Source of the DNA: an uncultured Acidobacteriota bacterium
GTDB taxonomy: Bacteria > Acidobacteriota > UBA6911
Assembly (NCBI GenBank): GCA_963843575.1
Contig: CAWJKZ010000013.1
Location: 640,001 to 704,000 of the forward strand
Direction of reading: 5' to 3'
DNA length: 64,000 nt
Shown here piece by piece: positions 1 to 64,000 of this stretch. The notes beneath the pieces were generated by a model that searched no databases, had not been told where the DNA came from, and saw nothing but the letters and a program-made list of their open reading frames with translations. A program made the translations under genes and the position numbers. Within the stretch, counting starts at the first letter, position 1. Each line of letters opens with the position of its first letter.

Positions 1-15
1 TAGGAGCGCGGACTC

Positions 16-1125
16 ATGGAATTCACCGTTAAGAGAAGCGACCTATTCGGCGAGTTGACCCTGGTCCAGGGCGTGATCGAGAAGAAGAGCACCATCCCGA
101 TCCTCTCCAACATCCTGCTGGAGGCCACGGGCAGCACCCTTGGAATTACCGCGACCGATCTCGACGTGAGCATATGCTGCGGCTGTCCCGCGACCGTCGA
201 GACCGAGGGGACGACGACCGTTTCCGCGCGGCGCCTGCACGAAATCGTGCGGCTGCTGCCAGAGGATGCCGAAATCCGTTTTTCGCTCATGGAAAACGAG
301 TGGGTCGGGATCCAATCGGGCAACGCGCAGTACAAGATCGTGGGGCTGCCGAAAGAGAACTTCCCGTCCATACCCGACGCCGTGCAGTCGGGGATTGCCA
401 TCCCCGGAAGCCTGCTCCGCGCAATGATCCAGCGCACCATGTTCGCCATCACACAGGAGGAATCGCGCTATTCGCTCAACGGCGCGCAGCTGCTGCTCGA
501 CTCCCAGCAGATCCGGATGGTCGCCACCGACGGTCACCGTCTGGCCCTGGTCTCCAAGCAGGTGGACGTGCCCGGCCTCTCCGCGGAGCTGAAAGTCCTC
601 ATCCCCCGTAAGACCCTCGTGGAACTCCAGAAACTCCTCGGGGACCAGGACACGATCGTCGAGTTCGGCCGCGACGAGAACCACCTCTTCTTCGGCATCG
701 GACGGAAGAGGCTCGTGTCACGCATCCTGGCGGGACAGTTCCCCAACTACGAGATGGTCATCCCGCACGACAACGACAAGCATGTCACGGCCTCGACGCG
801 GCTGCTGGGCGACGGCATCAGGCGGGCCGCCGTCATGTCCGACGAAAAACTCAAGGCCATCCGTGTCTCGCTCTCCCCGGGGACGATCGAGTTGACGGCG
901 AGCAGCGCCGAAGCCGGTGAAGCCCGCGATGTCGTGCCCGTCCAGTATGAGGGAACCTCGATGGATATCGGTTTCAACCCCAATTACATCCTCGATTTCC
1001 TCGGTGCGTGCGGCACGGAGAACGTAACGCTGTCGGTGAGGGATTCCGAGACGCAGGGGTTACTGGCCCCGGAAGGGCCCGCCGACCTTGACTACCGGTA
1101 CGTCGTCATGCCTATGAAGTTTTAG
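16..1125 (+). CDS. dnaN: DNA polymerase III beta sliding clamp
   Basis: 369 aa; [33 protein letters not shown] and C-terminal YVVMPM motifs; AGGAG RBS upstream. Confidence 0.98.
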
Positions 1126-1159
1126 GCGGCCGGCCGCGGCTCCGGACAGGCTCCCAGGC

Positions 1160-2257
1160 GTGCGGGTACTCAGACTCCGGGTTTTTCACTATCGCAATCT
1201 CCATGACGCCGAGATCGAGTTCTCTCCGGGCGCCAACGTCTTCGTCGGACGCAACGGCCAGGGCAAAACCAACCTCCTCGACGGCTATCTACCTGCTCGG
1301 CTACGGCAAAAGCTTCCGCACCGCCAATCCACGCGAGTGCATCCGCCACGGCCAGGAGGAATGTCGCGTCGAAGGGACGGTCGAACAGGGCACCGTGAGC
1401 GCGCACCCTGCAGGTCCGGATCACCGGGACCGAGAAAAAGCTGCTGATCCACGGCAAACCGGCGCCGCTCGAGGAGCTTCTTCGGCAGCCTGCACGTGTC
1501 CGCCTTCACAAGCGGGCACCTGGATATCGTCCGCGGCGCGCCGGCCGAACGCAGGGCCTTCCTGGATCGCGCGATGATCACCCTCTACCCTGGCCACGTG
1601 CGCCGCCTCGCGACCTACGGGCGTGCGCTCAAGCAGCGCAACCGGCTGCTGGCCGACGGACGCGACCGCGGCGGCCCGGTCGACGAGGCCTGCTCGGCAC
1701 CTGGGACGAAACCCTGGTGCGCGAAGGCTCGCGTGTAATCCGCGACCGCGGCGCGTACGTCAGCGCATGAAGGATGAATTGCCGGAGGGAATCTTCGGCG
1801 CCGAGTCGCTCAAGTTCCACTACCTCTCCGCGCTGCGCGCGCACTCGCGGACACCGCCGAGATCGAGGAACGGTTCCGCGCGCGCCTGGCCTGGAGGCGC
1901 GCGCGCAGGACCTGCGGCTGGGATTCACCACCGTCGGGCCTCACCGCGACGACCTCAAGACTGTTCCTCAACGGCAAACCGCTCGCCCAGTTCGGTTCGG
2001 CCGGACAGCAGCGCAGCAGCCTCCTGTCGCTTTATTTCTCGCAGATGGAGATCCACCGCAAGTTGCACGGGTTCTACCCGGTCTTCCTCGTCGACGACGT
2101 CGAGGCCGAACTCGACGACGCGCGCCTGCGCTCCTTCGTCCAGTACCTCTCCGACCGGACCCAGACCTTCCTGACCACCGCAAAGGAGAGCCTCGTTCCG
2201 GAGGCGTCCGGCGCAGTGAGACACTTCAGAATCACCGATGGCATCGTCTCGGGCTGA
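1160..2257 (+). CDS. recF: DNA replication/repair ATPase RecF (split by several apparent indels)
   Basis: Walker [28 protein letters not shown] and [10 protein letters not shown] occur in successive frames; position between dnaN and gyrB. Confidence 0.92.
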
Positions 2258-2414
2258 GTCACGCGCAGGCCCTCGGACGCTTCGCATTCTGCCCGCTCGG
2301 CCTCCATCATCCCGAGCGCACCGCGGGATCTAGGTGCATCAGGGTAAACCGAACATTTCAAATGATTTGACACCGCCGTCAGAGCACAAAAAACTCCTCA
2401 GTTTTGACCCGGTT

Positions 2415-2425
2415 TGTGGTATAAT
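2415..2425 (+). promoter_or_regulatory. Extended -10 sigma70 promoter for gyrB
   Basis: TGTGgTATAAT, a perfect extended -10, in the AT-rich recF-gyrB gap. Confidence 0.7.
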
Positions 2426-2526
2426 TTTCCGGTCGTTTGGCAGTCAAATAACTCCTTGGAAATAAAACGCTTATTTCCATTCTGTTGAGGTGGGCGGGCG
2501 GAGCAAGAAACGCACCGCCGCGATAG

Positions 2527-5010
<2,484 letters not shown>

Positions 5011-5019
5011 TCCCGCACC

Positions 5020-7473
5020 ATGAACGAAGCCTTGGAACAGATCCCGGTCAACATCATCGACGAGATGCGCAAGTCCTACCTGGACTATGCGATGAGCGTC
5101 ATCATCGGCAGGGCCCTGCCCGATGCGCGCGACGGGCTGAAGCCCGTCCACCGGCGCGTGCTCTTCGCGATGAACGACCTGGGCAACACCTACAACAAGG
5201 CCTACAAGAAGTCGGCGCGCATCGTCGGCGACGTCATCGGCAAGTACCATCCGCACGGGGAGAGCGCGGTCTACGACACGATCGTGCGCCTGGTGCAGGA
5301 CTTCTCGATCCGCTACCCGCTGATCGACGGGCAGGGGAATTTCGGGTCCGTCGACGGCGACAATGCGGCGGCGATGCGCTACACCGAGGTGCGCATGGCG
5401 CGGCTCGCCGACGAAATGCTGGCCGACATCGACAAGGAGACGGTCGACTTCGGCCCGAACTACGACGATTCGCTCAAGGAGCCGCTGGTCCTGCCCGCGA
5501 AGTTCCCCAACCTGCTGGTGAACGGCTCCTCCGGCATCGCCGTCGGGATGGCGACCAACGTGCCGCCGCACAACCTGCGCGAGATCATCGCCGCCACCAT
5601 TCTGCTGATCGAGAAGCCCGACGCGACCCTGGACGACCTGATGGCGCTGGTGCCCGGCCCCGATTTCCCGACCGCGGGCTTCATTTACGGCCGCGGCGGA
5701 ATCCGCGCGGCCTACCAGACCGGCCGCGGCATCGTCGTCATGCGCGCGCGGGCGGCGATCGAAAAGATGTCCCGCGACCGCGAAGCCATCATCGTCACGG
5801 AAATCCCCTACCAGACCAACAAGGCGAGGCTGATCGAGCGCATCGCCGAGCTGGTGCGGGACAAAAAGCTCGAGGGGGTCAGCGACCTGCGCGACGAATC
5901 CGACCGCGAGGGGATGCGCATCGTGATCGAGCTCAAGAGAGACGAGCCGGCCCAGGTCGTCCTCAACAACCTCTACAAGCTCACCCCGATGCAGTCGAGC
6001 TTCGGCATCATCCTGCTCGCTATCGTCAACAACCAGCCGCGCGTCCTGACTCTGCGCGAGGCACTCGACTGCTTCATCGAGCACCGCAAGGACGTCGTGC
6101 GCCGGCGCACCATCTTCGAACTGCGCAAGGCCGAGGCGCGCGCCCACATCCTCGAAGGGCTCAAGCGCGCCCTGGACATGCTCGACGCCGATCATCGCGC
6201 TGATCCGGGCCTCCAAGGAGCCCGCCGTCGCCAAGCAGGGTCTGATGGCCCAGTTCCAGTTCAGCGCCGAACAGGCCCAGGCCATCCTGGACATGCGGCT
6301 GCAGCGCCTGACCGGCCTGGAGCGCGAGAAAATCGTCCAGGAGTACGAGGAGATGCTCAAGCTGATCGCGCGGCTCAAGGAGATCCTGGCCAGCGAAAAG
6401 GTGCTCGAGGGGGTCATCATCGAGGAGCTGAGGGAGCTGGAGAAGAACTACGGCGACGAGCGGCGCACCGAGATCGTCGACGAGGAGGTCGAGATCACCC
6501 TCGAGGACCTCATCGCCGACGAGGACGTCGTCATCACGGTGACGCACTCCGGCTACATCAAGCGGACCAGCGCCTCGCTCTACCACAGCCAGGGGCGCGG
6601 CGGCAAGGGCCGGATCGGGATGACGACGCCGCGACGAGGACTTCATCGACCACGTCTTCGTCGCCTCCACCCACAGCTATCTGCTGATATTCACCAACCG
6701 CGGACAGGTCTACTGGCTCAAGGTCTACGAGATCCCGGACGTCGGCACGGCCGGCAAAGGGAAGGCCATCGTCAACCTCGTCAACCTGTCGAAGGACGAG
6801 AAGATCGCGGACATCATCTCGGTCAAGGACTTCGAGAGCGAGCGCTACGTCATGATGGCGACGCGCAACGGCATCGTGAAGAAGACCGCGCTGGCCGAGT
6901 ATTCCAACCCGCGCAGCGCCGGCATCATCGCCATCCACGTCCCGGAGGACGACGAGCTCATCGGTTGCCAGCTCACCGACGGCTCCTACGACGTCCTGCT
7001 GGCGACCCACCGCGGCAAGGCGATCCGCTTCTCGGAGAGCGACGTGCGCGACATGGGAAGGACCGCGCGCGGGGTCATCGGCATCCGGCTGGCCGAAGAC
7101 GATCACGTGGTCGCGATGTCGACGCTTAAGGGGGAGGGCCATTTCCTGACCGTCACCGAGAAAGGCTTCGGCAAGCGCACCGCCGTCGACGAATACCCGC
7201 GCCAGGGGCGCGGCGGCATGGGAGTCATCAACGTCAGGGTCGGCGCGAAGAACGGCAACGTCGTCAACACCTGCCATGTGCGCGAAGACTCGTCCGTCAT
7301 GCTCATCACCGCGCAGGGAAAGCTCATCCAGATCAACGTCGAGGACATCCGCAATACTCAGACCCGGGCCGCGGTCGGGGTGAAGTGCATCGAGCCTGGA
7401 CGAGGGCGATTACGTCGCGAGCGTCACGGTCGTCGCCGCCGAGGAGACGGCGCCCGAAGGAGAAACGGAGTGA
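5020..7473 (+). CDS. gyrA: DNA gyrase subunit A (frameshifted in assembly)
   Basis: [27 protein letters not shown] catalytic Tyr, GyrA-box-like QGRGGKG, C-terminal pinwheel repeats; frame changes near 6190, 6630 and 7395. Confidence 0.97.
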
Positions 7474-8327
7474 GGCGCGCGGCTGCGGTGCTTCTGCTCG
7501 GGCTCTTTCTCGGCCTGACCGCCTGCAATTCCAGCTCGCACCAGATGCTCGAGCTCGCCGAGGCGCGCTGGCGCGAAGGCAACTACGACGACGCCATCCG
7601 GCTGAACACGCTGCTGTACAAGCGCGACCGCGAAGGCAAGTTCGGCGCGCAGGCACTGCTCAACATCGGGAACATCTACTACCTGAACCTGAGAAAGCTC
7701 AAGGACGCCGTCGAAAACTACACGAGGCTGGTCGAGGAGTTCCCGGACCGCCCCGAAGCATACAAGGCGCGCCTGCAGCTGGCTGCTATCTACGCCAACG
7801 AGATCGGCGACCTCAACCAGGCGATCTCCGAATACGACAAGATACTGACGTGGCCCCAACTCGAGAACCGGCAGGAGATCGAGTTTCAGCGCGCCAACAC
7901 CTTCTTCCGCAAAGACGACTACACCGGCGCGCTGCGCGAGTTGCGCCGCATCGAGGAGAGCGGTCTCACCGGGCACCTCGCCGACCAGGTCGCGCTGAAG
8001 ATCGGCAACATCTACCAGATCCAGAACCGCTACGACGACGCCGTCGCCATGTTCCAGCGGGTGTCGGCCTCCCCCTGCATCGAATGCCGCCGCCGCGCGA
8101 TCGTGCACCTCATGGAAAGCTACGAGGCGCAACGCGATTTCGACCGCGCAATCGAGGCCATCCGCAAGCTGGACTCTCCGGAAAACGACGTGCGCGTCGC
8201 CCGCGAGGTGACACGGCTGAGCGAACGCCGCAACCAAGTCGGGTCTGGCACGGTCTTGGACTGGGCCGCCGCCCGTGCGACCCCGGCGCGCCGCGCGCGG
8301 CTGCCGCGCGCACGCCGTTCCAGGTGA
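7470..8327 (+). CDS. TPR-repeat lipoprotein (BamD/CpoB-like fold)
   Basis: GTG overlaps the gyrA TGA; signal peptide with lipobox LTAC; tandem TPR-like helices (ALLNIGNIY, ALKIGNIY). Confidence 0.8.
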   Translation: MRRAAAVLLLGLFLGLTACNSSSHQMLELAEARWREGNYDDAIRLNTLLYKRDREGKFGAQALLNIGNIYYLNLRKLKDAVENYTRLVEEFPDRPEAYKARLQLAAIYANEIGDLNQAISEYDKILTWPQLENRQEIEFQRANTFFRKDDYTGALRELRRIEESGLTGHLADQVALKIGNIYQIQNRYDDAVAMFQRVSASPCIECRRRAIVHLMESYEAQRDFDRAIEAIRKLDSPENDVRVAREVTRLSERRNQVGSGTVLDWAAARATPARRARLPRARRSR

Positions 8328-8388
8328 GCTCCGACCGCCGGTCGCGAGGGGGACCTTCCCTCGGGCTAACTTCCTGAAGCATTTGGCC

Positions 8389-8417
8389 TTGACTCCGATG
8401 AGCCGGAGGCGTACTTT
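8389..8417 (+). promoter_or_regulatory. sigma70 promoter for rpsU
   Basis: TTGACT-N17-TACTTT followed by TAAGGAGG RBS. Confidence 0.65.
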
Positions 8418-8446
8418 AACCGCTTGTCCGTAAGGAGGTGTTTAGC

Positions 8447-8644
8447 TTGGCGGAAGTCATTCTGAATGAAGGTGAGTCGCTCGAAAGCGCACTGCGGCGC
8501 TTCAAGCGCAAGGTTCAGCAGGAAGACATCATCAAGGATGTCAAGAAGCATTCCTTCTATTTGAAACCTGGCGAGAAGAAGCGCATCAAGCAGGCCTTGG
8601 CGCGCAAACGCCTCCGCAAGAAGATGCGGAACCTGCGCGGATAG
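8447..8644 (+). CDS. rpsU: 30S ribosomal protein S21
   Basis: ESLESALRRFKRKV...FYLKPGEKKR; TTG start after strong RBS. Confidence 0.96.
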   Translation: MAEVILNEGESLESALRRFKRKVQQEDIIKDVKKHSFYLKPGEKKRIKQALARKRLRKKMRNLRG

Positions 8645-8807
8645 CCGGCCGGCAGGCTTTCCCCGTCGTCGACCGCCACACCGCAGACCACGGGCTGCGG
8701 CGCATTCTGTGGAAAGCAAGCAGTTCGTAAGCGGCAAGCTATCGTTTCCACGACCCCCGTCGCAGGGGTTACGGGCAACGATAGCTTTTCTCTTTTTGGG
8801 CACATCG

Positions 8808-10112
8808 ATGCGCGCCGTTGACCTGATACGGAAGAAGCGCGATGGCGGTGAACTCTCCCCGGAAGATATCGCCTTCGTCGTCGACGGATGCTGTAGCGGC
8901 GACATCCCCGACTATCAGATCTCGGCGTTCCTGATGGCCGTGTTTTTCCGCGGCATGACGGAACGTGAAATGGTCGCGCTCACGGAGCGGATGCGCACCT
9001 CGGGCGAGACGATGGACCTGAGCAGCCTGCCCGCCCTGAAGGTCGACAAGCACTCTACCGGAGGCGTAGGGGACAAGACGTCCCTGGTGATCGCACCCGC
9101 CGTGGCCGCTGCCGGTCTGATCGTGCCGATGATTTCCGGTCGCGGGCTCGGCCACACCGGCGGGACCCTGGACAAGCTCGAGTCCATCCCCGGCTTCCAG
9201 GTGGCGCTGAGCGGGGCGAGGTTCAAGGAGATCCTGTCTGCCACAGGCATCGCTATGATCGGGCAGACGGCGGACTTGGTCCCGGCCGACCGCAAGCTAT
9301 ATGCGCTGCGCGACGTGACGTCGACTATCGACAGCCTCCCGCTGATTACCGCGAGCATCATGAGCAAGAAGCTGGCGGAAGGGATTGACGGCCTGGTGCT
9401 CGACGTCAAGACGGGCAGCGGCGCCTTCATGAAGACGGAGGAGGAAGCCGAGGCGCTCGCTCGGGCGATGGTCGGGGTCGGCCGCTCCTGCGGCAAGAGG
9501 GTGAGGGCGCTGGTGACCGATATGAACCAGCCGCTGGGAGAGTGGGTGGGCAACGCGCTGGAAGTGGTCGAGGCGCTCGAAGTCCTGAAGGGGGGCGGGC
9601 CGGAGGACACGCGCGCGCTGTGCGAGGAGCTGTCGGCCCACTGCATGGTGTTGGGGGAGGCGGCCCCGTCCCTGGCCCTCGGCCGGACGCTTTACCGCGA
9701 GGTGATCGGTTCCGGCCGGGCCCTCGGGCGTTTCCGGGATATGGTGGCGGCGCAGGGGGGCGACCCGTCCGTGGTCGACGACTACTCCGTCCTGCCGCGG
9801 GCGCGGAAGACCGCACAGGTGCCGTCGCCCGCTTCCGGGTTCGTCGAGGCGATCGACACGGAGGCCCTGGGCCGGGCCGCGGGCGTCCTCGGCGCCGGGC
9901 GCGCGACCGTCCAGTCGCCCATCGACCCTGCGGTCGGATTACAGGTTCACAAGAAGATCGGCGATGCCGTCGGGCGCGGCGAAGCGCTCTGCACGGTGCT
10001 GTACAACGACGACGAGCTCGGCCGCGAGGCTTGCCGGCGCGTCCTCGAGTGCTACAGGATAGCTCCGGTGCAGCCCGCCCGGCCGGTGCTGATCAGAAAG
10101 ACCGTGTCCTAG
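8808..10112 (+). CDS. pdp: Pyrimidine-nucleoside (thymidine) phosphorylase
   Basis: DKHSTGGVGDK, SGRGLGHTGGTLDKLESIPG, SIMSKK, LDVKTGSGAF. Confidence 0.95.
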   Translation: MRAVDLIRKKRDGGELSPEDIAFVVDGCCSGDIPDYQISAFLMAVFFRGMTEREMVALTERMRTSGETMDLSSLPALKVDKHSTGGVGDKTSLVIAPAVAAAGLIVPMISGRGLGHTGGTLDKLESIPGFQVALSGARFKEILSATGIAMIGQTADLVPADRKLYALRDVTSTIDSLPLITASIMSKKLAEGIDGLVLDVKTGSGAFMKTEEEAEALARAMVGVGRSCGKRVRALVTDMNQPLGEWVGNALEVVEALEVLKGGGPEDTRALCEELSAHCMVLGEAAPSLALGRTLYREVIGSGRALGRFRDMVAAQGGDPSVVDDYSVLPRARKTAQVPSPASGFVEAIDTEALGRAAGVLGAGRATVQSPIDPAVGLQVHKKIGDAVGRGEALCTVLYNDDELGREACRRVLECYRIAPVQPARPVLIRKTVS

Positions 10113-10232
10113 CGCGGCGGTTTTGCGCCTGGCACGAATCATGCAGGTGGTGGTGAAAACTGCATGTCGTCGGAGAGCCTCTCGAAGGCCGACCTCGGAA
10201 GCTCCGGCCATCTCGAGGAGCGAGGAGCCCCC

Positions 10233-11081
10233 GTGTACACGAACCTGCAGGAGACCGTATCCGCCGTCCTCATGCGCCACGCCCGGCCGCCCGCCGTGGG
10301 ATTGATCCTCGGCTCGGGTCTGGGCGCCTTTGCCGACACCCTCGAAAACCGCACCGTCGTCGCGTTCGACGAGTTGCCGCACTTCCCGCGCTCGACTGTG
10401 GCGGGGCACCCCGGCAGGCTGGTGCTCGGCATGTGGGCCGGCGTGCCCATTGCGGCGTTGCAGGGGAGGGTACACCATTACGAGGGCTACACGACGGCGG
10501 AAGTTGCCTACCCGGTGCGCGTGCTCGGCTGCCTCGGGGTGCGCCAGCTCATCGTCACCAACGCGGCCGGCGGGGTGAACACGTCCTTCCGCCCCGGCGA
10601 CCTGATGCTGATCACCGATCACCTCAACCTTACGGGCGGCAACCCCCTGATCGGCCCGAACATCGAGGAGCTGGGAGTACGCTTCCCCGACATGAGCGAG
10701 GCGTACAATAAAGAGATGCGCACCGTCGCGCTGCGTTCCGCCGGACGACTTGGTATTGAGATGCGCCAGGGCGTCTATGTCGGTCTCGCCGGGCCCAGCT
10801 ATGAGACGCCCGCCGAGATCCGGATGTGCCGCGCCCTCGGCGCCGACGCCGTCGGAATGTCGACGATAGCCGAGGTGATCGCGGCCAATCACATGGGGGT
10901 CCGGGTGCTGGGCATCTCCTGCATCACCAACATGGCCGCGGGGATCCTCCCCCGCAAGTTGACCCACGGCGAGGTGATTGAGACGACCGAGCGGGTTCAG
11001 AAGCAGTTCATCGCGCTGCTGCAGGAAATCGTGCCGCAACTCCCGGCCCTGATCAGCGCCGGCTCAGGCGAACGGCCATGA
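10233..11081 (+). CDS. punA: Purine nucleoside phosphorylase (trimeric type)
   Basis: ILGSGLG, QGRVHHYEG, TNAAGG, GPSYETPAE, VGMST; GTG start after GAGGAG. Confidence 0.93.
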   Translation: MYTNLQETVSAVLMRHARPPAVGLILGSGLGAFADTLENRTVVAFDELPHFPRSTVAGHPGRLVLGMWAGVPIAALQGRVHHYEGYTTAEVAYPVRVLGCLGVRQLIVTNAAGGVNTSFRPGDLMLITDHLNLTGGNPLIGPNIEELGVRFPDMSEAYNKEMRTVALRSAGRLGIEMRQGVYVGLAGPSYETPAEIRMCRALGADAVGMSTIAEVIAANHMGVRVLGISCITNMAAGILPRKLTHGEVIETTERVQKQFIALLQEIVPQLPALISAGSGERP

Positions 11082-11506
11082 GAATCTCCGAGTTGGTGGG
11101 TGAGGCGCGCCGGTACCGGGACAATGCGCGGGCGTCGCATTCGGGATTCGCGGTGGGGGCGGCGCTGCAGTGCCGCGGCGGCAAGGTTTACGGAGGCTGC
11201 AACATCGAGAACGCCACGTACGGGTTGACGGTCTGTGCGGAGCGCGTCGCGGTGTGGAAGGCGGTGTCGGAGGGGGAAACCGTCTTCCGGCGCATCGCGA
11301 TCGTGGCCGACACCGAAGACCTGACTCCCCCATGCGGGCCCTGCAGGCAGATCCTGTGGGAGTTTTGCGGCGACCTGGAAGTGATTCTGTCCAACTTGAA
11401 GGGCCGGAGGAACGCCTACAGGCTCAAGGACCTCTTCCCCCTGCCATTCGACAGCCGTTTCCTCGACGACGGCGCCCGGAAGGGCGCCCTCAACCCCCGG
11501 GTGTGA
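11078..11506 (+). CDS. cdd: Cytidine deaminase
   Basis: GCNIENA, CAER and PCGPCRQ zinc motifs; ATGA overlap with punA. Confidence 0.95.
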   Translation: MRISELVGEARRYRDNARASHSGFAVGAALQCRGGKVYGGCNIENATYGLTVCAERVAVWKAVSEGETVFRRIAIVADTEDLTPPCGPCRQILWEFCGDLEVILSNLKGRRNAYRLKDLFPLPFDSRFLDDGARKGALNPRV

Positions 11507-13005
11507 CCTTGCCTTCGTCCCAACGCACCGCAGAGGCGCGGATAGCCCGCCCGCAGACCTTGAAGGGTGTACCCCGCGGCCACGGCGCCGCTCCGCCGGT
11601 TCTTCGCGGACTTTGGCGCGGCTTGATCCTCCTGAGCGCGTTCGGTACCGCGCTGGCAGCCCTGCCAGGCGCCCGGGCAAAGGACAAGGCGGACATCCTC
11701 GTCAGCGGGGCCACGGTCGTCACCCTCGACGGTGCGGGCCGGATCCTCCAGGATGGTGCGATCGCTGTCACAGGGCAGCGCATCATCGCGCTCGGCCCCT
11801 CGGCCGAGCTGCGGGCGCGTTACGCCGCTTCCCGCACCATCGACGGCCGCGGCCAGATCGCAATGCCCGGCCTCGTCAACGGGCACAACCACGCCCCGAT
11901 GGTCCTGTTCAGGGGAATCGCGGACGACCTCGCCCTGATGGAATGGCTGCAGAAGTACATCTTTCCCGCCGAGGCGAAAAACGTCACGCCCGAATTCGTC
12001 GAGTGGGGGACGCTCCTGGCCTGCCTCGAGATGATCCGGTCGGGCACCACCACCTATGCGGACATGTACTATTTCGAGGATCGGGTGGCGGAAGCGACGG
12101 CACGGGCGGGACTGCGCGCCATCCTGGGGGAAACCATCATCCAGTTCCCCGTCCCGGACCACAAAACGCCCGAGGAGGCGCTCGCCTACACCGAAGCCTT
12201 CATCCGGCGCTGGAAAGGTCACCCGCGGATCGTCCCGGCCGTGGCCCCGCACGCCCCGTACACGAATTCGACGGAATCCCTGAGGGCGTGCAAGGCGCTG
12301 GCGGACAAGTACGGCGTCCCGCTGACCATACACGTCTCCGAGACGCAGGACGAAGTCGACGAGATCCGCCGGGAGCACGACGCGACCTCGACCGAGTGGC
12401 TCGAGAAGCTCGGCATCCTCGGCCCCGGCGTGATTTTCAACCACGGGGTCTGGCTCACCGAGAGGGACATGGCGCTTCTGCGCCAGCACGGCGTCAGCGT
12501 GATCCACAATCCGGAGAGCAACATGAAGCTCGCATCTGGCGTCGCGCCGATCGCGCGCATGCTGGCGCTCGGCATCGAGGTCGGGCTTGGAACGGACGGC
12601 GCGGCCAGCAACAACGATCTCGACATGTTCGAAGCGATGGACTTCGCGGCCAAGCTGCAGAAGCTCGCGGGGAAAGACCCCACACTGCTGCCGGCCCGGC
12701 AGGTGGTGGAGATGGCGACGATCGGAGGGGCACGCGCTCTGAAGCTGGACAAAGAGACGGGCTCGCTCGAACCGGGCAAGAGAGCCGATTTCATCCTCGT
12801 GGACACCTTGGGCGCCCACGCCACCCCCATGTACAACGTCTACTCGCACCTGGCGTATGCGCTGAAAGCCGCGGACGTCCGGACCATGGTTGTCGACGGC
12901 AGGATCCTGATGCTGCAGGGCCGCGTCCTGACCCTGGACGAAGCAGGCATCCGGGCGAAGGCGCGCGAGCTGCAAGCGAGGATCAAAACGACTCTTGCGA
13001 AATAA
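11503..13005 (+). CDS. mtaD: MTA/SAH deaminase-like amidohydrolase with N-terminal signal-like segment
   Basis: [34 protein letters not shown]; exact start uncertain. Confidence 0.8.
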
Positions 13006-13012
13006 GGCGGCC

Positions 13013-14182
13013 ATGCCCCGATTTGACAGAGTGATCCTGATCGTCCTCGACAGCGTGGGCATCGGGGAGATGCCCGACGCCGGCGCCTGGGGCGATGCGG
13101 GGAGCGACACGCTCGGCCACGTGATCGATCGCGAAAAACCGGCGCTGCCCACCCTGCGGCGTCTCGGGCTTGCCAACATCCGCCCTTTCAAGGAGTTGCC
13201 CGTCCCGCCGGCAGTGTGCGGCTCCTATGGAAAGGCGGCGATCTTTTCGAACGGGAAGGATACTACCGTCGGGCACTGGGAAATGGCCGGCCTGATCACA
13301 CCCGTACCGTTCCCGACGTACCCGCGAGGCTTCCCTGCGCACATCCTCGACCCGTTCCGGCGAGCTATCGGCCGCGACGTCCTCGGCAACAAGACGGCAT
13401 CGGGCACCGAGATCATCAAGGAGCTGGGTGAAGAGCACATGCGGACGGGAAAGCCGATCGTCTACACGTCGGCGGACTCGGTCTTCCAGATCGCGGCCCA
13501 CGAAGAGGTGATCCCCCTGGACGAGCAGTACCGCATCTGCCTCGTCGCCCGCGACCTGCTTCAGGGCGCCGACCGGGTTGCGCGCGTCATCGCCCGTCCT
13601 TTCATCGGTGCGCCCGGCTCCTTCCAGCGCACCGGCCACCGCAGGGACTTCGCCATCCCGCCGCCCAGCACGACGCTCCTCGACTACCTGAAAGAAAGGG
13701 GGCTAGCGTCGGTCGGCGTTGGCAAGATCGCCTCGATTTTCGATTACCGGGGGCTCACCCGGATCCTCGAAGCCCACGACAACCGCGAGTCGGTGGACCA
13801 GACCCTGTGCGCGCTCGCCGGGACTGACCGCGGGTTGATCTTCGTCAACCTGGTCGATTTCGACATGCTCTGGGGGCATCGCAACGACCCGGCCGGGTAT
13901 GCGGGAGGGCTGGAGGAATTCGACCGCCGACTGCCGGAAGTGATGGACGCCCTGAAAGGGAACGACTGCCTGATCGTGAGCGCCGACCACGGTTGCGACC
14001 CCACGACCCCCAGCACCGATCACTCTCGGGAGTACGTGCCCCTGATCGTCTACAGCCCGGGCCTACGCGGCGGGATCGACCTCGGCACCCGCGAGTCGAT
14101 GGCGGACATCGGCCAGACCATCGCCGAGAATTTCGGCTTCGGCCTGTCGCACGGGAAGTCCTTCCTCTCCGACCTCGGCTGA
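13013..14182 (+). CDS. deoB: Phosphopentomutase
   Basis: [43 protein letters not shown]. Confidence 0.96.
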
Positions 14183-14198
14183 GACGGTTTAGCGCCAG

Positions 14199-14360
14199 GC
14201 GGGTCCGGGCTTCAGCCCGGACGCGGATTGCGGTCGCGATTGAGTGCAAACTTCACTAAATAGTGCGGATTAAAAGACGTCCGGGCTGAAGCCCGGACCC
14301 ACTTGTTTTACTGGCAGGGCGGGCGGTTCAACCGTTGGACAGCCTCTTCAGCCCGGACGC
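14199..14360. repeat. REP-like doublet, family A (GTCCGGGCTTCAGCCCGGAC)
   Basis: Inverted 20-bp palindromes at 14203-14222 and 14279-14298 with GCGG/GTGG-type tags; near-copy at 24497-24662. Confidence 0.8.
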
Positions 14361-14379
14361 ACCTTGGGCGGGGCGCGTG

Positions 14380-14973
14380 TCATCTACCCGGCGGGGAGCC
14401 GAGGTTCAGGACGCAGATGTCGGGCAGGTTGCGATAGCGCTGATCATAATCCAGACCGTACCCGATGACGAAACGGTCTGGGATCTCGAAGCCCACGTAA
14501 TGCACCGCGACCTCGATCCGGCGCCGCGACGGTTTGTTCAGCAGCGCGACGATGGTCAGGGACTTCGGGCCGCGGGATTCGAGGTTCTGGATCAGATAGT
14601 GCAGGGTTAGGCCGGTGTCGAGGATGTCTTCGACCAGCAGCACGTCTTTCCCCTCGAGGCTCTCGTCCAAGTCCTTAAGGATGCGCACCTCGCCGCTGCT
14701 GAGCGTCGAGGCGCCGTAGCTGCCGACGGCGATGAAATCCAGGGTGACGCCGAGGTCGATGGCCCGCACCAGGTCCGCGTGGAAGATGCTCGCTCCTTTC
14801 AGGATAGCCACGACGTGCGGCGTCTTCCCGGCGTAATCGCGCGTGATGCTCGCGCCGAGCTCCCGGACCCGAGCTTGTATCTTCCGGGCGTCGATCAGGA
14901 CCTCGCCTACGGTTTCGTTCGGACGGTTGTACAGGTTGGCGGCCACGTTTTTCTCCTGAGCAGAGGCCGTCAT
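14380..14973 (-). CDS. hpt: Hypoxanthine phosphoribosyltransferase
   Basis: ILKGA, VLLVEDILDTGLTL PRPP-binding motif, FVIGYGLDY. Confidence 0.95.
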   Translation of the reverse strand: MTASAQEKNVAANLYNRPNETVGEVLIDARKIQARVRELGASITRDYAGKTPHVVAILKGASIFHADLVRAIDLGVTLDFIAVGSYGASTLSSGEVRILKDLDESLEGKDVLLVEDILDTGLTLHYLIQNLESRGPKSLTIVALLNKPSRRRIEVAVHYVGFEIPDRFVIGYGLDYDQRYRNLPDICVLNLGSPPGR

Positions 14974-15073
14974 CTTTACCACAAACCGCGCGGGGTTGAA
15001 ACCGCGACGTGGCGTCGGAACCGCCATTGCGCTTGATGGGCTGCCCGCGATGCACTAAATTTCAGTCTCGACT

Positions 15074-16318
15074 ATGGCTATTGCGCTTCGCAGGGAATCG
15101 GTCGGGGTATGGGTCGGCGGCGTCCAGGTGGGCGGGCGCGAGCCCATCGTCGTGCAGTCGATGACCAACACCGACACGGAGGACGCCGCCTCCACGGCGC
15201 GACAGGTTGCGGCCCTTGCGGCTGCCGGTTCCGAGCTCGTGCGCATCACGGTGAACACGCGGGCGGCCGCCCGGGCCGTCCCCGAAATCCTCGCACGACT
15301 GCGGGACCAGGGTTGCGAGGTCCCCGTGATCGGCGATTTCCACTACAACGGCCACATCCTGCTGACGGAGTTCCCCGACTGTGCGCGGGCCCTGGCCAAG
15401 TACCGGATCAACCCGGGCAACGTCGGGGCGGGCAGGCACCACGACGAGAACTTCCGGCGCATGATCGACGTCGCTGGGGAAAACGGCCGGCCGGTGCGCA
15501 TCGGCGTGAACTGGGGCTCGCTCGACCAGGCGCTGCTTACCCGCCTGATGGACGAAAACACCCGGAGCCCGGAGCCGAAAGGCTCGCGGGCGGTGTTGCT
15601 GGAGGCGATGAACGTCAGCGCGCTCGAATCCGCCCGGCGGGCGGAGGAATACGGGCTGGGCGCGGACAAGATCATCCTGAGCGCCAAAGTCTCGGGTGTG
15701 CAGGATCTGGTCGAGGTCTACCGTTCGCTCGCCGCGCGGTGCCGGTATGCCCTCCACCTGGGCTTGACCGAAGCGGGCATGGGGACGCGCGGCGTGGTTG
15801 CGTCGACCGCAGGGCTGGCGGTCCTGCTGCAGGAAGGGATCGGCGACACCATCCGGGTCTCGCTCACCCCTTCACCGGACGGCGACCGCGCCGAGGAGGT
15901 CAGGGTCGCCCAGCAGATCCTTCAGTCGCTCGGGATCCGCAGCTTCATGCCCCAGGTGTCTGCCTGCCCCGGCTGCGGGCGCACCACCTCCACGTTCTTC
16001 CAGGAAATGGCCGGCCGGATCGAGGGCTATCTGCGTGACCGGATGGCCGAATGGCGCCGGAGTTACGAGGGGGTCGAGGAACTAAAGGTGGCGGTCATGG
16101 GGTGTGTGGTCAACGGCCCCGGGGAGTCCAAGCATGCCAACCTCGGGATTTCGTTGCCGGGCACCGGGGAAGAGCCCCGGGCGCCCGTGTTCGTGGACGG
16201 CAAGCTCCTGACCACGCTTCGGGGCGACGGCCTCGTGCAGGAGTTCATCGCCATCCTCGACGACTACGTGCGCACTCGCTACTCTCCCAAAGGTCACCCC
16301 GGGTCCGGCGATTGTTGA
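15074..16318 (+). CDS. ispG: HMBPP synthase IspG/GcpE
   Basis: [47 protein letters not shown]. Confidence 0.97.
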
Positions 16319-16386
16319 CCCTCCGGCGGTCCCAGTGAGGGAGTGAGCCGCCGCGGCATCGACACGACTGACCCTCCGGATCTGCG

Positions 16387-16423
16387 GTGCACGTTTGCAC
16401 CGGGCGGGAGGCTCTTTCCTCCG
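16387..16423 (+). promoter_or_regulatory. Putative ECF autoregulatory promoter, copy 1
   Basis: GTGCACG-N16-GGCTC-N3-CCTCCG; identical architecture at 18152-18188. Confidence 0.6.
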
Positions 16424-16950
16424 TGGACGAAACCGAGCGGGGACTGGTCGTGCGCGCGCGCATCGGCGACGTCGATGCGTTCTCGTCGCTGGTCGAACTG
16501 CACTGGTGCGCTCTGGTGCGGTTCGCCCGCTCTGTCGGCGGCGAGGCCGACGCCGAGGACTGCGTTCAGGAGGCGTTTGTCGCCGCCTGGCGCAAGCTGC
16601 CCGGGCTTCGGGAACCGGAGGCTTTCCCGGGATGGATGATGCGCATCGTGGCGCGCAAGTGTTTCCGCCGGGGACGATGGGCTGCCCGGCTGCGGCCGCT
16701 CGTTGCCGCGCCGCACCTGCAGGCGCCAAGTGCGACCGGAGCGCTCGAGGTCGAGCAGGTTCTCGGCCTTCTGGCCCCCAGGCAGCGCGCGGTGATGCAC
16801 CTGACGGTCGTCGAGGGCTTCACCGACGCGGAGATTGGCCGCGGCTTGGGGATAGCGGCGTCGTCGGTGCGCTCGCACCGGCGGAAGGCTCGTGAAATCC
16901 TGCGCCTCGCGTTGCGCGCGCCGGCTGCCGGCAAAGGAGGGGACTCATGA
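16423..16950 (+). CDS. ECF RNA polymerase sigma factor
   Basis: Region 2 DAEDCVQEAFVAAW..L, region 4 LAPRQRAV...AEIGRGLG...SVRSH; start may be 16387. Confidence 0.9.
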   Translation: MDETERGLVVRARIGDVDAFSSLVELHWCALVRFARSVGGEADAEDCVQEAFVAAWRKLPGLREPEAFPGWMMRIVARKCFRRGRWAARLRPLVAAPHLQAPSATGALEVEQVLGLLAPRQRAVMHLTVVEGFTDAEIGRGLGIAASSVRSHRRKAREILRLALRAPAAGKGGDS

Positions 16951-17297
16951 CTCGGATCGGGGAACCTGACCGGGAACGGGATTTCGAGGACCGGTGGCGG
17001 GAGTGGGCGTCGCACCCCCCGCACCGAAGCCCTGCCTCCGCAGCCCGCGCGGTGCGGACGCGACTGAGCCGGCCTCCTGCCCCCCGCTGGTGGCTGCCGG
17101 CCGCCGCTGCGGCCCTTGCCGTGACCGCTCTCCTTTCCGTGCGTTCCCTTGGTCCGCCCGGGCCCGTGCCGGCGTCGCTCCCCCTTGCCGGAGCGGAGGC
17201 AACGCCGCCGCTCGGCGACGGGGAGGTGCTGATCTGGCTCGACAAGGATACCCCGCTGTACATGACGTACCAGCAGCCCTCCGGAGGGAACAAATGA
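16947..17297 (+). CDS. Small single-TM protein, putative anti-sigma factor
   Basis: ATGA overlap with the ECF gene, GGAGG RBS, one hydrophobic segment WWLPAAAAALAVTALL. Confidence 0.65.
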   Translation: MTRIGEPDRERDFEDRWREWASHPPHRSPASAARAVRTRLSRPPAPRWWLPAAAAALAVTALLSVRSLGPPGPVPASLPLAGAEATPPLGDGEVLIWLDKDTPLYMTYQQPSGGNK

Positions 17298-18151
17298 CCC
17301 GCACAAAATGCGCGCCGCTCCTGTGCCTTCTCCTCGCCTCCATGGTTCGGGCCGCTTCCGGGCCTCCGGAAGAGCCGGTTCGCACGAGCTTCACCGTGTT
17401 GGTGGGATTTCCTGTCGGACCCGAAGAGGGAAAGAGAGCGGTCCTCCTGGTCCCCGGGACCCTGATCCCGCTCGATGGGTCGGCGCCGGGATCCGGGGAC
17501 AGCATGCGGCGCCAGGTGCTGGACAGGAGTCTCGCCTTCGGCAGGGCGGCCGAGAAGCTCTGGGACACGTTCCGCCTCGACCCGGGCCGCCGCCCCCAAA
17601 AGACCCGGGTGGAGGAGGCACTACCGGATCGTCAGATCGAGCTACCTTCGCTCGAGGAGGCCGACGTGCGCGCCTTCGCCACCCTCCGCGGCTTCACCGA
17701 AAAGACGGCGACCTTCCGCATCGTCTTCCGGCAGGGTGACAAGTCGCTGGCCGACTCAACCGTCGTTGCTGCCCGCGGGGGCCGGGCCGTGGTCGGGGCG
17801 ATGGACGGTGCGGCCGCTCCGTACCTGTTCCTGTTTGTCGAGCCGGACCTTCCCGGCCCGGCCCTCCTGAAGAGTGCCGACATCACCCCGCCCGTCGTCA
17901 TAAGCAAGGTCGACCCGGCTTATCCTCCGGAAGCAAAGGAAGAAAAGGTCATGGGCACCGTCGTGCTCGAGGCGACCGTCGGGATCGACGGGATCGTCAC
18001 CAACATCGTCGCGCTCCAGGACCCGGACCCGCGCCTCACCCGGGCCGCCGCAGACGCGCTGAGGCAGTGGCGTTTTCGTCCGGCACAGCTCAAGGACGGG
18101 ACGCCGGTCGCGGGGCGGATGGCGGTCACGATAAATTTCCAGCTGCGCTGA
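17294..18151 (+). CDS. Exported protein with C-terminal TonB_C domain
   Basis: Signal peptide; C-terminal PAYPPEAK..KVMGTVVLEATV..DG...AA.DALRQWRFRPA. Confidence 0.82.
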   Translation: MTRTKCAPLLCLLLASMVRAASGPPEEPVRTSFTVLVGFPVGPEEGKRAVLLVPGTLIPLDGSAPGSGDSMRRQVLDRSLAFGRAAEKLWDTFRLDPGRRPQKTRVEEALPDRQIELPSLEEADVRAFATLRGFTEKTATFRIVFRQGDKSLADSTVVAARGGRAVVGAMDGAAAPYLFLFVEPDLPGPALLKSADITPPVVISKVDPAYPPEAKEEKVMGTVVLEATVGIDGIVTNIVALQDPDPRLTRAAADALRQWRFRPAQLKDGTPVAGRMAVTINFQLR

Positions 18152-18188
18152 GTGCACGATGTTGCGCCCTTGGGGACTCCTACCTCCG
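18152..18188 (+). promoter_or_regulatory. Putative ECF promoter, copy 2
   Basis: GTGCACG-N16-GACTC-N3-CCTCCG upstream of the small TonB_C gene. Confidence 0.6.
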
Positions 18189-18213
18189 GAAACCTTTTCC
18201 AGGGGAGGAAATC

Positions 18214-18570
18214 ATGATTCGATGCGCAACGATCGCCTTAATGGCCGGGGTGCTTTCATTGGGTTTGATCCATTCGGCGGCGGCGTCCGCCGAGGAAAAA
18301 GTCGCCAAACCAACCCTGCTGCAGAAAGTGGATCCAAAATATCCCGCCGACGCCAAGAGCGAGAAAGTGCAGGGAACTGTCAAGGTGCAGGCTATCATCG
18401 ACACGCAGGGAAACGTTGCCGAGGCCACGGCCTCCGAATCGCCCGACGCGCGCCTCTCGCAGGCGGCCGTCGACGCGGTCAGGCAGTGGAAGTTCAAGCC
18501 CGCCCACACCCTCGCCGGGAAACCGGTGAAGGCCAAGACCACGATTACCGTCAACTTCCGCTTGAAATAG
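18214..18570 (+). CDS. Signal peptide plus standalone TonB_C domain protein
   Basis: GGAGG RBS; AAASA cleavage site; KVDPKYP..AK..KVQGTV...AVDAVRQWKFKPA; no proline-rich linker. Confidence 0.85.
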   Translation: MIRCATIALMAGVLSLGLIHSAAASAEEKVAKPTLLQKVDPKYPADAKSEKVQGTVKVQAIIDTQGNVAEATASESPDARLSQAAVDAVRQWKFKPAHTLAGKPVKAKTTITVNFRLK

Positions 18571-18591
18571 GTGCCGCACAGGAACGCATTC

Positions 18592-18733
18592 TGGAGTGCG
18601 GCGGCCCGACGCCGCCGCAGGCCGAGGTTGCCGGGCCGGAGCGCGCTATTCGATGTGGCGCCGAGGCGCCGAGCATTCCGGCCGCGGGAAACGAATGAAA
18701 GCGGCGCCGAGGTAGCCGAGGTGCCGCACTCCA
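18592..18733. repeat. REP/MITE-like element, family B (TGGAGTGCGGC...GCCGCACTCCA)
   Basis: 11-bp terminal inverted repeats; second full copy at 49439-49544. Confidence 0.75.
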
Positions 18734-18868
18734 AACAGCCCTGTCGCAGAAAGCATCTACCCTGCCGGCATCGAGTTCTGTATCATCCCGCGTACATGAG
18801 GGCCCGGGCCGTTCGGGACTGTGCTATTCTACAAAGCCCTGAACTCGAAACCGCGGGAAACGACGACG

Positions 18869-20632
18869 ATGCTCAAGACGCACCAGTGTGGCGAATTGCG
18901 ATTGGCCGACGCGGGCAAGACCGTAATCCTTGCCGGTTGGCTGCACAGGAGACGGGATCACGGTGGGGTCATCTTCATCGACCTGCGCGATCGTTCCGGA
19001 CTCGTTCAGGTAACAGTGAATCCTGGAGCCACAGAGGCATATGCACCCGCGGAGAAGGCGCGCAACGAGTACGTCCTGAGGATCACCGGGGAGGTGCGCG
19101 CGCGCCCCGCCGGCGCGGTCAACCCGAACCTGGGAACGGGTGAAATCGAGGTGCTCGCGCGGGCGATCGAGATACTCAACCCCTCCAAGCCCCTGCCGAT
19201 GCCCATCGACGACGAGGGCTACAAGACCGACGAATCGCTCCGCCTGAAGTACCGCTACCTGGACCTGCGCCGGGCCCGCATGCAGAAAAACATCGTGCTG
19301 CGTCACCGGACGATCCAGTTCATCCGCGATTACCTGGACAAGGAAGGGTTTCTCGAGATCGAAACCCCCATCATGATCAAGTCGACGCCCGAGGGTGCGC
19401 GGGATTACGTGGTGCCGAGCCGGGTGTGGCCGGGGAAGTTCTTCGCCCTGCCACAGAGCCCGCAGCAGCTGAAACAGCTGCTGATGGTGGCTGGTTTCGA
19501 GAAGTATTTCCAGATCGCACGCTGCATGCGGGACGAGGACCTGCGGGGGGACCGTCAGCCCGAGTTCACGCAACTCGACCTGGAGATGTCGTTCGTCCGA
19601 GCGCGAGGACGTCCTCGACGTGGTCGAGGGGCTGGTAACGGCACTCGTCCCCGCGGTGGTGCCGCACAAGCGCATCTTCACGCCGTTTCCCGAAGTTGAG
19701 CTACGCGGAGGCCATGGCCCGCTACGGCAGCGACAAGCCCGACCTGCGCTTCGGCATGGAGATCGCCGACCTGACCGCGACCTTTCGCACTTCCGGCTTC
19801 CGGGCGTTCTCCGACACGATTCAGTCGGGTGGTGTCGTGCGCGGCCTCGCCGTGCCCGGCGGCGCGGCGTACTCGAGGAAAGAACTCGATGTCCTGACCG
19901 AGATGGTGAAGGCCGCCGGAGGGCGCGGCCTGGCCACGATCGCGTGGGCGGAGGACGGGCTGAAGGGGAGCATCGCCAGGTTCGTGACGGCCGACGAAGC
20001 CGCGGCCGCAGCGGCGGCTCTGAAGGCGGGCCCGGGCGACCTGGCTTGCATCGTGGCCGACAAGCCCGCCGTCGTCGCCAAGGCTCTGGGCGCACTGCGC
20101 CTGGAGTTCCGGGACCGGCTGAAGCTGGCCCCGCCCGATCTGCTCGCCTTCGCGTGGGTCGTCGACTTCCCCATGTTCGAGTGGAGCGACGAGGAGCAGC
20201 GCTGGAGCTTTGCCCACCACCCGTTCACGATGCCCAAGGAGGAGCACCTCGACATGCTCGAGAGCGACCCGAGTTCGGTGCTGTGCAATGCCTACGATCT
20301 GGTGTGCAACGGTTACGAACTGTCCAGCGGCAGCATCCGGATCCACCGCCGCGACATCCAGGCGAAAATCTTCCGCAGCCTCGGGTACAGCGACGAGGAG
20401 GCCTACCGCCGCTTCGGGCACATGCTGGAGGCGTTTGAATACGGGGCGCCCGCCGCACGGCGGGATGGCGCCGGGCATCGACCGGTTGATCATGTTGCTC
20501 GCGGACGAGCCCAACATCCGCGAGGTGATCGCGTTCCCGAAAACCGCGAGCGCGAGCGACCTGATGTTTGACGCCCCCTCGGAGCTCGACCCGAAACATC
20601 TGAGGGAGCTCCACCTCAAGATCACGGAATAG
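18869..20632 (+). CDS. aspS: Aspartyl-tRNA synthetase (frameshifted in assembly)
   Basis: [54 protein letters not shown]; frame changes near 19600, 19690 and 20450. Confidence 0.96.
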
Positions 20633-20692
20633 CGCAAGAGACCGGAAAGGCGGACCGCGCGCCGCGTCGGCTTCCCCTCCGGACTGCCGCCC

Positions 20693-22864
20693 TTACCTCT
20701 TCCGCGGTTTTGTTGCCGGGGCGGGGGCGGGTTCCTCCGCTTTGGCTACGAGCTTCACCGAACCCATCTTCTCGAGCGCCCTCAGGTAGTCGAGCACGTC
20801 GGAGACCGGCACCGGCTCGAATTCGCCCGAAATGAAATCCCGGATTTCGAGCGCGGTCTTTTTCTGCCCGAGCAGGACGTTGAATTCGCCGCTCATGTGG
20901 GTCGGGATCTTCTTCAGCGCGGCTTCGGCTGCCGCCCGGTCCGGCGGCGCGAGGCGCTCCAGCGCCGCTTGGCTGCCGAACCGCCCGAACCCGCCCATAC
21001 CGCCCAGTCCCGTTCTCTCCGCGACCAGGCGGGACGCGAGTTTCTCGTCGTCGGTCGGCGCGGGCTCCTCTGCGGCCACGCCCGCGCGCCTGGACTGAAA
21101 CTCGTAATACGCCTTGATCTCGCCGTACAGCGCGGCGGCCCTCTGATCGATGAGGCCCGCGAGCGTTCCGAGCCTTTCCCCGGCATCCGCGCGATCCCTG
21201 AACAGGACGGCCGAAGAGCGCAGCGCGCTCTTTTCGACCTCGGCCTGATGGCGGACCGCGTTGCGCGCTTCACGGTATGGGACCGCGAGGCCGGACTCCC
21301 CGGCATCGGCCAGGTAGGCGAGACCCTTGCGCTCGGCTTCGCCCATCCGTTCCGTGCCGCGGGCGAGCACTTCGGCCGCCACCTTGGACGCGGCAGCGTC
21401 GTCGGCGGTGGCCAGGACCGTCATCGCGGCCGCCCCGACCACGGCGGCGCGTTTGAACTGGGTCGGATCGAGCTTGTCCGGCGTGTCCTGGGACGAGTGG
21501 TAGTACATGTCCGGCCAGGTGCTGAACATCGCGGCCGGAATCCCCTGGTTGATGTAGATCACGTGATCGCTCGCACCGTAGTGTTTCTCGATCAGGAAGT
21601 AGAACGGGTCCTGGCTTCCGTTCGGGGCGACCACCGGCAGGGTGAAGCCGTAACCGTTGTGCCGGTAGCGCAACCTCTCGCGGTTCAGATTCCCTATGAA
21701 CTCCACGACGCTGGCGCACAGGTCGTTCAAGAAAGACGGCAACGTATCGGGCGTGCGATGCACCACCCAGGAGCTGAAACCCTGCCGGAGGCCGAGCCCT
21801 TCCATGTCGAAGTTGAGATCGGCGATGAGCTTGTTTCGGACGTCCTGGTGCTTGTTGAGCCAGGCCATCGTGCCGCTGATTTCGGGGAGCCAGAGGAAAT
21901 GGATCGTGCGCCTCGGGGGCGGGAGCTTACGCTCGCGCACCAGCCGGATGAACGCGCGCCCCATCTCCAGGGTGGCGGCGCACCCGGAGTTGTCGTCGTT
22001 GGCGCCCTGCTTGGTATAGCCTTCGTAGAGGTGGCCCGAGACCATGATCTCCTGGTCCGACGTGCCGTCGCCGGGGATGGTGGCGTGCACGAGTTCCATC
22101 TCCCCGGGGAAGGTCTCGGCCTTGATGATCGAACGCAGCCTAATCTCTTCTCCCTGCCCAAGGCGACGGGCCAGGTCGCGACCCAGGCGCGGCGAAATCG
22201 ACCAGCCGAACCCGGGGTTGCCGCCCTGCGGCCGCTGCGTCGAGATGCTCTGGGACAGAATCTGGTCCGGGTAGGAATCGGGCCGCATCGAGTTGTAGCT
22301 CAGGACCCCCGCAGCGCCCCTCTCGAACACGGCCTGGCGCTGCAGCGCCCCCGCCCCGGCCGAGCCGAGCACGATCTTCCCTGCCACGTCTTTGCCTGCG
22401 TAGTCCTCCGGGCGCGCGCCGATACCGACGTCGACCAACTGCGCCTCCGATTCGCCCGACGAGCTCCCCGGGCAGGCCGCGATCACGACGTCGTTGACGT
22501 CGTAGAGCTTGCGCAGTTCGGGTTCAGTCATCCAGAGTTCGGCCTGCGCGGCGTGCCACGTGGGCTGGGGGCTGGGGAACGATTCGACCTCGACGGTCTG
22601 AAAACCGTATTCGCGGGCAAGACGCTCCAGGATTTCGGTCTCCCGGAAGCGTCCCTGGTATTCGGCCGGCGTGCGCACCCGAGGGTACGGCACCATTTCG
22701 AGCACCGTGTGCAGGGGCCGCTCTCCCGAGACTTCATTGATGATGGCGCGCATCTGCGTCCAGTCGAGCAAGGTGCGGTCCTCCCGTTCCTGGGTGCGGC
22801 TTGGGGTCGGGGAAAGACAGAACAGCAGAAGGAGCAGGCAGGCGGAAAGACGTGCGAGCGGCAT
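20693..22864 (-). CDS. Exported M28-family metallopeptidase with PA domain
   Basis: Signal peptide; PA-like segment (DVAGKIVL), GHL, GANDDNSG, PEISG, NFDM, SDH, YYHSSQD. Confidence 0.8.
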   Translation of the reverse strand: MPLARLSACLLLLLFCLSPTPSRTQEREDRTLLDWTQMRAIINEVSGERPLHTVLEMVPYPRVRTPAEYQGRFRETEILERLAREYGFQTVEVESFPSPQPTWHAAQAELWMTEPELRKLYDVNDVVIAACPGSSSGESEAQLVDVGIGARPEDYAGKDVAGKIVLGSAGAGALQRQAVFERGAAGVLSYNSMRPDSYPDQILSQSISTQRPQGGNPGFGWSISPRLGRDLARRLGQGEEIRLRSIIKAETFPGEMELVHATIPGDGTSDQEIMVSGHLYEGYTKQGANDDNSGCAATLEMGRAFIRLVRERKLPPPRRTIHFLWLPEISGTMAWLNKHQDVRNKLIADLNFDMEGLGLRQGFSSWVVHRTPDTLPSFLNDLCASVVEFIGNLNRERLRYRHNGYGFTLPVVAPNGSQDPFYFLIEKHYGASDHVIYINQGIPAAMFSTWPDMYYHSSQDTPDKLDPTQFKRAAVVGAAAMTVLATADDAAASKVAAEVLARGTERMGEAERKGLAYLADAGESGLAVPYREARNAVRHQAEVEKSALRSSAVLFRDRADAGERLGTLAGLIDQRAAALYGEIKAYYEFQSRRAGVAAEEPAPTDDEKLASRLVAERTGLGGMGGFGRFGSQAALERLAPPDRAAAEAALKKIPTHMSGEFNVLLGQKKTALEIRDFISGEFEPVPVSDVLDYLRALEKMGSVKLVAKAEEPAPAPATKPRKR

Positions 22865-22962
22865 GCGACGGGCCCTCCGGTGAATGGACGGCGAACCGGT
22901 AGACCCGCTGGCCTGCACGGGATCCGTTTCGCAATCAGTCGTGAGGGGCGATTTTAGAGGGT

Positions 22963-24474
22963 TCAGCCCGCGTCTGTCGCGGAAAATATGAGCCGCCCCG
23001 CTCGGATCAGTCGGCGCACGGCCTCGATGTCGGGGGAGACCGGGCGGTCCCGCTCGAGCGGCGGGACGAACTCGCGCACGAGGGCGTAGGCTCGGCCCGT
23101 GCCGGCGCCGGGTTGCAGGGGCTTCCGGAATTCCAGCGCCTGGCAAGCGGCGAGGATCTCGGCGGCAAGCGCGATTTCCGCGTTGTCGACCACGTCGCGC
23201 AGCTTGAGGGCTGCGGTCATCCCCATGCTGACGTGGTCCTCCTTGTTGGCCGACGTCGGGACGCTGTCGACCGAGGCCGGGTGCGCCAGGATCTTGTTTT
23301 CCGAGACGAGGGCCGCGACGGTGACCTGGAGCATCATGTAGCCCGAAGACACGCCCGGTTCGCGGATGAGGAAGGCCGGCAGACCGGAGAGATCGGGGTT
23401 CACGAGGCGCTCGAGCCGGCGCTCGGAGATGCTTGCCAGGTCGGCGAGCACGAGTGCCGCGTAGTCGTAGGCGTAGCCCAGCGGCGCCCCGTGGAAATTG
23501 CCCCCGGAGAGGATCGCGTCGTCTTCCGGAAAGACGAGCGGGTTGTCGGTGGCGCTGTTCATCTCGCGCGCGAGCACGGTCAGCGCGTGGTCGAGCGCGT
23601 CGCGCACGGCGCCGTGCACCTGGGGGATGCAGCGCAGGGAGTACGCGTCCTGCAGGCGGCCGCAGTCCCTGTGGGACGCCACGATCTCGCTGCCGCGCAG
23701 CAGGGCGCGGAGGCGGGCGGCGGTCTTCCGTTGTCCGGGGTGCGGGCGGACGTCTTGGATGCGCGGGTCGGCTGCCGCCGGCGTGCCCAGCAGCGCGTCG
23801 AGCGACAAGGCTCCGGCCACGTCGGCGGTCTCGACCAGGCGGTGGGCCCGCTCGAGGGCCAGCCCGCCGGTGGCGAGCATGAACTGGGTGCCGTTCAGGA
23901 GCGAGAGCCCTTCCTTGGCCTCGAGCCGAAGCGGGGTCAATCCCGCCCGCCGCATCGCCTCGGCGCCCGGGAGCGGCTCGGATCGGTATGTGGCTTCCCC
24001 TTCCCCGATCAGGACCAGCGACATGTGCGCCGAGGGGGCGAGGTCGCCGCTGGCCCCGCACGAACCGCGCGACGGCACAACGGGATGAACGCCGCGGTTG
24101 AGCATGTCGAGCAGGAGTTCGATGATCTCCGTCCGTACCCCCGAGAAACCTTTGGCCAGGGAGTTGGCCCGCATCAGCAGGGCGGCACGGACCTCGTGCT
24201 CCGGCAGCGGTTCGCCGACACCGCAGGCGTGGCTCCGGAGCAGGTTGACCTGCAGTTCCCGCAGCTTGTCGTACGGGATCCGAACGTCGCTGAGCTTGCC
24301 GAAGCCCGTCGTGACCCCGTAGATCACGGTGTCGGCGTTCAAGGCCCGCTCGATGACCGCGCGACAGGCGCTCACTCGGGCCCGGGCATCGGAGGAAAGC
24401 CCGACCTCTTCACCCTCAAGCGCGATGCGGGTCACTACATCCAGCGACAGGGACTCACCATCGATCAGAATCAA
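22963..24474 (-). CDS. hutH: Histidine ammonia-lyase
   Basis: YGVTTGFG, MIO-forming GASGDLAP, QDAYSLRC, SGGNFHG, EDHVSMG. Confidence 0.94.
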   Translation of the reverse strand: MILIDGESLSLDVVTRIALEGEEVGLSSDARARVSACRAVIERALNADTVIYGVTTGFGKLSDVRIPYDKLRELQVNLLRSHACGVGEPLPEHEVRAALLMRANSLAKGFSGVRTEIIELLLDMLNRGVHPVVPSRGSCGASGDLAPSAHMSLVLIGEGEATYRSEPLPGAEAMRRAGLTPLRLEAKEGLSLLNGTQFMLATGGLALERAHRLVETADVAGALSLDALLGTPAAADPRIQDVRPHPGQRKTAARLRALLRGSEIVASHRDCGRLQDAYSLRCIPQVHGAVRDALDHALTVLAREMNSATDNPLVFPEDDAILSGGNFHGAPLGYAYDYAALVLADLASISERRLERLVNPDLSGLPAFLIREPGVSSGYMMLQVTVAALVSENKILAHPASVDSVPTSANKEDHVSMGMTAALKLRDVVDNAEIALAAEILAACQALEFRKPLQPGAGTGRAYALVREFVPPLERDRPVSPDIEAVRRLIRAGRLIFSATDAG

Positions 24475-24496
24475 GTCGGAGACCTCCCAGGCCCTG

Positions 24497-24750
24497 AAAC
24501 AAGTGTGTCCAGGCTTCAGCCCGGACGCTGTCTGCGGTCGCCGTAGCGTGCGGCCGTCGCCACATAGATCAGATCAAAAGACGTCCGGCTGAAGCCGGGA
24601 CCCACTTGTTTTGCGGGCGGGGCAAGCGGTTCAACCGTTGGATGGCCTCTCCGGCCCGGACGTCATTTGGAGTGCGGCGCCTCGGCGCCGAGTTGCGATG
24701 CAACCGGGCCGCGCCGGGCCGACGCGGCCCACTTCAGCCCGGACCCACCT
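24497..24750. repeat. Composite repeat cluster: family A doublet plus family B half
   Basis: GTGTGTCCAGGCTTCAGCCCGGAC (24503-24526), inverted unit near 24583-24605, TGGAGTGCGGC at 24668, CTTCAGCCCGGACCCAC near 24732. Confidence 0.75.
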
Positions 24751-24761
24751 ATTTTTGAGGC

Positions 24762-25580
24762 CTACGGCCCCGGCACGGCCGTCAGCCGAACGTCGCCCGA
24801 GGCGGTCTTCAGTCGGATCGGCGCTCCCCCGTCTCCCACGGTCGCGCTGAGGGATCGGGCGTTCTTCTTCGCGGCGGCCGTCAACGGGACCGCCTCGCCG
24901 TCGACGAGCTGCTCGGGGTAGTCAATCGTTATGCCGCCGTCGCCCGTTTCCAGTTGCAGGGCGGCGGAGTAAGAGCGCGGAAGGAGCAGCGCGACCGACC
25001 CGCGACGCGTCACCGCGGTGCAACTATGCCCGGTCCAGTTCCGCCCGGTCATCCTGATATCGAGGTCACCCTGCTGGGTAATGACCGAGAAGTAGCCGCT
25101 GAGGGCGTTCGCTTCCACCGATCCTTCGCCCAGGGTCGCTTCGATCCAGCCCGTGACGTCGCTGACCGCGAGGTCCCCTCTGGCCATCCGGATATTGAGA
25201 TCCGTCCTGAGCTTCGGGACCCGAACGGTGAAGTTGACCTCCATCTCGGCGTCGTCCTTCGGCGGGCCGAGGATCCGAATGGTTCCCAAAGTCTGGGTCC
25301 AGCGCACCTGGATGGGAAACCGGGCGGCCAGGTCGCGGGCCTCACCCTCCATCCGCCGGTAGATGACCCGTTCGTAGTCGACGACCACGGCAGCCCGGTC
25401 CCAGCCGATCACCTTGAGGTTTCCGGGCACCCCCGCCTCGATCTGCAGCTTCCCCCCGGGGTAGAAGTTGAACTGCTTCTGATTGCGCTCCACGAATGGC
25501 TCGGAAGGCCCCGCGGATTGCGTGGCGGCCTGCGGTTGCCCGCTGGCGAAGATCAAGGAGAGTATCAGCCCAGGAAGCAT
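24762..25580 (-). CDS. Exported DUF4097/toast-rack beta-strand repeat protein
   Basis: Signal peptide; repeated x-G-D/S-hydrophobic units; C-terminal GGAPIRLKTASGDVRL. Confidence 0.75.
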   Translation of the reverse strand: MLPGLILSLIFASGQPQAATQSAGPSEPFVERNQKQFNFYPGGKLQIEAGVPGNLKVIGWDRAAVVVDYERVIYRRMEGEARDLAARFPIQVRWTQTLGTIRILGPPKDDAEMEVNFTVRVPKLRTDLNIRMARGDLAVSDVTGWIEATLGEGSVEANALSGYFSVITQQGDLDIRMTGRNWTGHSCTAVTRRGSVALLLPRSYSAALQLETGDGGITIDYPEQLVDGEAVPLTAAAKKNARSLSATVGDGGAPIRLKTASGDVRLTAVPGP

Positions 25581-26524
25581 GGCGCAGAGCCCTCAGCGGG
25601 ATTACCGGCGAATCGGACCACCGTGTATTTGTCGATGCCGTGGAACATGAGAACGCAAAACAGAAGGATGGCCCCCCACAGCCCGACACGGGCGGGGAAG
25701 GTGCGGCACCTGGCCATCACGGCCCGCAGCAGATGATACAGGATCCAGCATTCGAGCGCGAACGGGGGAAAGCCGAGGAAGCCGAGCACCGGCATTTCGA
25801 AGACTTTCCAGGAACCGAAAAACGGCACCGAGTAGACCCACTTGGACGCGGCCCAGAAGTTCCAGAATTCCCACATCAGGCCGCACAGGAAGCCGCCGAT
25901 CAGCAGGCTCCACGCGCGTCGCCGCTGTCCGGAGGCGAGGCCAAGCGAAAGGCTCTCCACGCCGAGTTTCTCCAATAACGGATCGAGCAGGAAGATGGGC
26001 CCGATCCACACAGCGGGGAAGAAGAAGCGCGGCCAGATCAGCGGGGCCAGCGATAGGAACGCGCCGATCCACGCGAGCGCCGCCCGGGGCGCCGTGCGTG
26101 GTTGCGCGGCCAGCGGGGCGGCATCGGAGGCCGCCCCGTTTCCAGGTCCGAAGAACAAGCGGTCGACGAGGTCGCTGGTGACGAACACTCCCGGCAGCAC
26201 GGTCGCGAATGCCAGGCCGTAGCCGGGCCAGCGCAGCCACGTCTCGGCCGGTACACCGGCGTAGCCCCAGTTTTTCAGGGCGAGATTGTATCCCTCGAAG
26301 AGCAGCCACACAAACACCGACAGCGGGAGCATCCCGGCGAGCTCGCGCCGCCGCCCCGTTAGAAGCGAAGTCCCCGTCAGGCTGAGGAGAAGGTTGTCCG
26401 CAAGCAGGATGTAGGACCACCAGGCGAAGCAATAAAACCAGGAGTAGAACGGCTCGATCCGCAGGTAGAGGAAGACCTCCGAGACAATCAGCAGCAGCAG
26501 CCCGGCCCACCCGTACGGTTTCAT
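25565..26524 (-). CDS. Multi-pass membrane protein of unknown function
   Basis: About 8 Trp/Phe-rich hydrophobic segments; overlaps both neighbours. Confidence 0.75.
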   Translation of the reverse strand: MKPYGWAGLLLLIVSEVFLYLRIEPFYSWFYCFAWWSYILLADNLLLSLTGTSLLTGRRRELAGMLPLSVFVWLLFEGYNLALKNWGYAGVPAETWLRWPGYGLAFATVLPGVFVTSDLVDRLFFGPGNGAASDAAPLAAQPRTAPRAALAWIGAFLSLAPLIWPRFFFPAVWIGPIFLLDPLLEKLGVESLSLGLASGQRRRAWSLLIGGFLCGLMWEFWNFWAASKWVYSVPFFGSWKVFEMPVLGFLGFPPFALECWILYHLLRAVMARCRTFPARVGLWGAILLFCVLMFHGIDKYTVVRFAGNPAEGSAPCFLG

Positions 26525-27684
26525 CTCGTTTCCCGGAGCGCGTTGTACTTCCGGCAGATTTCGATCACCTTATCGACCGGCAGCGCCTGCACCGTGTGGC
26601 CCGCGTAGCCTGAAACGGTCTTGCCTGCCACGAGGGAATTGTACACGGCCTCCTCGGTGGCTTCCTTGACCGCCTGGAAGAGCGGCGACACCGCCTCGTT
26701 GTGGAGCACCGGCGGGGTGAGCACCATCGCCGCCACGGCGGCGGGGATGCGGCAGCCGGGGTGGGACGAAAACGCGATGGCGTAATCGCCGCTGCCGTTG
26801 CTGCCGGACGATCCGGTCGCGGCCAGGCCCATGAGCGCCCGCGCGGCGAGTCGCTTGAGATTTCGGGCGTCCAGGGGCGCGTCGGTCGCCACCACGATCA
26901 TGCACGAGCCGTCGGGAGAGTAGTGCAGGTCTCCCTTCAGGTAGTACCTCCCGAGTTCCTGGCCGACCGGTGAGCCGTTGACTTGGAGGATGCCGCCGTA
27001 ATTTGTCTGGACCAGAACGCCGACAAGGTAGCCGCCGAGACCAGCGGGAAGCCGCCGCGAGGACGTGCCGATCCCCCCCTTGAAGCCGAAACACACGGTG
27101 CCCGTGCCCGCGCCGACGGAGCCCTCCTCGACGACCCCGGGCCGGGCGGAGCGCAGCGCCTCGAGCACGTGGGCCTTGGTAACGTGGCGGCCCCGGATGT
27201 CGTTGAGATAGCCGTCGTTGGTCTCTCCCACGACCGCATTGACCGAACGCACCTGTTCGTTCCCGGGTTCAGCGAGCGTGTACTCGACGATCCCGGCGAT
27301 CCCCTCCGCGACGCTCAGCGTGTTGGTCAGGACAATCGGGGTCTCCAGATTGCCGAGTTCTTCGACCTGCGTTCCTCCGGCCAGCTTGCCGAAGCCGTTG
27401 CCGACGAACACGGCGGCCGGGACCTTCCGCTGAAAGAGGTTCCCCGGGGATGGGACCACGGCGGTTACCCCGGTCCGGACTCCCTCCCCCTCGACCACAG
27501 TCACCTGCCCCACTGCGACGCCGGCCACGTCGGTAATCGCATTGAGGGGGCCCGGTCGCAACACCCCTGGGGCTATGCCGAGATCGCGGGCGCGCTTCTG
27601 CCCAGGGGACTCAGGCGGGGACGCCAGCAGCACGAAGGCGAGTCCGACTCCTGCGGCGAGAGAAACAGGACACGTCAATGTCAT
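26521..27684 (-). CDS. DmpA-like aminopeptidase (P1/S58 family), exported
   Basis: NAITDVAGV, TGVTA, GNGFGK, GETND, GAGTG, autocleavage site NGSGDY; signal peptide. Confidence 0.9.
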   Translation of the reverse strand: MTLTCPVSLAAGVGLAFVLLASPPESPGQKRARDLGIAPGVLRPGPLNAITDVAGVAVGQVTVVEGEGVRTGVTAVVPSPGNLFQRKVPAAVFVGNGFGKLAGGTQVEELGNLETPIVLTNTLSVAEGIAGIVEYTLAEPGNEQVRSVNAVVGETNDGYLNDIRGRHVTKAHVLEALRSARPGVVEEGSVGAGTGTVCFGFKGGIGTSSRRLPAGLGGYLVGVLVQTNYGGILQVNGSPVGQELGRYYLKGDLHYSPDGSCMIVVATDAPLDARNLKRLAARALMGLAATGSSGSNGSGDYAIAFSSHPGCRIPAAVAAMVLTPPVLHNEAVSPLFQAVKEATEEAVYNSLVAGKTVSGYAGHTVQALPVDKVIEICRKYNALRETR

Positions 27685-27848
27685 TTGGCACCCCCGGTGA
27701 ACGATACCAGTGTAGTGCGTCAAGAGGCTGATGGCATGCGGATTGTTGTGTGAGGAGTGGGCCGCGGCGGCTCGACGCGGCCCTGGAGGCCCGCATAGGG
27801 TCAGGGGCGGGTCGATCACGCCCACCCCGGACGAACTACAGGTGCGTG

Positions 27849-28706
27849 TCAGAGCCAGCTGATCCTGAAGCCACCCACGCCGGTCTCCACCCTGACCGAG
27901 ACGCGGCGCGCGGCCTTGTCGTAGTTTTCGCTGTAGTAGTAATCGTCCCGGTGCGTGAAGCCGTCGAGGTGGAGCCCGCTCAGGAAGTGTTTTTCGGCTT
28001 CGACCCTGACTCCGACATCGCGGGGCATCCGCATCGTCACGCCGCCGACTCCGACCTGGACCGTGATCTCGGCGTCCTGCTTCCACTCGCCGCTGAAGTC
28101 GAGGTTGGCGCCACCGACGCCCCCTTCGAAATCGAGTTCGCGCAGGTTGAGGTTGGCCAACCCTACGGCGTCCATACTGCCGACCCCGTTCTTTATCCGC
28201 ACGCGGTCGCAGGAGACGGCGTTGGGTTCGTAGGAGGAGATCCTGCAGCCGCCGACGCCGGACTCGAGCTCGAGCTCCGAGATCTTAAGCCCGGACAGAG
28301 CGAGCCGCGCGTCCCCGACGCCCGTGTTGACGTTGAGCTTGACGGGCAGGGTGCCGGTCAGGCCCAGCCGAAGCCTGTTCTGCTGGCGCTCGCTGCGGAT
28401 CCCCAGCTTGTGCGTACTCTCCAAGGTGAACGACAGCCGCCCTTCCTCCCCGGGCTCGTAGTGCACCGAGGATTGGTAGCTCGACTTGTCGTACTCGACG
28501 TCCATCGAGTACAGCTGAGCCGCCCGGTCGGCGGAGATCTCCAGGGAGCCGATGTCGAACCGGATGTCCGCGCGCAGCGACTTCTCCGCGCCGACTGGCT
28601 GGCTCTGGGTCATCGACACCATCTCGGCGGGAACGCGATCCTCGATCCCGCAGCCGGCTCCCGCCAGCAGCGCGAAACCGATCAGGACGCAGAGGGTGTG
28701 GCGCAT
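27849..28706 (-). CDS. Toast-rack (DUF2154/LiaF-C-like) lipoprotein
   Basis: Lipobox AGAGC; repeated GVG beta-units. Confidence 0.75.
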   Translation of the reverse strand: MRHTLCVLIGFALLAGAGCGIEDRVPAEMVSMTQSQPVGAEKSLRADIRFDIGSLEISADRAAQLYSMDVEYDKSSYQSSVHYEPGEEGRLSFTLESTHKLGIRSERQQNRLRLGLTGTLPVKLNVNTGVGDARLALSGLKISELELESGVGGCRISSYEPNAVSCDRVRIKNGVGSMDAVGLANLNLRELDFEGGVGGANLDFSGEWKQDAEITVQVGVGGVTMRMPRDVGVRVEAEKHFLSGLHLDGFTHRDDYYYSENYDKAARRVSVRVETGVGGFRISWL

Positions 28707-28721
28707 GGCGATCTCCCCTTC

Positions 28722-30419
28722 CTAGAGGGTGCTGGCTTTGTGTTTCGGCTCCGGCTCCCGGTCCCCGCCGTCATCGGGCTCACGGGTGCCGAGCCGGATG
28801 TTGTTGTACTCGGTTTCCAGCGAGATGCTGGTTCCCCCGCTCTTGACTTTGCCGTTCAGCCTGCCGTTGCCTCCGGGGTCGGCGACCGGGGCGAGCCCCT
28901 GGAAATCGGACTCGACGCGTCCGTTGCGGGCGCTGGCGTCGATCTGGAACGCCGCTTCCGCGGGAATGAACAACTCGATGGCGCCGTTCTTGTTCTTCAC
29001 CGTGACTTCCCCCTTGCCCAGCCTGCCCGTCGACAGCCGGACGTCCCCGTACTCGTTGGTGACCTTGCACGGGCCGGAGAAGTCGTCGATCACGACGTCC
29101 TTGAGACTGGTCTGGATTTCGACAGGACCCCGCACGCCGTCGGCGCGGACCGAGGTGGCGCTGGAGATCAGCTTGAGGCGCCCCTGGATCTCTTCGAGGC
29201 TGTAGCGGTCCGAGTTCGACTGCACGTCGACGTTCCCCTTGATGTCCTTCAGGGTGACGCTCTGGTACCGGCTTTCGAGCTGCACGTCGGATGCGACGTC
29301 GCTGATCTGGATGCGCCGGTGGCTCGTCGTCGCCTTGAGCGTGCTGCCGAGTTCGGAAATCTCGAGCGCCGTGCCGCGCGCGTCGACGACGACGGCCTTG
29401 GTGACCTTGTTCATCGTCACGCTGCTCTCGGTGTTGGTCACCGTGACCTTCCCGTCGACGCCGCTGATCTCGACCGGCGAATACTCGTCGCGCACGGTGA
29501 GATCGCCCTTGAGCGTTTCCACGTAGACCCTGCCACGCGCGTCGACATTGACGTTGCCGGTCAGGTTGACGAGCCGGGTTTCCGAATAGCGGTTGCTGAC
29601 GGTGAATTCGCCCGTGCAGTCACGGATGTCCACCGGGTGGTGGCTCGTCGCGGCCTCCAATTTCCCTTCGAGGCCGGAGGCGCGGATCTCGCCGAAGGAG
29701 TTGCGGATCTGCACCTGCGCCGATTTCGGGACGAGGACCTCGAGGTCGGTGTTGAAGCGGTAGTCTTTGGCGCTGAGGCTTTCGCGGTTGGTGGTGACGA
29801 CGAAAACCTTCGTGGCGGATGGCTCGGCTTCCGCTTTGGCGGGAGCCGCCTCGGGCTGCACCGTCTGGCCCTCGGGACCGCCCTCGAGACGGATCTCGTC
29901 GGCGATCTGTTTCGCGCGCGACTCCTCGTCCTGGAAGACGATCTTGCGCAGCCGCACCCTCACCTCGCGTTCGCTCCCCGGGGAAACCGTGACTGCCCCG
30001 TAAGAGTTGTCGATTCGGATCGCGGCCTGCGCCGCGACGGGATAGGTGGCCTCCTGGCTGTAGGTGTGCGAGTTGCCGAACCACTGGCCGGGCCGCACCT
30101 CTGTTCCCCGGATGTGGATCGGCATTTCCCGGAAGATGCGGGTGAAGCCGCTGTCGTACATACGGGTGATCGCAGAACCGATGACCACCAGGATGAGGAC
30201 GCCGACGACCTCACCGACCCGCAGCGACACCCCTTCAGACTGCCGGTAGTAGTCGATGACCTTGCCGAGACCGAACAGGATAAGAAGGATGGGCCAATAG
30301 CGCTGTGCCATGGACCAGAAGTCGGGGCCGATCCCGAAATTGCGCAGCAGGAACAAGACCCCGATCGTGGTCCAGAGCAGCCCACCCAGTAACGACGGGC
30401 GTCGATGGCGTGCGGGCAT
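28722..30419 (-). CDS. DUF5668 (LiaF-type TM) plus DUF4097 repeat protein
   Basis: GVLFLL.N...YWPILLI TM motif followed by long beta-repeat region. Confidence 0.8.
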   Translation of the reverse strand: MPARHRRPSLLGGLLWTTIGVLFLLRNFGIGPDFWSMAQRYWPILLILFGLGKVIDYYRQSEGVSLRVGEVVGVLILVVIGSAITRMYDSGFTRIFREMPIHIRGTEVRPGQWFGNSHTYSQEATYPVAAQAAIRIDNSYGAVTVSPGSEREVRVRLRKIVFQDEESRAKQIADEIRLEGGPEGQTVQPEAAPAKAEAEPSATKVFVVTTNRESLSAKDYRFNTDLEVLVPKSAQVQIRNSFGEIRASGLEGKLEAATSHHPVDIRDCTGEFTVSNRYSETRLVNLTGNVNVDARGRVYVETLKGDLTVRDEYSPVEISGVDGKVTVTNTESSVTMNKVTKAVVVDARGTALEISELGSTLKATTSHRRIQISDVASDVQLESRYQSVTLKDIKGNVDVQSNSDRYSLEEIQGRLKLISSATSVRADGVRGPVEIQTSLKDVVIDDFSGPCKVTNEYGDVRLSTGRLGKGEVTVKNKNGAIELFIPAEAAFQIDASARNGRVESDFQGLAPVADPGGNGRLNGKVKSGGTSISLETEYNNIRLGTREPDDGGDREPEPKHKASTL

Positions 30420-30423
30420 ACGT

Positions 30424-30642
30424 CTACTCCTTCGCCGGGGAACCGGGGACGGGAGGTATTTCCCGCCACGTGAAGTAATCGTAGATTTTCCTGAGCCCGA
30501 CCATGATCAGGATCACGGGCCAGTACCGGACGAAGATGCGCCAGGCTGACCAGGGGCCCCAGGCGTCGGCCAGGAAAAGCAGGCCGATCGCGATCAGGAT
30601 GATGCCTGCGGTCAACGCGCCGCTGCGTGTCTGGGGTGCCAT
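30424..30642 (-). CDS. Small DUF5668/LiaI-LiaF-like membrane protein
   Basis: GIILIAIGLLFL...YWPVILIMVG; GGAGGAGGG RBS. Confidence 0.8.
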   Translation of the reverse strand: MAPQTRSGALTAGIILIAIGLLFLADAWGPWSAWRIFVRYWPVILIMVGLRKIYDYFTWREIPPVPGSPAKE

Positions 30643-30652
30643 TTCCCTCCTC

Positions 30653-31285
30653 CTAGAATTGCTTGTTCTCCGTCAACGCCGGGCCGGACGGGGCCGCATC
30701 GTCGGTGCGGTCCTTGAGGGCGCGGTACACGAGATAGCCGCCCAGGAAGATGAACACCAGGGGCCACAGGCGATTGAGGAAGTGGTACGGAATGATGTTC
30801 TGGAGCAGGAAGACCGCGCCGAGCACCATCAGGAATATGCCCCAGGCAGCGATGTTGTGGTCCCTCCCCGGAGGTTGCGGGACGGCGGCGCCGGAGAGTT
30901 GCGCCCGACTGCGCGCCTCGGCGGTGCGGTAGGAGTCGAACATCGTGAAGACCAGGAACGCAAAGGCGCCGAAACCGAAGATGGCGTGGACGTCCCCAAG
31001 GACGATGAGCGCGGCGAACACCGCGAAGAAGGTGATGGCCTTGAGGTACTCGTTGTTGTAGACGGCCCCCATTCCGGGAATGAGCGAGCACAGCGCCGCG
31101 CGTTTCGGCGAGTCCGCCGGCATGCGCAGGTCTTTGACAGCCGCAGCCCATTCCGCGCCGCGTACCAGGCAGTCCTGGCAGTAGACCTTGCCCTTGATCT
31201 GGTGAGCGCACTCGACGCACAGAGGCTTGTTGCAGGTCGAGCAAAAGTCCTGGGATTCCGCCGCGGGATGGTATGAGCATTTCAT
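30653..31285 (-). CDS. B-box zinc finger plus DUF5668 membrane protein
   Basis: CxxH..CxxC..CxxC..CxxC N-terminus, LIPGMGAVYN TM segment, C-terminal GAVFLLQN...LWP. Confidence 0.82.
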   Translation of the reverse strand: MKCSYHPAAESQDFCSTCNKPLCVECAHQIKGKVYCQDCLVRGAEWAAAVKDLRMPADSPKRAALCSLIPGMGAVYNNEYLKAITFFAVFAALIVLGDVHAIFGFGAFAFLVFTMFDSYRTAEARSRAQLSGAAVPQPPGRDHNIAAWGIFLMVLGAVFLLQNIIPYHFLNRLWPLVFIFLGGYLVYRALKDRTDDAAPSGPALTENKQF

Positions 31286-31333
31286 GTCGTTTCTCCTCAG
31301 TGTTCTCCAGATCCGTGAGATCCGTTCCCAGCT

Positions 31334-31966
31334 TCAGGCCGGCAACAGCAGTAAACTGCTCTTATCGCTGGGGGCTTTCTCCTGCTGTTGCCGCGGCTCC
31401 CCCGACTTCTTTTTATTCCCCTCGACAGGAACGTCCAGCTGTTCGATCATGAAACCAAGCTTGTTGAAGACATTGCTCTTGATGAAGCCGAACTGTGCCT
31501 GCCACTCGTTCTTCTTGTCGTACGCCTTCAGACCCTCGCTGTAGATGCGCTGCACCCCCCGGTCCATTTGCCGCACCATCTCTCTGGGGGAGAGGACCGA
31601 AGCGACGACGGACATACGCGGCAGCAGCAGGTTGACCGCGAGCGCGAGGAACAGCAGGGACAGCACCGCCCCCACGGCGAAGCGCGGGGTCAGCATCGGG
31701 CCCACCAGGTACTGCCGGAGCAGCTCTCCCCACCGGCGGGTGCGCGGTTTGCCCGAGGTGCGCAGCAGTATCCTCTCGATCAGGGCGACATCGGGCTCCA
31801 GGGTGGGGAAGGCCTTGCAGGTCAGCACAATCGAACGCATCTCGTCCAGGAGGGCAGCACACTGGCTGCACTCGTGCAGGTGTTCCGCCACCCGTGCCAT
31901 ATCCGGTGCGGGGAGACTCCGCTCCAGGTACTCGCTCAGTTTTTCTTCAATCCTCGGACATTCCAT
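31334..31966 (-). CDS. zf-HC2 (ZAS) anti-sigma factor with one TM helix
   Basis: C..I...LSEYLE...HLHECSQC (HxxxCxxC); directly follows the ECF gene. Confidence 0.9.
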   Translation of the reverse strand: MECPRIEEKLSEYLERSLPAPDMARVAEHLHECSQCAALLDEMRSIVLTCKAFPTLEPDVALIERILLRTSGKPRTRRWGELLRQYLVGPMLTPRFAVGAVLSLLFLALAVNLLLPRMSVVASVLSPREMVRQMDRGVQRIYSEGLKAYDKKNEWQAQFGFIKSNVFNKLGFMIEQLDVPVEGNKKKSGEPRQQQEKAPSDKSSLLLLPA

Positions 31967-31974
31967 GGTACCCC

Positions 31975-32553
31975 CTACACCTGCAAACCCAACTGGGCCC
32001 GGCGTTTGATCAGGAGCTTGGCAAGCTCAAGCCGCCCCCGGTTAATCCGGCTCTTCACCGTCCCCTCGGGGATGCTCAGCAACTCCGCGATCTCCTGGTA
32101 AGCCATCCCCTCCAGGTCGCGGAGCACAATCGCCTCCTTCAGTTCGGGTGAAAGCGCCTGCAGCCCGTCGCGCAGGAATCGCGAGGCTTCAGACTGCTCC
32201 GCGGCCCGGTGCGGATTCGGCACGTGGTCGTCGGGCAGGTTCAAGGTCTCCAGCTCCTCCGTCCCGCCGGACTGTTGAAAGCGGCGGGTCTGCCGGTAAT
32301 GGTCGATGATCAGGTTGCGCCCGATCTTCAGGATCCAGCTCTGGAACGACCCGACATCCGAGCGGAAGCTCTTCAGATTTTGATAAACTCGAATGAAGAT
32401 GTCCTGAGTCAAGTCTTCCGCCTCTTCTTTCCTGCTGGTATAGCGATAGCTGAGGTTGTAGACCCTGCGACCATACGAGTTCACGATACGCTCCCAGGCG
32501 GCGTCGTCTCCTTGCAGACAGCGCTCTACAAGTTTCTCGTCGCCTGAGAGCAC
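31975..32553 (-). CDS. ECF RNA polymerase sigma factor (SigW/RpoE-like)
   Basis: EAEDLTQDIF, RNLIIDHYR, YQEIAELLSIPEGTVKSRINRGR. Confidence 0.95.
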   Translation of the reverse strand: MLSGDEKLVERCLQGDDAAWERIVNSYGRRVYNLSYRYTSRKEEAEDLTQDIFIRVYQNLKSFRSDVGSFQSWILKIGRNLIIDHYRQTRRFQQSGGTEELETLNLPDDHVPNPHRAAEQSEASRFLRDGLQALSPELKEAIVLRDLEGMAYQEIAELLSIPEGTVKSRINRGRLELAKLLIKRRAQLGLQV

Positions 32554-32594
32554 TCTCTAACTCCTTGTCTCCAGCCCCGTTTCCCACTGCCAGA

Positions 32595-32620
32595 AACGGA
32601 AGGGGGCGGGCCGAAGTTCA
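32595..32620 (-). promoter_or_regulatory. Putative ECF autoregulatory promoter
   Basis: Minus strand TGAAC-N17-CGTT about 40 nt upstream of the sigma start. Confidence 0.6.
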
Positions 32621-32904
32621 ATAAATCTGATTTCCTGCGGCGGCGGCCGTTTCCCGAATCCCGGCCCATGTGCTTGGACGCCGGCCGACTTCCCTGATTT
32701 TGCAACTGTTGCAGGTTTTCCGCAACAGTTACGGCTGCACCGCTCCCACGGGCGTCTCCCCCGCTTCCCAAATGAGGCCTTGACCTTTCCCGGGAATTCC
32801 TATTTAGTTCTCTAAGATCTTTGGAATCGCGGACTTGGGCGCTCCGTGGTCATCTGGGCGAACAACGGCAAGCGCCCTCCCGCCATTTCGTGCAGGATCG
32901 CGCA

Positions 32905-33363
32905 ATGAAGTGCCCGTACTGTGGATACCTGAAAGACCGCGTGGTGGATTCCCGTGAGACCCGCGACGGCGACTCGATCCGCCGTCGTCGTCAATGCCTG
33001 AATTGCGCGCGCCGCTTCACCAGCTACGAGCGGATCGATGAAATCCCCTCCATGGTGATCAAGAAAGACGGGGGCCGGGAGAAGTTCGACCGGGGGAAGA
33101 TCCTCAACGGGCTCCTGAAGGCATGCGAAAAGCGACCGGTAAGCCTGACCCAGCTCGAGAAGATCGTCGACACGGTCGAGGCCCGCGTCCAGGAGAGCCC
33201 CGAACATGAGCTCGAGACGGTGGCGATCGGTAAGATCCTGTTGTCCGAGTTGCGGCGGCTCGACAAGGTCGCCTATCTGCGTTTCGCGTCCGTCTACCTC
33301 GAGTTCGAAGATGTCGGGGAATTCATGACGGAGATCAACGAACTATTTGAAAAAAAGCAGTAG
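32905..33363 (+). CDS. nrdR: Transcriptional repressor NrdR
   Basis: MKCPYC, VVDSR, IRRRRQC..C..RFTSYE, ATP cone, [10 protein letters not shown]. Confidence 0.97.
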
Positions 33364-33399
33364 CCGAGCATCCCCCAGATTTCTAGCTGGCTTCTACCT

Positions 33400-33834
33400 A
33401 TGTCCAGACCGAAAAAGAGATTTGTCCAGTCGCAGCGGGAACAGGTGCTCGATCTGCCGGGGGAGGCAGGGAAACTCCTGGCATTCGGCACATGGGTACC
33501 GAACGTCGACGTGTGCGAGACCCCCGACAACGTCTTCGCCCGCGTGGAGCTTCCGGGTGTCGATCCGTGCGACGTGTCCGTCGTGATTCAGAACGGCGTT
33601 TTGCGCATCGGCGGCGTCAAACGGGAGCCCGCCCTATCCGGGAACCTGGTCTGCTACTACTGTGTCGAGCGGCGATACGGCAAGTTCGAACGGGAAATCG
33701 CGCTGCGCTGCGTGGTGGACGTCAAGCGGGCCCGGGCCACGATGCGCGCCGGCATACTGACGGTGGAACTCCCCAGAATGGAGGAGCGGCGGGGCGCCGC
33801 GGTGCGCATCGAGGTTTTTGAAGCAGAGGATTGA
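33400..33834 (+). CDS. Hsp20/alpha-crystallin small heat-shock protein
   Basis: PNVDV.ET, ELPGV, ERRYGKFER, GILTVELP. Confidence 0.9.
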   Translation: MSRPKKRFVQSQREQVLDLPGEAGKLLAFGTWVPNVDVCETPDNVFARVELPGVDPCDVSVVIQNGVLRIGGVKREPALSGNLVCYYCVERRYGKFEREIALRCVVDVKRARATMRAGILTVELPRMEERRGAAVRIEVFEAED

Positions 33835-33879
33835 AACTTTCTGCGGCCATTCCGAATCGAGTTCTATGGAAAGGTTTGG

Positions 33880-36261
33880 GTGCCCATGTCGGTTGCGGAA
33901 TTGAAACGAAGCGAGCGCAAGACGGAAGAGGAGCCCCGGGAAGAGAAGGTGGAGATTCCCGAAACCTTGCCGGTGCTCCCGCTGCGGGATGTTGTTACAT
34001 TCCCGTATATGATCATCCCGCTCCTGATCTCGCACGACAAAGCGATCAGCGCGGTCGATCACGCCCTGGCCCAGAACCGCATGATTTTTCTCGCCGCCCA
34101 GCGGGATCAGGAGATCGAAAACCCCACATCCAAGGACATGTACGACGTCGGGACCGTCGGCATGGTGATCCGTATGCTGAAGATGCCGGACCAGAAGGTC
34201 CGTGTCCTGGTGCAGGGGATTGCCCGCGCCCACGCCGAGCGCTGGGAGGAGTCCCGGCCGTACATGCAGGCCAACATCGAACTGCTCGAGGAAGTCGCCC
34301 CCGAGATGACGAGTCTTCAGGTCGAAGCCCTCATCCGCAACGTGAACGCGGCGTTGGAGAAGGCCGCCTCGCTGGGCAAGAACATCTCGCAGGAAATGAT
34401 GGTCATCGCGGCCAGCCTCGAGGATCCCGGCAGGCTGGCCGATCTGACAGCCTCGAACGTCTCGCTCAAGGTGGACGAGGCTCAGGAAATACTGTCGATC
34501 CTCGATCCGTCCAGGAGGCTGCGACGCATCCACGAATTGCTGACCCGTGAAGTCGAATTGCTGACGGTGCAGCAGGAAATCAATTCCCAGGCCAAAGGCG
34601 AAATCGACAAGGGGCAGCGGGAGTACTACCTGAGGCAGCAGCTCAAGGCCATTCAGACGGAGCTCGGCGAGGGGAACGATTTCGCGGAGGACATCCAGCG
34701 TTACATCCGCAAGGCCGACGAGATCAAGATGCCGCGTGAGGCGCGCGAGGAGTTCGACCGGCAGGTGCGCCGGCTCGAGCGGATGCACCCCGACTCCTCG
34801 GAAACGGCGACGCTGCGCACCTACCTGGACTGGATGGTGTCGCTCCCCTGGACCGCCGAGACTAAGGACAACCTCGACCTGCGCAAGGCACGCAAGATTC
34901 TCAACGAGGATCATTATGGGCTCGAGAAGATCAAGGGTCGCATCCTCGAACACCTGGCGGTCCGGAAACTGAAACAGGACAGCAAGGGGCCAATCCTCTG
35001 TTTTGTGGGCCCGCCCGGGACCGGCAAGACTTCCCTCGGCAAGTCTATTGCCCGGGCGCTCGGACGACGTTTCGTGCGTGTCAGCCTCGGGGGTGTGCAC
35101 GATGAGGCCGAAATCCGCGGGCACCGGCGCACCTATGTCGGGGCCATGCCGGGACGCGTCATCCAGGGGCTGCAGCAGGCTTCGTCGAACAACCCGGTGT
35201 TCATCCTCGACGAGGTCGACAAGATCGGCGCCGATTTCCGCGGCGACCCCTCGTCGGCGCTGCTCGAAGTGCTCGACCCCGAACAGAACAACACTTTCCG
35301 CGACAATTATCTGCAGGTCCCGTTCGACCTGTCGCGCGTCCTTTTCCTCACGACTGCGAACGTGCTCGACACGATTCAGCCGGCCTTCCGGGACCGGATG
35401 GAGGTGATTCGGCTGTCCGGCTACACGGAGGAGGAAAAAATCCAGATCGCGCGGCGGCATCTCATCCCCAAGCAGCTCGAGGCTCACGGCCTCAAAGAGG
35501 CCGACCTCACCATCCCGGATGAAGTCGTGCGGGCCATCATCCGCGGCTACACCAGCGAGGCCGGGTTGCGCAACCTGGAACGCGAGATCGCGGCGATCTG
35601 CCGAAGGGTGGCTATGCGTTTCGCAATGGGGAGACGGAGGCCGGTGGTCGTGAACAAGGCCCGTCTCTCGCAGCTGCTCGGGCCGGCGCGCAAGCTGCAG
35701 GAGGAGCAGCTCACCCGCGACCAGGTCGGCGTCGCCACCGGGCTTGCCTGGACCCCCGTCGGGGGCGAGATCCTGTTTGTCGAGGCGCAGGCCATGCAGG
35801 GCAAAGGAGCGCTCATCCTGACCGGCCAGATGGGTGACGTCATGAAGGAGTCGGCCCAGGCCGCGCTCAGCTATGCGCGGGCCCATGCCGGGCAGTATGG
35901 CATCAGCACGGATTTCTTCGGCTCGCACGACTTCCACATCCACATCCCCGAGGGGGCGATCCCGAAAGACGGCCCGTCGGCCGGGGTGACGCTCGCATCG
36001 GCGCTGATTTCCGCGTGCACGGGGCGCCCGATCCACCGGAGCATCGCGATGACCGGAGAAATCACGCTCCGCGGGGAGGTGCTGCCGGTCGGCGGCATCA
36101 AGGAAAAGGTCCTGGCGGCCCACCGCAACCAGTTGCGGACCGTGATGCTGCCTCGCCCCAACCAGAAGGACCTTCGCGAGATCCCCCGCGACCTGCGACG
36201 CGAGATGAAGGTAATACTGGTCGACAAGGTCAACGACGTCCTGAAGCGCGCCCTTGTGTGA
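33880..36261 (+). CDS. lon: ATP-dependent protease La
   Basis: [42 protein letters not shown]. Confidence 0.98.
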
Positions 36262-36456
36262 GCGCGCGCCCGGTTGAAGAGGGTGCCGGTCAGCCGGACT
36301 GGGGACCACCCCAAAGCAACTTGTCACGGAAGATACGGAAAAAAGCCGTAGGACACGGAAGGCCTACCGAGTTCTCGGGGCCTTCATAGGCGAGCTTCTG
36401 ACTGACCGCTGAGCTTCGAGGACGCAGCCGATTCGCGTCGAGCCGCCGCACTCCAC

Positions 36457-37485
36457 ATGGATAACGAAGACGACATCGTACGCTCGCTGGCCGCTCGGTT
36501 CCGCAAACGCTCCCCCGGCGTGCGCCTGGGTATCGGGGACGACGCCGCCGTCGTGCGGCTGAAGGGTTCGGCCGAGGACCTCGTCGTCACCACCGACATG
36601 CTCGTGGAGGATGTCGATTTCCGCCGCGCCTGGATGCGCCCCGGGCAGCTCGGCCACAAGTCGCTGGCGGTAAACTTGAGCGATCTCGCCGCAATGGGGG
36701 CACGGCCGCGGTTCTATCTGGTCGCGCTCGCGCTGCCGCGCGGTGTCGGGGACAGCTGGATTCGCGCGTTTTATGCGGGTATGAAGAGACTGGGGGACGC
36801 GACCGGGGCGGAGTTGCTCGGGGGTGACCTCTCCGGCTCTCCGTCGGGGCTCCAGATCACGATAACCGTCCTGGGCGCGACCCGTGGTCGCAGGTACCTG
36901 GCCCGCTCCGGCGGCCGGCCGGGCGAGCCGATCTTCGTGACCGGAACGCTGGGCAGGGCGGCCGCGGGGCTGAAGCTCCTACAGCAAGGCACCCTCAAGG
37001 GAAGAAGCAGGGCCGAACGCGAGGCGCTGGCCGCGCACCGCACTCCGTCACCGAGGTGCGATGCCGGCCAGTGGCTCGCGGCCAGCGGGCTGGTGTCGAG
37101 CATGATGGACCTCAGCGACGGGCTGTCGGCCGACCTGCCGAGGCTCTGCGCCGCCTCCGGCACCGGAGCGGTGGTCGAGGCGGGCAGTCTGCCGCTGTTT
37201 TCGCAATCGCGGCGCTGGGGGTGCGACCCGCTCGCGCTCGCGCTGCACGGCGGCGAGGACTTCGAACTGCTCTTCACGGTCCCGACCGCCAAGGTCGAAC
37301 GTCTGCAGAAAACCTACCCGGCTGGGTTCCCCACGCCGACCGCCGTGGGCCGGCTGGTCGCCGGCCACAAGGTAGAGTGGATGACTCAGGCCGGCCGGAA
37401 ACCCGAAACGCTCCCTAACCTGGGATTCGATCACTTCAGAATTCCGCCCGAGTCGTCGAACCCTTCCGGCCCAAGCCTCGTCTGA
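36457..37485 (+). CDS. thiL: Thiamine-monophosphate kinase
   Basis: GIGDDAA, NLSDLAAMG, GGD, DLSDGL, GGEDFEL. Confidence 0.95.
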   Translation: MDNEDDIVRSLAARFRKRSPGVRLGIGDDAAVVRLKGSAEDLVVTTDMLVEDVDFRRAWMRPGQLGHKSLAVNLSDLAAMGARPRFYLVALALPRGVGDSWIRAFYAGMKRLGDATGAELLGGDLSGSPSGLQITITVLGATRGRRYLARSGGRPGEPIFVTGTLGRAAAGLKLLQQGTLKGRSRAEREALAAHRTPSPRCDAGQWLAASGLVSSMMDLSDGLSADLPRLCAASGTGAVVEAGSLPLFSQSRRWGCDPLALALHGGEDFELLFTVPTAKVERLQKTYPAGFPTPTAVGRLVAGHKVEWMTQAGRKPETLPNLGFDHFRIPPESSNPSGPSLV

Positions 37486-37539
37486 AATTCATCTGAGGAG
37501 CCGGTGCAGTTGCCGCCGATAAGGTGTTATCATGGATAC

Positions 37540-37725
37540 TGCATTGCGCGGGTTCGCGGCGAGACTTAAGGCCGGGGACCGGCTTGACCTAAAATGTGAT
37601 GTACCGAGTGGCGGAGAAGATTGCTTCACCCGTGAACGATTTTCCATCCTGTCTTCTTCCCTGATTCGCCCAATCCCAGGTGGTTTGAGGTCGAGACATC
37701 ACGAGTTTGTCCCGGTGTCTTTTTT
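37540..37725 (+). ncRNA. Candidate structured leader RNA (riboswitch-like or RNase III target), unclassified
   Basis: Extended -10 TGtTATCAT at 37525-37533; several long complementary segments; terminator-like stem plus U-tract ending at the next ATG. Confidence 0.4.
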
Positions 37726-38199
37726 ATGGCGCGTAACCGGATGCTGAGATTCCTGAGCCGTCTGCTTAACCTGAACGACACGCCCCAGCGCATCGCGTTG
37801 GCATTCGCCATCGGCGTGTTTCTCGCTTTCACGCCACTGCTCGGCCTGCACACCTTCCTCGGGCTCACCCTGGCTTTTCTTTTTGGCCTGAACCGGGTCG
37901 CCGTGTTGATCGGCCTGTTCGTGAACAACCCGTGGACCCTGCTGCCGATCTACGGCGCCGCCGTTTACGTTGGCGGCCTGCTGGTCGGCTTCCCGGCGGC
38001 ATCAGCCCTGCCCGATTTCGGTTGGCAGCAGGTCTGGCACGCAAGTTTCTGGTTGCGGCTCGTCCGCGACTGGAGGGTCCTCAAACCCCTCGTTCTCGGC
38101 TCTGTGGTGCTTTCGCTTGCGGCCTCGGTGCTTTCGTATATGCTGGCCCTGGTTCTCATCCAGAAGAGGAAGGCCCGGAAAGCGCGACACGGCGCCTGA
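37726..38199 (+). CDS. DUF2062 membrane protein
   Basis: DTPQRIALAFAIGVF...P..G.H, NNPWT..PIY. Confidence 0.88.
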   Translation: MARNRMLRFLSRLLNLNDTPQRIALAFAIGVFLAFTPLLGLHTFLGLTLAFLFGLNRVAVLIGLFVNNPWTLLPIYGAAVYVGGLLVGFPAASALPDFGWQQVWHASFWLRLVRDWRVLKPLVLGSVVLSLAASVLSYMLALVLIQKRKARKARHGA

Positions 38200-38269
38200 G
38201 ATTCGCCCGTTCTTGCACAAACACCTGCCTGTCGGTAAGAATCGTCCTCGAGTGCTGTGGAGACTACCC

Positions 38270-39793
38270 ATGAAGGTCCCGTTCCGTTTGACCGTCCTCG
38301 GGGTTGCCCTGATGTGCGCGGCGGTCCCCCCCGCCCCGGCGCAGTTGATCGTCGAGGACATCGTCAACGTGCGCTTTCAACCCGATGTCCGGGTGTTTGC
38401 GGTCATGGCCGCGCTGAACGCGGCCGGCTTCGACACCGACGCCGGTGCGAACGAGCTGGCCGAAAACCCCACGCGGCGACTCGTGCGCGAACACCTGGCC
38501 GCGATCCCGCAGGAACTGCGGGTTCGTCTGCGCGACTTCTATGCCGCCGCGGCGGGTGAGACGGAGCCCGTGCTCCGGCAAGGCCGGTTCATCTCCTATG
38601 CCCTTCTCCTGAACGGCCCGCCCTCGTTCAGGCTGCCGTTCAAGGCCGAAGAAGTCCCGGAGGAAGCGCGGGCCGCGATCGGATTCGAAAAGCTCGTCGC
38701 CGAACTCTGGCGCCAGGCGGGGCTGGCGACGGTGTGGAGCAAGGTGACGCCACAATACGTCGCCGAGATCGAATCCTACCGGCCGATCATCCGGGACATG
38801 ATCGTCGGGGTCCTTCGCTATGCGCGCACCGAGGCGCGCATAGCGCTTGACCGGGAAGTCACCTTCATCCCGGATCTGCTCAACGCCTATGGCGTGGTCA
38901 ACGGGCGCAACATCTCGAGCACCTATGTCGTCGTGGTCGGCCCGAGCCGTGCCCGCGAGGTGCCGCTGCGCTCCGTGCGGCACGAGTACCTTCATTTTCT
39001 CCTCGACCCGCTCGTCGCCAAATACTGGAGCCGCGTCCCGGACCCGGCCCCCTTTCTGGCGCGGGTGGGGGAGCTCCCCGCGGCCTGGCCGCGCTACCGC
39101 TCTGACTTCAACATGGTGCTGACCGAATCGCTGATTCGCGCGCTCGAACTGCGGCTCGCGGCGGATGCGGGCAACGAGGCGACAGCCCGGCTCGTGGAAC
39201 TGTACGACCAGGGGCTGATTCTGGCGCCCAATTTCTACGAGGCGTTCGGCCGGTTCGAGACGCGCTCGGAACCCCTGAATGCCTGTTTCCCGGAGCTGAT
39301 TGCCGGGTTGACCTGGGAACGTGAAGCGGGTCGGGCGGAGTCCGTGGCGCACCTGCGCGCGGAGGCCGCCGCGCGCAGCGCTCGCGCAACCCTCCCCGCG
39401 CCGGACGAAGATCCTGCCCGCAAGGAGATCCGCGCGCTCCTCGTCGAAGGGAACCGCCTGCTGCAGGCGCGCTCCTTCGAACGGGCGGCCGAAGTGCTCC
39501 AGAGGGCGCTCGGCCTCGATCCGGGCAATGCCGCCGTCCTGTTCGGACTCGGCCAGGCCTCCATGCAACTCCAGGATTTCGAACACGCCCTCGATTACTA
39601 CAGCAAGGCTGCAGCCGCGGCCAGCCCGGGTGAAGCCTGGGTCGCCGCCTGGTCCTACGTGTACCGCGGCAACGTCTTCCGGTTCCTCGACGAGCCTGAA
39701 AAAGCGAAGGTGGAGTGGAATCGGGCCCTGCAGCTGGCAGGGGACCTGCGCGGCGCTGCCGACGCGGCCACCAAGGCGCTCGCTTCGAGATGA
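38270..39793 (+). CDS. Exported HExxH-domain protein with C-terminal TPR repeats
   Basis: Signal peptide APA-Q; RHEYLH with downstream ESLIRA; TPR helices at the C-terminus. Confidence 0.75.
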   Translation: MKVPFRLTVLGVALMCAAVPPAPAQLIVEDIVNVRFQPDVRVFAVMAALNAAGFDTDAGANELAENPTRRLVREHLAAIPQELRVRLRDFYAAAAGETEPVLRQGRFISYALLLNGPPSFRLPFKAEEVPEEARAAIGFEKLVAELWRQAGLATVWSKVTPQYVAEIESYRPIIRDMIVGVLRYARTEARIALDREVTFIPDLLNAYGVVNGRNISSTYVVVVGPSRAREVPLRSVRHEYLHFLLDPLVAKYWSRVPDPAPFLARVGELPAAWPRYRSDFNMVLTESLIRALELRLAADAGNEATARLVELYDQGLILAPNFYEAFGRFETRSEPLNACFPELIAGLTWEREAGRAESVAHLRAEAAARSARATLPAPDEDPARKEIRALLVEGNRLLQARSFERAAEVLQRALGLDPGNAAVLFGLGQASMQLQDFEHALDYYSKAAAAASPGEAWVAAWSYVYRGNVFRFLDEPEKAKVEWNRALQLAGDLRGAADAATKALASR

Positions 39794-39855
39794 CGCGCGA
39801 AGTTTCCCAAAACGCCGTGCCCCGGGATACAATGCTCCTGCACGGCGAGGTTCAC

Positions 39856-40578
39856 ATGACCGGAACGCCCGACGTCGATCCATCAGCCGGAGCGATTGCC
39901 GAACTGGAGTCTCTGCTCAGGTATGTGTTCCGGGGCCGCAACCTGCTGCTGACTGCTCTCACACACCGTTCCTATGTCAACGAACACGAGGGCGAGGGAC
40001 TGCATCACAACGAATCGCTCGAATTCCTGGGCGACTCGGTTCTAGGATTCCTCGTCAGCTCCCGCATCTATGCCCGATTCCCCGGCCTCACCGAGGGCGG
40101 GTTGAGCAAGATCAAGGCTTACCTCGTCAGCGCGGCCAGTCTGGTCGGCCTGGCCGAGAAGATCCGGCTGGGTGACTACCTGCGGCTGAGCCACGGCGAG
40201 GAGAAGACCGGCGGGCGCCGGAAGAAGGCGATCCTGGCCGATGCTTACGAGGCGCTCATCGCGGCGATCTTCCTCGATGGCGGCATCGACGCCTGCGCCA
40301 GGGTGTTCGAAGCGCAGATGGCCGACACGCTCGAGCACCTGGACTTGAGCCAGTTCACGTACGGCGATTTCAAGTCCGCCCTGCAGGAGCAGCTGCACGA
40401 ACTCGGCCGGTCGGAACCCGGCTACCGCGTCGTCGACGAGATCGGCCCGGACCACCGCAAGGTTTTTGTCGTGCAGGTTGTCGTCGACGGGCAAATGATC
40501 TCCGAGGGAACCGGCCGGACCAAGAAGGAAGCCCAGCAGGAGGCCGCGCGCGTAGCCCTCGACAGTCTCAGGAAATGA
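39856..40578 (+). CDS. rnc: Ribonuclease III
   Basis: ALTHRS, NESLEFLGDSVLG, ADAYEALIAAIFLD, dsRBD KKEAQQEAA; alternative start 39790. Confidence 0.97.
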   Translation: MTGTPDVDPSAGAIAELESLLRYVFRGRNLLLTALTHRSYVNEHEGEGLHHNESLEFLGDSVLGFLVSSRIYARFPGLTEGGLSKIKAYLVSAASLVGLAEKIRLGDYLRLSHGEEKTGGRRKKAILADAYEALIAAIFLDGGIDACARVFEAQMADTLEHLDLSQFTYGDFKSALQEQLHELGRSEPGYRVVDEIGPDHRKVFVVQVVVDGQMISEGTGRTKKEAQQEAARVALDSLRK

Positions 40579-40609
40579 GACGCTGCAGGCCGCGACTCGA
40601 GGGCACGAC

Positions 40610-42037
40610 TCATTTCAGCTCCGACAGGCGGCGCAGGGCTTCGGCGTTGCGGGGATCCCAGCGCAACACCTGCATATACTGCGCCTCGGCCCTCCGCGGC
40701 AGCTGCACTTTGACGTACAGCATGCCCAGCGCAAGCCGGACTTCGATGTTCATCGGGTCCAGCTCGATGGCCTTCAGCAGGTTCTGCTCCGCCTCCTTCC
40801 TGTGTTTTTTGAGTTGGGACTGGGCCACGCCGAGGAGAAGCCGGTATCTCGCCACGTCGGGCCTCAGGAAGACACACTCGCCCAACGTCGCCGCCGCCTT
40901 TTCGTAATCCTTGTCCAGGAGAGCGTCCTGGCCGACGCGGCACAGCGCGCGCGCAGTCTTGTCCTTGTCGAGATCTACGCCGGAGCGCGCCTGCAGCGCT
41001 ACTTCCACCTGGCTGTCCTTCGTCCGTCTCTGCTCGTCGTATACAGCCCGGGATGCGGGTTCGCTCAGGGTCCTGTAGGCTGCGGTGACGTACGTAAACA
41101 CCCTCTCCGCGGCTTGGCGCAACGCCGGGCTGAAGCGGTCGGACTGAAACAAGTCCGGGTGGTATTGCTTCGCGAGCCCGTGGTAGGCGGTCTTTATGTC
41201 CTCGTCGGCGGCGTCGGTGGCGACCGAGAGAATCTCGTAGTGGTTGGCCACCTCAAAACGACGCTCGAGCTCCTCGAGTTTCTGCGCGGCCTCGCACGCC
41301 TCGTTCTCCCGCACCACCTCCCGGTCGACGCGCGCACCCTCGGCCTCGATATTCAGGAACCCGAGCAGGACCAGCCTCATCAGGATCTCGCAGGGCGGAG
41401 GCTCCCCCTCAGGCAGCAACTGAAGAAATTCCCCAACCCGGATCGGGCGCTGCGCGAGCGAGCATCCGTAGGCCTCGGCGGGCTCCAGCGGCAGCTCGGA
41501 CAACAGCAGCCTGCTCCCCTCCACCAGCGAAACCACTCCCGACGCGGGCGGGGTCGCGCGCCGCCGCGCAGCTGCGCTCCGGACCGCCAAGGCGAGCAGG
41601 GCCGGTACGGGCATTTCCAAGTCGAAGTCGCGCCGGATGAGGTCCTCGCAGCCGAAATACCGGACCGTGACCTCCTCCCGCTCGAACGCCGATGCGACGA
41701 CCGCGACCGCCTGATGTCGTGCGGCCTGGCGCAAGGCTTCCGGGCTGACCTCACCACCGGCGAGTATCGCTTCGTCCGCGCTCCTGCCGGACTTCATCCG
41801 GTCCGCGATGATCGGGACTGCCGCCCTCGGCAGCAGGTTCGATTTCACCAGAAGATGCACGAGGTGCTCTTCCGGCTGGTTGCTTTCGACGAAGGCCACG
41901 TGCCCGGAGCGCAGGACCAGCTGCTTCTTCACTTTTCCCCACTCCGTCCGGACGATCCCGCCCCCGGCGGTCTCGTGGAGTTGCAGGAGGGTGTGGTTCA
42001 GCTTGACAATGCCGTTCGTGGACACATTTTTCCCCAC
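40610..42037 (-). CDS. DUF4388-like domain, J-domain and TPR protein
   Basis: NHYEILSV...IKTAYHGLAKQYHPD J-domain; C-terminal TPRs. Confidence 0.8.
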   Translation of the reverse strand: MGKNVSTNGIVKLNHTLLQLHETAGGGIVRTEWGKVKKQLVLRSGHVAFVESNQPEEHLVHLLVKSNLLPRAAVPIIADRMKSGRSADEAILAGGEVSPEALRQAARHQAVAVVASAFEREEVTVRYFGCEDLIRRDFDLEMPVPALLALAVRSAAARRRATPPASGVVSLVEGSRLLLSELPLEPAEAYGCSLAQRPIRVGEFLQLLPEGEPPPCEILMRLVLLGFLNIEAEGARVDREVVRENEACEAAQKLEELERRFEVANHYEILSVATDAADEDIKTAYHGLAKQYHPDLFQSDRFSPALRQAAERVFTYVTAAYRTLSEPASRAVYDEQRRTKDSQVEVALQARSGVDLDKDKTARALCRVGQDALLDKDYEKAAATLGECVFLRPDVARYRLLLGVAQSQLKKHRKEAEQNLLKAIELDPMNIEVRLALGMLYVKVQLPRRAEAQYMQVLRWDPRNAEALRRLSELK

Positions 42038-42082
42038 CCGGACATATCGGCCGTGAAGAGCCCGAACTGAAAGGAAGTCACA

Positions 42083-42817
42083 TCAGTGCCCAGGCTGCAT
42101 AAAGAACCAGTAGCCGATCAGCACAATCGTGTCATAAGCGGCGTGTGAGACGATGGGGGCGACCAAGCTCCGCCGGACGAGGTAGAGGATCCCGAAAAAG
42201 AGGCCCAACACCCCCGCGATCACAACCCCCTGCACGCCCTGCAGATAGTGCCCGGCGGCGAAGGCCGCGCTCCAGAGCGCAAGCCCCAGCCAAGCGCCGC
42301 CGAGGTGCTGTCGGAACCGGGTGAGAATGAAGGCGCGCTGCAGCTCTTCCTTGATGCCTCCGGCCGCGATGCCGGACAGCAGGAAAAGTGCCAGGTCCCG
42401 CGGCGTTCGTATCAGGTCGATGAGAGGGTTGCGGTCGATGTAAAACCCCGGCAAGAACCGACGGAACAGCTCCGACACGAGCGCGTTGGTCAGGAAGAAG
42501 GCTGGAAGAATGGCGAGCCCGATGAGGGCGTTTGCCCCCCAACGCCTCCCGTTGAGACCCAGGTCAGAGAATCCTTCGCCGTGCGCCTTGAGCAGCGCGA
42601 GCAGGAAGACCATCGTGATGGAGGCTTCGAGCAGGATGAAGGCCGCGATCAGCCGGGCGTCGTGCTGCAGCGCCGGCCCCCCCTTCCGGAGGGAGAAGGG
42701 CAGCGCGGCGAAAAAACTCGAAACCACGCCGGAAACCAGCAGTATCTCGAGGAGCGCCTGGGCCCGGTCGAGCCAGCTGCTGCGCGGAGCGACTTCGACC
42801 GGAGGCGATTCATCCAT
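42083..42817 (-). CDS. CPBP (CAAX/Abi) intramembrane metalloprotease
   Basis: EELQRA, FAAGH, SHAAYD motifs; multiple TM segments. Confidence 0.88.
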   Translation of the reverse strand: MDESPPVEVAPRSSWLDRAQALLEILLVSGVVSSFFAALPFSLRKGGPALQHDARLIAAFILLEASITMVFLLALLKAHGEGFSDLGLNGRRWGANALIGLAILPAFFLTNALVSELFRRFLPGFYIDRNPLIDLIRTPRDLALFLLSGIAAGGIKEELQRAFILTRFRQHLGGAWLGLALWSAAFAAGHYLQGVQGVVIAGVLGLFFGILYLVRRSLVAPIVSHAAYDTIVLIGYWFFMQPGH

Positions 42818-42996
42818 CGCTAGACCCTATCAGCAGCCCCCATGGCCAGTCAAGTAACGGCGCCGCGCCGAATTGCGGGATGCGACAGCCGCCGCACTTC
42901 CGCATCAACCGTTGGACAGCCCTTTCTGCCCCGGGCAGGCGGTATTCGGGACTCGATTGCGGCTGTTTTCCCGTATAATACGGGATGTAATGTGTT

Positions 42997-43024
42997 TGAA
43001 CCCTCCGCCGACGGGGCGCGTCTA
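42997..43024 (+). promoter_or_regulatory. Putative ECF promoter
   Basis: TGAAC-N17-CGTCTA, same spacing as the motif at 32595-32620. Confidence 0.5.
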
Positions 43025-43068
43025 CTCTTGTGATCGAGGAGATTTCTACCTGGAATCCGGAGTTTGAG

Positions 43069-43737
43069 ATGACAAACGCAGGCCCTTGGGGGCTCATATT
43101 TCTTCTGGTGATGCTGGCCGTTCCCGCCCCGGCGGGAGCGCAGGGCAGTGCCGATATGACGCTGCCCGAGGGAACCCGCATCGTGCTCCAGCTCAACGAT
43201 TATCTGAGCACGAAGCTCAGCACGGAAGGCGACCGTTTCACCGCCACCGTCATCGTTCCGGTCTACCAGGGCGATCACCTCGTCGTTCCCAAGGGAAGTA
43301 CAATCAGCGGAAGTATTTCGCGCATAGTGCGCCCGGGCCGTTTCAAGGGTAAGGCGGTGATGAACCTGCTCTTCCAGAGCGTTCGGATTCCGGGTAAAGG
43401 ACAGTACCCGATCGTCGCCTCGCTGGCGAGTGTAGAGGCCGAAGGGCACACCGGCGTGCGTGCCGAAAGTACGGTCGAGGGGGACGGGTCGCTGGGTCGG
43501 GACGCGGGACGGGTATTGAGGCCGGGGTTGGCCGGTGCCGGCATCGGCGGGCTCGCGGGCGGCGGCAAAGGAGCCGCCATCGGCAGCGGCGTCGGCGCCG
43601 CGGTCGGGCTGGCTACCGTATTCGCCACGCGCGGCAAGGAACTCGAGGTGCGCCGCGGTTCCACCATGGAAATCGCCCTGGACCGCCCGTTGAGCGTGGC
43701 TCCGGACATCGAGAACAGCGTAGGCCGGACCCGCTGA
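43069..43737 (+). CDS. Exported protein with TrbI/VirB10-like beta domain and glycine zipper
   Basis: Signal peptide; LPEGT.I.L.L..LST, GD.F.A, VPKGS.I.G; GAGIGGLAGGGKGAAIG. Confidence 0.7.
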   Translation: MTNAGPWGLIFLLVMLAVPAPAGAQGSADMTLPEGTRIVLQLNDYLSTKLSTEGDRFTATVIVPVYQGDHLVVPKGSTISGSISRIVRPGRFKGKAVMNLLFQSVRIPGKGQYPIVASLASVEAEGHTGVRAESTVEGDGSLGRDAGRVLRPGLAGAGIGGLAGGGKGAAIGSGVGAAVGLATVFATRGKELEVRRGSTMEIALDRPLSVAPDIENSVGRTR

Positions 43738-43743
43738 TCCTGA

Positions 43744-45018
43744 TCATCCTTCCTTCTGTATCCGTTCCATGCCGTCCATATACGGACGCAGTGCCTCGGG
43801 AATCACGACGCTGCCGTCGCCCTGCTGGCAGTTCTCGAGGACGGCCACCCATGTGCGGCCGATGGCGAGGCCGGAACCGTTCAACGTGTGAACAAATCCC
43901 CGCTTCCCTTCTCCCCGATAACGGATGTTGGCCCTGCGGGCCTGGAAGGCCTCGAAGTTGCTGCAGGAGGAGATCTCCCGGAACCGGTTCTGGCTGGGAA
44001 GCCAGACCTCGATGTCATAGGTCTTCGCGCTCGAAAAGCCCATGTCTGCGGTGCACAGCACGACCACCCGGTAGTGCAGTCCCAGACGCTGCAGGATGTC
44101 TTCCGCGTCTCGGGTCAGCGCCTCCAGCTCGTCGTAGGACGTGGCTGGGTCGGTGAACTTCACCAGCTCCACCTTGTTGAACTGGTGCTGTCGGATCAGG
44201 CCGCGGGTGTCCTTCCCGTACGAGCCTGCCTCGCTGCGGAAACAGGGGGTGTAGGCGACAAACTTCCGCGGTAGCGATGCTGCTTCGAGCACCTCTCCCT
44301 GGTAGATGTTCGTTACGGGAACTTCCGCCGTGGGAATGAGATAGTAGTCGGTACCCTCGATTTTGAAGAGGTCCTCCGCGAACTTGGGCAGGTTGCCGGT
44401 GCCGAACAGGCTGGTGCTGTTGGCCATGAACGGGGGAAGGACCTCTTTATACCCGTGGGCCCGCGTGTGGACGTCGAGCATGAAATTGATCAGGGCGCGT
44501 TCCATGCGGGCCCCGGCCCCTGCGAGCAGCGAAAAACGGGCGCCCGTGATTTTTGCCGCGCGGTCCATGTCCAGTATCCCGAGCGTGGTCCCCAGGTCGA
44601 CGTGATCGAGGGGGGCGAAATCAAAGTGCGGTGGTTCTCCCCAGCGCCGCACTTCGAGGTTGGCTGTCTCGTCAGCGCCGACCGGGACCGATGCGTGCGG
44701 CAGGTTGGGTATGCCGTGCAGCAAGGCGTTGAGCCGCTCCTCGGCCTGATGCATCCCCTCCTCGGCGGCCTTGATCTCGGACGAGACTTCCTTCACCTGC
44801 GCCTGCTCGGCGGCGGTGTCGCGGCCCTCCCTCCTGAACCGCCCTATCTGCTCGGATGACTGGTTTCGACGCCGGCGCAGCTCCTCTACCTTCTGGTTGA
44901 GCCTCTTCCACTCGCCGTCGAGCGTGACCAGCTCTTCAACCGCGTAGTTGCCGCCGCGGGCGGAGAGGCGCTCCCGCACAAGGTCCAGGTTTTCTCTGAC
45001 GAAGTTCTTGTCGAGCAT
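43744..45018 (-). CDS. serS: Seryl-tRNA synthetase
   Basis: N-terminal coiled coil, [44 protein letters not shown]. Confidence 0.98.
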
Positions 45019-45072
45019 GGCGATTCCGTTCCGTTGTTTCCGCGTTTGACGACGACTGCGCGCGATCGTTCC

Positions 45073-45100
45073 ATCGTAAAGGGTAATTCGACATTGTCAA
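45073..45100 (-). promoter_or_regulatory. sigma70 promoter for serS
   Basis: Minus strand TTGACA-N16-TACGAT. Confidence 0.6.
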
Positions 45101-45302
45101 GCGGCGCACTTCGTTCAGGCAGGCGCGCTCGACCACACGAATCCCGCGACGGTGCCGTCGGGTCGTCTCACAACGCCGGGCTGCGTCGGGCCGCCGCGGC
45201 CCCGTCATCTTGTCCATTGACTTTCGCGGACTCCGTTGTTTCAATCCCATGCGGGGATTTCGGTTGCAGACAGTTCACGTCGAATGCCAGAAGGTGAGGG
45301 GA

Positions 45303-46199
45303 ATGGCTCGAATTCAGATGGCGGTGTTTCCCGCAGCAGGCCTTGGTACCAGGTTCTTGCCGGCGACGAAGGCCCAACCCAAGGAGATGCTCCCGCTCGT
45401 CGACAAGCCGATCATCCAGTACGCGGTCGAAGAGGCCGTCATGTCCGGGCTGGAAAACCTCGTCATCATCACCGGGAGGGGCAAGAACGCCATCGAAGAC
45501 CACTTCGACGTGTCGTTCGAGCTCGAGAAGATACTGGAGGAACGCGGCAAGTCGGAGCTGTTGAGTCTCGTGCGCGCCGTGTCGGACATGGTGCACGTGG
45601 CCTATGTCCGTCAGAAAGAGGCACTCGGGCTTGGCCACGCGATCCTGGTGGCGCGGGACCTCGTGCGCGACGAACCCTTTGCCGTCCTTCTGGGCGACGA
45701 CGTCGTCGAGGCGGAAGTGCCGTGCATCCGACAGATGATCGACGTTTACGAGAAATATCACACCAGCGTCGTCGCCATCATGGAGGTTCCACCCGAAGAG
45801 GTGAAACGCTACGGCGTAATCCGGGCAAAACCACTCCCGGGCGGCGAAGAAGGGAGGCTTTTCGAAATCGAGGACATGGTGGAGAAGCCGGCCGTCGGGT
45901 CGGCCCCCTCGAACCTGGCGATCATCGGCCGCTACATCCTCACGCCCGGTGTTTTCGAGGCTCTCTCGGCCACGAATCGCGGGAGCGGCGGGGAGATTCA
46001 GCTGACGGACGGGCTTCGGCGACTGCTGGAGAAGGAGCGCATACTCGCCTACCGGTTTCGGGGCAAGCGGCACGACGCCGGAGAAAAGCTCGGGTTCCTC
46101 CAGGCGACCGTCGAGTTTGCGCTGAAGAACGAAGAGCTGGGCCCAGCGTTTCGCAACTATCTGAAATCGCTCAACCTCAACGACGCTCCCAAGGAGTGA
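45303..46199 (+). CDS. galU: UTP-glucose-1-phosphate uridylyltransferase
   Basis: PAAGLGTRFLPATKAQPKEML, LGLGHA, VEKP, GEIQLTD. Confidence 0.96.
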   Translation: MARIQMAVFPAAGLGTRFLPATKAQPKEMLPLVDKPIIQYAVEEAVMSGLENLVIITGRGKNAIEDHFDVSFELEKILEERGKSELLSLVRAVSDMVHVAYVRQKEALGLGHAILVARDLVRDEPFAVLLGDDVVEAEVPCIRQMIDVYEKYHTSVVAIMEVPPEEVKRYGVIRAKPLPGGEEGRLFEIEDMVEKPAVGSAPSNLAIIGRYILTPGVFEALSATNRGSGGEIQLTDGLRRLLEKERILAYRFRGKRHDAGEKLGFLQATVEFALKNEELGPAFRNYLKSLNLNDAPKE

Positions 46200-46203
46200 G
46201 ACG

Positions 46204-47496
46204 ATGCGCATACTGGTGATCGGGTCAGGCGGCCGGGAACACGCACTGGTATGGAAGCTGAAACAGAGCGGCATAGCCACGGCGCTGTTCTGCGCCCCGG
46301 GCAACGGGGGGATCGCGCGGCATGCCCGGTGCCTGGCGGCGCTGCCGCACGACTCGGCCGCGGTCCTGTCGCTCGTCCGCGAGCACAGGATCGACATGGT
46401 CGTCGTGGGTCCGGAGGTTCCTCTGGCCGGCGGTCTCGTGGACAGGCTGGCAGAGGCTGGCGTGCCCGCGCTCGGCCCGAGCGCCCAGGCGGCGCGGCTG
46501 GAGTCGAGCAAGGTATTCGCCAAGGAGTTCATGGCTCGGCACCGGATCCCGACCGCCGGTTTCAGCGTCCACGACACCGCCGAGTCGGCCCACGCGCGGC
46601 TGGAGTCCGCGGAAACGAGATATCCCGTCGTGGTCAAAGCCGACGGCCTGGCCGCCGGGAAAGGCGTCGTGGTGGCGCGCGACCGGGAGGAGGCGCGTGA
46701 CGCCGTGCGACGCATGCTCGTGGAGCGCGAGTTCGGTCCCGCCGGCGACCGAGTCATCCTCGAGGATTTTCTCGCAGGCACCGAGGCCTCCTACATCGTC
46801 TTCACCGACGGCGACACGGTCATCCCGGCCGTGGCGGCCCGGGATCACAAGGCTGCGTTCGACGGGGACACCGGCCCGAACACGGGGGGCATGGGCGCTT
46901 ACTCCTGCGATACGATCCTCGCCCCCGGCCTCGAACAGACCATCCTGGAAACCGTCGTCCGGCCCACGATCGACGGCATGCGCGCAGAGGGAGCGCCTTT
47001 CCGGGGGATGCTCTACACCGGGCTGATGCTCACCGGTTCGGGTCCCAGCGTCCTGGAATTCAACGTGCGAATGGGCGACCCGGAAGGGCAGGTCATCCTG
47101 CCGCGGCTCGAGAGCGATTTCGCCCTGCTGTGCCAGGCCGTGTGCGGCCGCACCCTGAAGGATTACTCCGCAAAATGGCGCAGCGATGCGGCGATCTGCG
47201 TGGTGCTCGCATCCGGAGGCTACCCCGGCTCCTACTCCAAGGGGAAGGCGATCTCGGGGCTGTCGTTGGCCGAAGAGGATCCCCGGATTACCGTGTTTCA
47301 CGCCGGCACGCGCCGGGAAGGGGAGCGGATCCTGACCGACGGTGGTCGGGTCTTGGGCGTGACCGCCCACGCCCCCGATATTTCCGAGGCGATCATCGCG
47401 GCCTACGAGGCCGTGAACAAGATAGCGTTCGAAGGGATGCATTACCGCCGTGACATCGGCGCCAGGGCGGTACCCCAGGGTGGGACCCGTGCCTGA
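46204..47496 (+). CDS. purD: Phosphoribosylamine-glycine ligase
   Basis: GSGGREHAL, KADGLAAGKGV, GPNTGGMGAY, EFNVRMGDPE. Confidence 0.97.
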   Translation: MRILVIGSGGREHALVWKLKQSGIATALFCAPGNGGIARHARCLAALPHDSAAVLSLVREHRIDMVVVGPEVPLAGGLVDRLAEAGVPALGPSAQAARLESSKVFAKEFMARHRIPTAGFSVHDTAESAHARLESAETRYPVVVKADGLAAGKGVVVARDREEARDAVRRMLVEREFGPAGDRVILEDFLAGTEASYIVFTDGDTVIPAVAARDHKAAFDGDTGPNTGGMGAYSCDTILAPGLEQTILETVVRPTIDGMRAEGAPFRGMLYTGLMLTGSGPSVLEFNVRMGDPEGQVILPRLESDFALLCQAVCGRTLKDYSAKWRSDAAICVVLASGGYPGSYSKGKAISGLSLAEEDPRITVFHAGTRREGERILTDGGRVLGVTAHAPDISEAIIAAYEAVNKIAFEGMHYRRDIGARAVPQGGTRA

Positions 47497-47538
47497 TGTC
47501 GACTTCTACGATGCAGTGAACATGCGAGGGAAATACAC

Positions 47539-48045
47539 GTGCTCAAACCAAAAGTGGCCGTCGTGCTCGGGAGTGAATCCGACCTCCCCGTCATCCACGA
47601 CATGCTGCAGGCTCTGAAGGATTTCGATGTGCCCCACGAGGTCACCGTGTCGAGCGCCCACCGCTCCCCCGAGCGGACCTACCGCTACGCCGCGACTCTG
47701 GAGGAACGTGGGGTGCAGGTCATCATCGCGTGCGCGGGCGCGGCCGCCCACCTGGCCGGCGTGCTGGCCGCCCACACGATCCTGCCCGTCATCGGAGTCC
47801 CCATCGACTCGTCCCCCCTGCACGGTTTCGACGCGCTCCTCTCCACGTCGATGATGCCGGCCGGCGTCCCCGTCGCGACCATGGGGATCGGCAAGGCCGG
47901 CGCCACCAACGCCGCCATCCTGGCCGTCCAGATCCTTGCCCGCAGCGACGCCGACCTCGCGCAGAAGATCAGGGAATACAAAAAAAAGCTCGCCGAACGC
48001 GTCGAGGAACGCGACCGCGAGCTGAAGAAGAAACGCGAGGCCTGA
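47539..48045 (+). CDS. purE: N5-CAIR mutase
   Basis: GSESD, SAHRSP, AGAAAHL, PVIGVP, MPAGVPVAT. Confidence 0.96.
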   Translation: MLKPKVAVVLGSESDLPVIHDMLQALKDFDVPHEVTVSSAHRSPERTYRYAATLEERGVQVIIACAGAAAHLAGVLAAHTILPVIGVPIDSSPLHGFDALLSTSMMPAGVPVATMGIGKAGATNAAILAVQILARSDADLAQKIREYKKKLAERVEERDRELKKKREA

Positions 48046-48092
48046 CGCCCGGACGACGGATCACGCCCCCGCCCGGTCCTGTGAAGTGACGC

Positions 48093-49397
48093 ATGAACAG
48101 TAACACCAAGTTTTTCATCCAGACCTTCGGGTGTCGCTGCAACCAGGCCGACAGTTCGGGTATCCGCTACTCGCTTTGCGGCAAATCGCTCGAGGAAACG
48201 TACACGCCGGCCGAGGCGGACCTGCTCGTGGTCAACACCTGCACGGTCACCCGGCGGACGGACCAGCAGGTGCGGCAGGCGCTCCGCAAGCTGCACCGCG
48301 AAAACCCGGAGGCGCGCCTGGTCGTGACCGGTTGCTACGCCGAAAGGGATCCGGGGACCCTGGCCGCCATCCCCGGGGTGGCCCTGGTCGTCGGCAACGC
48401 AGACCGCGACCGGCTGGCGGAGGCCGCGTCGCACGGGACGATCCCGGACAAGGTGATGCATGGGGCGTTCGACGCTGCCCGTGATTTCCTCATCCCCAGT
48501 ATGTCGTCGACAGGGGGCAAGACGCGTCCGTTCATAAAGCTACAGGACGGGTGCGACGCCCGCTGCTCCTATTGCATCGTCCCCTCGGTGCGTGGCCCGG
48601 GACGCAGCGCACACCCGGATAGCGTCCTGGCCGAGGTCCGTGCCCTGGTCGGGAAGGGATACCAGGAAATCGTCCTGACCGGGATGCACCTGGGCACCTA
48701 CGGCAGGAAGCTGAGCGAGGCCGTGACGCTGCTCGACCTCCTGATGTGTCTCGTCGAAGTGCCCGGGCTGGGCCGGCTGCGGCTCAGCAGCATCGAGCCC
48801 ATGCACTTCGACCGGGGGATCGTCCGTCTGGCGGTCGAACACCCGCTGGTCGCAAGGCATTTCCACGTCCCGCTGCAGAGCGGAAGCGACCGCATCCTGC
48901 GCCGCATGCGGAGGCCCTACACCGCCGCGCGTTTCCGCAGCCTGATCGAGCATATCCGGGACCGCATCCCGGCGGCCGCGCTGGGCACCGACGTGCTGGT
49001 CGGGTTCCCTGGCGAAACCGAGGACGATTTCGAGCAGACCTGCGCGGTCGTCCGCGACTCCCCCCTGACCTATCTGCACGTCTTCCCGTTCTCGGCACGC
49101 GCGGGAACCGTCGCGTTCAACCTCCCCGACCAGGTGCCGGCCCCGGTTGTGCAGGAGCGCGCCCGGACGCTGCGCGAACTCTCCCTCGACAAGAACCTGG
49201 CGTTCCGACGCGGCTTCCTCGGCCGGGTACTACCCGCGCTCACCCTCGCGCGCGAGGAGGAGCTCGGCGAATGCGTGGTCCTGACCGACAATTACATACA
49301 CGCGCGCGTCCGTGCGCACGAACGGCTCCCCAACAGCCTTGTTGAGGTCAGGATCGACGAGGCGCGCCGCGACGGCACCCGCGCGTCGCTCCTCTGA
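48093..49397 (+). CDS. mtaB: tRNA t6A37 methylthiotransferase
   Basis: TFGCRCNQ, NTCTVT, QDGCDARCSYC radical-SAM motif, HVFPFSAR.GT, LTDNY. Confidence 0.9.
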   Translation: MNSNTKFFIQTFGCRCNQADSSGIRYSLCGKSLEETYTPAEADLLVVNTCTVTRRTDQQVRQALRKLHRENPEARLVVTGCYAERDPGTLAAIPGVALVVGNADRDRLAEAASHGTIPDKVMHGAFDAARDFLIPSMSSTGGKTRPFIKLQDGCDARCSYCIVPSVRGPGRSAHPDSVLAEVRALVGKGYQEIVLTGMHLGTYGRKLSEAVTLLDLLMCLVEVPGLGRLRLSSIEPMHFDRGIVRLAVEHPLVARHFHVPLQSGSDRILRRMRRPYTAARFRSLIEHIRDRIPAAALGTDVLVGFPGETEDDFEQTCAVVRDSPLTYLHVFPFSARAGTVAFNLPDQVPAPVVQERARTLRELSLDKNLAFRRGFLGRVLPALTLAREEELGECVVLTDNYIHARVRAHERLPNSLVEVRIDEARRDGTRASLL

Positions 49398-49438
49398 CCG
49401 GCACCCGCCGTGCCGCCTCGAAATGCAACCGCGGAATT

Positions 49439-49544
49439 TGGAGTGCGGCGCCTTGGCGCCATGCCGGATGGCGGTGTTGCAGGATCGAAGCGCTGCGGCG
49501 CCGCAACCAAAGCGGCGTCCAGCCAGTCCAGCCGCCGCACTCCA
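49439..49544. repeat. REP/MITE-like element, family B
   Basis: TGGAGTGCGGC...AAAGCGGCG...GCCGCACTCCA between convergent mtaB and acpS. Confidence 0.75.
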
Positions 49545-49570
49545 GAGGACGCCATCCCCCGAGCCGCGAT

Positions 49571-49948
49571 TCACGTTTCCAGGATCACGACCGCGACGGC
49601 CGAATCCTCCCCGTGCGACAGGCTCACGTGCGCGGTGCGCACCTGGAGCGACGCGGCGCGGTTGCTGGCCTCGCCCGCGAGCGAGAGCGACGGGACTCCT
49701 TCCGGGCTGCGCCGCACCTCGACGTCGTGCCATGTCACACCCTTGGCCCACCCGGTGCCCAGCGCCTTGAAGAGCGCCTCCTTCGCGGCGAAGCGCGCCG
49801 CATAGTGCGGCGCGGGATCGCGGTGGGCCCGGCAGTACTCCTGCTCGTCCGCCGTGAAGACGCGCCGAAGGAAGCGGTCTCCCTGCCGGTCGAGTACCGA
49901 CCGGATCCTGCGGATTTCCACGATGTCTATCCCTGTCCCGACGATCAT
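49571..49948 (-). CDS. acpS: Holo-[acyl-carrier-protein] synthase
   Basis: GTGIDIVE, ARFAAKEA, VSLSH. Confidence 0.96.
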   Translation of the reverse strand: MIVGTGIDIVEIRRIRSVLDRQGDRFLRRVFTADEQEYCRAHRDPAPHYAARFAAKEALFKALGTGWAKGVTWHDVEVRRSPEGVPSLSLAGEASNRAASLQVRTAHVSLSHGEDSAVAVVILET

Positions 49949-50000
49949 CTCCGGCTCCGGCGCATTGACATGACGGGCAGGCACGTCCCACTATCTGAAG

Positions 50001-50819
50001 ATGAGCGACCGCGGGTTCGTCCGCCGGGAGGTGGACGGCATCCCCTTTTACGTGTGCCGCGCCCTGGAGAGTGTGACGGGACTGCGCCACTGTTTTACCA
50101 CGCGCTCCGGCGGGGTCAGCGCCCTGCCGGTGGGCGCGCTCAACCTCAGCTACGTCGGCTGGGACTCGGCTGCCGCGGTCGACGAAAACCGGCACCGCCT
50201 CATGTCGGCGTTGAGGCTCCGGTCGATGCCCCTGGCCACCTTGTCCCAAGTCCATTCGGATCAGGTCCATATCATAGAGGAAATGCCTGACCAAGGGAAA
50301 GACCGGCCCAGGGCGGACGCCGTCGCGACATGGTTGTACGGGATCGCCCTGGCGGTTCAGGTCGCGGACTGCTTCCCGCTCCTCATTGCGCATCGGGCTG
50401 GCGCGGCCATCGCCGCCGTGCACGCCGGGTGGCGCGGTTCGGTCGAACGGATCGCCGCAAAGACGGTCGCGGTGCTGGAGTCGCACTGCGGGGCAAAGCC
50501 CGCGGAATTACTGGCGGCAATCGGGCCGGGCATCCGGGGCTGCTGCTTCGAGGTGGGCCCCGAGGTCTCGGCCCGGTTCGAGGAACAGTACCCCGGCGCG
50601 CCGCTGCAGAGGCCGAACCCCGCGAACCCGTCCCGCGCGCTTCTCGACCTGCCCGCGGCTCTCCGGCTTCAGCTGGCCGAGGCCGGTGTCCGGACGGCTC
50701 ACATCTTCGACGCGGGCCTCTGCACAAAGTGCAACGGCGGCGAGTTCTTCTCGCACCGCGGCGAGGGACCGCACTGCGGCCGCCTCATGGCGGTCATCGC
50801 CAGACAGGGGCAAGCCTAG
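50001..50819 (+). CDS. pgeF: Peptidoglycan editing factor PgeF / laccase-domain protein
   Basis: QVHS, ADCFP, HAGWRG, IGPGI..CCFEVG, FFSHR. Confidence 0.92.
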   Translation: MSDRGFVRREVDGIPFYVCRALESVTGLRHCFTTRSGGVSALPVGALNLSYVGWDSAAAVDENRHRLMSALRLRSMPLATLSQVHSDQVHIIEEMPDQGKDRPRADAVATWLYGIALAVQVADCFPLLIAHRAGAAIAAVHAGWRGSVERIAAKTVAVLESHCGAKPAELLAAIGPGIRGCCFEVGPEVSARFEEQYPGAPLQRPNPANPSRALLDLPAALRLQLAEAGVRTAHIFDAGLCTKCNGGEFFSHRGEGPHCGRLMAVIARQGQA

Positions 50820-51906
50820 TCCCGCCTGCGGGGAGATCTGGGAGGCGGCTGCGCCGGCGTCGCCCCGCGGCTGTTCGCGGCCGGCGAGCATGCCGCACGC
50901 CGCCGAAACATCGTCCCCGCGCGGCCGGCGGATGTAGGCGGTGATGTGGTGCTCGAGCAGGATTTTCTGAAACGCCAGGATGCGCTCCTCGCCCGGCGTT
51001 TTCAGCGGGACCCACGGATCGGCGTTCAGCGGGATGAGGTTCACCTTCTGCTTCATCCCGCGGAGCAGCCGCACGAGCCGGAGCGCGTCCGCGTCGCTGT
51101 CGTTCATCCCCGCGATCAGGACGTACTCGAATGTGATGCGACGCCTGCGCTCGAGCGGGAAGTCCCGGCAGGCCTGCATCAGGGTCGCGATGTTCCACTT
51201 GCGGTTGATCGGGATCAGGATGTCGCGGACTTCGTCGGTGGTGGCGTTCAGCGAAACGGCCAGGTTCGGGATCACCGTTTCCGCCGCGAGGCGCTGCAGC
51301 CCGGGGACCACCCCGGAGGTCGACAGCGTGATGCGGCGCGGCGAGAGGGACATACCCTCTTTGTCCGCCATGAGGCGGATGGCGCGCATCACGTTTTCGT
51401 AGTTGTGCATCGGCTCGCCCATCCCCATGATCACGACGTTCAGGCGCTTGGGCAGGGTGCCCCGGTCGGCTTGCAGGGCCAGCACCTGCCCGACGATCTC
51501 GCCCGCCGACAGGTTGCGGCGCATCGGAAGTTTCCCGGTGACGCAGAACAGGCACTCGACCGCGCAGCCCACCTGGGTCGAAATGCAGAAGGTGTCGCGG
51601 CGCTCCTCCGGGATGAAGACCGATTCGATCTTCTGACCCGGGGAGACGTCGAACAGGTAACGGCGAGTCCCATCCGCCGAAACGAAGACGCGCTCGACCG
51701 TGGGGTAGGCGATCGAGTACGCCGTCGGCCAGCTTCAGCCGCAAGCCCTTCCCCAGGTCCGTAAAGGCGTTCCACGAGGCGAGCCCGCGACGGTAGATAC
51801 CGGCATAGATCTGCCGCGCGCGGTATGCGGGTTCGCCCAGTCCGGCCGCGACGGCGACGATGTCGTCCAGGGTCGCGCCGACCAGGTTGGTTTTGGCGTC
51901 GGTCAT
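50816..51906 (-). CDS. rlmN: Dual-specificity rRNA/tRNA m2A methyltransferase (frameshifted in assembly)
   Basis: GCAVECLFC, MGMGEP, ITFEYVL, VNLIP, AACGML; frame change near 51715; 3' end inferred from a near-frame TAG at 50816-50818. Confidence 0.9.
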
Positions 51907-52037
51907 AGGTCGAAAAGGGCGCCACTGGCGCCCATGAGCGACAGCATAACATTTCCCCGCGCCGCGCGCAGGTTGCGGGTCACCGCCGCCTGTGGTAGTA
52001 ATACCACTGAATACGGTCGCGGAGCTCTGGGGCCCGG

Positions 52038-53301
52038 ATGGACGTCCAGAAACACGAGATGAAGAATGGCCTTGTGGTGGCCACCGAGGCCATGCCGCAT
52101 CTCCGCTCGGTGTCGATCGGGGTATGGATCAAAGGCGGTTCCCGCTTCGAGGCCCCCGAGGTCTGGGGCATTTCCCACTTCATCGAGCACTTGCTGTTCA
52201 AGGGCACGTCGAGGCGCTCGGCCGCGGAAATCGCGGAGGCGATCGATTCCGTCGGCGGGCAGCTCAACGCGTTCACCGACAAGGAGTATGTCGGTTTTTA
52301 CGCCAAGGTCCTCGACCGGCACCTCCCGCTCGCCTTCGAGCTCCTGTCGGACATCGTGCGGAATCCCGACCTTCCCTGCGCACGAGATGAGGCGCGAGCG
52401 CAACGTGATCTTCGAAGAAATCAACATGATCGAGGACTCGCCCCAGGAATTGATCCAGGACATTTTCATGGAGAGCTTCTGGAAGGGGCACCCGCTCGGC
52501 CGCGCCGTGTCGGGCACGAAGGAGTCGGTGGCGGCCATCTCCCGCACCCAGGTCACCCGCTACTTCAGGAACAATTACACCGCGCGCAACACGATCGTGT
52601 CGGTCGCCGGGAACCTCAGGCATCGGGAGGTGTGCGCCCTCGCGCGCCGGTATTTTTCAGACCTGGCGACGGGTGCTCCGATCGATCCGGGCCCCCCGCC
52701 GTCGGGAGGGCCGACGCGGCTCCTGCGCCGCAAGCGCAACCTCGAGCAGACACATCTTTGCCTGGGGACGCCCTCCCCGCCGATCGTCTCCAAGGAGCGC
52801 TACGCGGCCCAGGTGCTGTGCAGCGTGCTGGGCGGCGGCATGAGTTCCCGGCTGTTCCAGAAGATCCGCGAAAAACGCGGGCTCGTCTATTCCATCTACT
52901 CCAGCCTGAACCTCTACCGCGACGCCGGCACCCTGCTCGTCTACGCGGGCATGGCGCCCGGCGCGGCGCGCGCGGTCGTCGACCTCACCATGAAGGAACT
53001 GCGCGAGCTGCGCAGGACGCTCGTGCCGCACGACGAGCTGAAACGCGCCAAAGAGAGCATCAAGGGATCTGTCGTCCTGAGCCTCGAAAGCTCGAGCAGC
53101 CGGATGACCCACCTGGCGCACGAACTGCTGTATTTCGGGACGTTCCACAATATGCAGGAAATCCTGGACGGCTTCGACGCCGTGCGGGCGAGAGATCTTC
53201 GCAGGCTGGCCAACGAAATGTTCGACTCGTCGTGCCTCACCCTGACTGCGCTGGGCAGCGAGGACAGCCGGGAACTCGAGTCGGTGACGCTGAGAGTCTG
53301 A
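52038..53301 (+). CDS. M16 (pitrilysin-family) zinc peptidase (one frameshift)
   Basis: HFIEH inverted zinc motif, LNAFT, GGGMSSRLFQ.IRE..GL.Y; frame change near 52370. Confidence 0.9.
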
Positions 53302-53306
53302 AGACC

Positions 53307-54092
53307 ATGGGACTCGGGTTCACGTTGCTGGGAAGCGGAAGTTCGGGGAATGCGACGCTGATAAGCGACGGGGAAAACCGCGTCCTGCTCGACATCGGAC
53401 TGAGCGGCCGCGAGACGGTCCGCCGGCTGCGCGAGTGCGGCATCGAACCGGAGCAGATCGCGGCCATCGTGCTCTCGCACGAGCACGGGGACCACAGCCG
53501 CGGCGTGTCGCCGTTCGCGCGGGACCTGGACATCCCCGTTTTCGTCACCGAGGCCACGCTCGCCGCCGCGGAAATGAAACTCGACCCCCGCAAAGTGCGG
53601 CGGATCGAGAGCGGCGTCGGTTTCGAAATCTGCGGCATCGGGTTCACCCCGTTCGCGGTGCCGCACGACGCCGCCGACCCGGTCGCGTTCTGCGTCGAGA
53701 AGGACGGCGTCAAACTGGCGATCGTGCTGGATCTCGGATACGTCACCAACCTCGTGGTCGAGCGTCTGAAACGTTGCGACGCCATCGTCCTGGAATCGAA
53801 TCACGACGTGAACATGCTGAAGGTGGGGCCCTATCCCTGGTCGTTGAAACAGAGGGTAATGAGCCGGCGGGGCCACCTTTCCAACGACTCGGTCGCGGAC
53901 TTCCTGTCCGACGGTTTCGACGGGAGGGCACGCGACGTCGTGCTGGCCCACTTGAGCAAGAAGAACAATCTTCCGGACCTCGCGCTCCTGTCGGCCCGTA
54001 ACGCGCTGCAGGCCCGCTGCGGGCTCTTCGCGCCCCAGACACGGCTCGAGTTGGCCGATGCGGACCGGATTGGCAGACCCCACTGGTATTGA
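53307..54092 (+). CDS. MBL-fold metallo-hydrolase (YycJ/WalJ-like)
   Basis: GSGSSGN, SHEHGDH, VPHDA, ESNHD, GHLSN, AHLS. Confidence 0.9.
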   Translation: MGLGFTLLGSGSSGNATLISDGENRVLLDIGLSGRETVRRLRECGIEPEQIAAIVLSHEHGDHSRGVSPFARDLDIPVFVTEATLAAAEMKLDPRKVRRIESGVGFEICGIGFTPFAVPHDAADPVAFCVEKDGVKLAIVLDLGYVTNLVVERLKRCDAIVLESNHDVNMLKVGPYPWSLKQRVMSRRGHLSNDSVADFLSDGFDGRARDVVLAHLSKKNNLPDLALLSARNALQARCGLFAPQTRLELADADRIGRPHWY

Positions 54093-54136
54093 CTGCCGTC
54101 ACGCCGGAGCCTTTGAGGCGCGCTGCACGACTCACC

Positions 54137-54166
54137 TCCAAGGCGCGAAGATCCAAGGCGCGAAGA
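54137..54166 (+). repeat. Tandem 15-mer direct repeat
   Basis: TCCAAGGCGCGAAGA twice, followed by a degenerate third unit. Confidence 0.7.
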
Positions 54167-54278
54167 CCTCAAGGAATCTCGAAGATCGGTTCCGCCTCCG
54201 GGGCACCTGCCTTTTTGGTGCTTCACGTGGCTTGCTTTTCAGCGCACCAGGCTCGTTGACAAACTTGGGAGTTGTCCG

Positions 54279-55574
54279 ATGATCGACCGCTATTTTCCCG
54301 CAGACATGGCCGAGATATGGTCGGAAGAAAACAAGTTCCGTGCGTGGCTCCGGGTCGAGGTGGAGACCTGCAGGATCCTTGCCGAGAAGGGCTGGATCCC
54401 GGCCGAGTCATTCGCGCACATCGAGAGCAAGGCCGGGTTTTCCCTCGAACGCATCCGGCAGATCGAGAAGGTGACGCACCACGACCTGATCGCCTTCACG
54501 ACCAGCGTGGCCGAATGCGTCGGCCCCGACTCCAGGTACATCCACTGGGGGCTGACCTCGACGGACGTGGTCGACACCGCGCAGGCCTTGCAGCTCCGCG
54601 CCGCCAACGAAATCCTGCTCGTCGAGCTCGACCGCCTGAGGGAGGCAATCGGCCGCCGGGCGCAGGAGCACCGCCGAACCCTCATGATGGGGCGCACCCA
54701 CGGGGTGCACGCGGAAGTCACCACCTTCGGGTTGAAACTGGCCGTGTGGTACGACGAGATGCGCCGGAACAGGGAACGCCTGGCGCGGGCCGCGGAACGC
54801 ATGCGGGTAGGCAAACTGTCGGGTGCCGTCGGGACGTTCGCACACCTCGGCCCGGACGTCGAGGCGCGCGTCTGCGAAAGGCTCGGCCTGAGAGCGGCGC
54901 GGATCTCGACCCAGACCCTGCAGCGTGACCGCCACGCCGAATACGTCTCCACCCTGGCCATCGTGGGGGCTTCGCTCGACAAGTTCGCCACCGAGATCCG
55001 CCACCTGCAGCGGACGGAAGTGCGGGAAGTGGAGGAGCCCTTCGCCGCCGGCCAGAAAGGCTCCTCGGCGATGCCGCACAAACGCAACCCGGTTAAGTGC
55101 GAGCAGGTCTGCGGCCTCGCCCGGCTGCTGCGCGGCTACGTCGTGACCGCGCTCGAGGACTGCGCCCTCTGGCACGAGCGAGACATTTCGCACTCGTCGG
55201 TCGAGCGCGTCATCCTGCCCGATTCAACGGCGGTGCTCTGCTATATGCTACGCACGATGACCTTTATCATCTCAGGACTGCTGGTCTACCCGGAGAGGAT
55301 GCTGCACAACATGGAGCTTACCCGAGGGTTGGCCTATTCAGGGCAGCTGCTGCTCGAGCTGACGCGGAAAGGCGTCAGCCGCGAGGACGCCTACGTCTGG
55401 GTGCAGCGCTGCTCGATGAAGGTCTGGAACGAGGACAAGGATTTTGTGCTGGCGGTCGAGGACGACCCGGATATCGCACGAGTGCTGACACCCGACGAGA
55501 TCCGCGCCGCCGTAAACCCGGAGCTGCAATTGCGCAACGTCGACGGCGTCTTCGCCCGCGTGTTCGAGGGCTGA
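54279..55574 (+). CDS. purB: Adenylosuccinate lyase
   Basis: [38 protein letters not shown]. Confidence 0.97.
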
Positions 55575-55598
55575 ACCGGCCGGGGCGCCTTTTAATCA

Positions 55599-55627
55599 TT
55601 GCATTTCCGGCCCCCAGTTCCTATCAT
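55599..55627 (+). promoter_or_regulatory. sigma70 promoter for the rpmH operon
   Basis: TTGCAT-N17-TATCAT. Confidence 0.6.
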
Positions 55628-55659
55628 ACTGGTTTTCACATTTTCAGCCGGAGACGTAC

Positions 55660-55803
55660 GTGGCAAAGAGGACGTTCCAGCCCAACAACAGCAAACGAAA
55701 GAAAACCCACGGCTTCAAGTCCAGAATGGCGACTAAGGGCGGCCGGCTCGTTTTGAAGAGACGGCGGGCCAAAGGCCGCAAGAGGCTGACGGTGAGTGGC
55801 TAA
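55660..55803 (+). CDS. rpmH: 50S ribosomal protein L34 (absent from the ORF track)
   Basis: Hand translation: [47 protein letters not shown]. Confidence 0.97.
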
Positions 55804-56224
55804 CACGGCCAGTGAGGGATTTCCCCGGCGGCACCGTATCGTGCACGGGGCGCACTACCGGGCAGTCTATGCCGCCGGCACGAAACTCCATTCCGAGAGG
55901 TTTGTGCTCTTCGGCTGCGAAAACAGCCTGAGTCATCACCGCCTCGGAATAACCGTGTCGCGGAAGGTCGGGGGGGCCGTGGTCCGCAACCGCGTCAAGC
56001 GCCTTTTCCGAGAGATTTTTCGCAAGTCCTTCGCCGAGATTCCTGGCCACTTCGATTTTGTGGTAAACGCCAGGCGCAGCTGCGCTGGTGTGTGCTATCT
56101 TGTTCTTAAGGAAGAGTTTACGGCTACGGCGCGGAAGATCTGCGTCCGGGGTAACCTTCAACCCCCGGCGGGTGCTGGAGACGGCAATGAAGGCGATGAT
56201 CCTTCTGGTCCTGCGGGGCTATAA
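55796..56224 (+). CDS. rnpA: Ribonuclease P protein component
   Basis: [21 protein letters not shown] motif; synteny after rpmH. Confidence 0.95.
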
Positions 56225-56396
56225 GCGATTCGTATCCCCCCTGTTGCCCCGGGCGTGCCGTTTCGAGCCGACGTGCTCGGTGTATGTGTATCAGGCCATA
56301 GAAAGGAAAGGAGTCCTCAAGGGACTCTGGCTGGGGATCCGCCGACTCGTACGGTGCCACCCGTTTTGTGCTGGCGGGTACGATCCGGTTCCCTAG
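56187..56396 (+). CDS. yidD: Membrane protein insertion efficiency factor
   Basis: YKRFVSP...CRFEPTCS.Y...RCHPF..GGYDPVP. Confidence 0.95.
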
Positions 56397-56413
56397 CGTC
56401 CCCGGACTGACCT

Positions 56414-58105
56414 ATGGAAAAAAGAGCTCTGGCCGCCATCGCACTCTCGATCCTGGTGCTGCTCGCGTTCCGTTACGTCGAGGAGCGGCGGATGGGGGAT
56501 GCCGCCCGGCGCCGGCCTGTCCCCGCCAGGCAGGCGCCCGCATCTCCGGCGGCACCGTCGGTCACCCCTGCCGCCCCGGCAGAGCCGGCAAGCGCCGAGC
56601 AGCCTCCACAGTCAACCGCGGCGGGAGCGGCGGATACGAGCGCCGCCCCCCGGACCGTGACCGTGGAGTCCGACCTCTACCGGGCGGTCCTCGACAACCG
56701 CGGCGCCGTGTTCACGAGCTGGCAGCTGAAGAAGTACACGGGGGCGCGGGGCGAGCCATTCGAGATGGTAGCGGGGGGCAACGGCCCTGAGGCGCGCTTC
56801 CCCGGCACGATCGCCTTCGAGGATGCCTCGGCCTCCGGTACGGCGGCGCGCGAGAACTACGAGGTGGTTACCGAAGGCGGCGGCCCCGGACCCCTCACCC
56901 CACCTGCGACGGTGACGATGCGGTTGCGCCGAGGCGACCTGACCGTCGAGAAGACCTTCCGTTTCGACAAGGACAACTACATAGCCCAGGTGTCGCTGCT
57001 CACCGAGAAGGCCGGGCGCCCTCTTCCGGGACGGTTCATCGTCGGGCAGGATATCGGGCCCGAACACGAACACCTGCTCAATCCCTCGATTCAGCTTTCT
57101 GCCGTCTACAGCCTGGCGGGCAAGGTGCACCGCGAGGCGCCGCCCAAAGACGAGAACGAGATCAAGCCGATCGCGGGCGATGTACGTTGGGCGGGGCTGG
57201 AAATGCAGTATTTCGCGATGCTCGCGATCCCGGCCCAGCCGATCCAGCTCTTCGAGGTACAAAAGAGGCCGATGCAGGCGGTCGGCCTGGACGGCAAAGA
57301 GTTCACGCGGCAATTGGTGCGGGTGACGGTCCCCGAAAACGGTAAGGCGGACTTCCGCATGTACGTCGGCCCAAAGGAACAGTCGTTGCTGGAGAAGGTA
57401 CCCGGGGTCGACCTGTCCGGTGTCATCGACTACGGCATGTTCTCCTTTCTGGTGCGTCCGCTGCTGTTCTCGCTGAAGTGGATCCATCAGTACGTGCACA
57501 ACTGGGGCGCCGCCATCATCCTCCTCACCCTTGCCCTGACCCTACTGCTGTTCCCGTTCCGTCTCAAGCAGATGGCCTCGATGAAGCGGATGCAGGTGAT
57601 CCAGCCCAAGATCAAGGAGATCCAGGAACGCTACAAGAAGTACAAGAAGACGGACCCGAAGCGCGCCGAGATGAACCAGGAGATGATGGCGCTCTACAAG
57701 GAACACAATGTCAACCCGCTCGGGGGGTGCGTTCCGCTCCTGTTGCAGATGCCGCTGCTGTTTGCGTTCTATCAGCTTCTTGCCGTCTCCATCGAGCTGC
57801 GGCACGCGCCGTTCATGCTCTGGATCCAGGATCTCGCCGTCAAGGACCCCTATTACGTCCTTCCGGTCGTCATGGGGATCACGATGTTGGTTTCGCAGAA
57901 GATGACGCCCATGACCCCCGGCACCGACCCGACCCAAGCCAAGATGATGATGTTCATGCCGGTGGTCTTTACCGTCATGTTTTTCAATATTTCCAGCGGC
58001 TTGAACCTGTATTTTCTGTGCAGTAATATCTTCCAGATCGCTTTCCAGAAAGTGGCGGAGAGGTGGTTAGGTGACCGACAATCCCCTCGCAAATCCAGAG
58101 CCTGA
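56414..58105 (+). CDS. yidC: Membrane protein insertase
   Basis: N-terminal TM, periplasmic domain, NWGAAII, NPLGGC.P.LLQMP, WIQDL..DPYY. Confidence 0.97.
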   Translation: MEKRALAAIALSILVLLAFRYVEERRMGDAARRRPVPARQAPASPAAPSVTPAAPAEPASAEQPPQSTAAGAADTSAAPRTVTVESDLYRAVLDNRGAVFTSWQLKKYTGARGEPFEMVAGGNGPEARFPGTIAFEDASASGTAARENYEVVTEGGGPGPLTPPATVTMRLRRGDLTVEKTFRFDKDNYIAQVSLLTEKAGRPLPGRFIVGQDIGPEHEHLLNPSIQLSAVYSLAGKVHREAPPKDENEIKPIAGDVRWAGLEMQYFAMLAIPAQPIQLFEVQKRPMQAVGLDGKEFTRQLVRVTVPENGKADFRMYVGPKEQSLLEKVPGVDLSGVIDYGMFSFLVRPLLFSLKWIHQYVHNWGAAIILLTLALTLLLFPFRLKQMASMKRMQVIQPKIKEIQERYKKYKKTDPKRAEMNQEMMALYKEHNVNPLGGCVPLLLQMPLLFAFYQLLAVSIELRHAPFMLWIQDLAVKDPYYVLPVVMGITMLVSQKMTPMTPGTDPTQAKMMMFMPVVFTVMFFNISSGLNLYFLCSNIFQIAFQKVAERWLGDRQSPRKSRA

Positions 58106-58565
58106 CCGTGGCATCGAGGCGACCGCGCGGGACGTGGAAGCGTTCTGCAGCCGGCTGGTGAGCGTGATGCGTCTGGAGCTCAATACCTCCGCCTCTGAGG
58201 AGCAGGGCACAATCCGGGTGAATTTTTCGGGCCCCGACAGGCCCATCCTCCTGTCCGGCAACGCGCAGGTGCTCAACTGCATGGAGTATCTGGTAGGCCG
58301 CACGTTCCGAACCGGCAGGGGGGCGCGTATAGCCTCGATCCTGCTCGACTCGGACAGTTACCGCCAGCACCGCGAAGCGGAACTCGTCCTGCTGGCCCAG
58401 ATGGCGTCCCAGAAGGTGATAGCGCAGAAAAAACCGCTGACCCTGCAGCCGATGACCCCGCGCGAGCGCCGCATCGTCCACCTGGCGCTCGCCTCCGTCG
58501 CGGGGGTCCGCTCCGAGAGCGATGGGGAGGGGGACAACCGGAGCGTCACCATCTTCCCCGGATAG
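58071..58565 (+). CDS. jag: Jag/KhpB-like RNA-binding protein (KH-like plus R3H)
   Basis: PMTPRERRIVHLAL...SESDGEG..R R3H domain; synteny yidC-jag-mnmE. Confidence 0.85.
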   Translation: MTDNPLANPEPDRGIEATARDVEAFCSRLVSVMRLELNTSASEEQGTIRVNFSGPDRPILLSGNAQVLNCMEYLVGRTFRTGRGARIASILLDSDSYRQHREAELVLLAQMASQKVIAQKKPLTLQPMTPRERRIVHLALASVAGVRSESDGEGDNRSVTIFPG

Positions 58566-58682
58566 GAGCACCCGTCCGGGAGCCCGGGAGGGGCATCGCC
58601 CCGGGACGGCGTCGCGGACGCAAAGCTTACCTCACCTCTCCCGCTCCCCGTGTCCGCCGCTTGTTTTTGGCCCGCACCTGAG

Positions 58683-60068
58683 ATGCACGATTTGAACGAC
58701 ACAATCTGCGCCCTATCGACTGCGCCCGGTCGCGGGGGCATCGCACTGGTGCGCATGAGTGGCAACCGTAGTTTCGAGTTCCTGGACCGGGTGTTCGCGC
58801 CCGAGCGCGGGAGCGGGGGCCCGGCGGTGCCCCGTTCGGCCGTCCTCGGCCGAATTGTCGACCCTCGGTCGGGGGACGAGGTCGACCAGGTGCTGGCGAC
58901 ACGCTTTCCAGCGCCCCACTCGTACACGGGCGAGGACGTCACCGAGATCTCGCTGCACGGGAGCCCTGTGCTGGTCGCCGCGGTGCTGGACGTGCTTTGC
59001 GGCTGCGGCGCGCGCTTGGCGGGCCCCGGGGAATTCACGATGCGGGCATTCCTTCACGGCCGGCTCGACTTGGCGCAGGCGGAGGCGGTGAGGGACATCG
59101 TGGACGCGACCACGCTCTACCAGGCTCGGGTCGCGTCGCGGCAGCGCGACGGGGAGCTCTCGAACGCCCTCGCGCCGTTGAAGGACCTGCTGGTCAACAT
59201 CGTCGTCCAGCTCGAATCCGCGGTGGAGTTCGTGGAGCAGGATCTGGTCACCGAGTCGCGCGAGGCGCTGGCGGCGCGCCTGGAAGAAGCGCTCGTGTGG
59301 ACCTCGGGGTGGATCGACTCGTTCCGGCGCGGGCGGATCGTGCGCGAAGGTTTCAGCCTGGCGGTCGCCGGACGCCCGAACGTCGGGAAGAGCAGCGTGT
59401 TCAACTCCCTGCTGTCGCGGGACCGCTCGATCGTGACCGAGCTGCCGGGCACGACGCGGGACCTCGTGTCGGAGGACACGAGCCTGCGGGGGATTCCGGT
59501 CCGGCTGCTCGACACGGCCGGGGTGCGGGATTCCGAAGACCGGATCGAGCGGCTCGGGGTGGACCGGAGCTACCGGGCGATGGCCGATGCGGATGCGGTG
59601 CTGCACGTGGTGGATGCGAGCGCGGCTCCGGAGGGGGAAGACGAGCGGCTGCGCGCCCACCTTTCCGGGCTGCCGTGCATCGTGGTATTCAACAAGGCGG
59701 ACCTGCCGAGCGCGTGGCCGGATACCGAACGGGAGGGGTTCGGGCTCCCCAATCCCTGGGTCACCGTCTCGGCCCTGAGCGGCGCCGGCATGGACGGGCT
59801 GCGAGACACGATCCTGCGGCTCCTGTGCGGCGACGCGGGGGCGTCCCAGGACGGTCCCTTGGTCACAAACCTGCGTCATTGCCGGTGTCTCGAGGCGGTG
59901 CTGGAGCGGGTGGGGCGCGCGCAGCAAGCCCTGCGCGCCTCGGCCTCGGAGGAGCTGGTGCTGGTCGACCTGCACGCCGCGCTGAGTGAACTGGGCGCCA
60001 TAACGGGCGAGACGACCGTCGAAGACCTGCTCGGGGAAATCTTCTCGCGCTTCTGTGTCGGGAAATAG
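58683..60068 (+). CDS. mnmE: tRNA modification GTPase
   Basis: [37 protein letters not shown]-terminal FCVGK. Confidence 0.97.
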
Positions 60069-60069
60069 G

Positions 60070-61962
60070 ATGAAGAGCCGTTTTCACGAGTCTTTCGACG
60101 TGGTGGTCGTCGGCGCGGGTCACGCCGGGTGCGAGGCCGCCGTGGCGTCGGCGCGCCTGGGGGCGGACACGGCGCTTTTCACGCTTAACCTGGACCTGGT
60201 GGCGCAGATGTCGTGCAACCCGGCCATCGGCGGGATCGCCAAGGGGCATCTCGTCCGGGAGATCGACGCCCTCGGCGGCGTCATGGGGGAAGTCGCCGAC
60301 CGGACGGGGATCCAGTTCCGGCTGCTGAACCGCAGCCGCGGCCCTGCCGTCCAGGCGCCGCGCTGCCAGTCTGATAAGTCTCGATATCGCAATGAGATGC
60401 GCAGATTATTGGAGGCGCATAACAACCTCCGCCTGCGCCAGTGCGAGGTGGTCGGTCTGGCAGTCGAGGGCGGGGGCGTGGCGGGGGTCGAACTCCTGGA
60501 CGGGAGGCTGGTCGGGGCGCGCGCGGTGGTTATCACGACCGGGACCTTCCTGAACGGGCTGGTACACGTCGGGGACCGGCGTTATCCCGCCGGGCGCAAC
60601 GGCGAGTCGCCGTCGGTGCTGCTCGGGGAGTGGCTGCGCCAAGCCGGTTTCCGGGTGGGGAGGCTGAAGACGGGGACGCCGCCGCGGATCGACGGGCGGA
60701 CGATCGACTACGGCCGGTTCGAGGAGCAGGCGGGGGATCCCGAGCCGACCTTCTTCTCGTTTTGGAGCGAGGCGGTAGCATTACGACAAGTGTCATGTTA
60801 TGTTGGATATACGGGTGGAAAGATGCACGACGTGGTGCGGCGCAACCTGGGTCGTTCCGCGCTGTACGGCGGTGCGATCAGGGGGATCGGGCCGCGGTAT
60901 TGTCCCAGCATCGAGGACAAGGTGGTGAAGTTCGCCGACAAGGAGCGGCACCAGCTTTTTCTGGAGCCGGAGGGGTTGGACACGCACGAAGTGTATCTGA
61001 ACGGGCTGTCGACCAGCATGCCGGCGGAGGTGCAGCAGGAGATGCTCGAGGCGGTGCCGGGGCTGGAGGGGGCGAAGATGATCCGGCCGGGGTACGCGAT
61101 CGAGTACGACTTCATCGATCCGACGGAGCTGATGCCGTCGCTGGAGACCAAGAGGGTGGCGGGGCTCTACTACGCGGGGCAGATCAACGGGACGACCGGG
61201 TACGAGGAGGCGGCGGCGCAGGGGCTGGTCGCGGGGATAAACGCGGCGCTGAAGGCGGCAGGCAGGGATGCGGTGCACTTTCCGCGGGAGGGGAGCTACA
61301 TCGGGACGTTGTTGGACGACCTGGTGACGCGAGGGGTGGACGAGCCTTACCGCATGTTCACGTCGCGGTCGGAGGTTCGTTTGCTGCTGCGGATCGACAA
61401 CGCAGACCGGCGTCTGACGCCGACGGGTCACGCCCTGGGGCTGGTGCCGGAGGCGCATTTCCGGAAGTTCCAGGAGAAGTACGAGCAGGTGGAGGGGGCT
61501 CTCCGTTTTCTGCGCGGGCGTCGTTACGACCCGGGCGAGGCGTCGTGCCCGGAGCTCGAGGCGAAGGTGGGCGGGGCCGGGGCGAAGGGGGCGACGCTGG
61601 AGCAGCTGCTGCGGCGGCCGGGGGTGGTGCTGGACGATTTGGATCCGGTGTTGCGGAGGCACGGCGTGGTGCTGTCCGGGGCGGCGCGGTGCGCGGTGGA
61701 GGTCGAGGTGCGCTACGACGGTTACATCGCGCAGCAGCGCCGGGACGCCGAGAGGATTGGCCGTCTTGCGGCGCGGCGGATCCCGGAGGATCTCGACTAC
61801 GGGAAGATCGAGGGGCTGAGCCGCGAGATGCGGGAGAAGCTGGTGCGGGTGCGGCCGCGGGACCTCGGGATGGCGGCGCGGATCCCGGGGGTGACGCCGG
61901 CCGCCGTATCGATCCTCAACGTGCAGATCGAGATGCGCCGGCGCAGGCGGGGTCCGGAGTAA
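60070..61962 (+). CDS. mnmG: tRNA uridine 5-carboxymethylaminomethyl modification enzyme GidA
   Basis: [53 protein letters not shown]. Confidence 0.98.
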
Positions 61963-61970
61963 GGGGGGCC

Positions 61971-62624
61971 ATGGACGCGGCGGAGGGACTGGAGCGGCTG
62001 ATTGCAGGGGCGGGGGTGGATGCGGCCGCCGGGGAGCGTCTGAGGGTTTACCTCCGGCTGCTGCTGAAGTGGAATGCGCGGCTTAACCTGACGGGCCGGA
62101 CCGACTGGGAGGGGCTCGGGCCGCACTTCGGCGAGGGGGTATGGGCGGCGGCGCTCGGGAGGTGGGAGCCTGCGCTTCACCTGGACATCGGGAGCGGCGC
62201 GGGATTCCCGGCGCTGCCGATGGCGGCTTTGCGGCCGCGGGGGCGCTTCGAACTGGTGGAGGCTCGGGCGCGCCGCTGCGTGTTCCTGGAGGTGGCGGCG
62301 CGGGAGCTGGGGCTGACGGGCGTCCGGGTGTGCCAGCTGAGGCTGTCGGACTACCTTGCGGAGAACGCGGCGGGCGGCTGGGATCGCGTCAGCTGGAAAG
62401 GGGTGCGGCTCGGCGCGCGGGACGCGGATGGGCTGTTGCGCCGGGGGGCGCCCGGGGTGGAATTCTGGCTCTTTCACGGCCGGGAACTCCCGGTCGAGGA
62501 GCCTGAGGCGTGGCTGCGGGCCGTGCGGCTGACGCGCCGGGTTAGCTTCCCCGGCAAGGCTGGCTGGTTCCTGTCGATCTACCGGCGGCAGCCGGACCTT
62601 CCTGTTTCACGTGAAACAAGCTGA
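61971..62624 (+). CDS. rsmG: 16S rRNA m7G527 methyltransferase GidB
   Basis: WNARLNLT, LDIGSGAGFP; synteny mnmG-rsmG-parA. Confidence 0.9.
   Translation: MDAAEGLERLIAGAGVDAAAGERLRVYLRLLLKWNARLNLTGRTDWEGLGPHFGEGVWAAALGRWEPALHLDIGSGAGFPALPMAALRPRGRFELVEARARRCVFLEVAARELGLTGVRVCQLRLSDYLAENAAGGWDRVSWKGVRLGARDADGLLRRGAPGVEFWLFHGRELPVEEPEAWLRAVRLTRRVSFPGKAGWFLSIYRRQPDLPVSRETS
62603..62618. promoter_or_regulatory. parS: parS centromere site 1 (perfect)
   Basis: TGTTTCACGTGAAACA, canonical palindrome, inside the rsmG 3' end. Confidence 0.93.
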
Positions 62625-62640
62625 ACTTCACGAAACGGAC

Positions 62641-62671
62641 GCGCGCGGGGGGCGCCCCGCCGCGCTTTTTT
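62641..62671 (+). terminator. Intrinsic terminator after rsmG
   Basis: GC-rich stem GCGCGCGGGG/CCCCGCCGCGC followed by T6. Confidence 0.6.
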
Positions 62672-62686
62672 GCTTCACGTGAAACA
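62671..62686. promoter_or_regulatory. parS: parS centromere site 2 (one mismatch)
   Basis: TGCTTCACGTGAAACA upstream of parA. Confidence 0.85.
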
Positions 62687-62733
62687 ATTCCCGCGCAAAG
62701 TGTGCTATTCTCCGGCCGAGCGCGCGCGACGCC

Positions 62734-63509
62734 ATGGCCAAAATCATCTCCATCACGAACCAGAAGGGGGGCGTGGGCAAGACCACCACGGCCATCAACC
62801 TCGGCGCCGCGCTCGCCTGCGCCGACATGCGCGTGCTCATCGTCGACACCGACGCCCAGGCCAACTGCACGAGCGGGCTCGGCTTCGCCAAGGGGGGGGG
62901 CGCAAGAGCATCTACGACGCGCTCATCCGGGAGGAACCGCTCGAGCGCCTGCTCGTCGACACCGAACTGGACAGCCTGAAACTCGTCCCCGCCGACCGCA
63001 GCCTCACCGGGGCTGCCATCGAGATGATCGAGCTTCCCGACCGGGAGATGATCCTGAAGCGTCTGCTGCAACCGCTCCTCCACCGCTTCGACTTCATCCT
63101 GATCGACACCCCCCCGTCGCTCAACATCCTCACGCTGAACGGGCTCGTCGCCGCGCACTCCGTCCTGATCCCGATACAATGCGAGTACTTCGCCCTCGAG
63201 GGGATCTCCGACCTCATGGACACGCTCGCCCGCGTGCGCCGCACCCTGAACCCCTCCCTCGCCGTCCAGGGGATCCTCCTGACCATGTTCGACGAACGGA
63301 CCAACCTCAGCGCGCAGGTCCGGGCCGACCTGCGCAAGTTTTTCCCGACCCAGATGCTGCAGACCGTCATCCCCCGCAACGTGCGGCTGGCCGAGGCTCC
63401 GAGCTTCGGTAAGCCTATAATGCTCTATGACATACGCTCAAAGGGCGCCGACAGCTATATCGCCCTCGCGAAGGAAATCCTGAACCATGAAAAAAAAGGT
63501 CTTGGGTAG
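62734..63509 (+). CDS. parA: Chromosome partitioning ATPase ParA/Soj (frameshift in a G9 run)
   Basis: [43 protein letters not shown]. Confidence 0.95.
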
Positions 63510-64000
63510 AGGGTTGGAAGCGCTGATCCCGGAAGTCGAACGGGCCGAGCCCGCGACCTCGGACATCGACCTCGACCGGATCACCCCCAACCCGGAGCAG
63601 CCGCGCCTGCATATCGACGACGCCCGGCTCGAAGGGCTCGCCGCCTCGATACGGGAAAACGGCGTCCTGCAGCCGATCCTCGTCCGCCCCAAGGGGGACG
63701 GCTACGAACTCGTCGCCGGTGAACGCCGCGTCGCCGCCGCGCAGCGCGCCGGACTGCTCAAAATACCCGCCGTCGTGCGCAGCGTCCCCGACGAGCGGCT
63801 CCTCGAGCTCGCCCTCGTCGAGAACATCCAGCGCGAGGAGCTCAACCCCATCGAGGAGGCGCAGGCCTACCAGCGGCTCGCCGAGGAGCTCGCCATCACG
63901 CAGGAACAGCTCGCCGCCCGCCTGGGCAAGGAACGGAGCACCGTCGCCAACGCCCTCCGGCTCCTCAAACTCCCCAAGACCGTCAGGGAACTCGTCGCCT
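63487..64000 (+). CDS. parB: Chromosome partitioning protein ParB (truncated by window end)
   Basis: Hand translation: [14 protein letters not shown]...PNPEQPR...GVLQPILVR...VAGERR...ENIQREELNPIEEA, HTH region. Confidence 0.96.
   Translation, partial: MKKKVLGRGLEALIPEVERAEPATSDIDLDRITPNPEQPRLHIDDARLEGLAASIRENGVLQPILVRPKGDGYELVAGERRVAAAQRAGLLKIPAVVRSVPDERLLELALVENIQREELNPIEEAQAYQRLAEELAITQEQLAARLGKERSTVANALRLLKLPKTVRELVA

Follow-up and report, generated by a model that had tools for sequence, protein, structure and literature searches.

Why does the codon choice of a run of co-oriented genes turn over beside a bacterial parS pair, and is parS the cause? We addressed this question in a 64-kb window (the whole stretch of DNA that was analysed, 64,000 nucleotides, whose numbering is used below) from the 6.68 Mb genome of a soil Acidobacteriota, G000. 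The assembly of this genome has many indel errors, among them in parA, tuf and a thiL-like gene. At the right end of the window, mnmE (58650..60068, + strand; NCBIfam TIGR00450/NF003661, codon counts), mnmG (60055..61962, + strand; TIGR00136, E 7.8e-245) and rsmG (61971..62624, + strand; TIGR00138, frame and codon counts) are followed by a Soj-type parA (62734..63509, + strand; translations and NCBIfam ParA-family matches) and by parB (+ strand; 63487..64000 in the window, with its end at 64323; TIGR00180, PF02195, PF17762). The parA frame, which has the N-terminus KGGVGKTT, is broken at a run of nine G (G9, ∼62892–62900), probably by an assembly error.

The 110-bp gap from the rsmG stop to the parA start holds a GC-rich hairpin followed by a T run (62645..62672, + strand), a terminator-like end of the mnmE-mnmG-rsmG unit (one such site was found against 0.5 expected in shuffles). 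Three palindromes lie within 85 bp at this gap. parS1 (62603..62618, no strand), a perfect palindrome TGTTTCACGTGAAACA, sits in the final codons of rsmG, and parS2 (62671..62686, no strand), TGCTTCACGTGAAACA, has one mismatch to parS1. A match search allowing up to two mismatches found only these two sites, at 62603 and 62671, in the whole genome. The 16-bp palindromes of the TGTTNCACGTGNAACA type adjoin parAB, and the products carry the ParB N-terminal domain with an HTH and the ParA Walker ATPase, as in a ParABS system. An exact match to the same motif is present in 73 of the 102 class genomes.

The GC skew reaches +0.2 to +0.34 across 59,200–62,600. In 2-kb windows it is +0.145 (59001–61000), +0.222 (60001–62000) and +0.191 (61001–63000), and the remaining 2-kb windows of the stretch all fall between −0.063 and +0.064. 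At 300-bp resolution the skew climbs from ∼59,000 to a maximum of +0.339 at 61550–61849, and then drops from +0.215 (62300–62599) through +0.005 (62450–62749) to −0.282 (63050–63349), with the change of sign within ∼150 bp of the parS pair and the switch no more than 300 bp from parS1. A sequence-only reading of this DNA had described a flip from G-rich to C-rich codons at the parS pair, illustrated with two lines counted by hand. The flip is real and is the strongest switch of the genome, and both counts are exact (34 G and 15 C in 61561–61620; 10 G and 29 C in 63061–63120). The same reading had the G excess building from the middle of mnmE; a weaker bump is indeed present in the 3′ half of that gene, but the clear rise begins ∼300–500 bp inside mnmG.

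Genome-wide, the 3-kb skew has an SD of 0.037 (13,220 windows), and the value of 0.213 at this locus is exceeded by a single other region. In a ranking of third-position skew over 3,259 ORF-based gene calls of 600 nt or more, mnmG comes fourth from the top and parB is one of the 14 lowest. For the choice of G versus C at four-fold sites, mnmG (+0.49) is third in the genome after two tuf copies, and parB (−0.50) is the second most C-ending gene. When 21,838 positions were scanned for the difference of left minus right, the top switch was C13:702600, which is parS, both for third positions (D3 0.63, or 5.7 SD; runner-up 0.46) and for raw skew (D 0.35; runner-up 0.25). The switch is far beyond gene-to-gene variation. 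Leftward the skew is back to baseline within ∼3.5 kb, and rightward within ∼5 kb.

Gene by gene, the four-fold index shows a weak onset in mnmE (5′ half +0.18, 3′ half +0.32) and culminates in mnmG, the core of the G-rich zone (+0.21, +0.69 and +0.60 by thirds; third-position skew +0.30), and in rsmG (+0.50; third-position skew +0.35). Right of the gap, parA is C-ending in both its N-terminal and C-terminal pieces (−0.42 and −0.22), and parB has a third-position skew of −0.34. The C-rich zone runs past the end of the window to ∼67,300 in the same numbering, through a bactofilin gene (PF04519, E 5.6e-28; C-ending, third-position skew −0.25) and the thiL-like gene. As the stretch right of parB is this bactofilin gene and not unskewed intergenic DNA, every skewed stretch is coding. 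An AT-rich gap of 500 bp lies at ∼65,800–66,270, and a methylmalonyl-CoA mutase gene past it is also C-ending (index −0.20). All the genes of both zones are on one strand in G000 and in its sole same-genus relative, G001.

The signal resides at synonymous third codon positions, where all eight four-fold codon families shift together. Codon positions 1 and 2 are within ∼1–1.5 SD of the orthologs, with the exception of position 1 of parA. On both sides, the strand that runs 5′ to 3′ towards parS is enriched in G and depleted in C and A. Third positions of the left zone have A.044, C.319, G.552 and T.085 on the top strand, and those of the right zone have A.051, C.274, G.582 and T.093 on the bottom strand, so the mirror symmetry around parS that had been proposed holds, and includes the A/T component. 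The G-rich rise begins inside mnmG, not at the start of a gene or operon, and grows towards parS in both G000 and G001. Right-zone genes prefer C-ending codons, with Lys and Glu more A-ending.

Codon choice set by translation does not account readily for these values. The tRNA set is flat (one gene per anticodon among 47 tRNAs), and the ribosomal protein genes show no preference for G or C (index −0.4 to +0.2, mean about −0.1); one would thus not expect low-abundance enzymes to be under strong translational selection, and tuf is extremely G-ending. The other C-ending extremes of the genome are ordinary genes, such as outer-membrane barrels, transaldolase, CarD and L17, and the other G-ending ones include tuf and groEL. 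Gene-level regimes of G versus C therefore exist far from parS.

We observed the same skew profile in G001, which was assembled separately. Its two sides also match each other, at a lower amplitude than in G000. Four-fold G/C differences between the two genomes are 36 against 17 in mnmG and 5 against 13 in parB; after the two species diverged, both sides moved in parallel to greater extremes in G000 than in G001. In the left-zone genes, codon positions 1 and 2 have G in G000 and not in G001 96 times, and the reverse 66 times (p 0.02), which hints at a nucleotide-level pressure. The yidC control (19 against 24) and the right zone (17 against 19) show no such shift.

More distant relatives mostly do not have the switch. 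The order yidC-jag-mnmE-mnmG-rsmG-parS-parA-parB is common to 20 family genomes, and the switch is as strong only in G001 and absent in at least 18 of the 20 with identical architecture. The difference of left minus right at third positions has a mean of 0.092 (SD 0.13) in 57 other class genomes, against 0.63 here, and only four of them reach 0.3 or more. The same genes have a weak tendency in the same direction throughout the class: the coding-strand lean in 57 genomes is +0.09 for yidC, +0.07 for mnmE, +0.05 for rsmG and −0.125 for parA. parA and parB reach −0.42 and −0.45 elsewhere in the class, compared with −0.27 and −0.34 here, so the right side is inside the class range, and the left side (+0.30, +0.35) slightly exceeds the highest values in the class, +0.27 and +0.25. 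Across the class genomes the two sides are positively correlated (rho +0.34, n=57), which counts against a shared mirror process, because such a process predicts a negative correlation. That the skew simply follows the orthologs, which the sequence-only reading had named as an objection to itself, is thus partly borne out: the leaning is class-wide, but its extreme form occurs only here and in G001.

Genome G032, from another family, has about ten neighbouring genes, on both strands, that are G- and T-rich on the coding strand, and a C-rich parAB. We considered it as an independent replicate of the parS switch and rejected it, as the bias follows the coding strand in both gene orientations and at whatever position the genes have; its block includes a DAGK-family gene, for which a parS-centred strand rule predicts a C-rich coding strand. 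The block shows that coding-sense bias of comparable size exists in the class.

The proposal that the switch marks a general layer of centromere organisation was not supported. From 80 loci of many phyla, 31 parS clusters were evaluable, and they gave a mean raw D of 0.021, against −0.017 at control positions; mean D3 at parS was +0.06 in both parS surveys. Unrelated genes no more than 3 kb from parS at 60 further loci averaged +0.024 when reading towards it (n=26) and −0.034 when reading away (n=52), a weak trend in the proposed direction (p 0.03, uncorrected for relatedness of the genomes). Since most relatives with the same layout lack the switch, it is probably not a general feature of centromeres.

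Replication-associated GC and AT skew changes sign at oriC and at the terminus. The parS switch is similar in that one strand has G>C and T>A, with the complement past the switch, most strongly at silent sites. It is unlike replication skew in being local (∼2–5 kb per side) with an amplitude about 10-fold that of the replication skew of this genome, and its polarity is terminus-like. The switch is not at oriC: dnaA lies with its DnaA boxes ∼63 kb upstream, and a search between C13:672,920 and 712,000 found no DnaA box with up to one mismatch. Judged by the position of dnaA and its boxes and by the extent of the skew, which is not replichore-long, this is not an oriC/ter switch.

Selected oriented words were another proposal of the sequence-only reading. 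KOPS/FtsK and Chi/RecBCD rely on oriented G-rich motifs, and KOPS polarity converges on dif; words of this kind might steer FtsK, SMC or RecBCD to parS. G-rich strands do point at a defined chromosomal site from both sides, as KOPS does around dif, and the strands pointing toward parS carry 197 runs of at least three G, against 78 C runs. However, this site is not dif but an origin-proximal centromere, and we found no discrete over-represented word: in a search for enriched 5- to 8-mers against 300 synonymous-codon shuffles within the same genes, the best z was 4.2 among thousands, with none recurrent and none beyond composition or multiple testing. G4-type motifs number two on the left and none on the right, all codon families shift alike, which is how a composition bias behaves, and the pattern is missing in most relatives; the reading, already weakly refuted, is very improbable. 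We give an equally slim chance to a relic of horizontal transfer or recombination, or an assembly or sequencing artefact, which would suit the atypical codon usage and the indel errors in parA, tuf and the thiL-like gene. Every segment of MnmG, MnmE, YidC and ParB is as similar to family relatives as these are among themselves (ratios 0.98–1.06), so that segment similarity did not point to gene transfer, and none of the sampled relatives could have donated such codon usage; the bias arose in situ. Indel errors cannot yield hundreds of in-frame synonymous G/C differences, and the shared profile of the separately assembled G001 rules out an assembly chimera; this reading is largely refuted. A mutational bias linked to transcription is a further reading, which we rate as improbable. 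Transcription-associated strand asymmetry of the non-template strand was reportedly described by Beletskii and Bhagwat and by Francino and Ochman. Here, the non-template strand of a highly transcribed or R-loop-prone mnmE-mnmG-rsmG unit would drift to G>C and T>A, dominant antisense transcription over parA-parB-bactofilin-thiL would do likewise on the bottom strand, and the transcripts would meet at the hairpin. The left zone and the G032 block have the expected coding-strand G>C and T>A over a unit, in G032 whatever the gene orientation, the right zone is the complement, a terminator-like hairpin is at the boundary, and the 500-bp AT-rich gap could hold promoters. On the other hand, the coding strand of the right zone shows the reverse sign, the hairpin has no T run after it on the bottom strand, and the mutase gene past the gap is C-ending too. 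Nothing points to antisense transcription, and a search among RNA runs gave none with this sequence. The size is far above that in the ribosomal protein operons, where transcription is surely high and no such skew is seen, and high transcription of mnmG and rsmG is not expected.

The explanation that we favour, tentatively and at somewhat less than even chances, is that two adjacent operons stand at opposite extremes of codon composition and that parS is incidental. The flip would then be the junction of neighbouring transcription units that took opposite synonymous-site extremes in this genus: an upstream, hairpin-terminated unit (3′ mnmE, mnmG, rsmG) with G-ending codons in every codon family, and a downstream unit (parA, parB, bactofilin, thiL-like) with C-ending codons and more A-ending Lys and Glu. 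The bias would act on the coding strand, through selection on codon or mRNA composition or through transcription-linked mutation, and would have arisen in place without gene transfer; parS would be at the flip only because the whole class has parS in the rsmG-parA gap. The two extremes are, we infer, independent of each other and of ParB. In line with this, the switch falls within the 110-bp gap at the hairpin, where the bias changes with the operon boundary, the effect is at third positions, all the skew is coding, and there are class-wide gene leanings, a coding-sense bias in G032, a positive left-right correlation and extremes far from parS. Expression-set codon bias resembles the pattern in being restricted to synonymous sites, bounded by operons and matched by a mild class-wide tendency of the same genes; unlike it, this locus combines flat tRNA dosage and unbiased ribosomal genes with a gradient from within a gene, and tuf, the most biased gene, is G-ending while parB uses the opposite set. 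Against two independent operons are also the mirror-symmetric composition including A/T, which independent operon-level causes do not predict, the rise that starts inside mnmG and grows towards parS in both species, the non-synonymous G excess in the left zone, a right zone that spans functionally unrelated genes including methylmalonyl-CoA mutase, the top rank among 21,838 positions at no more than 300 bp from the sole parS pair, and the weak trend of unrelated genes at 60 other parS loci. In their favour, the locus came out of a very large scan, in which a rare coincidence is easier to come upon.

The main rival is a strand-asymmetric substitution bias, specific to this lineage, with its anchor at the rsmG-parA gap, where the ParB-parS complex and three palindromes are; we hold this reading to be possible though unlikely. 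ParB spreads from parS by ParB-CTP sliding and loads SMC. The locus has the canonical parS palindromes, parA and parB, and its few-kb zone is in the range of ParB spreading; most relatives with the same locus have no signature, and no compositional signature of ParB spreading was found in the parts of the literature searched. The strand running 5′ to 3′ towards the site would be single-stranded more often on both sides and drift to G>C and T>A, as is classical for exposed strands. In one version, rightward forks from oriC, 63 kb upstream, would pause at the gap, exposing the lagging-strand template behind the fork (left zone, ∼2.3 kb) and the leading-strand template or resected ends ahead of it (right zone, 3–5 kb). 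It is conceivable, at a clearly minor probability, that the ParB-parS complex or the palindrome cluster is a recurrent site of fork pausing, uncoupling or breakage in this genus, which keeps the 3′-toward-parS strand single-stranded over a few kb and over evolution leaves a mirror-image G>C, T>A footprint at silent sites. The mirror symmetry including A/T, the matching amplitudes of the two sides in G000 and G001, the sharp sign change at the top-ranked switch, the gradient beginning inside a gene, the joint gain of G000 over G001 on both sides (mnmG, parB), the excess G at left-zone non-synonymous positions, the expected weakness of translational selection, and the same-sign trend and mean D3 at other parS loci point to such a process. 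Its strong form is confined to one genus, effectively one evolutionary event, and is lacking from at least 18 of 20 same-architecture family genomes; its apparent replicate in G032 is a coding-sense and not a strand bias, left and right amplitudes show no negative co-variation across the class, and non-synonymous positions of the right zone are unshifted. The zones contain no non-coding DNA or opposite-strand gene on which a strand rule would show itself. Moreover, G rises in absolute terms from.38 to.55 while GC3 stays high, an outcome for which simple C-to-T deamination needs an added GC-restoring force; the parts of the literature that were searched offered no precedent.

If parS is incidental, as in the two-operon explanation, the locus, however striking, is an ordinary instance of heterogeneous codon usage, and warns that a local switch of skew is not necessarily a replication landmark. 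If instead the bias is mutational, the mutations at a bacterial centromere can leave a heritable footprint with strand asymmetry, a fossil of the conflict between ParB and the replisome that is readable from the genome alone, and a handle on why this conflict differs between close lineages. Under either reading the still unexplained behaviour of tuf merits a study of its own: its codons are near-exclusively G-ending throughout the class, with one tRNA gene per anticodon.

All genes around the parS pair lie on the + strand: rnpA, yidD, yidC (56414-58105), jag, mnmE (58650-60068), mnmG (60055-61962), rsmG (61971-62624), parA (62734-63509) and parB (63487-64323, extending past the window end). 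parS1 (62603-62618) is located inside the final codons of rsmG, and a GC-rich hairpin and T run (62645-62672) separate it from parS2 (62671-62686). The sequence-only reading had proposed that strand composition switches at this pair, and raw skew, codon indices and a genome-wide scan all show that the switch is real; both of its hand counts of G and C were exact on recount. In 2-kb windows the GC skew was +0.145 to +0.222 across 59-63 kb; in the rest of the window its absolute value never exceeded 0.064. In 300-bp windows it peaked at +0.339, crossed zero at 62450-62749 and went down to -0.282. The genome-wide SD of the 3-kb skew is 0.037, and the locus reaches 0.213.

We scanned the source genome (G000; 6.68 Mb in 27 contigs, 64% G+C) at 21,838 positions, comparing 2.4 kb on the left with 2.4 kb on the right. 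The window spans C13:640001-704000 of this genome. The maximum of the left-minus-right switch was at parS (C13:702600), both at third codon positions (D3 of 0.63, or 5.7 SD; runner-up, 0.46) and for the raw skew (D of 0.35; runner-up, 0.25). Genes were called with a simple home-made ORF/GC3-based caller, which gave 4,172 calls over ∼73% of the genome with some genes broken or missed. Among the 3,259 genes of 600 nt or more, mnmG ranked 4th in third-position skew and parB was among the 14 lowest. The index of G versus C choice at four-fold codons (genome mean -0.03, SD 0.11) was +0.18 and +0.32 in the 5' and 3' halves of mnmE, +0.49 in mnmG (+0.21, +0.69 and +0.60 by thirds) and +0.50 in rsmG. 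On the other side of parS it was -0.42 and -0.22 in the two pieces of parA and -0.50 in parB. Beyond parB are a gene for a bactofilin of 150 aa (G000:C13:704344-704796, window numbering 64344-64796; PF04519, E 5.6e-28; index -0.30) and a thiL-like gene of the AIR-synthase family (G000:C13:704877-705762), present as two ORFs with the AIRS N-terminal and C-terminal domains (-0.49 and -0.25). An AT-rich gap of 500 bp then precedes a methylmalonyl-CoA mutase gene (-0.20). Apparently unskewed intergenic DNA right of parB had first been counted against a mutational cause; this point was withdrawn, as the stretch is the bactofilin gene.

The skew signal lies essentially at synonymous sites. At codon positions 1 and 2 the zone genes (mnmE-mnmG-rsmG on the left, parA-parB onward on the right) were within ∼1-1.5 SD of their orthologs. 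The exception was position 1 of parA, where synonymous choices for Leu and Arg make up part of the deviation. Eight of eight four-fold codon families shifted jointly. Two-fold purine-ending codons shifted too, A-ending ones making up 13% on the left (20/154), 40% on the right (45/112) and 26% genome-wide. The third-position composition of the left zone on the top strand (A.044, C.319, G.552, T.085) mirrors that of the right zone on the bottom strand (A.051, C.274, G.582, T.093), the values for the coding strand of the genome being A.084, C.445, G.379 and T.092. In G001, the one same-genus relative, the mirror recurs in weaker form (G.508 and.530, C.348 and.339).

An alternative-frame ORF of 727 codons (60441-62624, + strand) crosses mnmG into rsmG. 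Across mnmG this frame has 6 stops in G000 against a mean of 12.6 in synonymous shuffles (p 0.01), 8 in G001 and 2-42 in other relatives. An overlapping gene was rejected because the frame is not conserved in relatives, and the ORF most likely arose as a by-product of third positions that are rich in G and poor in T.

Comparison with G001 indicated that much of the pattern is inherited, since 57-78% of four-fold sites were common to the two genomes against 39-53% expected at random. Protein identity between them was 81-93%, with the exception of RsmG (69%). G000 exceeds G001 in extremity on both sides; the G/C differences were 36 against 17 in mnmG and 5 against 13 in parB. At non-synonymous positions of the left zone we observed an excess of G in G000 (96 against 66, p 0.02; yidC control, 19 against 24), and no shift between the two genomes in the right zone.

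Next, we considered whether the switch is a property of parS. Gene order was identical in 20/20 sampled family genomes, 16 of which carried a parS of the exact pattern between rsmG and parA. Only G001 equalled G000 in skew strength; two family members (G010 and G004) were moderate and the rest near zero. In the 80-kb context of G001, parS was the top switch (0.41, SD 0.125), in a near tie with another locus at 0.39. Across the class, the exact pattern was present in 73/102 genomes and the reversed control pattern in 0, each genome having only one or two consensus sites; in G000 parS has no other occurrence. In several families two parS sites 1.2-2.6 kb apart flank parAB, and there the yidC-mnmE operon converges on parB rather than preceding mnmG.

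We surveyed 40 further parS-centred loci of the class together with the family loci (56 evaluable, including G000 and G001). Over the other 54, D3 had a mean of +0.059 (SD 0.127), being at least +0.2 in eight and -0.2 or lower in one. With reliable frames defined by tblastn, the left-minus-right difference in 57 other class genomes had a mean of 0.092 (SD 0.13, maximum 0.45) and was at least 0.3 in four, compared to 0.63 in G000 and 0.41 in G001. Left and right values correlated positively in these 57 genomes (rho 0.34), which reflects genome baselines and not a mirror process. The class relatives are non-independent samples, and the whole-genome analysis is that of G000 alone. None of the conclusions depends on the unpublished genome G034. 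Two class genomes, G054 and G055, were dropped as replicates: their D3 at parS (0.18 and 0.28) was no larger than other swings across the 60-80-kb surroundings.

In other phyla, 36 of 80 ParB-centred loci had a parS-like site, giving 31 evaluable clusters. Their mean raw D was 0.021 against -0.017 at 391 control positions; at loci of at least 55% G+C the mean D3 was 0.060 (n = 24) against -0.015 (n = 301). The two highest clusters were Myxococcota loci (0.35 and 0.28). Therefore, the suggestion that the mirror skew is a general, parS-centred layer of centromere organization was not borne out. A weak trend in the suggested direction was seen for unrelated genes within 3 kb of parS at 60 pooled loci (+0.024, n = 26, versus -0.034, n = 52; p 0.03, kinship ignored), and had faded by 5 kb. 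This pooled survey was the sole use of MnmG loci from metagenomes, where our scan found distant relatives only (≤67% identity); no other member of the genus turned up in the collections searched. A first orientation survey contained wrong-strand shadow ORFs, which made its named-gene 'away' rows void; it was replaced using stricter gene calls.

The strongest case outside the genus was the class relative G032 (D3 0.49). Gene-by-gene analysis rejected it as an independent replicate. About ten genes on both strands form a block in which each is G- and T-rich on its own coding strand. One of them is a DAGK-family gene on the + strand that ought to be C-rich under a strand rule centred on parS. The parAB genes of G032 are mildly C-rich. 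This pattern indicates a coding-sense bias in the class and not a replicate of the strand rule. Elsewhere in this genome (G032:C2, L157, ∼15,500), a divergent gene pair located 7.5 kb from the second parS marks a flip of the third-position skew, from ∼-0.25 to +0.33. The polarity is origin-like, and no dnaA was found within 100 kb; we tentatively read this flip as coding-sense bias at a divergent promoter.

Gene-level G-versus-C regimes also exist in G000 away from parS, as seen from tuf, groEL (index +0.33) and the C-ending extremes of the genome, namely outer-membrane barrel, FG-GAP, transaldolase, CarD and L17 genes. The four-fold codons of both tuf copies are almost all G-ending (150 G, 5 C, 3 A and 1 T in one copy). 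This holds in all 20 tuf loci of relatives examined (index 0.48-0.98; loci L073-L094 of G000 and 14 relatives were compared). With 47 genes and a single one for each anticodon, the tRNA set is flat, and the ribosomal protein genes prefer neither G nor C; yet class-wide the four-fold codons of EF-Tu genes are nearly all G-ending, with A-ending ones next. The tuf pattern is unlike that of the mnmG zone, where G is up, A down and T unchanged.

We tentatively favour the explanation that the bias is an operon-level, coding-sense property and that parS is incidental, two operons meeting there by chance. This accounts for the exact coincidence with the terminator and the operon border, the confinement of the bias to silent sites in coding DNA, the mild leaning of the same genes in the same direction class-wide, the rarity of the strong form, the finding in G032 and the positive correlation of left with right values; also, so huge a scan was bound to surface rare coincidences. 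However, chance meeting of two operons predicts neither the mirror symmetry nor the gradient. A strand-asymmetric process anchored at parS, which we consider possible but doubtful, accounts for the symmetry, including that of A/T, and for the matched two-side amplitudes in G000 and G001, the gradient beginning within a gene, the excess G at replacement sites and the rank-1 position at parS. On the other hand, its basis is a single lineage, the zones have no non-coding or oppositely oriented DNA as a test of the strand rule, and in the literature that our searches covered no precedent came up for a parS-centred skew switch.

Convergent sense and antisense transcription is an unlikely source of the two biases; our search found no RNA runs containing this stretch. 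Oriented motifs, which the sequence-only reading had offered as guides for a translocating factor, are highly improbable: among 5- to 8-mers compared with synonymous shuffling the best z was 4.2 and none accounts for the skew, and G4-type motifs numbered two on the left, where the genome density predicts 0.16, and zero on the right. We give equally little credence to a transfer relic or an artefact, and leave a small part of the probability to none of these readings. Segments of MnmG (four) and of ParB, MnmE and YidC (two each) were compared with 15-19 family relatives, and the similarity of G000 to relatives over that of relatives to one another gave ratios of 0.98-1.06, which do not support import from outside. 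The best named relatives of ParB are Acidobacteriota MAGs.

Since dnaA, with adjoining DnaA-box-like sites, is 1.7 kb upstream of the window start and no such sites were found near parS, parS lies ∼63 kb from the likely oriC. The cumulative skew is nearly flat over the 830-kb contig. No Rfam family reached its gathering score over 55000-64000. The coverage by contigs of four DNA runs was mostly of short conserved motifs from other organisms, and none of the contigs crossed the G run of parA or the parS gap.

The G000 assembly carries indel errors, in parA, tuf and the thiL-like gene. In parA the frame changes at a nine-G run (62892-62900), so that the N-terminal 54 residues are encoded in one frame and the remainder in another. 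G9 runs occur 16 times in the genome, where further genes are broken too, and this break is probably a long-read homopolymer error rather than a pseudogene. The split of the thiL-like gene, which is intact in G001 and G032, is probably an assembly frameshift. Both tuf copies (G000:C14:794300-795544, - strand, and G000:C24:247904-249150, + strand) have an in-frame TAG between ...HTHFKA and VYVLSKEEGGRHTPFF... in an otherwise continuous EF-Tu frame, and one has a further frameshift downstream. The stretch is open in relatives. The TAG could be an error of assembly or base calling carried over to both repeats, or could have a stranger origin.

The bactofilin gene starts 20 bp 3' of parB and is probably in one operon with it. 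A link between ParAB and bactofilin is known in Myxococcus, and the adjacency of the two genes in G000 recalls it.
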